64,000 nt of DNA from Octopus sinensis (GCF_006345805.1 NC_043003.1:25172001-25236000), one strand, 5' to 3'. Counted from the stretch's first letter, positions 1 to 64,000 are shown. Made by a program: numbers and translations. The notes: a model not told the origin generated them from the sequence alone.

Positions 1-113
1 ATCATGTGTATACCAGTAATTACATGATTTTCGGTATGCCTCAAAGAAATTAGCATATAATATGACGAAGGTTTGCCAGCGTTTTTTTTTCCTTAGCAGA
101 GGATCTTGTATCG

Positions 114-1553
114 CAGCAGTTCCAACATTTTTTTGGAGAATGCACTAGTTTCATGAAAGACAATTTTTCTTCGGACCGGAGGAGGAACCACGTACATAAC
201 AAATCACAATAAAGAACATAGTATATAATTTAATTATTACATATATAGGTTTCAAATTTTGGCACAAGGCCAGTAATTTCGGGGGGTGGGTAGGGATAAA
301 TCGATTACATCCACCCTAATATTCAACAGGTACTTCTTTTATTGAAACCGAAAGGATGAAAGACAAAGTCGACCTCTGGGGAATTTGAACTCAGAACGTA
401 AAGACGGATGATATGTCTCTAAGCATGTAACCAGGCATGCTAACAATTCTGACAGCGCCTTATATAATTATTACATTTCTAATGCTTTCTACTATAGGCA
501 CAAGGTCTGAAATTTAGTGGCGGGAGGGCGGTTAAGTCGATTATACCAACCCCAAAACTCAGCAGGTACTTAATTTATCGACCGCGAAAGGATTAAAGGC
601 AAAGTCGACCTCAGCAGAATTCGAACTCAGAACGTAAAGATGGACGAAATACGGCTACGCATTTCGCCCGGCGTGCTAACGTTTCTGCCAGCTCGCCGTC
701 TTATTTAACTATTACATATCTAATACAATTGTAAGGCAACATATCTAATACAATTGTAAGCAGAATCGTTAGTACGGCGGACAAAAATGCTTAGTGATAT
801 TTCTTCTGTCTTTACGTTCTAAGCTGAAATTTCGCCGGGGTCGATTCTGTCCTTCATCCATTCGGGATCGATGAAATAAGTACCAGTTGAACACTGGGAT
901 CGAAGTAATCGACTTACCCTGCCCCCGGAATTACTAGCCCTGTCCCAAAATTTGAAAGCAATATTACGCTTTTCATTTCGAATATTATTACATTGAAACA
1001 CAAGGCGACGACCCGGCAGAGTCGTTAGCACGCCGGCCAAAATGCTTAGCGGATTTTCGTCTATTTTTATGTTCTGAGTTCAAATTTCGCCTGTTTTTGA
1101 CTTTGCCTTTTGTCCTTTCAGAATCGATAAAATAAGTACCAGTTGAGCACTTGGGTCGATGTAATCGACTATACCCTTATTCCAAAATTTTAGTCTTGTG
1201 CCAAGAGCCGAAAATAAGTATTACATTGTAATACATATAGTACGACTCAGGTGGCGAGCTTGTAGATTCGATAACTACCCGGGGCAAAATGGTTAGCGGC
1301 ATTTCGTCCACCATTACGTTCTGAGTTCAAATTCCACCGGCGTCGACTTTGCCTTTTATGATTTCAGGGTCGATAAAATAAATACCAGTTGAATACTGAA
1401 GTCGATGAAATCGACTTCTCCCTCCCCCCCACATTGCTGGCCTTATGCTAAAATTTTAAACCAATGTACGTAATACAACTTAAAAATTAAAAACTTTATT
1501 CTTTCTGTGTGCCCGGCACTAAATGAACCACGGCCGGCTAGTTGGGGGCCTTG
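114..1553. mobile_element. hAT-Charlie (MER1-like) MITE split by nested SINEs
   Basis: The left end CAGCAGTTCCAACATTTTTTTGG...TAGTTTCATGAAAGACAATTTTTC and the right end ...CCACGGCCGGCTAGTTGGGGGCCTTG resemble the two ends of MER1/Charlie3-type MITEs (recalled consensus). The internal ATTATTACATTGTAATA motif recurs between the SINEs. The 8-bp TSD is not clear. Confidence 0.55.
245..1465. mobile_element. Cluster of five tRNA-headed SINEs (family B): ~245-460 (-), ~483-702 (-), ~760-960 (+), ~1003-1215 (+), ~1249-1465 (+)
   Basis: Repeated head GGCGGCGAGCTGGCAGAATCGTTAGCACGCC with B-box-like GAGTTCAAATTCC, body GTCGACTTTGCCTTTCATCCTTTCGGGGTCGATAAA..AAGTACCAG and tail GGCCTTGTGCC. Confidence 0.85.
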
Positions 1554-1754
1554 TTTAATGGGATTCTGTATCATCAATGTTACAATAGAGTCATATTTAT
1601 CGACAGCTCTTCCCTTCCCATTGAGGAGTGTCAGCTGTTAGTCTAGTGTTTGTAGACACCCTTTACATATGAGTGAATAATAACTGAGTGATGTCATAGA
1701 CGGGTGATGTTAAATTTGAAAACTTTTTTTTTTTAATATATTAATGATCGGAAG

Positions 1755-2880
1755 TGGGTAGGGATGAATGTACTGAGGGATGGGTAGCTGGATGGTTGGG
1801 TGGATGGATGAATGGGTGGATGGATGGATGAGTGAACAGATGGCTGAACAGCTGGGTGGGTGGTTTGATTGATGGAAGGATTTGCAGATGGATGGGTGGA
1901 TATAAAAGAAGATCGATGGCGAAATGATAGGATGGAGTGGGGGATGAATCGATGGGCGAATGAATAGATGGATTGATAGATGAATGAGTTGATGGATGGA
2001 GCGATCGGTCGATGGACGATCTGATTGATAGATGGACAGATGAAGGAATGATGGATTGATAGATGGATCGAGGGTCAGACGGCTGGTTTGGTGACTAAAT
2101 GGATTGATTAATGATGAATAGATCGATAGATTCATAGATGGGAAGATGGTTGTTTATTCGGTTGGACGAATGGCTGAACGGATGGATGAATGGATGGTTC
2201 GATGGATAGACAGACGGGTGGATGGAGTGATGGTGTGACGGGTAGATGGAGTGGACGTATGGATAGATGGACGGATGAATGAACAGCTGAATTTATGTAT
2301 GTATGTATGTATGTATGTATGTATGTATGTATGTATGTGTATGTATGGATAGATGGATGAACGGCTGGTTGGATAGATTGAAAGACGTTTGGACAGATGG
2401 ATGGAATCTGGGCTAGACGACTGATTTGATGACTAAATGGATTGATTAAATGATGAATGGATCGATGGATTCATGGATGGCTGCAATGGATCGATAGATG
2501 TTTAGATAGAGGAAAGGATGTATACATGTATGTATGTGTGAATGTATGTATGTATGTATGTACGGATGGATGGGTGAGTGGGTGGATGGTTGGATGGATG
2601 GATCGAGAGTTAGATGGCTGATTTAATGACTAAATGTATTGATTAAGTGATGAATAGATCGATGCATTCATGGGTGTCTGGAATGGATGGATGGATGGAT
2701 GTTTGGTTGATTGGACAAAAGAGTAGACGGACGGATGTATGTATATACACATGTACGTATTGATGGATGGATGGATGGATGGATGTATGGATGGGTGGGT
2801 AGATGGATGGATAGGTGGGTGGCTGGGTGGCTGGATGGATGGATGGGTAGATGGATGGGTGGGTGTATGGATCGCTCGAT
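1755..2880. repeat. Degenerate (GGAT)n/(GTAT)n low-complexity tract with three internal longer-period duplications
   Basis: GGAT runs throughout; the unit GACTAAATGGATTGATTAA..TGATGAATAGATCGAT recurs at ~2093, ~2431 and ~2628. Confidence 0.9.
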
Positions 2881-3106
2881 TAAAGAATTACTGCCGTACC
2901 ACTCCAACTTTTTATCCAGGCGTTGAATATCTCGGACTACAACAAATCATGTAACAAGCTTGCGTTTTTAAGATAGTGGAGTCTGAGTTGACTGAACTTT
3001 TAGCTATAACTTCTAGCATATTTTACGACCACATAGATACACTTGTTGATTCGAATGTTTGTCAGTGAGAAAGATGTGTAGGCGACGATATTCATTAAAA
3101 CAATTA

Positions 3107-3515
3107 AGGTGGCGAATTGGCAGAATCGTTAGCACGCCGATCAAAATGGTTAGCGGTACTTCGTTTGTCCTTGTTTGTCCCCTCTATGTTTAGCCCCTTG
3201 TGGGTAATAAAGAAATAGGTATTTCGTTTATCGCTACGTTCTGAGTTCAAATTCCGCCGAGGTCGACGTTGCCTTTCATCCTTTCGGGGTTGATAAAGTA
3301 AGTACCAGTTACGCACTGGGGTCGATGTAGTCGACTTAATCCACTATATGTTTAGCCCCTTGTGGGTTGTAAAGAAATAGGTATTTCGTCCGTCTTCATG
3401 TTCTGAGTTCAAATGCCGCCGGGTCTACTTTGCCTTTCATCCTTTCGGGGTCGATAAAATAAGTACCTGTTGAACAAAAGAGTCGGCGTAATCGACTTAC
3501 ATCCTCCTCTGAAAC
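3107..3515 (+). mobile_element. SINE family B concatemer carrying two copies of the variant tail (B2)
   Basis: Head, then TGTCCTTGTTTGTCCCCTCTATGTTTAGCCCCTTGTGGGTAATAAAGAAATA, then body, second tail, body. Confidence 0.8.
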
Positions 3516-3646
3516 AGGTGACCTCTTGAAATCGATATTCATAAAACACTTGCCAATGGAAGAAGACACGCTGAGGCAACGTGTTTGCATGACAAGTTCT
3601 ATATTTCTGTTTCTATATTTATAACCGGAACCTCGTGTGAGTGTGT

Positions 3647-3718
<72 letters not shown>

Positions 3719-3729
3719 ATACTCTTTTA

Positions 3730-3893
3730 GGCGTAGGAGTGCTGTGTTGTAAGTAGCTTGCTTACCAACCACATGGTTCCGAGTTCAGTCCCACTGCGTG
3801 GCACCTTGGGCAAGTGCCTTTTACAATAGCCTCGGGCCGATCAAAGCCTTGTGAGTGGATTTGGTAGACGGAAACTGAAAGAAGCTCGTCGTA

Positions 3894-3940
<47 letters not shown>

Positions 3941-4158
3941 GGTGTGTGTATATGTTTGTGTATCTGTGTTTGTCCCCCCAACATCACTTGAAAACCGATG
4001 CTGGTGTGTTTACATCCCCGTAACTGAGCGGTTCGCAAAAGAGACCGATAGAATGAGTACTAGGCTTACAAAGAATAAGTCCTGCGCTCGATTTGCTCGA
4101 CTAAAGGCGGTGCTCCAGCTTGGCCACAGTCAAATGACTGAAACATTTAAAAGAGTAT
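3730..4158 (+). mobile_element. SINE family A (tRNA-like head, CORE-like segment, internal TA/TG microsatellite, LINE-like tail)
   Basis: GGCGTAGGAGTG..GTAAGTAGC..GGTTCCGAGTTCAGTCCC..CACCTTGGGCAAGTG..GGCGGTGCTCCAGC..CAGTCAAATGACTGAAAC; many copies in the window. Confidence 0.85.
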
Positions 4159-4159
4159 A

Positions 4160-4196
<37 letters not shown>

Positions 4197-4658
4197 ATAT
4201 ATATTACACACACAAAATGTGAAGCATTGATTGCTTGATTGTTTTAATCTTCAATCCCCATGAGGTCATATGGGTGCCGTATGGCATGAATCACACCAAC
4301 TACCTCCCTCAGTCGTGGCTGTGTGTCAGAGTTCGGGTTTCTATTAATGATTTGTCTGTTCGTCTTTTGATGGTTTCCATCCCTCTTTTCCTCGATCGAT
4401 CTTCCCTTCTTTCCTCTTTTTTCACAGTTCATTCAAGACCGATTCTTAGCAAAGCCATAGACTCTTGTTGCATGGCCTTCCTTTCTATGCGGTAATAAGA
4501 ATGCCTTCATCAGATCCATGAGGTGTTGCTGGTTGGTAGAACTCTGTGTATGTGTGTGTGTGCGCGCGTGTGTGTGTATGTATGTGTGTGTATGTGTGCG
4601 TATGTGTTTCTTTGTGTGAGAGAAAGAGAGAGAGATTCCAAAACGATTTTATGTGTAA

Positions 4659-4681
4659 TCTAATATCTATAAAACTGAAGT

Positions 4682-4713
<32 letters not shown>

Positions 4714-6196
4714 GTGGGGTGTGTGTGGTGGTGTGTGTTGTGGTGTGTGGTGTGTGGTGTGTGTGTGCTTGTGTGTGAGTGTACAAAAATTTAACGTACC
4801 TCAATAACTTTTACATCTTCCATCCGATTTCTTTAAAATTTTATACACATCTGTTTCATATCCCAGACCAGAACATAGGCTACTTAAATTTATAAAAAAA
4901 ATCGATTCTGGGGCCTCGAGAGCAATGGGAAACCAATAACAGATAATCCTATTCATTTGCATTAATCAGCTATTTTATAATCTGTAGGGTTTTCCATACT
5001 CTTTTAACCTTTTTATAAATTGAAAGGGTTTTTTTTTCTATTTATTTCCACTGTCCACCAGCGACGGTAATTAAATCGACTAGGAACACTAGACGCATAC
5101 ATTTCCACAATTCTCAACCGATTTTCACCAAACTTTACGCACACATTACTTATGTCCCAAGGATGGTCATGTACTAAGCATTTTGCCCAGAGCTCCCGCG
5201 TACATGGACCTAAACGGACATAGTGTTTTTGCATGTAAGGTCTTCCATACTTAAATTTTTTTTTTTATAAAAGTGAAAGGATTTTGTTTATTTGTCAATT
5301 TCGACTGTCCGCCTGCCACGGTGATTAAATTGACTAGGAACATTGTACGCAATGAATATCCAATACCAAGCAATTTTAATCTCCATATGTAAACTGCATT
5401 AACTTTTGGTAAGCTTACCTTTACCTGTTCTGAGTTACTTGAAAGGTGATGTTCCCTTCCTTCTCTTTTATTTGTTGACACCTTTGTTTACCTACCGATG
5501 CATTGTTTCACTTTAAGGATGGATGCTTATTTACCTATCCATTATAAAATTTCGACTGTTGTCCTTTGTTTCAAATACGTTCTAGCCTTTTTTAAAAACA
5601 ATCACATATGATTCGACTCAAAGAATCAACCTTTAAATAACAGTTTTGCTTCCACTAGCGAAAGCTATACGTATCTTTCAGAAAGCTCCGTGCCAATTTA
5701 ACTTTATGCAGCATTCGCTGTTAGTTTATGCGCAGGCTATTTGGGAAGACAGAATAAAGGGGCTTTTATTAGCTTATCTCTCCGAAAAAATAGCTCCCTT
5801 TGTTGTTGAAAAACAAAAAAAAAAAAAAAAAGAAACTCGCATTGAGAGAAGTTTCGACGTCTTCCTTCAATTTCATTACACCATTTATGTGGCTGTTTCT
5901 GACAAGAGATTTCGCTTTCATGTAAAACAACTATATTTTGTAGTCAGTATCTGTAATCTACTTCCAAAACACTTCAGTAGCTCTACTTTGCATTGCTTGC
6001 AAACTTATATGTTCTATGATCATTAAAGTGCAACTGCCTCCACAATAATCAGCTTTCAATTTGATTTTCCGTTCCTAGGCTAATCGGAACCGTAGATTGC
6101 CGTGCGACTCATAAACCTAGGTAGCTCAATTATTTGGTGAAAAAAAAATGCCATCAAAGTAACTTTAACCGTCCAAAGGACGGGTGCGTTTGTTAG
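4659..6196 (+). mobile_element. Non-autonomous Helitron
   Basis: 5' A|TCTAATATCTATAAAACTGAAG followed by (TG)n. 3' hairpin CCGTCC-AAA-GGACGG (6169-6183), then TTAG|T (variant of CTAG). Internal duplication at ~5020-5095 and ~5272-5345. Confidence 0.7.
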
Positions 6197-6843
6197 TATA
6201 CAATATATATTGTGGGCAATGGAAATGGAAGGCTATATAAAGTACGATATATAAACATGTGAGTCATGAAGGAGAAGAAATATATGACAGGATATGATAT
6301 ACAAGTAGGCCATAGATATGGTGGGATAAATAAAACATGATATATATATATCAGTGTGTGTGTGTGTGAGTGTCTGTGTATGTGTGTGTATGTGTGTGTA
6401 AGAGAGAAGATAAGACGATGATTACCACATTTTGTCATATGATAGCCGCTTAACATTCGATAGTGATACATCTATACGTCATTGGATTTAAGTGACAAGA
6501 GCATGTACAACACTTTAGTCACTCTCTCGGTTGCCAAAGTAGGTTCGAGCGACAAACGTTACAAGATGACTGGTAACTATTTAACCTGCAAATCTTAAGT
6601 CACAATGTCTTTTTTCTAGAAGACTGCCTTCACCACGGCTTTGTCAAAAATAATGAGAGACTAACCACCAGTGGGAAACCTACTTAACCCAAGGATGAGA
6701 CCCTGACAGGTACTACCATTCCAAGCTAGAACAGAATTGGGAGTAATGGTAATTAAGGGGTGACTCCATACTCCCCACAACTCCAGAACTCGAAAACTGG
6801 AGCCTCGCCACCAGATGCAGCTAGATGTATCCAGGACATCATC

Positions 6844-6877
<34 letters not shown>

Positions 6878-7044
6878 TACCGAATAATTGTCACATATTA
6901 TAGTTACAGATAAATCCTCTATTGATATAATATCGAAATCTCTTTAATTTCTTTTGTTTGTCTTGCCATTTCTATCAATATTAATATATATATGTATATA
7001 TATACTATATATATATTATATTATATTATATAATATATATTATA

Positions 7045-7083
<39 letters not shown>

Positions 7084-7363
7084 TAAAGAGGAGAAAAACA
7101 AAGCTTTTATATTATTGGAAAACCTATATAAATTGGCTGAAGAGTACTCAGCATCTTAAATCTGCTGTAATACTTACAGCTTTTAATAAAATGTTGTAGT
7201 ACGAAACAATTGTACCAAATCACCGGAGTCATTCTTGTTGCTTATTTTTGATTATAATCACCCCGCAAATTTTTATGGGTAACATCATACAAACTTCTGG
7301 TGCATCTAAATTAAGTACAATATTCATTTGAATCTAAATTGTTGCTGATCTTATATATATATA

Positions 7364-7395
<32 letters not shown>

Positions 7396-7399
<4 letters not shown>

Positions 7400-7612
7400 T
7401 AAATAAAATATATGCATACATACAAACATATATGTACGTACCTACATCTACATGTATATATACATGCATATATAAATATATATACGTGAGTACAGGACAC
7501 CATAACTGGTGGTCCTGTACTCACGTATATATATTATATATGCATGTATAGATACATGTAGATGTAGGTACGTACATGTATGTTTGTATGTATGCATATA
7601 TTTTATTTATTA
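7396..7612. repeat. Near-perfect ~215 bp fold-back palindrome
   Basis: GTAATAAATAAAATATATGCATAC...CGTGAGTACAGGAC pairs with GTCCTGTACTCACG...GTATGCATATATTTTATTTATTAC; centre at ~7505. Confidence 0.9.
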
Positions 7613-7689
7613 CATTTTGTCTGACAGTGTGTTCGCGTCGGTTCGATTCGATTCGTCGTTTCATTCCATTTCTCTCCTCCCAGTATTGT

Positions 7690-7722
<33 letters not shown>

Positions 7723-7803
7723 TATATATATATATATATATATATATACACCCAAAAATATATATATACACCCAAAAATGGTATATATATACACACACCA
7801 CAA

Positions 7804-8355
7804 AATGGTATCAAAAAGTTCCCGGACTAGTTACGTAGCGTGCCAACAGACGGCAGCACACGGTTGCATGATCTAAAAGTGATCGTCATGAGGCAGTGTG
7901 CCCAGGGACATTGCTGTGTTTACTTCGAAAGTTGTGAAATTTGTGTTTTTGTGATCACGTGTGGTCTGTAGTCAGTGATTTGGTCATGGACAGGAAGTTA
8001 GAACAAAGAGTCAAGGTGAAATTTTTCGTTAAATTTGGGAAGTCTGCTACAGAGACATTGTACATTCTTCGGCAAGCTTACGGCGCTTCAAAAGCGGAGG
8101 AACGTCCCTGGAAGACTATTGGCGATCTGGAAGGTGATGAGCGATCTGGAAGAATTTCCACAAGCGTCACCCCCAGAAATGTGGAGAAAATTCATCAGCT
8201 TATGCATAAGGATCGTCGAAGGACAATCAACAATAGTGCTGATGTTGCTGGTCAGTCGTATGGGTCCGTGCAGGTAGTCCTAACGTCTAAATTGGACCTG
8301 TGGCATGTCTCTGCCAAGTTTGTACCCCAACTGATGGCTACTGAGAAGAAGAACA
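7804..8355 (+). mobile_element. Mariner transposon 5' fragment (pseudogene of the N-terminal HTH region)
   Basis: TIR-like TGGTATCAAAAAGTTCCCGGACT; ORF MDRKLEQRVKVKFFVKFGKSATET...VSAKFVPQLM is a typical mariner N-terminus; truncated by a SINE. Confidence 0.85.
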
Positions 8356-8593
8356 TTACGGCGAGGTCGACTTCGCCTTTCATCCTTTCGGGGTTGATAA
8401 TTAAGTACCAGTTACACACTGAGGTCGATATAATTGACTTAATCCGTCTGTCTGTCCTTGTTTGTCTCCTCTGTATTTAGCCCCTTGTGGGTAGTAAAGC
8501 ATTTCGCCCGGCGCGCTAACGATTCTGCTAGCTCGCCGCCTTAATAACAACAACAACAACAACAACAACAACAGCAGCAGCAGCAGCAACAGC

Positions 8594-8626
<33 letters not shown>

Positions 8627-8848
8627 TATAATATTTTCTACTATAGGCAAAAGGCCTGAAATTTGGTGGGAGGAGGCTAGCCAATTACATCGATCCCAGT
8701 GTTTCAACGATACTTAATTTATCGACCCGAAAAGGATAAAAGGCAAAGTCGACCTTGGCTGAATTTGAACTCAGAACGTAAGGACCGACGAAGTACCGCT
8801 AAGTAATTCGCCCGGCAGTCTAACGATTCTGCCAGCTCGCCGTCTTAA

Positions 8849-8850
8849 TA

Positions 8851-8881
<31 letters not shown>

Positions 8882-8935
8882 CGACGACGACGACGACGAC
8901 GACGATGATGATGATGATGATGATGATGATAATGT

Positions 8936-8980
<45 letters not shown>

Positions 8981-9025
8981 CGACGACGACGACGACGACG
9001 ACGATGATGATGATGATGATAATGT

Positions 9026-9077
<52 letters not shown>

Positions 9078-9082
9078 GATGA
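8849..9082. repeat. (GAT)n/(GAC)n compound microsatellite
   Basis: Directly visible in the sequence. Confidence 0.95.
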
Positions 9083-9959
9083 CCAAAAGCGTCAGTCTAG
9101 AATTTAAGAATCCAAAGGAGGTTGACATGCTTTACTGGAATTGAAGAATATTTCTCAATTACGCGAAATGATTCTTTAGAAGTAACTGCTGAATTGACAA
9201 AGAGCTACAAATTTGCTGTTTCCACTCGTATACACCTGTATAAATAGATAGCTAGTTTCATTACAGGTAACAAGAGCATAGCCTTCTCAATGCTTTTTGC
9301 CTATGACATCACCGAAACGTTACGGTTATTGCATGGAATGTAAATACAGATGAATGTCAAAGAGTTCTGTTTAATGGTAACGATCAGTAAATCAAACATT
9401 TGAAATAAAGTAAAATGAAAATAAAATTAAAAAATATTAACATAAATACACAAGACGATTTTTAAACAATTCGAAAATAAAAATAACAAAATTTAAATAT
9501 TTGATCTCTGATCGATCGAATCGAACTTCCTCCTTCCAGCCTATTATGCATTAAAAAACCCCCAGCAACAACAAAAGCATGGTGAATCGAAGCATGTATT
9601 GATCTATTTGGATATTACTCTTGGTGTTTAATTTGTAATTATCTGCCGTGAACACACCTAATTGAATCGGCGTTATTAGCCTGTTCGATTCCAAGGCATG
9701 AATAACGGGTATTGTGATTATTCTCTTTTCAGAAATAGTTCACATATGAGGCACCACAAATATTTCATCGATCTGTAATTATTTTCATTGAATAATAAGG
9801 ATGGATTTGCAGCATCGTTAGAGCTTCAGAAAAAAGAAAAAAAATACTTGTCTTGATATATTTTGATACGCGACCTTTTTATACTTCCGGTTTCAAATCC
9901 CGTAGAGGTCGAATTTCGTATATATATATATATATTATATATATATATATATCCTTCTG

Positions 9960-10167
9960 AACTTTTACTCTGTGACTGTAGCCATGCTGGAGCTCCGCCT
10001 TTAGTCGAGCAAATCGACCCCAGGACTTATTCTTTGTAAGCCTAGTACTTATTCTATCGGTCTCCTTTTGCCGAACCGCTAAGTTACGGGGACGTAAACA
10101 CACCAGCATCGGTTGTCAAGCGATGTTGGGAGGGGGGACAAAGACAGACACACAAACATATACACAT

Positions 10168-10198
<31 letters not shown>

Positions 10199-10365
10199 CA
10201 TATATACGACGGGCTTCTTTCAGTTTCCGTCTACTAAATCCACTCAAAAGGCTTTGATCGGCCCGAGGCTATAGTAGAACACACTCGCCCAAGCTGCCAC
10301 GCAGTGGGACTGAACCCGGAACCATGTGGTTAGTAAGCAAGCTACTTACCACACAGCCACTCCTA
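9960..10365 (-). mobile_element. SINE family A, full length
   Basis: Reverse complement of the 3730-4158 copy. Confidence 0.85.
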
Positions 10366-11039
10366 AAGTAATAGTCAAGTATTGTAGTGGATATAACTGA
10401 CTGTGTGGTCGCACTGTGGCTAAATTCTTAGGAAGTTCATTTCATAGCTATGAGATCTCAGGTTTGATCCCATTGCGTAGCATCTTGGGCAAATGTCATT
10501 TTCCATAGCGTCGGGTTGACCCTTACCTTATAAGTGAAAGTGGGGGAGACGGAAACTGTGTAGAAGTCTGTCGATCGGATTGTACTTATAATTCACAGAG
10601 GTACTGCCATGTCACACTCAGTGTCACGTTTATTCTGTCTGAATCTGTCAGCTTCCCGCTGGATGGTTCCTTCTATCTAGAGGCACAAGGACTGAAATAT
10701 TGTGCGATAGAGGTTAATCGATGACATCAACTCTACTGTTCAGCTTATATTTATTTTATCGACCCTGAAAGAAAGGAAGGCTAAGCTGAACAAATAATAT
10801 TGATAACAATTCTTTCTACTATAGACACAAAGTCTGAAATTTAAGTGTGTATGTGTGTGTGTGTGTGGGGGGGACTAGTCGATTATAGCGACCCCAGTAC
10901 TCGACTGGTACTTTATTTATTGACCCCGAAAAGATAAAAGGCAAAGTCGACCTCGGTTGCATTTCAGCTCAGTACATAAGGATGGACGAAATGCTGCCAA
11001 GCATTTTGCATGGCGGGCTAACGATTCTGCCGCCTTTGA

Positions 11040-11109
<70 letters not shown>

Positions 11110-11369
11110 TTGACATAAGTCTTCATAAAGTTAAATAGACAATACGAAGAGCGCGATGCGATTGCAATCGATATTTCATTGACTGGACGATATTTCGACA
11201 GCTAGCCTGTCTTTGTCGAGTTCAAAATGAAAAGTGATACACAAAAATTCAGAATAATAGAAATTCAAATCGAAAATATGAACGAGGACAACCAGCGTCC
11301 CCAAGTTGATGAAATGACATCATCAGTCTTCAAATTTCAAGTTTACAATCGGCAAAGAGAGAATTGTAT

Positions 11370-11705
11370 TGACATAGGGGATTACTGGAAACATGCAAAT
11401 GCTTTTGTACACCATTGTGTCAAATGCGGTTACAGTGAATCACGATTAAAGGAAATAGCAAAAGACATAGCTAAGATTAGCAAATAAAGTCAAACTTTCA
11501 TGCATAATTTTAGCAAAGTACAATATGTGACAGAATTCCTTTAGTGATTAAGTGGCACCGAAATTTCGCTGGCATTTAAAGAGTGTTACATAAAAGTTAC
11601 CAGCATGTTGCGGAAGAATATCCTCGTTTCAAACAAATATTTCCTCAGTCGCCTATAGTAGCTTTTACACGAAATAAAAACAAGAGAACCATTAACCTCT
11701 ACTTC
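11370..11705 (+). pseudogene. Penelope-like element remnant (RT C-terminal/thumb region)
   Basis: Translates to ...FVHHCVKCGYSESRLKEIAK... then RIPLVIKWHRNFAGI*RVLHKSYQHVAEEYPRFKQIFPQSPIVAFTRNKN, matching the PLE motif IPLV..YHP....K.IFP.PP.VAF.R.KN. Confidence 0.65.
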
Positions 11706-11743
11706 TGTTCCAAGAAAACTAATATTGGAGTTTCTGCACACTG

Positions 11744-12020
11744 TACGTGGTCTGATCAATAAGTATCCGGACTGTTTCCATAGTAACGAAGCTAAAGCAT
11801 GCAGAGTAAAGCTGCTTGGCACAGATTGACCTTGAACTTTGCTGTGCATGCGCACTTAGTTTTAACGTTCTAGCTCACTTCCGCTGTTTACAGCAGAGCT
11901 TAGAAGAAAGGTGTGCAGCGTGTGATCGTCGCATTGACCATGACAGCGAAAGCTGGGCAGAGAATTTGCCAAAAGATTGGCGATACTTGCTCAGAGGCCT
12001 ATGCAAAGTTTTCAAAAAGT
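11744..12020 (+). mobile_element. Mariner 5' end fragment related to the 22682 element
   Basis: TACGTGGTCTGATCAATAAGTATCCGGACTGTT TIR; downstream sequence resembles 22682-23000. Confidence 0.75.
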
Positions 12021-12128
12021 TCCATCGTTCTCTACGCAATCAAGATCTTGCGCAATTGAAACCCAAGTGTCTTTTTTGGTCAACTGAAAGACTCCGGTGC
12101 ATTTTTACCTACACTGTGTTACGAAGGA

Positions 12129-12148
12129 ATATTATTATTATTATTATA

Positions 12149-12208
<60 letters not shown>

Positions 12209-12309
12209 CATTGCCATTATTATTATTGCTATTATTATTATTATTATCATTATCATCATCATCATTATTATTTATTATATTATATTATTATTATTATTAT
12301 TATTATTAT

Positions 12310-12365
<56 letters not shown>

Positions 12366-12390
12366 AGAAGAATAAGAATAAGAATAAGAA
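12129..12390. repeat. (TAT)n/(TAG)n/(AATAAG)n compound microsatellite
   Basis: Directly visible in the sequence. Confidence 0.95.
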
Positions 12391-13435
12391 TTCTCAGCAA
12401 CAGAGAACGAATCAATTTTACCTTTTTGATTTTCTGCGGTTCGAATCCGTGTGGGTAGCGACATAATGCGAGCCGGAACACGGATGCAGTAAAATTCATA
12501 GGGGTGCAAAATTTCAAAACTATATATGTTTGTGCATCTTCACGATTCTATGACCCCTATATATGCAATACGAAATAAAGCAATAATAAATGGAAAAAAT
12601 AGCACGCCCTTCTCTGCAATACCTGTCTTGCTACGATCGCTGGCAGCCCGCCCGTGGCTGAAGCGAGGGTTTTTGCGACATATGCAATAAACAAATTGGC
12701 ACTTCCTTCTTTAAATTTAACATATCTTCAACTACAGCCAACACACGTGTATAAAGTGGCCACCCAATGAAATTCGTACATCCTGCAGACGCCACTCAAG
12801 TCATTGACTATGCGGTTAAATTTGCTTTATTTTATCCGTTCTGAGCCGATAAACCATATCGTTGGGTAGATTTTATAATAAAGTAATACATATCAATAGA
12901 CCCACTTTTCCGATAGAACTGGCCTTCGGCATAGTCAATAAAGTCCACGAAGATATTTCCTTAGCAACACGATTACAAACAACTACATTTTGCTTAATAG
13001 CGACGAGAATCTGCTTCTTTTATTGATTACTTTTTAATTGCTAATTATTGTTTTAATTGCTAATTATCGTTTTAATTGCTATTTTTTGTTTTAATTGCTA
13101 ATTGTTATTGCTCTTGTTTAGAACTAGTTGGTCCCTGATCCAGACGACGTAACACCGAACGTAATCAAACAATGGAAGTTCTAATTTATTTTTGTTTTTT
13201 GTTAGAAACAAGTGTCTAAGATCGCATTGCTTGAAGTGTTATTTGCGGTAGAAGTCAATTTGGGGAAGATTTGACTGTTCTTTCTTGCAGATCGAATGAC
13301 CCCCGAAGAGACACTTTTGCTGTCTTGACAGCTAATTGTTTGTTGCTTGATCGTGAATTCCTACAGTAGCAAGCTTTATGTGGAACACACACGCACGCAC
13401 ACACACGCACACACACACGCACACACACACGCACG

Positions 13436-13500
<65 letters not shown>

Positions 13501-13802
13501 CACACACACACACACACACACACATGTATATGTATACCAAATTGAGTGAGTGGAACAGGTAAAATGAGAGCTACATATGTTTCTGAACATTACGTAACCG
13601 TTACGAAATGAACTCTTCTCTGCGTTCATTACGCAAACGTTATGGAATGAACTCTTCTCAGCGTAGCTAATCACTAGGCTGCGATTACTTTAATGAAGAT
13701 TGCACACAGCGCCGAATTCCTAAGTCAACCACAACACAATGGTGAGTCCAACTGCCTGAAACTTACGAACTTCCTACACTCGGATATACGTATGTGTGTG
13801 TG

Positions 13803-13844
<42 letters not shown>

Positions 13845-14128
13845 TATATGCATATTTATATATAAATATACATATATATATGTATATGTATGTATACACG
13901 CGAGCATGCACGTACACACACACATAGTGAAAAGAAGATATTAATTACTAAAAGTATAATGTTTAAAGCCTTGTGGTATATATATATATATATAAATATA
14001 TATATATGTATACATAAATATATAAATATATATGCGTGTGTGTGTATATATACAGATATATATTCATATGCATATATATATATGTCTGTATGAGTATTTA
14101 CATTACATACACACACACACACACACAT

Positions 14129-14159
<31 letters not shown>

Positions 14160-14247
14160 ATACACATGCATATATATATTCATATAGACATTGTATGTAT
14201 GTATATATATATATATGTATATGTATAATATATATATTATGTATGTA

Positions 14248-14288
<41 letters not shown>

Positions 14289-14320
14289 ATATATATATAT
14301 TATATATATATATATATATA

Positions 14321-16900
14321 ATCCTTAAATCTTAAAATGTTTAGCCCGAAGGCCGCGCCATGCTGGGGCACCACCGCTGAATGAGCCACACTAGTTTGTG
14401 AATCCACCTCTGATACGTGGCACTTGATCAACAAGGGAGTTCGATGCTGCTGCCCGCATCCGGTCTCCTGTCGTGAGGTAGGTTCATCTGGGACTTCCAA
14501 AAAGAAGAGATCCAGTTTAGTTTTAAAGAAACCCACCTCCACACATGTAAGTCTCTCAGGCATTTAGGGAGGAGTTGAAAAGCTGTGGTCCTCTGAAACC
14601 CAAGTGTTGCAGTATCTGGACCTGTATTTTGATGGTGATGTTGGAATCCTTGGCACCACGCAGCGGCGCCCCGTTCTGCGGTTGGAGTAACTTTGAATGC
14701 AAAGTTTGGGATAAGACCCTCCAGGATTTCCAGATGTATATTACTGCATATCTCTCCCGCCTCCGCTCCAGGGAGAGAGGTTTTAATACCTTCAGTCTTT
14801 CCCATTAGCTGACATTTTGCATTGAGACGATTTTCTTTGTGTAGCTTCTCTGAGTTGCTTCGAGTTCTGCTGTTGTTTTATATTGTGTGGGGTGGACCAA
14901 AGTTGGGGGAGCAGTAGTAGTCCAGCGGCTGAGGACAAAGTTTTCATAGGACCATCAGTGTCTCCTTCTCTCTTGTTCTGAAAGTTCGGAGAATCCATCC
15001 AGCTAGCCGTCTGCATTTATCACCAGATTAGCAATATGCATTGGAAAGATGCATCATTGCTCATGTCAATGCCCAGGTCACGCACTGATTTTGACTCAGG
15101 GATTGCAATTCTTCCTGGGCCAGTGTATCCAGTCTTCACGTCATTTACCTTTGTGTGCCAGTAGCGCAGGGCCTGGAACTTACCTGCATTAAACTGCATG
15201 TTGTTGTCCTCAGGCCACCTGTATATTGTGTCCAGCTCATGTTGCAGATGCGCAATATTTTCAGGGTTCTGTATTGCGTGGGAGACCTTTGTGTCATCTT
15301 GCATAGCTAGCAAGGGTGGTCATCGTAGCAACTGAAGGCATGTCTGAAAAGGGCCACTATGAACATCAGTGGCCCCAAGACAGTGCCCTGTGGGACACCG
15401 CTTGTTATTTGCGTTTCCCTGGAGGTGGCTCCATTGCTCACAACTGCCCTTTTTCTGTCTTTTAGGAAGTTGTGCAGCCACTCTCCAAGTTCCCGCCTAT
15501 GCCGATAGACACGCAGTTATATGACAGATCATACCATGGTCGACTTTATCAAAAAGGCTTTGCAAAGTCAAAGATATAACATCCACATTTGAGCCATTTA
15601 GTAGCTGTTCAAAACCAGTCATAGTGCTGCAGGAGCTGTGTTAGGCAGCCTCTACCTGGTCGAAATCCATGCTGGGTGTCAGACAGTAAGTCATTTTCTT
15701 CAAGGAACATGATTAGTTTCTTACGGACTATTCGTTCCATGACTTTGCTGATGTGTGAGGTCAGAGAGATAGGCCTATAATTTTAGCATCTGCTCTGCCC
15801 TCCCTTATGGATAGGGCATATTACCCCCTCTTTCAGTTGACTGGGAGCTTACCACTTGCAGAAGCTCTCTGAAAAAGAAGCTGTAGCGGTTTGCAAGGGC
15901 TCGTTTGCACGATTTGAGAAGGATCGCTGGGAATCCATCAGGTCCAGCAGCTGAGTTTGTTGTCAATCTCATCAATGGCTAGTGTGATATCATCTTGTCG
16001 ATGTTTGATGTACAATTTTTGTCTCTTTGGCCGCTGTTAAAGTGGCAAAGAATTCTTGGGTTGGTTACTTGCCTGTGTCCTAGAGGTGTAGTGAACACAA
16101 TTTGGAACTGTTCGTTCAGTTATTTCACTTATCCTCGTGGGATTTCCTGTGAGAGAGCCATCTTTTGGAAGAGAGGTCTATTCTCTGGTGCACTGTGGCT
16201 GTCTCTTTGGCAAACTTAAAGAAAGCTTTAGGGTGTGATTTTATATTTTCTATTACCCAGCTTCTTTATCTGCTCTTCCTTTTCATGGGACTGATGTAGA
16301 CTTTTTCAGTTTCCATTAGCATTCTTTCGAGCCGAGACTTCTCACACTTTTGGTGTGCTTGCTCAGGCGGTTTGCAATCCTGTCCGTCGTCTCATAGAAT
16401 CCTCCTTTCTCTAGGGATCCTGTTTATTCTTGTTGTGTGCTGGCCTGCACATTGGGACATATTTTGTCACATATGGCTTGTATTATGGACATGAAGTGTT
16501 TGGGTTCATGTTTATGTCCGGTGTGTGGAGAGACATTCAGGCCAATCATGTTTGAGGATCTCTTTCTCAATCGACTTCCAGTTGGCTTTATGAAAGTTTA
16601 AGTTGGAGAGATGGTGGGGCTTCGTATAGGCTGTGTGTCTGCGGGGGCTTTTGTTCCATACATAGACAGCTCTATTATGTTGTGATCCGAGATCATTGTC
16701 GGCATCACATTAACATTATGGATAATATCCATATTGTTTGTAAAGCAGAGATCCAGTATATTATCTGCCCTTGTTGGTTGCAGAACTATTTGCTCCATGA
16801 AAGAGGTATGTGAGATGGAGGCAGGGACTCCACCTGTGCCTGCTGATGTTTGTGTCATCCCTTGGGAGCATCTGCCCCCCAGGCCATTCCACATTGGGGA
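14321..16900 (-). mobile_element. CR1/L2-group LINE, 5'-truncated with frameshifts (end of APE endonuclease + RT + 3' end)
   Basis: APE C-terminus PTRADNILDLCF...ISDHNII (16598-16800); RT motifs NYRPISLTSH..KVMERIV, QHGFRPGRGCLTQLL, GVPQGTVLGPLMF and a frameshifted YADDTK; C-terminal EVPDEPT. Flanked by (TA)n on both sides. Confidence 0.9.
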
Positions 16901-16938
16901 GGTTATATATATATTATATATATATATATTATATATAT

Positions 16939-16967
<29 letters not shown>

Positions 16968-16969
<2 letters not shown>

Positions 16970-17029
16970 TGATTTTTGATTTTGATTTTTCTAGTTTCAG
17001 CTAATGAGCTGTGGCCATGCTGGGGCACC

Positions 17030-17032
<3 letters not shown>
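16968..17032 (-). mobile_element. Very short 3' end of a related LINE/SINE with an (AAAATC)n-like tail
   Basis: Reverse complement reads GGCGGTGCCCCAGCATGGCCACAGCTCATTAGCTGAAACTAGAAAAATCAAAATC; embedded in (TA)n. Confidence 0.7.
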
Positions 17033-17107
<75 letters not shown>

Positions 17108-18635
17108 ATACAAACATACACTATATATATATATATATATATATCTGTGCGTGTGTGTGTGTGCGTGCGTGTATGTATCTATGAATGTTGTGTTGTCTTT
17201 GTATTATGTTGCGTTGTTTCTCACCAGCCGCTTGTCAATTGTCTACGTACCCATAACTTAGCGATTCGTGATAAGAGACCGATAGAATAAGTACTAGACT
17301 TAAATAAATAATAAAAAAAAAACAAGTACCGGCTCTGATTTCTTCGACTAAAAAAAAAAAAAGCTTCAAGACAATGCTCCAGTATGACCGCAGTTGAATC
17401 ATTAAAACAAATAAAAATATAAAACAAATACATTTTTAAAAAAAATGAAAATTCGAAACTCGAATCGCATAGCAGCTTTGCAACTGCACCTTGAGCCTTC
17501 AAATAAATATATCTAATCTGTTCTGCAAATGGAATTTGCACTCCATGCTATTTACAATTGTCCATGTCTAAGCAAAAAAAAAACAAGAAAAGAACATTTG
17601 CTGCGAGACTACTTTTTCTTTCTCTATACATACTAAATGCATACTTATGATCAGCTTAATCGATTTAAACATCAACTTGTTTACACAGACAAAATCATCA
17701 GCACATGAAAACATTTCAAATCTACCATTTTGAACTGCATGTTTTCGAAGCATTGTTGTTGCTGCTCTTGTTATTATTATTATTATTATTATTACTATTA
17801 TTATTATCATTATTATTTTGTTTCACGAATGCTTCCATTTTACATTTCAAAGTGAAAATATTTATGTTTCTTTCCTTGCAGAAACTTGTTACGTTCATTA
17901 AACCTCTCAAATATGTCTGACACATAGCGTAATTTGCAGAACTAAATCTCATAAAATAAAAATTTTAGAAGAGTAGTGTGTGTGTGTTTTTCTTTTCTTT
18001 TGTTTCCTTTCTTGACAAATACATTATTATAATTTTTTTTTTTACAGTTTACGAGTCGTCAAAGCTCGTTTCTTTGAAAGCCATCATACTTCTATGTGCA
18101 GTAAGTGTACGGAAGACAGATTCTATATCCTGGTGTAGATTAATGAAGAGTTGGCTATTTAATGTGTGGCTAAATGAACTTGATAATTTTAACTACATCT
18201 TGTATTACGGCACTTACCAATAAAGAATATTTTTTTACCTAGTAAAGCCTCTCGAAGTATCCTGCATCTAAACTATAATAGAGAAAATCTCTTAGTTGGA
18301 ATTATGTAACTTTTACAAAGAGAAGGCAATTATTAAAGTCTCTGTTGTCTAGAAAATTATTAAAAATTCCAATTTTGATATATTTTTATCAAAATTTGTT
18401 GTGTGAATATAGTAGTGGAGTATATACAAATTGAAAATAGACTCATGAGACAGATACAGATATTATTATAAGCAATGAAGAAACTGAATAGCAGTAAAAG
18501 TGGTACAACAGCATTAGCTTAAGTTCCAAATACATGCAATGCTAATCCCTGCCTTTCTCTCTATACCTATCTGCCTATCGGTTTGTTTCTCTATTCCACT
18601 CTCTCTCTCTCTCTCTCTCTCTCCATATATATATA

Positions 18636-18682
<47 letters not shown>

Positions 18683-18705
18683 TGTGTGCGTGTGTGTGTG
18701 TGCGT

Positions 18706-18962
18706 GTGGGAGCGCGTAGCTTAGTGGTTAGGGTGTCAGCATCATGATCGTAAGATTGTGGTTTCGATTCCTGGACCGGGCGAAACGTTGTGTTCTTGAG
18801 CAAAACACTTCATTTCACATTGCTCCAGTCCACTCAGCTGGCAAAAATTAGTAACGCTGCGATGGACTAGCGTCCCGTCCAGCTGGAGAAAATATATGCC
18901 ATAGAAATCGGGAAACCAGTCCCATGAGCCTGGCTAGGCTTTAAAAGAGCGCATTTATTTTT
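18706..18962 (+). mobile_element. SINE family C (tRNA-derived head)
   Basis: A-box TAGCTTAGTGGTTAG, B-box GGTTTCGATTCC, body CTTGAGCAAAACACTTCATTTCAC..GCTCCAGTCCACTCAGCTGGC. Confidence 0.85.
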
Positions 18963-18985
18963 ATTATATATATATATATATAAAT

Positions 18986-19036
<51 letters not shown>

Positions 19037-19711
19037 AACACACATATACATATAAATATAAATATATTTATATAACTATATATATATATTTGTATATATA
19101 CATACATATATATGTGTGTGTGTGTGTACGCACATGCATATATATTTATGTATATGCATATATGCATATGTGTTTGTCCGTGTACACATACACACACATA
19201 CACACACACAAACACAGAGTTCTCTTACTATGTCCCGTTTGATTCGTTATCCTGATACCATGGACACGTGATTTATGACCTTTGCTGTGAGTTTCGTAGT
19301 TATACGCTCGATTAGTGATGGCATGAAATCGATTGATGTAACTTATTATAATCATCATCATCGCTATTATTGTTGTTGCTGCTGCTGCTGCTGCTGTTGT
19401 TGTTGTTGTTGTTGCTCTTGGTGATATTTTTCTCGTATCGACTCCTGTTATAAATTATTTGACTTTCAACAGGAGATCGTGATAAAAGGTAACATTTTGT
19501 TGTGAATTTACATCCATAATATCAAGTCATGCATTTGTGGAAAGACTTAAAAGGACAGAGTGAAATGGTTTCAAAGGATTAAGATTAAAAAAAAAAAAAC
19601 TGTAAATTTGTAGTTGTTGTTTACCTTCGGAACGAACCTGAACGTGTAAACATATGATCAATGCTGTTCCAAACGTGGCTCTTCTGTATATTTTTCCATA
19701 AAATAATAACA

Positions 19712-19966
19712 AAAATAAATGCGCCCTTTTAAAGCCGAGCCAGGCTCTTGGCTCGGTTTCCCGGTTTCTATGGAGTATGTGTTCCCCAGCTGGACGGGAC
19801 ACCAGTCCATCGCAGAGTTACTTATTTTTGCCAGCTGAGTGGACTGGAGCAACGTGAAATGAAGTGTTTTGCTCAAGAACACAACGCGTCGCCCGGTCCA
19901 GGAACCGAAACCACAATCTTACGATCATGATGCTGACACCCTAACCACTGAGCGACGCGCCTCCAC
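19712..19966 (-). mobile_element. SINE family C, inverted relative to the 18706 copy
   Basis: Close reverse-complement match to 18706-18962. Confidence 0.85.
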
Positions 19967-20727
19967 ATATTTTTCCATATTGTATCATTATTCATGTCGT
20001 TCCTCATTAACCTCTGCTACTATATTTCAATTGAAATACAGACGAAATACGGCTACGCATTTCGCCCGGCGTGCTAACGTTTCTGCCAGCTCGCCGCCCT
20101 TATATGTCGTTTGGAATATAAATGTATATGATAATTTTATGAAAGGTTTTAATTTAGACCACGTCACAGCAAGAAATTTGTATCATAGAAACGCAAGCGA
20201 CCTTAGACGTGTCGGTATTCAAAGATTTAAGTTGGTATGGCAGGATTTGAAGGAAATATGGCTCTTATTTGACAACTATGTTTCTCTCCGCCACAGAGTC
20301 CAGTACTCAATTATCGCGAGAGCTGTGCCAGCGGAGCACAAGCTACTATTAGGGCCATTCATGCTAGACAAGTCAAAAAGATAGATATCAGACAAACATC
20401 AACTACCTCTTCTCAGAAATATGGTTTTGCTAACGCCACTACTTAGAAAACGCAAAGTTACAGAAATATCGATGACAATTCAACATCAAGACTTGGGGGC
20501 GGAAACGACGCTAAGAATCGAGAACAGTGGAGAAAAGTCGTCAATAGCCTATATTACATAGTGAGCAAAGGGCTTAAGTAATTATGCTTCTCTAGTAAGT
20601 CTAGCGACCGCGTAGATGCTTCACCTCATTGGCTTGCAAAATTTTCATCAGGGGGAAAAAGATCAGCAGAAAACAATGGCTGTCAGAAAGGATAGGAAAT
20701 GCGTGGAAGAGAAAATGAAGTTGAATA

Positions 20728-20889
20728 AGCGCAAGAATGGCTGTGTGGTAAAAAGCTTCCTTCATAATCACATAGTTCCAGGTTCAGTCCCACTGCGTGG
20801 CGCCTTGGGTAAGGGTCTTCTTCTATGGCCTCGGGCCAACCAAATCCCTGTGAATGGATTTAGTAAACGGAAACTGAAAGAAGCCTGTC

Positions 20890-20925
<36 letters not shown>

Positions 20926-21155
20926 GTGTATGTGTCTGTGTGTGTGTGTGTCTGTCCCTCCACCATCGCTTGACAACCGATGTTGGTGTGTTTACGTCCC
21001 TGTAACTTAGCAGTTCGGCAAAGTGACCTATAGAATAAGTACTAGGCTTACAAAGAATAAGTTCTGGGGTCGATTTGTTCGACTAAAGGCCGTGCTCCAG
21101 CATGGTCGCACTCAAATGGCTGAAGCAGAAAAAAAAAGAAAGAATAAAAGAATAA
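20728..21155 (+). mobile_element. SINE family A
   Basis: Same head, body and tail as the other family A copies. Confidence 0.85.
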
Positions 21156-21179
21156 AGCTAATAACACTGTGTACCACGA

Positions 21180-21450
21180 TATTTGTCCTTGGGTAGCAAC
21201 TGTTATTTCTTATTTGCTTACCCCTAGAAAGTCTGAAAAATGGTTAATATTTCCTTCAAATTTTGCTTTTGTTACATTTATTCAAATCCAAGGAATCCCT
21301 CTCAACAAATGGCTGTGATGCACCCCCACTAATCCTGCTCATGATCAAAGTCGCACATATTGTTAGCCTATAAGTGATTTTCTCAAGTGGTTAAGGTCAA
21401 TCAACTGACAAGCACATCTGTGATATTGAGCAGAACATTTGCTGTAACGA
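21180..21450 (-). repeat. Interspersed repeat, related in reverse orientation to ~31860-32050
   Basis: CAACTGACAAGCACATCTGTGATATTGAGCAGAACATTTGCTGTA is the reverse complement of TACAGCAAATATTCTGCTCAATACCACAGATTTGCTTGTCAGTTG, with mismatches. Confidence 0.7.
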
Positions 21451-22681
21451 TATTTCTGCTTCAGCAGCTCAGCCCTGAATCTGTTTGAAAAGTAATGGAA
21501 AATAGGTCAGTTTCAAATCATTGATGTTCCGGTCACAAAAGCAGAGTTTGAAGGAAATAGTAGTTATTTCCTTTGATTTTTAGATAGAAGCAAATAGGAA
21601 ATAATACTTACTGACCAAAAATAAAAGAATTAAAAATATAAAAATTGTTACATAGTGTAATAAGATTGAAAGTTACCTACATAAGATTATGTGTGGAAGT
21701 ACCACCGTTGAAAGTTTCAATAAAGATATGTCCCTTATAACACTGGTCTCTGAAACCATCTAAATGAATACTGGGTGTCTCTGTGAAATGACGTTGGTCT
21801 TATATCATCTGAAGACCGAATGAAATTTTTAGCTTTGTTATGAAACTAACAATAACAATGCGTTAACTCATTATTTGACAATAGCAACGCTCGCAGACAG
21901 ACAGGAAGATATGTACAGAATCGTGTATTATTCTACACTCACTCGTATAAGTACTCTAGTTTTGCTCATTTGTTCATATAAACTCTTGTACTCTATGTGT
22001 GTACGTGTGTCTGTATGTGTGCATTAGCGCGTTTATGTATGTATAAATGTATATGTAGGAATGTGTGTGTGTTGCACGTATTTGTGAGTACAATAATATT
22101 TAGCACATACGTGTACACTTGGACATGAGAAGACCTTTCACTGTGGAAATAGTCTTGGGAGAAAATTCTCCTCATAGACAATGAGTGTAAAAATATATCA
22201 TTGTCCTATGAATGACATCCTCAGATCGTAGGATGCATGCATTTCTGCATGATTGTGCTTCATCAGTTACAAATATCGAATCGGTCGTTCACAGCCATGT
22301 CAGAATGCTTGTTCTTATATATAGGAACAACAAATAGTACATTTGATGATGTACACAAAGCTCGGGGAAGCTGGGATTGATCAAATGAAGGCGCACAAAG
22401 TAGCAGTGAATGAAATATGTACCTACAAATGTATTTAACATGCTCGTGCACACATGAACATGGGAAAACTTTTCGATGCGGAAATAATCGGAGGGGAGAA
22501 AATTCTGAAACATATTTTGCCTGAAAACACACCATTGGACTTTGAATGACGTCATTGGATCATATATACATACATACGTACGTACATACATGTACATACA
22601 TTATACATACATGCTTACGTACAACATATCTCCGAAAATGTACAATGAGTTCCTCTTGAAGGATAATACTATGATCAAACA

Positions 22682-23913
22682 CGAGGTCTGATAAAAAAAT
22701 ATCGGGACTGTTGCTATGGTAACGGAGTTAAAGTAGACAGAATGAAGCCGCTTCGCACAGAGATACACCTTGAACTCTGTAGCGCATACACACAAAGTTA
22801 TAAAGTTCTCACTTCCGTTGTTTGCAGCAGTGCTTGGAAGTAAAGAGTGTAGAGTGTGGCTGTTTCAGAACACCACAGAGGTTCCATCAGAGACCATAGC
22901 AGAGAAAACTGAGCAGACAATCTGTATAAAATTTTGCCAAAAGCTTGGTGATATATGCGCAGAGACCGACGCAAAGTTGCGGAAAGTATATGGAGAGGTG
23001 TGTCTGAGCCAGACACGAGTGTACGAGTGGTTCAAACATTTCTAAGATGGCCGACAAAATGTCGACAGTGACGCACGTTTTCAGAGACCAGCGGAACTGA
23101 AGAAAACATTGCAGATGTGTGAGAAGCTGTTCGGAACGACCGTCGAATCACTGTGCGTGAGTTGTCGAAGAATGTGAATATTAGTTACAGTTCAGTTCAG
23201 TTCATTCTCACTGAAGATTTGGGTATGAGACGTGTGTCTGCCAAGTTTGTGCCAAATCTGCTTTCGACTGGCCAAAAAGAAGATCGGGTTTCAGCTGTAC
23301 AAGATCTCTTTGACTGTGTTGAGGAAAAAAAAACTTTTAAAAAATGGTCATAACAGGTGATGAATCGTGGATCTATGGTTATGACACTAAAACCATGGCT
23401 CAATGGAAGACCCCGACCTCTTCGCGAAAAAGAAAGCACGAATGAGTCGAAGAAATGTGAAGACACTGTAGATACCCTTTTTCGCCTAGAATGGATAGTT
23501 CATCATGAGTATGCTTCACCTGGCCAAACAGTGAACAAGAAGTACTACCGCGACGTTTTGCGACGTTTGCGAGATACTGTTCTTCGGAAAAGGACAGAAT
23601 TGCATGCGTCCGGTCAGAGGTATCTCCATCATGACAACGCACCTGCCCATTCAGCGCAGTTTGTGCAGCAGTTTTGGGCCAAGCACAACATTCCCCAGAT
23701 CTATCAACCACGATATTCACCAGATCTCGTCCCTTGCGAATTTTTCCTCTTCCCAAAAAGGAGTTCCAGAAATTCTTCTATCAATGGAAACGATGCTGAA
23801 TAAAGTGTGCGGCTTCAGAAGGGGACCACTTCAAAGGAGACTAAATGCAAAATTGATGTCTGTTGCAGTTTTCTTTTTATTGCATTAGTCCAAATATTTT
23901 TTGTCAGACCGTG
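22682..23913 (+). mobile_element. Near full-length mariner transposon with a pseudogenised DD34D-type transposase
   Basis: TIRs CGAGGTCTGATAAAAAAATATCGGGACT / AGTCCAAATATTTTTTGTCAGACCGTG|TA; motifs EQTICIKFC, VSAKFVP, VITGDESWIYGYD, LHHDNAPAH, YSPDLVPCEFFLFPK; stops and frameshifts present. Confidence 0.93.
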
Positions 23914-23924
23914 TATATAAGAAC

Positions 23925-24345
23925 CCAGTGTGGCAGAGACCATATCAATTCATAATACCAAAGATTACTGGTGGAATGTCTCTGTAAAAACCTCAATAAA
24001 ATGCAAACATAATAGACCAGACACACTGATCTGGTGCAGAAAAGAGAAACTATATGGAGTATTGGAAATCAATTGCCCTGCAGATGTCAACAGAAAGCTA
24101 AAGATTAGTGAAAGCGAAAACACCTACACTAAATCATTAAGAAATTTACAGCTACACAACCCAGAATACACGTTCAGATTTATACTCGTAATTATTGAGG
24201 TACTGGTATATGAACAAACTGCCTCCATACTAATCTTGAGAAATTAAGGTTCGGAAAACCAGAAGGGAGATAGCTAATTGGAAGACTACTAGACATCAAT
24301 GGAACAGTCAAGTTATGTAAAACTTTCCAGAAGTTTAGCATGTAA
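23925..24345 (+). pseudogene. Restriction-like endonuclease (RLE) domain fragment of a non-LTR retrotransposon (R4/Dong-like)
   Basis: KDYWWNVSVKTSIKCKHNRPDTLIW...LEINCPADVN...K..Y..L matches the RLE NRPD..(D/E)..P..K..Y pattern. Confidence 0.75.
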
Positions 24346-25189
24346 ATAGATGCATGAGCATATGTCTAGACGTGAAACTATATGTATACGTATTGTTGCA
24401 TGTCTAGACAATAGTTATTATGCATAAAACAAAACACAGAAATCTATAGATATTGACTCCAAATACTTTTACATATACTCACATACATGCGCAACTATTC
24501 TGTTGGTGTTGAAATTTCAATGACGATCTAACTGAGAAAACGGCTTTCTTCAATGACAAGAAATATAATACACCACACACACACACACACAAACACACAT
24601 ACACATACACACACATAGATGATGGCTGCAAACTCATGTTCGAGTTTTATCATCGCCTGATCGAAAGTCCCACATATGCGAAGGCTACTACGACCTGCCA
24701 TTTTTCAAGTGATGCCTGTACATGATGGTTTTTTTATAGTGGAGAAGGGATTTGCACAAATTCAATCCCACTCTCTGGACATGGACAACATACACTCGAA
24801 AAGAAGGACTAGTCTACATCATCGAATACTGTCAGTGTCACAGACCTTCTCTCAGAGCTTCCTTCTCCTAGTGAGAACAACAACAGAGGGGCCTTCCATT
24901 CCCAGTAGGCCAACCGCGCGCCTGAACACCAACCCAAGTATTTCCACTTCCCCGTGCATACATACACGCATACATATATATGTACAAATATTGTTGGATG
25001 GCCGTTGACTGCTCATGTCTTATTTTTCGTCCCGTAGGGTGTGCAACAATCACCCTCTTCACCAAGTAAGCTTGATGGGGTTACCAGTTTAGTCGTCGAC
25101 GACCCGACCATGCAACAGGTTGTGCTGGGTTACATGTTACCAGTAGCGCCCAAGAACGACCCGACATAACGTACATACATACATACATC

Positions 25190-25508
25190 TGAAACCCCCT
25201 TCGGTCACGACACAGACCATAGATTGCGCCTAGAAAGTTACCCTCCCAAGCACAAGTCCGGGCAAGGTTGTTTATGGAAGACCAGCAGTCACCCATGCAT
25301 ATCGGCCTCCCCTCTCCACGCCACTAATGTTATCCAAGGGAAAGGCAAAGGCCAATACAGCTTGGCACCAGTGATGTCGCAACTCATTTCTACAGCTGAG
25401 TGAACTGGAGCAACGTGAAATAAAGTGTCTTGCCCGGTCCGGTGTTTGAGCTCACAACCTCACGATCGTAAGCTCGACGCTCTAACCACTGAGCCATGCG
25501 CCTTCACA
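25190..25508 (-). mobile_element. tRNA-derived SINE (family C variant with a different tail)
   Basis: Reverse complement GTGAAGGCGCATGGCTCAGTGGTTAGAGCG...GCAAGACACTTTATTTCACGTTGCTCCAG; similar copy at ~63210-63500 (+). Confidence 0.75.
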
Positions 25509-25593
25509 AAATACATACATGTGTACATACATACAAGCATGCATACATATGTATATATATATATGTAATATATATATATATATAATATATATA

Positions 25594-25640
<47 letters not shown>

Positions 25641-25715
25641 ATATATATACATACATACTACATACATACATACATACATACATACACACATACATAGAAA
25701 ACTATTACGTTATTA

Positions 25716-25973
25716 TTGGGTTGGTGTATAAGTCTATTGCGATTTTTTTTTTCAACAAATTTTATTCGACAAATACAATAACAATATTTAACGAAAGTAT
25801 CTTTAAATGACGGTCTGACCGTCTGCCAAGCAATTGCTGGGAAGCAGCAAATGAAGAAGATGGTGAATATACTCCGGAATAATAATTTAAAGATGTTTTT
25901 GTTACATATTGTTACTGATTTTGTTGGATAAAATTTGTTGACAAAAAGTCGCAATAATTATGCACCAACCCAT
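25716..25973. mobile_element. Mariner-derived palindromic MITE
   Basis: TA|TTGGGTTGGTG...GCAATAATTATGCACCAACCCAT|TA (Hsmar/MADE-type TIR); ~90 bp inverted arms; centre encodes mariner C-terminus DRLPSNCWEAANEEDGEYTPE*. Confidence 0.85.
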
Positions 25974-27207
25974 TACAATCGGTAATAACATAGGTGTATG
26001 TATATATGGCATCACCTAAAACAATCGCTGAGAGTTTAAGTTTCAAGTTAAAAAGAATAAAAGCCTAACTTTCAAATATAGTTCATGATTTAATTATATT
26101 CAACAGGTGTTTTAATGTCATAAAACCTCATTATTAAAAAAAGTACTTAATTAAAATAATTAATTGATTTAAAAGTGATGTTACACATATCATCAGGAGA
26201 AAAATCCCAGCAATATGGATGAAATATCGCTTTTAAATTGATATATTTATTAATTATGCATTTTGATTATGTAATTATATAAATGATGATGGTGTATGCC
26301 ACTGAAACATCTGTTTAGTACAATTAAATTATGAGCTGTATGTGAAATCTATCCTTTTCTACTTTATACTCTAATAATAATAATAAAAATAATAATGAAT
26401 AATAATATAATAATAATAAAAAAAATATAATAATATAATTAATAATATAATAATAATGTAATAATAATAATAATAATAATAATAATTATAATAATATAAT
26501 AATGATAATAATGATAATAATAATAATAATAACAAATAATAATGATTGTAATGATAACAATAAATAATTACAATAAATGTTTTGACGGGTACTGATAAAA
26601 AAAAGATGCATTAAGATGCTACTAAATGCTGCTTACGGATTACCATAAAACTTGGATGACAAACGTTAACTTTATTATTTATGTAAAATAACTTTATAAT
26701 TTATATAAGTTATATATAAGGATTTTATAAGGATTTTAAAAATAGCGATTTAAATTTGAATTTAACATTTTTACATTTGAATTTTACAACAAATAACCAG
26801 TATTTACACTCCATGTGGATACGTTTATATCTAAAGGCAAACTGTTTGGAAGATTTGTGTAATAACCAGAGTTTCATTTGGTTGAATTCTGTAGTCGGAT
26901 AGTTCAGAGAATACATACAGAAAGCTAAACAAAACTGGAGAGTTGTGTTCATAGGTTATTAAAGTTACATCATATACGTACGCATGTACGAATGCATATA
27001 TACATATATGGATGCACGTATGTATACTTTCGTACTTATTCTATCAGTCTCTTTTGCCTAACCGCTGAATTCCAAGTATCTAAACAAACCACACCGGTTG
27101 TCAAGCGAATGCATGTATACACAACCCACACACACACACACAACATACACACACACATACACACACCACACACACACAACAGATATATATAATATATCAT
27201 ATATATA

Positions 27208-27244
<37 letters not shown>

Positions 27245-27436
27245 ATGTGTATTAGTTAGACATGGCCTGGACCAATCTCTGGTCGAAACATATCTAAGTT
27301 TATCTAAGTTATACCTGTACGACATATTACATTTATATATATGTATGTATTGTTTGTGTGTGGGTTAGCCACATTTAAGTGGCAAATATACTTCACAATA
27401 TCGTGCTGTTACTGTTTATACCCTCACTCAGAGATT

Positions 27437-27487
<51 letters not shown>

Positions 27488-27600
27488 TATGTATATATTA
27501 GCACGAAGCCTTAATGATGCAGTGAGCATCAACCTGTTTAAGAAATGAGAGCTAAAGTCTCAATATATATATATTATATATATAATATATATATATATAT

Positions 27601-27636
<36 letters not shown>

Positions 27637-28227
27637 CTGTACGACATATCACATACATACACAGATGTGCGTATGCATGCCTATATGATGTATGCCTAAA
27701 TAAAGGTTATTAGAATCAAATAATAAAACTTCTTTAAAGAACAGATGAACCCAAAGCAGGGTCAATAATTATCCCGCGACACAAATTGCAATGCTGCAGA
27801 TAGTGAACGAGCGCTTTAGTGAAAGACCAGTTTACAAGTGAAAACTTTCAAGATCTCGTCAGAACATCAAACCAGGAGAAGGTAACTCTGTTGTAAAAAC
27901 TGCATCGTAGAGCTACGGTGTGTCTCATTCAATGTTGGGACACTTGCAGGAAATCCGTTCTATCATCCAAGTAATGTATTTCTGTGCACTATTGACTCTT
28001 TATATTCAATTCCATTAACAGGTACTCCCTGGAATACCAAGGAGTACCTGTAAAGAATGAACCTTCCAAAAGTGGCCGCTGTCATAGCGTCGGGTGAGAT
28101 GTCGCTGGTGTTTTACATTTATGAAATTTCGTCACTTCCGTTGTTTCTCCAATTGTGAAAGCATACTGGTCATTCACGAACAGAAGTGGATTTATACCAC
28201 ACACACACACGCACGCACACACACACA

Positions 28228-28258
<31 letters not shown>

Positions 28259-28425
28259 CACTCATGAACCATACTACATATGTAGACACTCAGATGCATA
28301 TATATATACACACATATATTACGCATTACTCTAAATATGCTTTATACCTGTATGATATACTACACACACTCAAACACACACACACACAACACACAAATTA
28401 TATGTAATATATGTATGCATATAGG

Positions 28426-28456
<31 letters not shown>

Positions 28457-28543
28457 TACATATATATATATATGCAATGCATATTATATATATATATATA
28501 TATGCATGCCATATATATATAATATATACATATATATATATAC

Positions 28544-28591
<48 letters not shown>

Positions 28592-29084
28592 CATACATAC
28601 ATATAAACAACACACATATATATACATGCATATGCATACATACATGTAAATATATATATATATATAAACATATATATAATTATACATATATACATATTAT
28701 ATATATATATATATATATAATTATATATTATATTATATATATTTGTATATACATACACATATAATAACATCGTGATGTAACAATTGAGACATCAAGTGAT
28801 GGATGGTTCTGGAAACTGGGAACCAATAGTATTAGAGAAAAGATCCTCCTTGTAGAGAGAAAAGAAAACAAACAACTCAATAGATATGATTAACATTACA
28901 CTTGTGTGTATCTGTGTATCTGTGTTTGCTTACTCATCTAGAATACAGACACTTCTTTCCTTTATTTACACGCACGTAGATGTCCATATATGGCAATTTG
29001 CTTCTCTGTAAATCACACAGGCTGAAATGAGGAATTAAATTTATGCAGATCGATGAAGTGTGTGCGTTTGAGAGAACATGTCGA

Positions 29085-29382
29085 TGTTGACGATGATGGT
29101 GACGATGATGTTGACTGTGATTGCGACGATGATGGTGATGACGATGATGCTGATGATGATGCTGAAGATGCTGCTGCTGCTGATGATGATGCTGCTGATG
29201 ATGATGCTGCTGCTAATGATGATGGTAATGATATTGATGTTTGTAGTGATGGTGGTGGTGGTGGTGGTAGTGGTGGTGGTGGTGGTGGTGGTGGCGGGGC
29301 GGCGGCGGCGGTGATGGTGGTGGTGGTATTGGCGGCGGCGTTTGCGGCAACGGTGGGGGGTGTAATGATGATGATGATGATT

Positions 29383-29414
<32 letters not shown>

Positions 29415-29546
29415 GATGACGACGACGGTGGTGGTGGTGGTAATAGGGGTGCTTATGAGGGAGATGATGATGGAGATGATGGTAGTAGCGGTGATGGTGA
29501 TGCCGGTACTGGCGGTGGTAGTGATGATAATGATGATGATGATGAT

Positions 29547-29577
<31 letters not shown>

Positions 29578-29636
29578 GCGATGATGATGATGATGATGAT
29601 AATGGATGAAACAATGGTGATAGTGATGGTGATGAC
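29085..29636. repeat. Mixed trinucleotide low-complexity tract (GAT/GCT/GGT/GCG)
   Basis: Directly visible in the sequence. Confidence 0.9.
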
Positions 29637-29989
29637 ATAATGTTCTTGTTTAGCCCCAGGTCAGCCCTGATCAATCAATCAGTCCTATGATGAAATGTCT
29701 TTTAGCCCCGTCCTCTCTGTCTTTTTATCACTATAAGTGTTTCATAGTTTGAGTTCCACAGAAGCCGAAAGCCCTCATGGTTTCTATTGCCATCAATGCA
29801 ACAGACAGGTTCTCTCTTTTGCACTGGTAGTCTCATTGCTTTCATCCTTGTCCCTAAGACATGGCGCAGTTCTGGAACAGCCCTTTTGAATGTTCTTTTG
29901 GGGACTCATTAAGACTTGCAAGCCCTTACAAATTCCTTTCCACTCCATGTCATTTCTTGTGATCTAGGTATTCACAAGCTGCTCATATT

Positions 29990-30408
29990 CTTTTCTACTC
30001 TAGGCACAAAGCACCCCAATTTTTTTTTTGCGGGGGGAAGTCAATTAGATCGATCTCAGTATGCAGCTGGTACTTAATTTATCGATTCCGAAAAGATGAA
30101 AGGCAAAGTCGACCTCGGCGGAATTTGAACTCAGAACGTAAACACAGACGAAATACCACTAAGTATTTCGCCGGGCGTGCAAACGTTTCTTATTTCTTTA
30201 TTGTCCACAAGGGGCTAAACATAGAGGGGACAAACAAGGACAGACAAGATTAGATCGACCCCAGTGCGTAACTGGTACTTAATTTATCGACCCCGAAAGG
30301 ATGAAAGGCAAAGTCGACCTCGGCGGAATTTGAACTCCGAACGTAGCGGCAGACGAAATACTGCTAAGCATTTCGCCCGGCGTGCTAACGTTTCTGCCAG
30401 CTCACCGC
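29990..30408 (-). mobile_element. SINE family B dimer (B2-tailed copy upstream of a standard-tail copy)
   Basis: On the minus strand: head-body-B2 tail (..AATAAAGAAATA)-AGAAACGTTTGCACG..-body-standard tail. Confidence 0.8.
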
Positions 30409-31554
30409 GTTACAACCTGCTCATATACTCAATAAAGGTAGCCTTGAACCAGGCGTCAATGCTCCTGCTAATGTCACTAATTGTCATTCTTGTATTGCAC
30501 GGTACCATATATGGACGGATGCGCAAGGTATATGTTGCATTAAGCCTATCTACTGCTTCATTATACTCTTGTTAAAAACCTGGCAGACACAGCTACTTGG
30601 TATGTTTCTGCCCGGAGGCGTTATAACAGCAGAGTAAGGGGACAGCAGCAGAGGTTGTCTGCTTTGTCTGTTTTTGTAACGGGTCAAAGAAACTGCTGTT
30701 TCCAACTTCATCACGACCACCATCGATGGCAACTATGAGAATAACGGAGGAAATCGTCTCCGTCCTTGGTGTCAGGATCCGGCGACCTGCTCTCATAGTC
30801 ACAATCGGAGCAATGGTAGAAACCCTAGCGGTGCAAGAAAAGGAGATGAGCGATGGATGAAGCGGGGCGGCAAACTGTCGGTGGGAAAAGGAAAAGGAAG
30901 AGATGAAAGTCCCTCTCCATCTAAAATATAAGGAAATAAATAAATGAATGAATAAAAATAAAAATGCAAAACTTTCGAGCAGAATGAGAGTAAGTCATGC
31001 ATAAAGGATTCCATCTTCCTATACTGAATTGCCTGAAGATGACAGTCCTTCAAATAGCCAGCGTGTGACTGGTAGACATTTTGAATGACATGAATAAAGA
31101 CGAAGGAGAAATATAAAAACATTGTGGAGGAAATAAAGTTCAGCAATGGACTATTAATGAAAACCCACTCCCAAAGTCTATGAACTGTTAGATTCCATGT
31201 AGACTCGAGCCCTTTCTCATCTACTCCGACTGTTCCGTTACTCACAGGAATCTTTAGAACTGAAGTCATGGGGTTACTCGATCAAACCCAAACGGTGCCT
31301 TTTCATTGATATGTCGGCGGGTCGTCCTTATTTGCTTTACAATTTTATTTATATACTTTATGCTTTAATTTTATATATTTACGTGCTTTTGTGTTAATTT
31401 AAAACAGTTTTGGCAATCCAGTACAGTTGAATAATATCCTTGTCTCAACAATAATTCTTATATAGCTATGTATTCACATTGTTACGAGTTCTTAACTCCC
31501 CTTTTTGAAGTTTTGTTGCATGCACGACAGGCCCCCTGGTTAAAAGGAAATGAT

Positions 31555-31766
<212 letters not shown>

Positions 31767-32274
31767 GTCCTGATGCAATACCAGGCAGTAGCTCTCATGG
31801 CTTCTGATCTTAAATGATTGGAAGTGTTACCATGTACACGTTTTGTCCTGGTGTAAAAGATGGGCTACAGCAAATATTCTGCTCAATACCACAGATTTGC
31901 TTGTCAGTTGTTTGACCATAATCATGTTTGAGCATACCCCTTAGTGGCTGACGATATGCATCCCTGATCACGAGTAGTGGTAGTGGGGGAGCATCATGGC
32001 TGTGTTGAGAGGGATTTTCGAAGGTTTGAATAATTCACCCTAGAAACGTAGGTGTTTAGTTCATCATCCTTAAACAATCCTTATTCAAAGACCTTTTGAG
32101 CAGGGTGGGCTATTCGTCCTGAAGAAAATTCTAACTAGGCCCCCACCTACAAAGTCATGCGCTGTTTATCACCATGTCGTGTACATATGGTTGTAATGCA
32201 TGTGCCTGGTGTACCTTTATCGGACAGGTAGTCATGATGGGTATATCCGGCTTCGTATGTTTGTACCCTCACTC

Positions 32275-32322
<48 letters not shown>

Positions 32323-32323
<1 letters not shown>

Positions 32324-32495
32324 GGGGCTGAAATAAAGGTGGAGCACTTGCAGAAAACAGCACTGCTTGGAACCGCTCGACTACTCCGAATGGTGCTCGA
32401 AAAATAAGGAGTGTAACCTTAGTTCACTGGTAGTGAACAGCCGGCACCGCATTACATCTCCAGCGTTAGAAGCTGTGCAAAGACAATAAATAATA
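32323..32495 (+). mobile_element. 3' end of a Dong/R4-like RLE retrotransposon inserted in (TAA)n
   Basis: GAEIKVEHLQKTALLGTARLLRMVLEK* matches the Dong/R4 C-terminal LQK..LLGTA.ILR motif; (AAT)n on both sides. Confidence 0.8.
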
Positions 32496-32649
32496 ATAAT
32501 CAAGATAACAACAACAACAACAACAACAACGACGACGACTACGACGACAACGACGACGACGACGACGACTATGATGATGCTGCTGCTGCTGATGACGATG
32601 ATGACTAAAGAACGGATTATCATTACTTCAAGGGTTTAAATTTTTATGA

Positions 32650-33900
32650 CATGCTTTCACTACACTACTTAGCATAGATCTGTGGGCCTTGGGATATGTA
32701 TAATTGTTTTGTATTTTTGTTATATTTTCTATTGTATTGAAAGTACTTTACGTAATATGTATGTCGCGCCTAGTTAAGCTATGTTCTCTATGTTGCGGAC
32801 ATTTGTAAGCCCTACGCCCTTCGTTGCTTATTTTTCTACATTCCAACTGCATCTGTCATTACAGAAGTTGTTTCTGTTCTCAGTTTTCCCACATTCAGGT
32901 TGTCTCTATTTCCAGATCTTTATATTTAGATAATCCTTCAAGTCTTTTCAGAGATAATTTTCGTCTGTTTGGGGACTGTTGCTTCGTTTACAGGGCATTT
33001 CTTTTCCTGACGATCCTTGACTTAATTTATGCATGTCTAATGGTATACCCCCAAAGTATGGTCGATTCGTCAAGCCCCATTTCCCCTACTCTCTTTGTGT
33101 ATTGGAATATCTCAAAGTATTGTTATTTTATCATTCCTCGAGACTTTGGTATTCTATAACCTCATTCTCTTCTCTTTGTGCCTTGGCATGTCCCAGAGTT
33201 TGATATTTTGCTATTCCCTGAGATTCTTTCACCAAATTTTTAACTTATTTTCTCAAATTTTCACAATTTCTGCTATTCTTTCTCCTTTTCTTCTAATAAC
33301 TGTCTGTCATTTCACTCTATTTTTCATCTGTTGACTTCCTTGAAGACAAAAAAAAAAAAAAAGATTTTTTTCACTTAGATCATGTTCTGTAGCTATTTCT
33401 ATTAGTTTTCCTTTTTCTCTCTACAATATACATTTTCAGTACTACTGTGTATATTCTATCATAATTTTCAAATTGCAGAAGGTTCCTAGCTCTCTGTATT
33501 TGCTGCGAATATTATCATTCTATGACTGATTTTGGGTTGTTTATTCTAAATGCAGTCATTATTTTACTTGCTTTTTTATGTATAGTCTTGCTAGTTCATT
33601 TAGCTTCCAACTGAGACTATTTTAACCATAACTTATAGGGAGAACTGGCGTATTGGCTTCGATTTATTTATCACTTTTTTTTTATTTTTGGAATAAACTT
33701 CTTTTTTCCATGGTTGTTGTTGGAGCTGTGTTTTCCCTGTTGTTGGTGTTCTTTGTTATTGGTTATGATTTCGTTGATGTTTTTGCTGTAGTTGTTGCGG
33801 ATTTGGCTACGAAGAGTATGAAGAAAGGAGGGAATTCTAAACGTGGAAATTATGGGCATGACAATCTAAAGGAGGAAATAATTAAAGGATTGAAATCAAT
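32650..33900 (-). mobile_element. Decayed, probably internally deleted Dong/R4-like element
   Basis: Minus strand at ~32860-33140 gives ..ITIL..IP..KE..; LSKYKDLEIETT*MW (RLE domain). The upstream part is heavily decayed and its boundary is uncertain. Confidence 0.55.
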
Positions 33901-34218
33901 ATATATATTTTTAGGAAAGGAATACAGAAGTCTCCCAGACCTACTCAGGAGGTTTTAATTGTCTGATTGGTCCTGGTTGAACTTCTCGAATCTTCTGATG
34001 TGGACTTGGATAAATCGCATCTGGTTCCCCAGAACGATTTATAATTCATTTAGGTCAGTAGATAATGATGGTTTCGGGTGACCAAAATTTGGGTTGGTCG
34101 ACTATACAAACCACAAAGATGTAATCTGTGGTCAGCTTGGATAGGACGAATAGGTAGGAACTCAATCACTGGAAGCTAAAGACGTCGTTATCGGCGCGAA
34201 TAGCCAACAGCATCCGGA

Positions 34219-34410
34219 GTGGAGGCGCAATGGCCCAGTGGTTAGAGCAGCGGACTCGCGGTCGTAAGAACGTGGTTTCGATTCCCGGTCCGGGCATTAT
34301 GAGTGTTTATTGAGCAAAAACACCTAAGCTCCACGAGGCTCCAGCGGGGGTGGTCATGAATCCCGCTGTACACTTTCACCACAACTTTCTATCACTCTTT
34401 CTTCCTACTT
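34219..34410 (+). mobile_element. SINE family C (further copies ~37145-37460, 37989-38290, 38911-39210, 39636-39925, 48455-48712 (-), 63560-63810, 63955-64000)
   Basis: GTGGAGGCGCAATGGCCCAGTGGTTAGAGCAGCGGACTCGCGGTC..GTTTCGATTCCC tRNA-like head. Confidence 0.8.
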
Positions 34411-34839
34411 CTGCCACAAAGCAGAGGAACCATGGTGTAACTCTCTATGGTGTAGTAAACTTTCAGACCCTAGTCTAGATTGCGAATCCTCTGTACCCCA
34501 GGATAGTTCAGCTCTCCACCCGTTAAAAGCCACCATTTACGGAATGAGGATAACAACGTAGCTTCCGCGCCCGTACAACCGCAAGTCTATCGCGTGTGGT
34601 GGGTGGACCCTCAAGTTGCCGCACGCATTCTTAGTAGCTTAGAGTAGGCTCGAATTAGAGATTATTCTTTGTGGCTAAAGGCGTGAGTCCTGATTGGAAG
34701 AAGAAGAAGAAGAAGAAGAAGACAGCAACTGGACTAGTTTAGCAGGAATTGATTAGGCGATCGTTAAGTGAATCGCCAAGCAGATCTTTTTGAAGAGAGC
34801 TTAGAGCTAAGACAACGATCTCTTTGACATTAAGTTATG

Positions 34840-35640
34840 AAAGTAGAGAAAACATCACCGATAAGTTTCGGTCCATGATCCTGCCGAACGAAACGTTTAA
34901 AATTTTGGCCAAGTTACTCACGAAAAGGCTGACGTTTGTTCTCAGCAGTCTGACCAGGAGAGGGCGACTCGAGTCATTTCTGGCACGTCTATCCACAACA
35001 ACTTCCACCTAATGTGGTACGTCGTAAAAAATTGTGAATAGAAAAAAGTGACTTTGGTGAGGTTCTGATCCAGGTAGAGCCAATCAAGACCTTCCAATTG
35101 GGCCAATCAAGACCTTTCAATTGGGCCAATCAAGATCTTCCAATTGGCCCAATCTTATCCAATTAAGACCTTCCAATTGGGCCAATCATGTTTATTTAGC
35201 ATCTGACTTCAGTGCAGTCGTGTTTGATCTTTCTTCAAGGGCTGAATCCCTTCATTGTACATAGGTACTGCTCGATGGTTAGACTAAACGAAATTGCCAA
35301 CTAGTGGAACCATTTCAAATCATAAGCTTGGTCCATCAACCATATTTTCTCTCGTAGCTCACGTACGTATTTCGCTTGAGGCAGTACTGCAGAAGCTGGA
35401 GGTAATGAGAAGCATTTTGCTTGAGCAAGGACGGAGAAGCACCGCATCAGTAAACACTGACAACGTCATTGACCACAGGAACAGAGGTGGATGGTACCAT
35501 ATTGACGGAAAATGAAGAGGTAGGTGACGGATACGTTAAGCAGAAAAAGTCGGTCAGTTTGAAACTCGGAGTTTCAAGCCAAACAGATATGCATCGAGGA
35601 TTACAAGGTCGGCAATTTTCTTAAAATGCATAGGGCCAGT
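34840..35640 (+). pseudogene. L1/Tx1-type reverse transcriptase remnant
   Basis: DKFRSMILPNETFKILAKLLTKRL (cf. FRPITLLN..KILAKVLAKRL), a decayed DQSKAF region, LEAVLQKLE (cf. LEPLLRKL) and VNTDNV (cf. YADDV). Confidence 0.7.
35079..35188. repeat. 23-bp tandem repeat (GCCAATCAAGACCTTCCAATTGG), ~4.5 copies
   Basis: Directly visible; lies inside the Tx1 RT remnant. Confidence 0.9.
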
Positions 35641-36194
35641 CATTCACGTAGATAGGAACTAGAACAAGGTCTGAATAAAGTAAGCAGAAATCGGTCTGAG
35701 AGGACGCTATCTTTAAAGGCCGGGCAGACCCCTCATTATCAACGTGATTGTCAACATTGTCGTCATTACAATGACACATCCTCCTCCTCCTCCTCATCAT
35801 CATCATTATAATCATCATCAATGGCAGCAGTAGCAGCGACATCCTCATCGTCGTTGTCATCACGCTAACAAGATTCCGCAATCATCGTCGTCATCATCAT
35901 AGTCGTCGTTGTCATCCTCCTCCTCCTCCTCATCATCATCATCGTCGCCGTCGTCGTCGTCGTCATCATCATCATCACCAACACACTGACAACAGCGCTA
36001 AGAAGGGAACCCGCTCGGACATGAAGTCACTTGATTTGGCAGGCAAGCAGAGAAATGAAATAGTTATTTCAAGGTCAGCAGAAACAGAAAACTAAACTGT
36101 TCAGGTTCATAGTTTCATATGTCCGATGCTCCACCCCTCCATATTCGAACAGACGACCAACAGACTTCCAACTCCTCTTAAAGGGGTACCCATT

Positions 36195-36401
36195 CTCTTT
36201 ACTCTTTTACTTGTTTAAGTCATTTGACTGTGGCCATGCTGGAGCACCGCCTTTAGTCGAGCAAATCGACCCCAGGACTTATTCTTTGTAAGCCTAGTAC
36301 TTATTCTATCGGTCTCTTTTTGCCGAACCGCTAAGTTACGGGGACGCAAACACAGCAGCATCGGTTGTCAAGCGATGTTGAGGGGACAAATACAGATACA
36401 C

Positions 36402-36482
<81 letters not shown>

Positions 36483-36780
36483 ATTTTTTTCATACTTACA
36501 TTAAATTCTCTGAAGAGGCCGTGAGACATTCTTGTTAATGTCTCATTTATACCTGCTTTATATAGCTAATAGGTTAAATGGGACATACCTGTCTTCACGG
36601 CCGAAACAGCTGTCAGCTACAATATAAATGTATTTTCTATTTCTATTTCTATGTCTTGTTATATTTGTAATATATTAGGTATAATATCATTGCTGTTGTG
36701 TAATGGTTTAATAAAGTATTGATTGGGCATTATCTGATGGTTGATGATTGATTTAGGTATTTTTCTCCATTTTCTCATTT

Positions 36781-36819
<39 letters not shown>

Positions 36820-36960
36820 GACGGGCTTCTTTCAGTTTCTGTCCACCAAATCCACTCAAGGCTTTAATCGGCCCGAGGCTATAGTAGAAGACACTTGCCC
36901 AAGGTGCCAAACAGTGGGACTGAACCCGGAACCATGTGGTTGGTAAGCAAACTACTTACC
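36195..36960 (-). mobile_element. SINE family A interrupted, within its (TA)n tract, by a ~300 bp element (36481-36783)
   Basis: Tail half at 36195-36400 and head half at 36818-36960, with the insert between TA runs. Confidence 0.85.
36504..36620 (+). ncRNA. Type I hammerhead ribozyme-like motif with a multi-hairpin insertion in stem II
   Basis: CTGAAGA (36510-16), stem II GGCCGTGA/TCACGGCC, GAAAC-AGCT-GTC (palindromic helix III, GUC triplet). Stem I is only 2 bp in this copy. Confidence 0.65.
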
Positions 36961-39900
36961 TCTCCTCTTAGCAAGAAAGTGGCTGAGCGCTCCACAGATA
37001 TGTGTACCTATTTCTTTACTACCCACACTTTACTACCCGTCTCTTCTGCGCCTCATTACAAGATCTTACAAACCACAAATTTATAGTCTTCTAATCTATC
37101 TATTCCATCCTTTAACTTTTACCTACCACAAAAGCGCCTCGTAAAAGCGCTTCGTTTAGTAGTTAGGGTATTCGGCTCACGATCGTGAGGTCGTGATTTC
37201 GATTCCCGGCGATGCGTTCTGACCTTAAGCAAGACACTTTATTTTACGATGCTCCAGTCCATTTAGCTGGCAAAAATAATTAGTACCTGAAAATCAAAGG
37301 GGCCAGCTTTGTCACATTCTGTGTCATGCTGAAGCTCCTTGAGAACTACGTTACGGGTACGCGTGTCTGTGAAGTGCTCAGCCACTTGTACGTTAATCTT
37401 ACGTGCAGGCTGTTCCGTTGATCGGATCAATTGGAACACTCGTCATCGTTACCAACGGAGATCCTGGCCATATATACCACAAGCTGCCGAATTCACATTC
37501 TTGATAGAGAAAATTTTAACCACTCTTGATTTTGAAGAACTCAGAAGAATATATATCAATATTGAAAAGCAACATATCAAATATATGCAATAAAATGTAT
37601 ATTTTTCATGCTTTTTTTTGTTTGTCATGAAATAAATGTAACGTATTGTACGATTCTATTAAGTAATGGAAGAAACGCCCAGTGTCCATTCAACAATGTC
37701 TACAGCCTTGAAAGAAACTTGAAGTGGTGTCTACTGTTTGGGTGTTGGCTTAAAAATGTAAAATGAAAAGCCCTGAAAGTGATGCCGTGTATGCAACACC
37801 TGATAAGTCTTTATAATATTACAATAACATTCCTAAGTATACAAATGACGTAAGTGAATTGAAATAAACTAACTCAGAAATAGAACCTCAGCTCTCAGTT
37901 TCAGCTCACAGGGAGTTTATCTATCTACACTACATTTCTCGTCTCTGCTGCCTTTAATAATAATTTTGTACAAGGTATAAATTTTGGTGTGGAGGCACAT
38001 GGCCTAGTGGTTAGAGCAGTGGACTCGCGGTCGAGGGATCGCGGGTTCGAATCTCAGAGCGGGCGATCTGTGTATGTTTATGAGCGAAGCACCTATGCTC
38101 CACGCGGCTCCGGCAGAAGGTAATGACGAACTTCTGCTGACTCTTTCGCCACAACTTTCTCTCACTCTTTCCTCCTGCATCATGCAGCTCACCTGCGACG
38201 GACCAGCGTCCAGTACAGGAGGGAACTATACGCCAAGGAAACCGGGAAACCGTCCCTAATGAGCCAGGCGTGGCTCGAGTCGGAACAAAATAAATTTTGG
38301 TATAAAGATACAGGGCTACGAATTTGGCGAGTGGAGTCAGTTAAGTCGGCCTCAGTTCTTAAATGTTACTTTATTTCAGCAATCCCCAGAAAGCTGTAAT
38401 GCTTTTCCCTAGAAAATGTCAATCTCGAAGGGATTTTTTATCTCTATAATAATCCTTTCTACTATAGGCACGAGGCTTGAAATTGTTGGGGGCTAGTCGA
38501 TTACACCGATCCCATTGTTCACCTGGTACTCATTTTATCATTCCCAAAAGGATGAAAGACGCAGTGGAATTTGAACTCAGAACGTAAAGACGGACGAAAC
38601 ACCATTGAGTATTTGGTTCGGCATGCTAACGATTCTGCTAGCACACGACTTTAATAATAAAGGTTTATAATTTAACAACTTGAATTTTGAGAGGAGGGTA
38701 TTAATTAATACTATCGACCCCAGTACTAGAGTAATACACTATTCTATCAACCCTGGATGGATGAAAGGCGAAGTGGGTCTTAGCAGGGTTTGAACTTAAG
38801 ATGTAAAGAAACGGAAAAAATTACGCAAGGTATTTTGCCCGGCGCTCTGACGATTCTGCCAATCCACTACTCTTCTACTACTCTTAATAATAATATCTAA
38901 TAAGGTTGCAGTGGAGGCGCAATGGCCCAGTGGTTAGGGCAGCGGACTTGCGGTCGGAGGATCGCAGTTTCGATTCCCAGACCAGGTGTTGTGTGTGTTT
39001 ATTGAGCGAAAACACCTAAAAAGTTCCACGAGGCTCCGGCAGCGGGTGGTGGTGACCCCTGTTGTACTCTTTCGCCCCAAATTTCTCTCACTGTTTCTTG
39101 AGTAACGCTGCGATCGACTGGCGTCCCGTCCAGCTGGGAGAACACATACGCCATAGAAACCGAGAAACCGGGCCCATGAGCCTGGCTAGGCTTGAAAAGG
39201 GCGCATAAATAATTAATAATAAATAAAATAAGGTAGCGAACTGGCAAAATTGTTAGCATGCCGGGCAAAATGCTCAGCGGCGTTTCGTCAGTCTTGACAT
39301 TCCGAGGTCGACTTTGCCTTTTATCTTATCGAGAAGGATAAAATGAATACTTTTTGAGCACTGGGGTCAACTTAACTCCTACTTCGAAATTGCTGGCCTT
39401 GTGCCAAAATTTACCAATAATCCTTTCTACTATAGGTCGCAAAAACGGAGGAAGTAGTTCGTTGATTAAATCGTCTTTGATTGGTACTTTACCTCATCGT
39501 TCTCGATGTTCACTATGACGGGATTTGAACCCACTATCTTTAATAATGGTTTCCAGTATGAGCACAAAGCCTAAATTTAGAATTTGAGGGTAGAAGTTAG
39601 TACTTAATTGCTACTTTATTTTATCGGGAATGAAGGGGCGTGGCTTGATGGTTAGGGGTATTTGGCTCACGATCGTAAGGTTGTAAGTTCGATACACGGC
39701 GGCGCGGTGCGTCCCTTAGCAAAGCACTTTATTCAGTCAGCTGGCAAAAATAAGTAGAACTTTTATTTCAAAGGGCCAGCCTTGTCACATTCTGTGTCAC
39801 GCTGAATCTTCTTGGAAACTGCGTTAAAGGTATGTATATCTGCGGAGTACTCAGCCACTTGCATGCTAATTTCCCGAGCAGGCAGTTCCATTAATCGGAT

Positions 39901-40061
39901 CAACTGGGACACCCGTCGTTGTACTCGACAGAGTGCCAGTAGTTTATCGAGAAGATTTATTTGCGTAAACCATCTTACCGAGTACTTGACTGGTAGCTTA
40001 TTTCATTGACCCTAGAGGGATGAAAGCAAAGTTGACCTCAACGGTATTTGAACTCAGACAA

Positions 40062-40290
40062 GGCGGCGAGCTGGCAAAAATGTTAGCACGCCGGGCGAAA
40101 TGCGTAGCCGTATTTCGTCTGCCGTTACGTTCTGAGTTCAAATTCTGCCGAGGTCGACTTTGCCTTTCATCCTTTCGGGGTCGATTAAATAAAAACCAGT
40201 TACGCACTGGGATCGATATAATCGATTTAATCCGTTTGTCTGTCCTTGTTTGTCCTCTGTGTTTAGCCCCTTGTGGGTAGCAAAGAAATA
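40062..40290 (+). mobile_element. SINE B2 inserted into an older minus-strand SINE B, with a ~16 bp TSD
   Basis: TSD GGTATTTGAACTCAGA (~40043-40058) / GGTATTTGAAATCAGA (40291-40306). Confidence 0.8.
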
Positions 40291-41026
40291 GGTATTTGAA
40301 ATCAGAACGCCAGAACCTCAAAGCATTTCTCTCTCACTCTAAAGATTCTGCAATTTCGTAACCTGCTCGACTTCGAAAGAATGATTTCCGATTTTGGCAC
40401 AAGGCCAGCAATTTTGAGGGGAGAATGTTGTTCGATACCATTGGCACCCAGTAATTAAATGGTACTGTTTGCGTGCTATCGGCCTCGAGGGAATGAAAAG
40501 TAAAAAGCAGAGTTGATCCGGACGGTATTTGAACTCAGGGCGCAAAAACCCAGAATAAATCCCGAAAGAGGTTCTCATTCTAACGATTGGCGTTGAAGGA
40601 AGAAAGCCTGAATTTGACCTCTGCTTGATCTGATATGCTTCCTATATACAAGGATAGACTATTTTACATAGACTAGATTAAGCTTTGTTGGTCCCTATAT
40701 AATCTAAAGGGGCGTCATCTTTGTTGAAAGGAGAAAAATTAGTAAGTAAAATATTTTATAAAGGTATTTAAAAACATTTAAACATTCCTGGTAACAAGTA
40801 AAACTCCCACACTCTAACAGATTAGAGAGAAATATTCTATTCTTTTGTATATATTTTTATTATCTGTCTTAATCAGGTATGTAAGAGTGACTGGCAATAC
40901 ATACAAAACAAGGTGTATGTAGGTATGTGTGTATGTATGTACACGTATATATACATACATATATACATACATATATACATACATACTTACTATATGCATA
41001 TATATATGTACACACATACATATATA

Positions 41027-41276
41027 TTGGGATGGTGCGTAATTATTGCGGCTTTTTTTTCAACAAATTTTATTCAACAAATACAATAACAACATGTAAC
41101 AAAAACATCTTTAAAGGACTCTTCCAGAGCACATTCACCATCTACTTCAATTATTTCTTCCCATTTGCTTGGTAGGCGGTCAGACCGTCACTTAAAGATG
41201 TTTTTGTTAAATATTGTTATTGTGTTTGTGGAATAAAATTTGTTGAAAAAGCCGCAATAATTATGCACCAACCCTA
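41027..41276. mobile_element. Mariner-derived palindromic MITE (same family as 25716, opposite orientation)
   Basis: TA|TTGGGATGGTGCGTAATTATTGCGGC...GCCGCAATAATTATGCACCAACCCTA|TA. Confidence 0.85.
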
Positions 41277-42069
41277 TACATATATATGAATGTATTCATA
41301 TATACAAAAATACGTATATATATTATATTACACACATACACATTCACACGCACATATGTATATATAGCAAAAGGTATATAAACTACTTGAACGATAGGTG
41401 AAAATAGCTGACATTCCAGGAGAATTTAATACCTGTTTTTTCACTGAATTGTCAGGTGTGACATTGGGAAATGTCAGGCCCACAATACAGGAAAGATATC
41501 ATATGTACACTTGGCCTCGCTTGGCCTCGGTTTCTGACAACCTGCCTTCTGTTCTGTACCGGTTGAGATTATAAAACAACAATAAAAATAAATAAAATGT
41601 AAAGAAGATCGTCTGGATTTTGTGAAGATTAGCAACTCAACCTGAAGGGAAAAAATGGAGTCGAGGGTTAGGGTTGGTTATGTTACTAGCTTTGTCGTTA
41701 GTGTTATACGGTGTCGTCGTTTGAGGCTGCGGTGGTGGACGTAGTGGTGTTAGTGGTAGTGGAAGCGATGAGGGGTGAAAAAGTGGGCGGTTGTGTGATT
41801 AAAGTAGAAAATTGAGGAAATGTTGTTTTAGCTGTTCTTATTGTTGTTTAGCCCCCGGGTAACTTCTGGTTTAGCAGACCTGTGATCAAAGGCATTCCAG
41901 CCATGACTAACTACCTATTTTTAAAGTTATCATCTAGTACAGAGGTTCTCAGTGTGGGCAGTCGAAGGACGCGTTAGGCTTTCGGGGGAGGGGGCGGTGA
42001 GGTAACAACGAATCATACTGGCCCAAAATGCAAAGCAAGTATTTTCAGCGTTTTCTTTTATTCGATTAT

Positions 42070-42601
42070 TCTTTAATTTGTTTCAGTCATTTGACTGCGG
42101 CCATGCTGGAGCACTGCTTTTAGTCGAGCAAATCGACCCCAGGACTTATTCTTTGTAAGACTAGTACTTAGTCTATCAGTCTCTCTTGCAGAACCGCTAA
42201 GTGACGGGGACGTAAACACACCAGCATCGGTTGTCAAGCGATGTTGGGGGGACAAACACACACACATATATACGACGGGCTTCTTTCTGTTTCCGTCTAC
42301 CAAATCCACTCACAAGGCTTTAATCGGCCCGAGGCTATAGTAGAAGACACTTGGCCTAGGTGCCACGCAGTGGGACTGAACCCGGAACCATGTGGCTGGT
42401 AAGCAAGCTACTTATCACACAGCCACTCCACTCCTGGAGAATTATTTATTTTCTTTGGCATGAAATTAAATTATTCTCCATTGCTTTTCCTTCTTCGTTT
42501 TTAATAGAGAAAGGATTCACCGCGGTGTCATAGTTGCTGACTAAGCAACGAAATAAATTTGCAATAAGTCTAAGAGGAGACTTACGACTTCTTTTGACTA
42601 C

Positions 42602-42666
<65 letters not shown>

Positions 42667-43060
42667 TTTTATTCTTGTACTTGTTTCAGTCATTTGATTG
42701 CGGCGATTCTGGAGCACCGTCTTAAAGGGCTTTTTAGTCGAAGAAATCAACCCCAGGACTTATACTTTGTAAGCCTAGTACTTAGTCTATCCGTCACCTT
42801 TGTCGAACCGCTAATTTACGGGTACGTAAACACACCAACATCGGTTGTAAACAATAGTGGCTGGACACACACACACACACAAATATATATATATATATAT
42901 ATACGACGGGCTTCTTTCAGTTTCCGTCTACCAAATCCACTCACAGGGCTTTGGTCGGCCCGTGGCTATAGTCGAAGACACTAACCCATGGTGCCATGCA
43001 GTGGGACTGAACCCGGAACTATGTGGTTGGGAAACAAGCTTCTTACCACACAACTACGCC
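42070..43060 (-). mobile_element. Two SINE family A copies (~42070-42430 and ~42665-43060)
   Basis: Reverse-complement matches to the family A consensus. Confidence 0.85.
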
Positions 43061-43170
43061 TAAGCCTTAATAAAGAGAAAACGGAGAAAAAAATACAAGA
43101 AAAAAATAACAACGCGAGGACGTGGTACATGCAAATTATTAATAAGACGCTCAGAGAAGGAAAGAAGTGT

Positions 43171-43205
43171 GTTTTTTGTTTCGAGCAAAACTCTTCTTCA
43201 GAAAC
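43171..43205 (-). ncRNA. Degenerate minimal hammerhead motif in a short repeat element
   Basis: Reverse complement GTTT-CTGAAGA-A-GAGTTTTGCTC-GAAAC-AAA-AAAC; stem I GTTT/AAAC is intact but the cleavage triplet is not NUH. Confidence 0.5.
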
Positions 43206-43702
43206 AGGAGACAGAGGAAAGTCCAAGAGAGAAGGAAGATGGAAGAAATAAAGTCGCCAACAGTCCACATGTGGTTACATTTTGGAATATACATATATGT
43301 GTGTGTATGTATGTGTGTGTGTGTATATTTATGCGTGTGTGTTTTTGTGTATGTGTTTGTTCCCTCACCAGCATTTGATAACCGATGCTGGTGTGTTTAA
43401 ATCGCCGTAACTTAGCGGTTTGGCAAGAGAGAACGATAGAATATGTACTACGTTTATAAAGAATAAGTTTTGGAGTCGATTTCTTCGACTAGAAAACCCT
43501 TTAAGGCCGCAGTCCAGCATGGCTGCAGTCAAATGGCTGAAATAAATAAAATAGTAATCTCCATGTTTAGTTAGTTTGTCTCACTCGGCACTTAGGTGGG
43601 CGTTAGGGATAAGAGCTATTTAGAAGGCGGGTGGGGTGGCTATAAAAAATGGGGTTTAATAACCACTGATTTACTTTGTTCTTTTAATATTTAAGACGTT
43701 AA

Positions 43703-44100
43703 AGGCGGCGAGCTGGCAGAAACGTTAAGCACGCCGGGCGAAATGCTTAGCGGTATTTCGTCTACCGTTACGTTCTGAGTTCAAATTCCGTCGAGGTCGA
43801 CTTTGCCTTTCAACCTTTCTGGGGCGATTAAATAAGTACCAGTTACGCACTGGGGTCGATGTATTCGACTTAATCCGTTTGTCTGTCCTTGTTTGTCCCC
43901 TCTGTGTTTAGTTCCTTGTGGGTAGTAAAAAAATAGGTATTTTTTTAATGTTCTGAGTTCAAATTCCGCCGAGGTCGACTTTGCCTTTCATCCTTTCGCG
44001 GTCGATAAATTAAGTACCAGTTGCGAACTGGGGTCGATATAATCGGCTGGCCCCTCCCCCAAAAATTTCGGGCCTTTTGCCTAGAGTAGCAAAGATTATT
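43703..44100 (+). mobile_element. SINE family B dimer with an internal B2 tail
   Basis: Head-body-B2 tail-GGTATT..-body-standard tail. Confidence 0.8.
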
Positions 44101-46094
44101 TAAGACATTAGAATGTGGCGAGATGGGTGAATCGTTAGTATGATGGACAAAATTCTCAGCGGTATTTCTTCCGGCTTTACGTTGAGTTCGAATGCTACCG
44201 CGGTTGACTTTGCCTTTCATCGTTTTGGGGGTCGATAAAACAAATGATAGTTGAGCACTGGAGTCTACGTAATCGACTCGATCCTCCCCACCCCAAATTG
44301 CTGCCCTTGCGCCAAAATTTGAACTAATGTGTGATTTGATGGAAAATAAACGGCTGTTTCTAGCAGGTCGTGTGACCACGTAGAAACTACTTCAAATGAG
44401 TGGTGGTAGTAGTAGTGTTGATTGTAGTAGTAGGGGTTACAATGCTACATGTCATAATGTTAGTAGGCGATAATTGTTGTTGCTGTCATTGTTGCTGTTT
44501 AGCTCAAGGTCAACCCTGAATGAACAGACATATGATCAAAGACGTTCTTCCTCTAGCCATTTCATCCTTTATCTTGACTTTGTTCAACGAAAGCCGCTCA
44601 TTGCAGTCAAGGTTAATGTTATCGAACGGTTATTGTTATCAAAATTATTAGGTCCCAAACATGTTCAGGATATTGTTATATACTCCGCTTAATGTTATAA
44701 ACTGGACACTTTGATCTGAAAGGCTTCGTCCCACAGTGATCAGAATAAGCAGCTTCTACTTCATAACTTATGCTACAAGCCGATAATGCAGCCGCTGTTG
44801 TAATTTCACACACACAGTCACTGAAAATGTCTGCAGACTTCCAGTGGCAAAAAGCTATACTATTCCTTTCAGCTATTTCTGACGATTGCCAGGGTTGCTT
44901 ACTCAACTCCCTGGAATGAAACCAATTGATAAAATGGCTGTTGTACTTTGTTTATTTTCTGACTCATGAATTTATAGACAACTATATATATATATATATA
45001 AAAGAACAAAGTATACGTACGCCCCTACATATATATATATGTAATATACAAAATGGGATAAGAACGCTAAACATCCGGACAATTAGGTGATACAAAAAGG
45101 GACAACAAAACATCCAGATAAACGATACAAAAAAACAAGGACGGGTCATTCGAAGCTTTCTATCCTCAGTCAAGAACCAGATCATCCTCGCAATTTCGGC
45201 TGATTAATCTTGAGATTGCTCCAATCTGGCCAGCCCCAAGGAAAAAACTAAGCTAAGAGCATTAGATTCCTTGGAAGAAAGCATCGAATGTATACGGAAA
45301 CAAGGACGGAAAACAGACAATGATTATTATTAGTAGTAGTATTATTTTTATTATATTTATTTTGTATTTATATTTGTGTAACATTGTCTGTTTTACCGTC
45401 CTTGTTTTCGTATACATTCGATGCTTTCTTCCAAGGGATCTAATGCTCTTAGCATTACGTAGCGGCATTTCGTCCGTATTTAGGGTTCTGAGTACAAATT
45501 TCGCCGAGGTGGACTTTGCTTCTCATCCCTTCGAGGTCGATGAGTACCGGCTGAACACTGAGGTCAATGTAATCGACAATCCCTCTCCCACAAAATTTCA
45601 GGCCTTGAGCCTTTAGTAGAAAGGATATTCATTCATAGAATTGTAATGTATACGCAGAGTCGGTAGAGTACCGGACAAAATAACTTTAGTTGGTCTTTAG
45701 TTCCGTCCTTTTACATTCTAAGTTAAAACCCTCGCCTTTCTGTTCTCCGGGGTTGATAAAATAAATACGAGTCGATGTGAACCGATTGCACACCAAGCTA
45801 GTGCTTCTTTTGAATTTAGTATCACCATTTAGAGATAGGGTTATTGTGCTTAACTAAGAGTCATTGTATAGAAGCTAGTGTCTGTCTAAGTCCATCGTTT
45901 ATGTCTATATATCTAATCTAAGTGCTCATGTGAAAGTTCCTGTGTCGGTGCGCAATGATGCAGAAACGCAAAAGGACGTCATTCATAGCCCAATGTGTTT
46001 TCACACATTTCCCCCTAGATTCGAGTTTCTGCATTAATGTGCAAATAAATTAATTTGCCATCCGTGCTTCTTCAGTTAGGGCGCTAAGATTAAT

Positions 46095-47393
46095 GCATAT
46101 TTATATAGCACGGAGGATACACGTGCTACATACTTAGTATGTTCTTAGTCTTCAGAAATGACTTGCCCGACGACCTCACGCAACACACCCTTCTATTTGC
46201 CGACGATATCAAACTGGTCGCTCCTCGCGGTAATATAGAGGATCTTCGTCGATGCCTCCACCAAATTTGGAAGTGGTCTAACGATTGGGACCTGTGTCTG
46301 AACGTGTCAAAGTGCTGTCATCTGCCTGTCGGCTCTACTCCTGCAACTCAACTTGATTTCGAGCCGGGTCGTCTGCTGCTGGAGAGGACCGATCAGGTAA
46401 AGGACCTAGGTATCTTGGTGGATTCCTCCTTTTCGCCTTCGGCCCAGTGCGTCCATGCTGCCAACAAAGCACGCGGAATTCTGTTCTTGATTCGACGGTC
46501 GTTCGGAATGCTCACAGCAGCCATATTCCTACCACTCTATGTCACGCTGGTGAGACCCATATTGGAATATGGGATTCAAGCCTCTTCTCCGTATCTCCTC
46601 AAAGACATACAGCATCTCGAAAGAGTCCAGAAGCTGGCTACCCGCATGGTTCATGGTCTCAAAAATTTGTCCTACGAAGAAAGGCTGAGGACGCTCGACC
46701 TTTATTCTCTTGAAAAACGCCGCCGCCGTAGTGATCTCATTCTCGCCCACAACATCATAAGCGGAAAGTGTAACCTCTCGAAAGAGCTGTTCTTCACTCC
46801 TGCTCCAGAGCGTCGGCTGCGGGGTCATTCCGAAAAGCTCTACCTGCGACGATTTCATCTCAATCGAAGGAGAGGAGCTTTCTCCGTCCGGGTTGCGGAT
46901 CCGTGGAATAAGCTGCCAGAGGAGATGGTGAAGATGCCGACGACCGCTTTGTTCAAAGCCTCCCTGGACCTCAAGTGGCCTGAACTCTTTACATGAACAC
47001 CACCCTGTACTTAACTCCATGTCCCCCTACATGGCCTTGCTATTTGCTTTTGAGCCAAATTAACTAACTAACTAACTTATAAATTCTAGTTTTTCAAATT
47101 CACAGTGCAAGCGCAGTCAAAGGTCAGTTCTTTTGTGTATAAACTTTATATGAAAAATATGTTAACTATTGACTTTATTACGCATGCTGGCCACCGGTAG
47201 AAAATTTCTCTAAATTTTCTACCCTTATTATTTTCATAGTAAAATTTTCGAAGTTTCGAAGCCCTTTGATACGCAGTTTTAATTTTTTATTATTATTTGC
47301 TGCTGAATGTAACTGCTCTTGCGCGGTGGATTTGAAAAAAACTAGGATGTATAAGTATGTAGCATGTTTATCCTCCGTGCTGCATAAATATGT
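46095..47393. mobile_element. Inverted-repeat MITE whose left arm is interrupted by a LINE
   Basis: GCACGGAGGATACACGTGCTACATACTTA|LINE|TAAATTCTAGTTTTTCAAATTCACAGTGCAAG matches the reverse complement of 47317-47393. Confidence 0.7.
46137..47078 (+). mobile_element. Young 5'-truncated CR1/L2/Jockey-group LINE with an open RT C-terminal ORF (46139-46996) and a (TAAC)n tail
   Basis: LLFADDIKL, KDLGILVD, LYVTLVRPILEYG, LERVQKLATRMV, LSYEERL..LYSLEKRRRRSDLI, RGH..L, FSVRVADPWNKLP; tail TAACTAACTAACTAAC. Confidence 0.93.
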
Positions 47394-47701
47394 ATGTGCA
47401 TGTGCGTATAGAGATGTCAATATGAACTTAATGATGGTGCATGTGTATATATACGTGTGTATGTGCGTGTATCAGTGTATTGTATGTATGTATGTTTACA
47501 TATATATAGACATATATATATGTGTGTGTGTTTGTATGTATATGTACACGCGTGAGTGAGTATGTATTTATATATATATATATATATATATATTCACATG
47601 TGTGTGTGCGTAAGTGTATGTATATGTGTACATGTGTGCATATGCAGATTCTATGAACGAAACTCTAGGACCTTGAGTCACTCTGTTGCCTCTGCAAAAT
47701 A

Positions 47702-47762
<61 letters not shown>

Positions 47763-47845
47763 TATATATGTATGTATGTATGTATATATACACACATACA
47801 CATGCACATGTAAGTGGTGTGTGTGTGTTTGTGCGTGCGTGCGTA

Positions 47846-48060
47846 TAGGATCTTCTGTTTAGGTTTTGTGTGTAAGTCCTTGCGTCTATGCATTAAGGTC
47901 TTATGTTTAAGTTTTTGTACCTAAGTCCGTAAATCTAGATCCTTGTTTACAAGCTCTTGCGCCTGATTCCTTCAATCCAAGTCATTGCACTTTAGTCTTC
48001 GTATCAAGTCTGGAAATTTACGTTCCTGTGCCTATTTTTTGTGTCTAGGCCCTTTTGATT
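47846..48060. repeat. Degenerate 14-bp minisatellite, ~15 units (consensus ~TAAGTCCTTGYGTC)
   Basis: Units TAAGTCCTTGCGTC, TAAGGTCTTATGTT, TAAGTTTTTGTACC, TAAGTCCGTAAATC, TAGATCCTTGTTTA, CAAGCTCTTGCGCC, etc. Confidence 0.65.
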
Positions 48061-49381
48061 GCATAAATATCTTCATTTACTCATGCAAGTATACATGAAA
48101 ATGAGTATCTTTAAGCTGTCGAAAACAAAATCGCAATGTTTGAAGAATTCCGTTGTGTTTGTTTTGATTTGTCGCTGAATTAAATTTGAAAGTAATATTA
48201 CTGATCAATAAGCAAGAGAAGGAATATTATTCACGGATGACTAAATGGCCTGATTATATCTCTATTGTTTCCAAATTTTCCCATGAGCAATGTTTTACAT
48301 TATACATACGAAACCTCCAAAATCATATTTAGTTAAACACATGCATACGTACGTACGTACGTACGTATGTACGTATGTATGTACGTATGTACGTATGTAT
48401 GTATGTATGTATGTATGTATGTGATCACGTGATCACGTGACCGACCGGTCCATCAGATGTAGTTACACATCGCATTGTTTTAGCATTCGAATGACGCCAC
48501 CCCGCTGGCTAAGCGAGCAGGCCAACAGAAGAAAGAGTGAGAGAAAGAGTGGTGAAAGAGTACAGCAGGGATCACCACCCCCTGCCGGAGCCTCGTGGAG
48601 CTTTTAGGTGTTTTCGCTCAATAAACACTCACAACGCCCGGTCTGGGAATCGAAACCGCGATCCTACGACCGCGAGTCCGCTGCCCTAACCACTGGGCCA
48701 TTGCGCCTCCACACGTATGTATGTATCTTCTATTCTTCAATTAATATAATTTTTCCACTGAGGAGGGAGCCGGTTTCCAACAAAGATACAAGGCTCCGTG
48801 TTTGGGATGTAGTTAACACAGATAAATTCACATTTGGAACTTGAGAAAAGTTTTACATATTTCTACTGTTCCACTCACAGATTAGACTTGCAATGTACAA
48901 ATTAGCCGGTCGATTTCTCCTTCTGAAAATCCCAGTTTATCCAGATTCTCCTTTATGTATGTATGTATGTATGCATGTATGTATGTATGTATGTACGCAC
49001 GCACGCACGTACGTATGTATGCATGCATGTATGTATAACTATTTATATGTACACATTCGCACACACTAATTTAATCTTTGATCCGTAATCTATAAAGCAT
49101 TTCATATTTTCTCTATAAGTACGCAATCTTTCTTTTCAACAAGACAGAATTCACAGACGTTTTTGGAGTAAGAAGACAAGAAAAATAACGAAGAATCTTT
49201 TAACCATAAGTTCAAAAAAAGAAGAAAATTGAAAGAGCTGTCATTTTTTTTACTGTCTGTATGCATTATTGAATGTATGTATGCGTATACGTATTCAAAC
49301 GAACACATACACAAATAAATGATATATCTCTGTATACATTCATACATACATACATACATACATACATACATACATGCATAC

Positions 49382-49414
<33 letters not shown>

Positions 49415-49425
49415 ATATATATATA

Positions 49426-49469
<44 letters not shown>

Positions 49470-51081
49470 TGATAAAACGGTAAGATAACAAAAGAAAGAA
49501 AGAGACCTCAATATTATGTAAACAGAGGAAATTATCTATACAATATGTTACATTACTCGGTAGTCAAGATAAAACTCTGAGTTTCAGATGCCGAAGTGGA
49601 AATCCACAACACCATCTCTTCGGTTATCTGGCTATTTGAAAACGTTATGAAAAAATACCGTTAAAAATGAAGGGAAATTACTCTGTTATAACTCTGCTTT
49701 GCCTGCGTACTTATACATCGCTCGCATTTTTCGTCATAAAAATTATATAAAAATACATAAAAATATATAAAAATATATAAAAAATATAAAATCTTCTTGG
49801 GACATAACACAGAAAGCATGTTCTATCCGTTTTCTTTAGGGGACCAAAAACGTAACAGAAATTTAGTCACATGTGGGCATGATCCGAAAAGCTCTGTCCT
49901 TGTATTTAGACATGTGGTAGGGTCTAAGCTGCTTTTCCAGATAAGCCATCTCTCCATGTCGCATAAACCGCACCTTCCGCTGCCGTTAGTATAGGGCTTA
50001 CATCTGGCCAAAATCTTCCATTGTATGTTATAATCGACACCTTTATCTCTTAAAGACCAAATATGATTGGATAATTGTGTCGCTTTTCTTTTGTTCCAGT
50101 GCCTAAAGCTCAAAGTGTGGTTATTGAACCTGGCCTTGAAATTACCCTCTGTCAGGCCCACGTATTTCTTCGTCGAAACGGTGTCTTTAGTGGTTATAGA
50201 GTTTACGGTAGCTTCATATATGATGGTCTTGGACATGCAAGCTCCATTTAGCGGGCACAATTCTTTATTCCTGCATGAACAGCTGTTTTCTTCTTGTGTT
50301 TTTTGTATGTTATGATTGATTATGTTTTTAAAATTGGTAGTTGAACTAAAACTAATTTTTAAATTGTGTCTATTAAAGAGTTTCCTATAAGCATGGTTAA
50401 CTGGAAAATGTCTATCTATCAGTGCTAGGAAATATTTACCTATATTGAAGGCCACCTCGGGTGAGTAAGGGGGCGTAAACCAGATGACCTTCCTATTTCT
50501 ATTATTCCTTTTCCTTATTGTTGGGCTGGTGATAGGTGTATATTTTATTTTTTCGCTAAAACCACTATCTTTTAAAGCTTTATTATAAACTAGGGCAACG
50601 CTATTGAAGATGTCCTCATTAGATGAGAGGCTAGAAATCCTCTTACTAAATTTTTAACTAAATTTTTGAATACTATAGGGGGATGGCATGAACCTACATA
50701 ATATAACTTAGTCTATCATTGGGCTTCCTATAAGGCTTATAAATATTATTATTAAGATCTAAGGAAACGTCTAAGAAATTGACAACCGTCAGGTTAGTGT
50801 CTATAGTTATACTAAGTCCGAAGTGTTTCATTAACTGGATAATATCCTTCCTAAAACGATCTTGTGCTGGTCCATTTGTATTAGCTGTTAAGGCGAGGGC
50901 ATCATCTTTGTAGATGGCGAAATGTACGTTAGGGAATGTCTTACCGAAGATATCTAGGAGAAAGAGTCCAATTAGATCACAGATGCCTGCCCCATCATAT
51001 GAACCCATGCTCACATCGAAAGCGCCCTCCGTGTCGGTGTTTTTACCCACTTTGCATTCTCACTGAAAAGTAATGTCTTTC
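49470..51081 (-). mobile_element. Penelope-like element, left arm (5'-truncated RT + GIY-YIG endonuclease + 3' UTR)
   Basis: FDVSMGSYDGAGICDLIG, AIYKDDALA, VNFLDV, YKPYRKPND (RT); CSCRNKELCPLNGAC..IIYEATV..KYVGLTEGNFKARFNNH..CGLC (GIY-YIG of Penelope/Poseidon type). Confidence 0.95.
49561..49634 (-). ncRNA. Variant type I hammerhead ribozyme in the PLE 3' UTR (left arm)
   Basis: Reverse complement of 52536-52609. Confidence 0.6.
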
Positions 51082-51087
51082 TAGCAT

Positions 51088-52634
51088 GAAAGACATTACT
51101 TTTCAGTGAGAATGCAAAGTGGGTAAAAAACACCGACACGGAGGGCGCTTTCGATGTGAGCATGGGTTCATATGATGGGGCAGGCATCTGTGATCTAATT
51201 GGACTCTTTCTCCTAGATATCTTCGGTAAGACATTCCCTAACGTACATTTCGCCATCTACAAAGATGATGCCCTCGCCTTAACAGCTAATACAAATGGAC
51301 CAGCACAAGATCGTTTTAGGAAGGATATTATCCAGTTAATGAAACACTTCGGACTTAGCATAACTATAGACACTAACCTGACGGTTGTCAATTTCTTAGA
51401 CGTTTCCTTAGATCTTAATAATAATATTTATAAGCCTTATAGGAAGCCCAATGATAGACTAAGTTATATTAATGTAGGTTCATGCCATCCCCCTATAGTA
51501 TTCAAAAATTTAGTTAAAAATATTAGTAAGAGGATTTCTAGCCTCTCATCTAATGAGGACATCTTCAATAGCGTTGCCCTAGTTTATAATAAAGCTTTAA
51601 AAGATAGTGGTTTTAGCGAAAAAATAAAATATACACCTATCACCAGCCCAACAATAGGAAAAGGAATAATAGAAATAGGAAGGTCATCTGGTTTACGCCC
51701 CCTACTCACCCGAGGTGGCCTTCAATATAGGTAAATATTTCCTAGCACTGATAGATAGACATTTTCCAGTTAACCATGCTTATAGGAAACTCTTAATAGA
51801 CACAATTTAAAAATTAGTTTTAGTTCAACTACCAATTTTAAAAACATAATCAATCATAACACAAAAAAAACACAAGAAGAAAACAGCTGTTCATGCAGGA
51901 ATAAAGAATTGTGCCCGCTAAATGGAGCTTGCATGTCCAAGACCATCATATATGAAGCTACCGTAAACTCTATAACCACTAAAGACACCGTTTCGACGAA
52001 GAAATACGTGGGCCTGACAGAGGGTAATTTCAAGGCCAGGTTCAATAACCACACTTTGAGCTTTAGGCACTGGAACAAAAGAAAAGCGACACAATTATCC
52101 AATCATATTTGGTCTTTAAGAGATAAAGGTGTCGATTATAACATACAATGGAAGATTTTGGCCAGATGTAAGCCCTATACTAACGGCAGCGGAAGGTGCG
52201 GTTTATGCATGGACAGAGAGATGGCTTATCTGGAAAAGCAGCTTAGACCCTACCACATGTCTAAATACAAGGACAGAGCTTTTCGGATCATGCCCACATG
52301 TGACTAAATTTCTGTTGCGTTTTTGGTCCCCTAAAGAAAACGGATAGAACATGCTTTCTGTGTTATGTCCAAGAAGATTTTATATATTTTTATATATTTT
52401 TATATATTTTTATGTATTTTTATATAATTTTTATGACGAAAAATGCGAGCGATGTATAAGTACGCAGGCAAAGCAGAGTTATAACAGAGTAATTTCCCTT
52501 CATTTTTAACGGTATTTTTTCATAACGTTTTCAAATAGCCAGATAACCGAAGAGATGGTGTTGTGGATTTCCACTTCGGCATCTGAAACTCAGAGTTTTA
52601 TCTTGACTACCGAGTAATGTAACATATTGTATAG

Positions 52635-52637
<3 letters not shown>
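51088..52637 (+). mobile_element. Penelope-like element, right arm (mirror copy)
   Basis: Near-identical reverse complement of 49533-51081; ORFs 51156-51734, 51909-52307 and 52129-52347 are separated by single-base frameshifts. Confidence 0.95.
52536..52609 (+). ncRNA. Variant type I hammerhead ribozyme in the PLE 3' UTR (right arm)
   Basis: Stem I AGATAA/TTATCT; core CCGAAGA (U4C variant); stem II GATG..CATC with inner GTGGA/TCCAC hairpin; an extra T, then GAAACT-CAG-AGT-T (stem III and cleavage triplet). Confidence 0.6.
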
Positions 52638-52724
<87 letters not shown>

Positions 52725-53519
52725 ATATATATATTATGTATATATATTATATATTTATATATATATAAAGGAATTTAAATGGTGTTTTTTTACCTAAACT
52801 AGCTATTTCTGGCGTTCTATGGGTTGATGTACTTTGATTCTTATGAAGCCATATCATAAAATTATATATATATATATATATTCTGTTGTGTCTGGGGAGA
52901 ATCATTCTCTTTTAGTGACTTATAATTTAACGCACTCACCGGTAAAATTTCCACTCATTTCTTTCTTTATTTTTCTAAAATTTTCGTTGCGTCTTAGAAT
53001 CTTTTCAATAGTTTTGACTCTGTCCGTTATTCACACTGCGTTCTTTTTTGTTTGTTTGTGCGCATGTGTGTGGGATAGTGTGTGTGTGTGTGTGCCTATG
53101 CATGCATGCATGTATGTATGTATGTATGTATGTATGTATGTATGTATGTATGCATGCATGCATGCATGCATGTATGTATGTATGTATGTATGTATGTATG
53201 TATGTATGTATGTATGTATGTATGTATGTACGTATGTATGTGTGTATATTTGTATGTATGTATTCTGCATGTTCAAATGTTTGCGTGTCTGTGTTTGTGT
53301 GTTTTTATGAATATACAGAATACATACATACAAATATACACACATTCATACTTATATATTTATGCACACACACACATAATGCATATACACACATGCATAC
53401 TTACATACATACATAAATACATACATACATACATACATACATACATACATACATACATACATACATACATAGTCCCCTACCCCAAATTTCAGGCCTTGTG
53501 CCTATTGTAGAAAGGATTA

Positions 53520-54090
53520 TTATTATTTTATGTTTGACTTTTGCTTTACATTTGTACAAGTTGGCTCCAAGTCTCACCCAGAGACCTCAAGAGACAACAA
53601 GTTGGAAGTTCATGCTGGTGTTATGCCTAGGGTGCCACATATTTGGTTTTGTACATAGTGTTGTTCTAGAGAATGTTTAAGAAACCATAAGAAAATTATG
53701 TTTGTTTTAAAACTTGAGATTACATAGAAAGTATTTTGCGTAAGATATGGGCAGTTCCCATGAGCACTATCTTTTGAATTTCTGCCATTTGGGGGTTTCC
53801 TGTTATCTGAGCTAGGTAGCAATCAGCCCCTTTTGCTATCATTCCCAGGGTACCTATGACAACAGGTATTGTTTTAGTTTTCAGGTTCCACATTTTGCTT
53901 ATTTCTATTTCATGATCTTTATATTTGCTCAGTTTGTGGTAGGTCTTGACAGATACGTTTATATCGGTTGGAACAGTCATATCAATGAGAAGGTATGATT
54001 TTTGCCTGAAGTCTTTCAATATGATGTCTAGCCTATTCGTATCTATCTTTCTGTAGGTTTGAATGGTTCCAGAGGAGTGAGATGTTATCA
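53520..54090 (-). mobile_element. Dong/R4-like retrotransposon 3' end (RLE domain)
   Basis: RKIDTNRLDII..LLIDMTVPTDINV..KLSKYKDHEIEISKMW..IPVVIGTLG..IQKIVLMGTAHILRK; ends in an (AAT) tail. Confidence 0.9.
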
Positions 54091-54241
54091 TTTTCAAGCA
54101 CTGGAGGTGGTTTGCGTTCCCACCAGTTTTTATCATGGGGCAAGTCCAGGCTTTTGCAAATTACCCAGTGAATATTTTGTGCAGCTCTATCATACCTGTT
54201 GAGATACTCTGTCGGCGCAAGAAGACTGCACTTGGAGATAA

Positions 54242-54344
<103 letters not shown>

Positions 54345-56030
54345 CTTCCTTCTTTCAATTTTGCTTTCATTTCTTGCCGACAGTCTTCCCGATACTTAGG
54401 GCAAAGAAACTCACTGTATACATTGATAGGCCATTAAAATAAACACACCAGATTACTCATCTACAAAATCAAAGGAAGTTAAGTAGAGAAAATTATTTAC
54501 ACAGTTATTAATCGTTCTTGCGGCGACAATGCTCTTCTCAATAGGTGTGACGTACCAGTTAAAACAATTTTTTGCACTTCCTGCAGGGATGGTAAGCCAG
54601 GAATCATTCTCAGACAATATTCAATTCTCTTTTGAGCATTCCCAGAGCACCAACAATCTCTGGTATTGTAACCGCCTTGAGATGCCACATTTTTTCGAGT
54701 TAGATGAGCAAATCTTTATATTTTCTGAGCTTGTCGAATACTTTTGCTGAGATATGGTCACAAGGAAAACTCATATCGATCAATAAATAGATTTGATTAT
54801 CTTGGTATTTTACAACAATATCCGGTTTTATTAGCTTTGATGGTCTGTGTGTACTGGAAAACCTCAAAGAATCGTTACATTTTCTCCCTTAGTTATAGCC
54901 TTGGTATGATGCTTATATCACTTGTCAACAGTTATTGGCCAACTCTGTCATGTCTTGATTTATGCTCAACTGGCGCTAAAACTTTACATCCAGATATTAA
55001 GTGATCCACTGTTTCAATCTCATCATTGCAGAATCGGCACTTTGCATCCACGCCATTTTTCATTACATTCGTTTGATAGTTCCGGATCAATAAGCTTTGA
55101 TCTTGAGCAGCTAGGTGAAGCCCTTGTTCTCTGCCTTTAGCCCTGAGCTTCGTAGGTATGATGGATGCGCCTCTGTTCAACATCAGCGTGCTTGCTGCTG
55201 GCCACATATTTGCCTTGCAGAGGTTTCTGTTCCCAACGACCAGCCAATTATTCATACGCATTTTCCCCTTGCCATTAATTTTACCTTCTTTATAACAACA
55301 GTTGCCACACTTCCCTCAGGATGTTTATCCCGGGTATCATACATGAATTCAATAGCAAACTTCTTGCTTTCTTTCATGACAGAATGAAGCTTCTTACGCC
55401 TCTTGTGATTTTTCAACGAGTTTTAGTATTCGATCGTTAATTGTTTCAAGATATTTGGCCAGCCCAACTGTGGTGATTTTGTAAGAAAGTTCAAACTGCA
55501 TTAAGCATCAACCTCCTTGGGCTCTAGGAAGGTAAAGTCGATCCACATTTGCCTTTGGGTGGTGCATCTTTTTTAAAGTCAGCAGTTTACGTATTTTTCT
55601 ATGTATTGTCTTTATTTCACTGATATTCCAATTTAATTCATTGAAGCTATAAGTAAGAAGTGGAACGGCTAAGGAATTTATGGGTAACACCTTGTTATAT
55701 GAATTTAGCTCAGATTTTAAGAACTGTTCGAACTTTCCTATAACATTCCTTCCTGATCTTCTCTTTCATGTTTGCATGTTGAATGCCAGAGCCTTCATTT
55801 ATTCTAAAGTACTTATAAATTTGTTTCTGCTCAAGTTCTTTTATGATTGTGTCAAACATTTAACACGACTGAATTTGAGGTTTTTAATTTCCCTTTCTGG
55901 AAAGCGGCCTTGACACACTTAGCAAGATCAAACTCCATCCCGATGTCATCACTGAATGCTTCCACAATACGTAATAGGCCTTCAGGCTCATCAATGTCTC
56001 TGCCATAGAGTTTTGCGCCATCCATATAAA
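54345..56030 (-). mobile_element. Dong/R4-like retrotransposon, decayed (RT 3' part + CCHC + RLE), ending at a (TAC)n/(TAA)n tract
   Basis: FYMDGAKLYG..FSDDIGMEFDLAKC; HHPKANVDRLYLPRAQGG; AAQDQSL..CRFC..ETVDHLISGC..RHDRV; EVQKIVLTGTSHLLRRAL. Confidence 0.9.
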
Positions 56031-56882
56031 ACATGGTTTCAAATTTTGGCACAGGGCCAGCAATTTCGGAAGAGTTAGTAAGTCGATTATATTTCTTCCA
56101 GTACCCAGATTGTATTTATTTTACCAACCCCGGAAGGGTGAAAGGCAATGTCGACCTTGGTGTATTCTGTTTGTACGATAATCGTTTAATATATTCTAAT
56201 TCTAGGTAGACTGGTACGTTAAAGTACAAATGAACCGGCTGATCGCAGGTCATAGAATTACCTATGAGTGTTTATATGTGCATATGTACATGCGTGTGCG
56301 TGTGTGTGTTTGTGTGTGAGTGTGCGTGTATGTGTCTGCGTGTGTGTGTTTGTGTGTGAGTGTACGATGATAGGTGGGGCATTTCGTAATCGCATACAAA
56401 AAAATAAATAAAATAAGTAGAAATGGTGTGAAAGGAGAGAAGTTTCATTTTTCAATTTACACCAACCACAAACAGAACCGAATAATCGGGAATCCTTTCA
56501 AAACACCGACCCCACCCGATTGAAAATGGGGGCCCCCGTTTCTTGGTGCCAAACACTGTGACTGAACATATAATTAATTTGCTGGAACGTTCTGGTAATG
56601 ATTCGACAATTCTCTAGAAATGAAAGACATACTTTTTTTTTGAAACGGGAGGGTGGTGAATATAATAGAATCAAAGAAAAATGACTCAGGACTAGAAAAA
56701 GAACAAAAAAAAGGCTAAAACAACAAACAACAAACACAAAAACACCCATTAATATATATTTTCTCTTCTTTTTAAGTCAGCATATTTCTATGATCAATAG
56801 GATAAGAAATGTATAATGTAAATGGTAAAACTAATACGTGAGAGAGATGCAGAACGGGAGAAAGGGAGATAGAGATAGAGGA

Positions 56883-56919
<37 letters not shown>

Positions 56920-57079
56920 AGAGAGGTGGAGTGAAAGTGAGAATGGAATAGAGAGAGGGCGAGAGAGAAAGAGAGAGGAGTATAAGGAGTTCCACTCTAC
57001 ATTCTAGATAGTTACACTCGGCTTGATGAGAAAGAATGAAATACCTAGGTTTTGAATTTGCGTGTGAGTGTATGTGCAG

Positions 57080-57133
<54 letters not shown>

Positions 57134-57852
57134 ATTTGTGTGTCTGTGTTTGTTCCCCCACCATCGCTTGACAACCGATGTTGGTGTATTTACGTCCCCG
57201 TAACCTAGCGGTTCGGCAAATACGGAAATATATTCGTATGCACTCTTTACGACAGGCACTAAACTGCTAAAACCGAGCAAACAAATATTTTTTGGCAGAT
57301 TTTGGGTTTTAAAAAATCAACATAAAAGAACATTAAAAAACTGTGAGTTCTACATGCATTGTCGGGGGGCAAAGAGGGAATAGTCATGGCTGGATTGTCC
57401 TCTTCGATAGTAAGTATGGTTTGTCAAGTCTGACCTGGGCCTAAACAAAAATTACAATAATGTGCAAACACAACACGCACACACACATAACCACACACAT
57501 ATCTATACACACACACATATCTACACACACACACACACACACACCACACACACACACACACACCACACATACACACACTAATATTTGTTTTTCTATATAG
57601 TTATGTATAAAAACAGTCAAACATTAATTAAAAGCTCACTAATTACATTTAAGTAAAGTACTAAACATATTTTACACCCCTCCTCCCAATTTTTGTTAGT
57701 GACTACGAAGTTTCGCCTATCGTGGTTTCGTCAAGTTGTCAAGTTGTCTGGCGGAAATTTGTAGTGACGGTCATCCTCTTTCATACACACACGTGTGTGT
57801 GTGTGTGTGTATGGCTCAGTAGTTAGAGCGTCGGACTCACAATCAGTATATA

Positions 57853-58258
57853 CTCTTTACTCTTTTACTTGTTTCAGTCATTTGACTGCGGCCATGCTGG
57901 AGCACCGCCTTTAATCGAGCAACTCGACCCCAAGACTTATTCTTTGTAAGCCCAGTACTTATTCTATCGGTCTCTTTTGCCGAACCGCTAAGTGACGGGG
58001 ACGTAAACACACTAACATCGGTTGTCAAGCAATGCTAGGGGGACAAACACACACACACAAACACACACACATACACATATATATATACATATATACGACA
58101 GGCTTCTTTCAGTTTCCGTCTACCAAATCCACTCACAAGACATTGGTCAGTCCGGGGCTATAGGAGAAGACACTTGCCCAAGATGCCACGCAGTGGGACT
58201 GAACCCGGAACCATGTGGTTGGTTAGCAAGCTACTTACCACACAGCCACTCCTGCGCC
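57853..58258 (-). mobile_element. SINE family A, full length
   Basis: Head GGCGCAGGAGTGGCTGTGTGGTAAG starts at 58258; tail GTAAAAGAGTAAAGAG. Confidence 0.88.
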
Positions 58259-58265
58259 CAATTAT

Positions 58266-58313
58266 AAAAAATATGGAACGCTTCACGAATTTGCGTGTCA
58301 TCCTTGCGCAGGG
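58266..58313 (-). pseudogene. RNU6: U6 snRNA 3'-half fragment
   Basis: Reverse complement CCCTGCGCAAGGATGACACGCAAATTCGTGAAGCGTTCCATATTTTTT matches the conserved metazoan U6 3' half, including the terminal U-tract; the 5' half (ACAGAGA box) is absent. Confidence 0.95.
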
Positions 58314-58322
58314 ATATGTATG

Positions 58323-58354
<32 letters not shown>

Positions 58355-58357
<3 letters not shown>

Positions 58358-58734
58358 TACCATCAGAAATTAATTAGCACCCTTGATTTGCTCTTCACTC
58401 AAGGTATGTGCTGTCACCTAGTGGCCATATCTCGAACTATTGCTTTGTTGCGAGTTCACTGTTGCGCAGAACGATGACGTAACTTTGTTTGCAGAGCAGT
58501 TTGAAAGTCTACAGCCTTATGATGTTGACATAGCAGTGCAACAACAACTTGGAGTGCGGATGCAGACAAATCTTCCTTTGTTTAATAGATATAGGTAGCG
58601 CCTCGCAAGGACCGAAATCACACCATACTAAATTTTCTCATCGCGTAAGACGTTTTGAACAGCTCATAGGTTAATTGATTTAACCTATTTAATGTAGAAA
58701 TTTGAGAAGTGCTAATTAATTTCTGACGCAAGTG
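58355..58734. mobile_element. Tc1-like MITE
   Basis: TA|CACTACCATCAGAAATTAATTAGCAC ... GTGCTAATTAATTTCTGACGCAAGTG|TA. Confidence 0.8.
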
Positions 58735-59894
58735 TATATATATATTCCTAGAAAGTTAGAGGTTGTGAATCCAGGTAGAATACCCAATTATTAATACACA
58801 AGTGTTTTTTATTGCATTGCAATTACATTACTGAATGTAATAAATGGGTGAAGGTAAAGAGTTATTTTACCATTAATTTATAGAATAATATGAAAATGGA
58901 GGGGATCAATAGGTGGTTCATCAACTTTTAGACATTATATTATATTATGTCAATTTACTTATTTATTTACTAAAATGGCAATTACCAGAATATACATACA
59001 TGTATAAGATTATACTTTACATATGAAATATATAAAGATACTAGTAATTATTAAACTATTCCTGTATGTTATATATTTTAATAATTACTAGTGTCTTTAT
59101 GTATTTTATATGTAAAACATAATCTCTTATTATAAAAGGCAGATTTTATCTGCCTCCCTTTGGGAGTTATACAAATCTACAATATAGGATTTCTTCAATT
59201 ACAATTTACCTAGCATTTTTGAGAGTACAATGCATCGCGTCATGCCAGGTCCAGTTTTTAAAATTTAAACTCCAATTAAGCAAAATTTACAGAAAACTCA
59301 CATTCTGGTGTGTGTGTCAAATGCTTTTCTTAGTCTGGTTTACACACACGCAAACGCACACACAGTGGGCAACGAATAAAATGAAAGTAAATAGCGACAG
59401 AGTGATTTGAGGAAGACTAAAGTGAAAGTATTCTGTCTATGACGCTGATAGATACATGAGTAAAATGTATGGGAAGCTAAGAGCTAAGAGTGAGTGAAAA
59501 TGTTCTTGGAAGAGAGTAATTAGTAATAAAGTAACATACACTCATACATACATACATACATACATCATACACTCATACATACACACACACACACATACAC
59601 ACACACATACATACACACACATACATACATACACCACACATACATACATACATATACATACATACATACATATACATACATACATACACACACACACATA
59701 CACACACACACAGTATTGAAGCTTGAGAACAATCAGATACATTTGCAACACATCTGTGAAAATATTATTGTTCACACACATACATATACAATATACATAC
59801 AGACGACAGACAGATAGACACACACACACACACACACACATGATCCAGCATGGCCACAACCTCAAGGCTGAAACATATAAAAGAATAACAGAAT

Positions 59895-60255
59895 ATAAAT
59901 GTGTGCAAAGTACAAGAAATATTAATGCAGTATATGGGGATTGGACAATAAGCGTAAGGCAGTGTCAATGGTGGTTCCAGAAATCCGAGCCATAACTACA
60001 GCCTAGAAGACGAGCCTCATCCTGAAAGATCTGTAGAACTCGACAAGGACATCCTGAAAACCCTGGTGGAACAAAATATCATCGTAACTGTTGAGGAACT
60101 AGCAGAGAAGCTTGGATTTGGTCATTCAACCATTCATTGACACCTGTGTGCTATCGGAAAAGTCAGCAAATTGGGTCAATGGGTTCCTCACGAACTTTCC
60201 GAGTCTAATTGCATGCAGAGAGTGAATGTATGCTTTTCTTTGCTGTCATATCTCA
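59895..60255 (+). pseudogene. Mariner transposase N-terminal fragment
   Basis: STRNINAVYGDWTISVRQCQWWFQK..SLEDEP..VEELAEKLGFGHSTIH*HL..IGKVSKLGQWVPHELS. Confidence 0.85.
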
Positions 60256-60275
60256 CCACTACTGCGCTATGTATA

Positions 60276-60916
60276 TCTATATATATAAAACTGTAGTTGT
60301 GTGAGTGTCTGTCCCCTTCGATTTAGATTCCTAACTACTCCCACATTTTGCAGTACAGTTTTTTAACCAAATTCGGGTAGCTTATAGTCGTGATTCATAT
60401 CGAGCCCGTCTGAATATTAGCGCGCGTCTACGATGAGTCTACGATTTTAAAAATAATTTAACATAATTTTTTATTCCTTTTAATGCATAATTTTCGTGTG
60501 TCGATGGGGCGGAGTTGGCGTCCACGCTCACACCTGCACCTGTGGGGAGGGAGTGTAAGGAAATCAACGTCGTAATGCGTTGTCAAGGAGACCAGTGTTC
60601 TTTTAGAACAACGAACTTCATGGCTTGAAGACACCAAAACAGAAATGGCTAAGAAAGCGTCTACATGAGTCTACGATTTAAAAAAAAATTACCATCGTTT
60701 TTTTTTCCATTTTAATGCATTTTTTTCGCTATTATATAAGGGAAGTAACTCTCTAAAAATGTCTACGACCAGTCAATGATTTAAAAAAAAATTTACCATC
60801 ATATTTTCCATTTTTTTTTAATGCATTTTTTTTGCTATTTTTTGGCTATAACTCTCTAAAAATGCTTATATAGTTATTTCCCTTACAAACCCGAGCAACG
60901 CCGGCGATACTGCTAG
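60276..60916 (+). mobile_element. Non-autonomous Helitron with canonical ends
   Basis: A|TCTATATATATAAAACTGTAG ... CCCGAGCAACGCCGG hairpin-like, then CTAG|T; inserted in an AT site; three internal GTCTACGA..TTTAAAAA..AATTTA repeats. Confidence 0.85.
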
Positions 60917-61054
60917 TGTATGTATATTCTTGTAATTGTCATTTTAGAAATAAATAATAAATAAATGACATAATATAATGTCTAAAAGTTGATGAACCAC
61001 ATATTGATCCCCTCCATTTTCTTATTGCTCTCTCTCTCTATATATAATATATAG

Positions 61055-61121
<67 letters not shown>

Positions 61122-61184
61122 ATATATATACATGTAATATATTTATATATATAATTTATATATATATGTTATATATTATATTAT

Positions 61185-61231
<47 letters not shown>

Positions 61232-61563
61232 ATACCCTCTCGTTCTGGTCTAACGACCCTCCATGTTTATTTTCGTTCGGTTTCTTTGTGTGTCTCCACT
61301 GTCCTGTTTTTGTTCCCGGCTTTGACTCTCCATAAATCCAAAATTATGTTTTGGTATTTATGGAAGCAGCTGTCTTCGAAGACTCATATTGTCGTTGAAT
61401 GCTCGAAATGAGGAGTAGATAGACAGTCGACCACTGATGAAGGGCTGGTCTTTGTGTTACTTGTCCTGTTTTCCATCTTTTACTCTCGTTGTTTGCGTAT
61501 ATAACTCATTTGTTTTCGTACTTCATGTTGTTTGCTGTTTGTGACGTCCGTACCCATATATGC

Positions 61564-61602
<39 letters not shown>

Positions 61603-62053
61603 TTTTACATTCATTTTACTTAATAATTGTTTCTAATTTGGGCACAAGGCCAGCAATTCTGTGGAGTGTAGTTGCCGACACCATTAATCCTGGTACTTGA
61701 CTGGTACACTGTTTTATTGAATCCAAAAGCATGAAAGACAATATTAATCTCAGCAGGAAGTGAACTCAGAACGGAAGGATACCTTGTAGAAATACTACAA
61801 GGTATTTCTTCTCCTACGTACAAACTATTTGGTCATCTGTAATATAATTACCTTCTAATGCTTCAAAATAATCAAAATAATAAAATCGAGAAAAAGAACA
61901 CAGTGAACTTACCGTGATATTGGAAATATCTAACGTTTCTTCGGGGAAAAGTTGTCAAGAATGAAAGTAGAGAGGGACCGCAGAATTTTACTTCCTAACT
62001 CAGAACCGGATGTTTAGCATTGTTATCACTCTTTAATTTAACTTCTGTCATCT

Positions 62054-62090
62054 TTTCTCTGAAGAAGGACTCTGTCCGAAACGTTGGATA
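62054..62090 (+). ncRNA. Minimal hammerhead-like motif
   Basis: CTGAAGA-A-GGAC-TCT-GTCC-GAAAC-GTT with palindromic AACGTT in place of helix III; stem I is only ~3 bp. Confidence 0.5.
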
Positions 62091-64000
62091 TTCGACTTCC
62101 TACGACAATTTCCTCGCACAGTTTTAGTTGATTTTTTTTCTCCTAAATAATAAACGACTCACCGACGCCGACCAACAATAGTCTCTTTAGATTCTATTTT
62201 ATAAAAGCCGAGAGAGGAGACAACAAGTTTGCATGTCAGAGATTAATTATTCAAAATGCTTTGCTTTGGATGTGGCCTAAAACGCTTGTGAGTGTATCAG
62301 CAAATTAGAGCAGCAAAAAGAGCAGAGGCAAGAAAAGCAGCAACCGTAGCAGCATCACGGACGTGAGAGCAAAACTCCCTAGTGTGTCTCAATTTGGCTT
62401 TGATGAAAGTATATTGCACTATGATTAATTACGCAGAGTTGTTCTCTTCATGAAAAAACAATAATTAAGCTAGTGTTAACATGTTTACTGTGGTGAATAG
62501 TTAAAAATTTAATTGAAAAATTATTGCGGTGAGAGCAAACATTAGCTTATTAACTAATATTATTTTAGTCCTTTCTGGTAGCACGGGAGACAACTGTGGT
62601 CATGTTTAGCTCTTATGAAACTTTCTTAGGTGAGCATTCTCTTCAACTATCGGATCACTTGATCACTACTTATTTAAGGCAATATACTTCACCAACCCAT
62701 AACACACAACACACCACCTCGGAACGCCTCTACCCTGTCTTTACTAACCGGTCAAAAGAGGCAAACAACACTGTGTACAACAACTAGAGGAAGTCATCTC
62801 TACCGCCAACACCCCCCACCACTGAATATTATTTGAGAATCATCGACCAGGTGCCCTCCCTGTGTCCAGAGGTCGGTTTGCCAAGACATTTCAGCTCCCT
62901 CAACGTTGTGCTGCATGTATATAATCAGCCTGGATCTTATTTCCAGTTCATTCTTTGAGGTATTCTGTCCACAAACGTCTTTTGACGGCTCCTCGTTCTT
63001 TTCCTGTTCACACTTCCGGTCAGGATGATCCTGGGCAATGACTCATGGCGTATTGTATATCAGAATTTTATGGACCAAAGATTTCAAACTCTGAGGTGGA
63101 ACAAGAAGACGAGAAAGGTAAGGCTCCGGGGACAAATACAATAACACGTGAGAAGACAATGGTATTGCCAAACTCGCAGACCTCTTTAATGACGCTTATG
63201 GCTCTTGGTGAAGGCGCATGGTTCAGTAAGTAGAGTGTCGGGCTTACAACCGTAAAGTAGTGAGTTCGATTCCTGGACTGGGCTGTGTGTTGTATTCTTG
63301 AGCAAGACTCTTTATTTCACGCTGCTCCAGTTCACTCAGCTGTAAAATGAGTTACAACATCACTGGTGGCGTGAAGTGGGGGAGACTGGTATGAATGGGC
63401 AACTGCTGGTCTTCTGCAAACAGCCCTGCCCAGACTTGTGTCTCAGAGGGGAACTTTCTCTGTGCAATTCCATGCTCATTCATGATCGAAGGGAGTCTTT
63501 GCCCTTCTTTTACAGTTCTTGACACTTTCCAGAAAATTTCAAAACATCAGCATTATCACCCTCGGCGGTGCGTTGTGTTCTAGAGCAAGACACTTTAACA
63601 TTGCTCCAGTCCACTCAGCTGGCAAAAATGAGTAGCACTTGTATTTCAAAGAGCCAACCTTGTCACATCCTGTGTCACTCTGAGTCTTCCTGGGAACTAC
63701 GTTAAGAGTACGCATGTCTGTGGAGTGTTCAACCACTTGTACGTTTATTTCACGAGCAGGCTGTTTCGTTGATCGAATCAATTGGATCGTTCGTCGTTGT
63801 AACTGACGGAAAGCCAGTAACGAAAAAAAAAACAACCGAAAACACCTAAGGCAAGAGAGTGCTCTCACTTTGGGACCGTCAGCCTCATGTCTTATGCTTT
63901 TGAAATATTTCTTATTTGAGAACATTTAGTCTCAAATAATTTGCTTAAGCCAGTGATGGAGGCATATGGCCTAGTGGTTGGAGCAGCAGACTCGCGGTCG

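What the first reader, a model, noticed from the sequence alone, without database searches (positions are those of the whole stretch)
49533..52637. 3.1 kb palindrome formed by two head-to-head Penelope-like elements truncated at the same point
Seen: two ~1.55 kb arms are near-identical reverse complements joined by a 6-nt loop (CTTTC-TAGCAT-GAAAG, 51077-51092). Both 3' ends face outward into (TA)n tracts, and both arms share the YKDD catalytic variant. Known: PLEs often carry inverted pLTRs at the 5' end. Unusual here: the inverted part includes the whole RT C-terminus and GIY-YIG, and both arms are truncated symmetrically. Inference: fold-back (self-primed) second-strand synthesis during integration. 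If transcribed, it would form a ~1.5 kb dsRNA hairpin (an ADAR or siRNA substrate) with a ribozyme fold at each end. Many arm differences are 1-nt indels, which is also what an assembly artefact would look like.
Basis: partly seen in the sequence, partly recalled or inferred. Interest (0 to 1): 0.75.

Follow-up and report, generated by a model that had tools for sequence, protein, structure and literature searches.

The report
Twin-primed Penelope retrotransposon palindrome
This 3-kb mirror-image stretch is one insertion of a Penelope-type jumping gene whose copies usually land as back-to-back pairs, so it is ordinary in kind, but the shape of the pairs suggests that both halves are likely copied side by side from one RNA and then joined, rather than by one copy folding back on itself.

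Summary
The palindrome is in the assembly (arms 99% alike). It is one insertion of a young Hydra-type Penelope-like element (2,590-nt unit, 1,443 exact 3'-end hits). Two corrections: the 6-nt 'loop' is element sequence, and the left arm runs 66 nt further out (the PLE 'tail', to 49467). The layout is the family norm. Of 68 unselected loci, 52 are head-to-head pairs, all 52 with a full tail on exactly one arm. 22 of 45 simple pairs are symmetric within 25 nt, and other 2.4-3 kb symmetric pairs exist. Paired arms share rare variants (40 versus 0.33 expected). In 10 of 45 pairs the untailed arm is the longer, so neither arm can be a copy of the other. Fold-back of one cDNA therefore fails as the family rule, though it fits this locus alone. 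Best reading (inferred): two cDNAs primed from both target strands at two fixed start sites on one RNA, then end-joined. An artefact is unlikely but was not excluded with reads. Transcription, editing and ribozyme activity are not shown. Head-to-head PLE pairs and one-sided tails are published, and this scan noted such palindromes elsewhere in this genome.

The parts
49392..49466 (.). Left (TA)n target tract
49467..49532 (-).
   Evidence: the same tail lies between units in tandem copy L031
49467..51088 (-). Left arm: 5'-truncated Hydra-type PLE copy (RT C-terminal half, linker, GIY-YIG, 3' UTR, pLTR, tail); unit positions 1251-2877
49567..49629 (-). Hammerhead-like motif of the left arm (variant core CCGAAGAG; predicted cut next to 49572)
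   Evidence: layout compared by eye with Hydra-1_oBim HHR in the PMC8557442 supplement
50901..50912 (-). YKDD RT motif, left arm
51082..51088 (.). Head-to-head joint: 6 unpaired bases (TAGCAT) that are element sequence, plus 1 shared base; a weak native quasi-palindrome (5 of 6 pairs)
51088..52637 (+). Right arm: 5'-truncated copy of the same element, unit positions 1258-2810, ending without a tail
51258..51269 (+). YKDD RT motif, right arm
51795..52304 (+). Linker CxCX5C and GIY-YIG endonuclease region (frameshifted in this assembly)
52541..52603 (+). Hammerhead-like motif of the right arm (variant core; predicted cut before 52598)
52638..52767 (.). Right (TA)n target tract

Best explanation
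The palindrome is a single insertion of a Hydra-type Penelope-like retrotransposon into a (TA)n tract, and its two arms were likely made as two separate first-strand cDNAs from one RNA and then joined at their 3' ends. Shown: one arm ends with the tail and the other without; both arms carry the same rare variants; this layout is the family norm. Inferred steps: (1) the element protein, probably as a dimer, nicks both strands of (TA)n; (2) one nick primes reverse transcription at the tail-end site and the other at the site 67 nt further in, both with ATA|AAT context; (3) both enzymes copy the same RNA, the trailing one displacing the leading cDNA (PLE RTs lack RNase H, recalled); (4) when both run off the same broken or natural RNA 5' end the arms are near-equal, as here, and when one stops early they are unequal; (5) host end-joining links the two cDNA 3' ends through 0-8 nt of microhomology or short templated inserts and fills the gaps. 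This copy lacks the first ~45% of the unit and cannot encode the protein.
For: Unselected sample (all 68 loci behind the first 100 of 1,443 motif hits; fetched): 52 of 68 are two-armed, 52 of 52 with a full tail on exactly one arm (L068's second arm ends 8 nt into the tail and was counted untailed). Length-selected sample: 34 of 36 by script, 35 of 36 after L119 is read by its outer ends; L115 is a true exception. The untailed arm is longer by more than 25 nt in 10 of 45 unselected and 23 of 73 simple pairs, so the arms are not nested. Near-symmetric offsets fall on both sides (8 negative, 5 zero, 9 positive). Symmetry is enriched: 22 of 45 versus 6.4 in shuffles, and 5 of 28 versus 0.76 for pairs with a longer arm, p=0.0005. 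In 37 pairs with at least 250 nt of overlap the arms share 40 rare variants (0.33 expected) and differ at 4 segregating sites (107 expected); the 14 untailed-longer pairs show the same (13 versus 0.02). Centres with 0-2 unpaired bases exist (L072, L089, L066, L026, L062), too tight for a priming loop (textbook minimum about 3). Of 73 joints, 44 have 1-8 nt overlap, 8 are blunt and 21 have inserts, several copied from adjacent sequence. In vitro, the anole PLE nicks and extends both strands, starts at two internal sites that bound the tail, and is predicted to be a dimer (PMC11167929).
Against: PMC11167929 saw no difference in start site between the two target strands, whereas 52 of 52 needs the sites to be split one per strand. 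This locus on its own fits fold-back (tailed arm longer, native quasi-palindrome). Sharing between arms could be inflated by gene conversion or by long reads aligned across the palindrome in either orientation. Two RNAs from one donor would also share variants. 15 of the 22 symmetric unselected pairs sit in one short-arm hotspot (unit 2690-2730). Overlap lengths come from BLAST ends and can be too long by a few bases (this locus: 6 by script, 1 exact). 16 of 68 loci are single-armed. The sample comes from one assembly, mostly contig C1.
Confidence: 0.58

Rival explanations
1. Fold-back of the first-strand cDNA: the tailed cDNA stopped in the RT gene, its 3' end paired back on a weak quasi-palindrome, and it was copied back to the untailed end, which joined the target.
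For: At this locus the right arm lies wholly within the left arm, and the native minus strand offers TCTTTC/GGAAGA (5 of 6 pairs) around a 6-nt loop. Both arms share private variants. In 26 of 73 simple pairs the tailed arm is the longer by more than 25 nt.
Against: It cannot give the 23 of 73 pairs with a longer untailed arm or the 10 of 24 near-symmetric pairs with a negative offset, because an untailed cDNA holds no tail to copy. It cannot give zero-loop centres. The native hairpin is only -0.5 kcal/mol. A second mechanism would be needed for about half of the family.
Confidence: 0.15
2. Self-priming on an antisense RNA (proposed in PMC3846280): an antisense transcript folds back at its 3' end, is copied into an RNA/DNA hairpin, and the endonuclease then trims one end at the tail site and the other at the inner site during integration.
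For: Explains one template, head-to-head polarity and a tail on either arm. Published as the best reading of junction palindromes (Discussion). PMC8557442 ascribes the tail to EN-mediated resolution.
Against: Needs a loop of at least about 3 nt and real base pairing at the joint, but 8 of 73 joints are blunt, 21 carry inserts, and several centres have 0-2 unpaired bases. In vitro the tail arises from two RT start sites on sense RNA. No antisense transcript is shown here.
Confidence: 0.13
3. Twin priming from two different RNA molecules of the same donor copy, each carried by one subunit, with symmetric ends arising only from shared stop points.
For: Explains non-nested arms, end-joining signatures and shared variants if one donor dominates in a cell.
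Against: Long symmetric pairs end at different places (unit ~1255, 1275, 1395, 1570, 2198, 2475), which independent RNAs would rarely match: 5 of 28 versus 0.76 expected. Only 4 discordant sites versus 107 expected, although several haplotypes are young.
Confidence: 0.09
4. Assembly artefact from a fold-back (chimeric) long read.
For: 8 of 13 arm differences are single-base indels.
Against: The flanks are not mirrored: the left flank is single-copy, and the first 95 nt of the right flank match nowhere else. The two outer ends differ exactly as in 52 of 52 other pairs, which a mirrored read would not produce. The indel load is ordinary for this assembly. The same architecture is published for other animals.
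Confidence: 0.05

Closest known systems
Hydra clade of C-terminal EN+ Penelope-like elements, e.g. Hydra-1_Obim (PMC8557442; passages, section 11 and supplement search hits seen)
   Same: Short unit, RWK and DKT motifs, CxCX5C linker, no CCHH, CxxC..E..N..CxH in the EN, (TA)n targets. By eye, long identical stretches with Hydra-1_Obim (RMRWKAFFFD, NPKCRLINPAKSE, QFDIVDFY, HARKTLLF) and the same HHR layout.
   Different: A separate family: YKDD versus YRDD and many substitutions (by eye; no alignment or tree made). HHR core CCGAAGAG versus ctgaagag. A clear pLTR and tail are present, where Hydra-1_Obim was listed as 'no pLTR'. The tail is 67 nt rather than 30-40.
Insertion units of EN+ PLEs with an adjacent inverted 5'-truncated copy and one-sided tail (PMC8557442 Fig. 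2 legend; PMC3846280 passages and Discussion)
   Same: Head-to-head inverted copy, tail at one end only, palindrome at the inverted junction.
   Different: Those passages give no counts. Here the one-tail rule, non-nested arms, shared haplotypes and symmetry excess are counted, and they argue against self-priming.
Poseidon of Anolis (PAc) in vitro (PMC11167929; parts 1-2 of 4 read)
   Same: AT-rich targets, both strands nicked and extended, two internal RT start sites bounding the tail, HHR in the pLTR, predicted dimer.
   Different: A different clade. In the parts read it does not explain inverted pairs and saw no strand-specific choice of start site.
LINE-1 twin priming (original model recalled; passages in bioRxiv 10.1101/2024.12.14.628481)
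   Same: Two target 3' ends prime two cDNAs on one RNA, which are then joined into an inverted structure.
   Different: In L1 the two cDNAs copy adjacent, non-overlapping parts of the RNA (the example shows adjacent segments). Here both start within 67 nt of the 3' end and overlap almost fully, giving palindromes, and this is the majority outcome.

Membership tests
EN+ Penelope-like elements | Single ORF with RT and C-terminal GIY-YIG endonuclease | tested here: met
   Sister copies have 703-aa and 616-aa open frames covering both. Pfam GIY-YIG is weak on the window piece (E=0.0043); no Pfam hit on the long frames.
EN+ Penelope-like elements | Partial tandems forming pLTRs | tested here: met
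   L031 and L119 hold a truncated copy in tandem with a whole 2,590-nt unit.
EN+ Penelope-like elements | Optional tail at one end | tested here: met
   67-nt tail on exactly one arm in 52 of 52 unselected pairs and at this locus; longer than the 30-40 nt quoted in PMC8557442.
EN+ Penelope-like elements | Adjacent inverted 5'-truncated copy | tested here: met
   52 of 68 loci.
EN+ Penelope-like elements | Target-site duplication | tested here: inconclusive
   Both flanks are (TA)n, so a duplication cannot be read.
Hydra clade | Short element (under 3 kb), single ORF | tested here: met
   Unit 2,590 nt.
Hydra clade | RWK motif and DKT in place of DKG | tested here: met
   KRMRWKAFF and FSDKTKN in L045.
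Hydra clade | Linker CxCX5C | tested here: met
   CSCRNKELC in both arms.
Hydra clade | CCHH absent; CxxC and CxH around conserved E and N | tested here: met
   CGLCDMERW...LNTRTELFGSCPH in the left arm and L042, read by eye.
Hydra clade | Insertion into (TA)n | tested here: met
   Both flanks TA-rich in 49 of 52 unselected pairs.
Hydra clade | Hammerhead ribozyme in the pLTR | tested here: inconclusive
   Same layout as Hydra-1_oBim, but the core has C at conserved U4 in 139 of 141 matches (132 read CCGAAGAG). No Rfam hammerhead hit. MFE fold is not the hammerhead, z=-1.1. Core variants are known in PLEs (PMC4209133 passages). Activity untested.
Hydra clade | Placement in the RT phylogeny | not tested
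   Published Hydra sequences were visible only as supplement text and were compared by eye; no tree was built.

The most novel reading that the evidence does not exclude
Penelope-like elements integrate mainly by symmetric twin priming. A dimer nicks both target strands, assigns one of two fixed RT start sites to each strand, copies one RNA twice, and leaves host end-joining to fuse the two cDNAs head to head. No element-made second strand is needed, and palindromes are the default product. This would replace self-priming as the explanation of inverted pLTRs and the one-sided tail.
Probability: 0.45. Interest if true: 0.65.

Novelty: new member of a known kind. Interest (0 to 1): 0.36.

Why it matters
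The locus itself is an ordinary dead copy. The family matters more. How PLEs form their tandem/inverted ends is stated as open in PMC8557442, and this young, abundant family turns that question into countable rules: one tail per pair, one haplotype per pair, arms not nested, excess symmetry. These rules give a direct test in the existing anole in vitro system. If the ratio from 68 loci holds genome-wide, this one family has left several hundred near-perfect inverted repeats (extrapolation). Those that lie in transcripts would form long dsRNA, which was not tested here.

Tried and rejected
Read support: the look-up of sequencing runs on the joint gave 24 runs, each holding 1 of 4 sampled words, with no RNA holder listed. 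Contigs of 7 runs (X1-X6, X18) were laid on the joint region and none bridged it. The X4 signal proved to be another insertion's joint (table 8 was cut). Contigs drop single-locus variants and the individuals may differ, so this is no evidence either way. Rfam: 66 weak matches, all below gathering score (mostly miRNA-type hairpins on microsatellites and on the joint) and no hammerhead family. ADAR footprint in templates: singleton A>G 35 on 905 A versus T>C 36 on 707 T, and 2 versus 3 among variants shared only by paired arms, so no excess. Host gene context: 150 frames (149 of the longest of 275 filtered frames, plus the 295-aa RT frame) gave only transposon domains in Pfam; short exons would be missed, so intronic position is open. 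My first idea of a fixed family 5' end at query position 4 was wrong: those copies continue upstream. YKDD as a sign of shared origin was rejected (55 of 55). Sequence look-up in earlier findings returned nothing. Literature searches listed no paper that proposes twin priming for PLE inverted pairs. I saw only listings for most hits, subscription papers are not covered, parts 3-4 and the supplements of PMC11167929 were not read, and bioRxiv supplements are closed, so a prior proposal may exist.

Full report
Observation. The two arms are real in the assembly: 49533-51081 and 51088-52637 are reverse complements with 13 differences outside the centre (4 substitutions, 8 single-base indels, one local rearrangement). 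The window lies at C7:25172001-25236000 of a 2.72-Gb assembly; the host was not identified by any tool. Longer sister copies show that the 6-nt loop is element sequence: the left arm reaches unit position 1251 and the right arm 1258, with one shared base. The left arm also continues outward for 66 nt to 49467, a segment the right arm lacks; both then meet (TA)n.

What the element is. A 26-nt 3' motif has 1,443 exact matches in the genome and none for the reversed control; two mid-element motifs have 399 and 293, as expected for heavy 5' truncation. Tandem copies define a 2,590-nt unit with a pLTR and a 67-nt tail. Sister copies hold 703-aa and 616-aa open frames, and most long copies are 98-99% alike, so the family is young. 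The protein has the motifs listed for the Hydra clade in section 11 of PMC8557442: RWK, DKT, CxCX5C, no CCHH, CxxC and CxH. By eye it resembles Hydra-1_Obim in that paper's supplement but is a different family; no tree was built. The pLTR holds a hammerhead-like motif with the same layout as Hydra-1_oBim but with C at the conserved U4 (core CCGAAGAG in 132 of 141 matches); Rfam does not report it.

Is the layout unusual? No. I fetched all 68 loci behind the first 100 motif matches (contig C1 and the start of C2). 52 are head-to-head pairs (45 simple, 7 with an extra internal segment) and 16 are single-armed. All 52 have a full tail on exactly one arm; L068's other arm ends 8 nt into the tail and was counted as untailed. 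In 43 further loci chosen for length, 36 are pairs: 34 follow the rule by script, L119 follows it by its outer ends, and L115 has two tails (the pair scored for L038 is an older neighbour in that locus). Both flanks are TA-rich in 49 of 52. Of 45 simple unselected pairs, 22 are symmetric within 25 nt (6.4 in shuffles). 15 of these lie in a short-arm hotspot, and among pairs with a longer arm 5 of 28 are symmetric (0.76 expected, p=0.0005). L054, L065 and L026 are 2.4-3 kb palindromes like this one. The architecture is published: PMC8557442 describes the adjacent inverted truncated copy and the one-sided tail (passages), and PMC3846280 describes head-to-head junction palindromes and proposes self-priming (passages and Discussion). 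Earlier notes of this scan report similar palindromes from other PLE families in this genome.

One template. At this locus both arms carry two variants against the family: one found in 3 of 46 arms and one only in these 2 of 73. Over 37 pairs with at least 250 nt of overlap (this locus included), paired arms share 40 rare variants against 0.33 expected from unrelated arms, and differ at 4 segregating sites against 107 expected (one search gave the same picture on 28 pairs). Gene conversion or cross-orientation read mapping could add to this and was not excluded.

Fold-back does not fit the family. If the second arm were copied from the first cDNA, it would lie wholly inside the first, so the tailed arm would always be the longer. 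Instead the untailed arm is longer by more than 25 nt in 10 of 45 unselected and 23 of 73 simple pairs, and small offsets fall evenly on both sides. These pairs still share haplotypes (14 pairs, 13 rare shared variants against 0.02). Several centres have 0-2 unpaired bases (L072, L089, L066, L026, L062), which suits two molecules annealing at self-complementary ends better than a loop. Of 73 joints, 44 show 1-8 nt overlap, 8 are blunt and 21 carry inserts, some copied from nearby sequence. Among the 52 without inserts, 35 have 2 nt or more of overlap, against 18% at random, though BLAST ends can overstate overlap. Microhomology with templated inserts is the recalled signature of polymerase-theta end-joining. 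For this locus alone fold-back stays possible: the tailed arm is the longer, and the native strand has a 5-of-6 quasi-palindrome, though of only -0.5 kcal/mol.

Best mechanism (inferred). The anole PLE in vitro nicks and extends both target strands, starts at two internal RNA sites that bound the tail, and is predicted to be a dimer (PMC11167929, parts 1-2 of 4). Joining that to the counts above: each target strand primes one cDNA, one from each start site, on the same RNA. Both run off the same RNA 5' end (symmetric pairs) or one stops early (asymmetric pairs), and end-joining fuses them. The weak point is that the in vitro work saw no strand-specific choice of start site. It works like LINE-1 twin priming (passages; original model recalled) but with overlapping rather than adjacent cDNAs.

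Artefact? The left flank is single-copy; the first 95 nt of the right flank match nowhere else, and the rest is another repeat. The two outer ends differ in the family-specific way, which a mirrored read would not give. Private indels run at 2.0 and 4.1 per kb in the two arms against a median of 1.0 in 99 long arms (64th and 80th percentile), so they look like ordinary consensus noise or decay. Direct read support was not obtained (see Tried and rejected).

Function. This copy lacks the first ~45% of the unit. No host exon was found in 150 frames scanned, and there is no A>G strand excess in the family. The dsRNA, siRNA and editing ideas are untested.

Verdict. A real, ordinary insertion product of a new Hydra-type PLE family. 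The family-wide anatomy makes an open mechanistic question testable and favours twin priming on one RNA (0.58) over fold-back (0.15), antisense self-priming (0.13), two RNAs (0.09) and artefact (0.05). Interest 0.36.

Noticed in passing
family unit positions 2690-2730 (window about 52517-52557): Hotspot of arm 5' ends: 37 of 125 arms in the unselected sample start here, just upstream of or at the start of the ribozyme motif; a candidate RNA 5' end.
   Followed up: partly
family unit positions 2769-2778 (window 52596-52605): 5 of 125 arm starts (two are the duplicated L055 unit) fall at or just after the predicted ribozyme cut at 2771, versus 5 in the 38 nt before; a weak hint of cleavage despite the variant core.
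   Followed up: partly
window 52633-52637 and 49467-49471: Both fixed outer ends have the same context in the unit, ATA|AAT, which could pair with a (TA)n primer.
   Followed up: no
window 7394-7615: 222-nt, 95% palindrome next to (TA)n with a GC-richer centre and short loop; possibly a short two-armed insertion of another family.
   Followed up: no
window 301-1168, 25714-25975, 41001-41304, 45252-45453, 59007-59125: Further decayed self-palindromes, 66-82% identity.
   Followed up: no
window 52863-53055: Abundant repeat (about 90% identity, 2,621 candidates) abutting a short (TA)n; at C3:16673527-16673907 two copies lie close together on opposite strands.
   Followed up: no
window 62059 (+) and 43201 (-): Minimal hammerhead-like cores (CTGAAGAAG...CGAAAC) from other repeats.
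   Followed up: no
window 22746-23800, 59720-59992, 46109-46993, 15310-15516, 54935-55315: Remnants of mariner-type transposases and of LINE-type reverse transcriptases.
   Followed up: no
L048, L050, L017, L112, L120: Pairs with an extra inverted or shifted internal segment at the joint, suggesting template switches during joining.
   Followed up: no
L055 (C1:24752600-24756200): A two-armed unit present twice in tandem with an identical joint; a local duplication or an assembly duplication.
   Followed up: no
window 52209-52216: Local reordering of letters in the right arm found in no other copy; likely a consensus error.
   Followed up: partly
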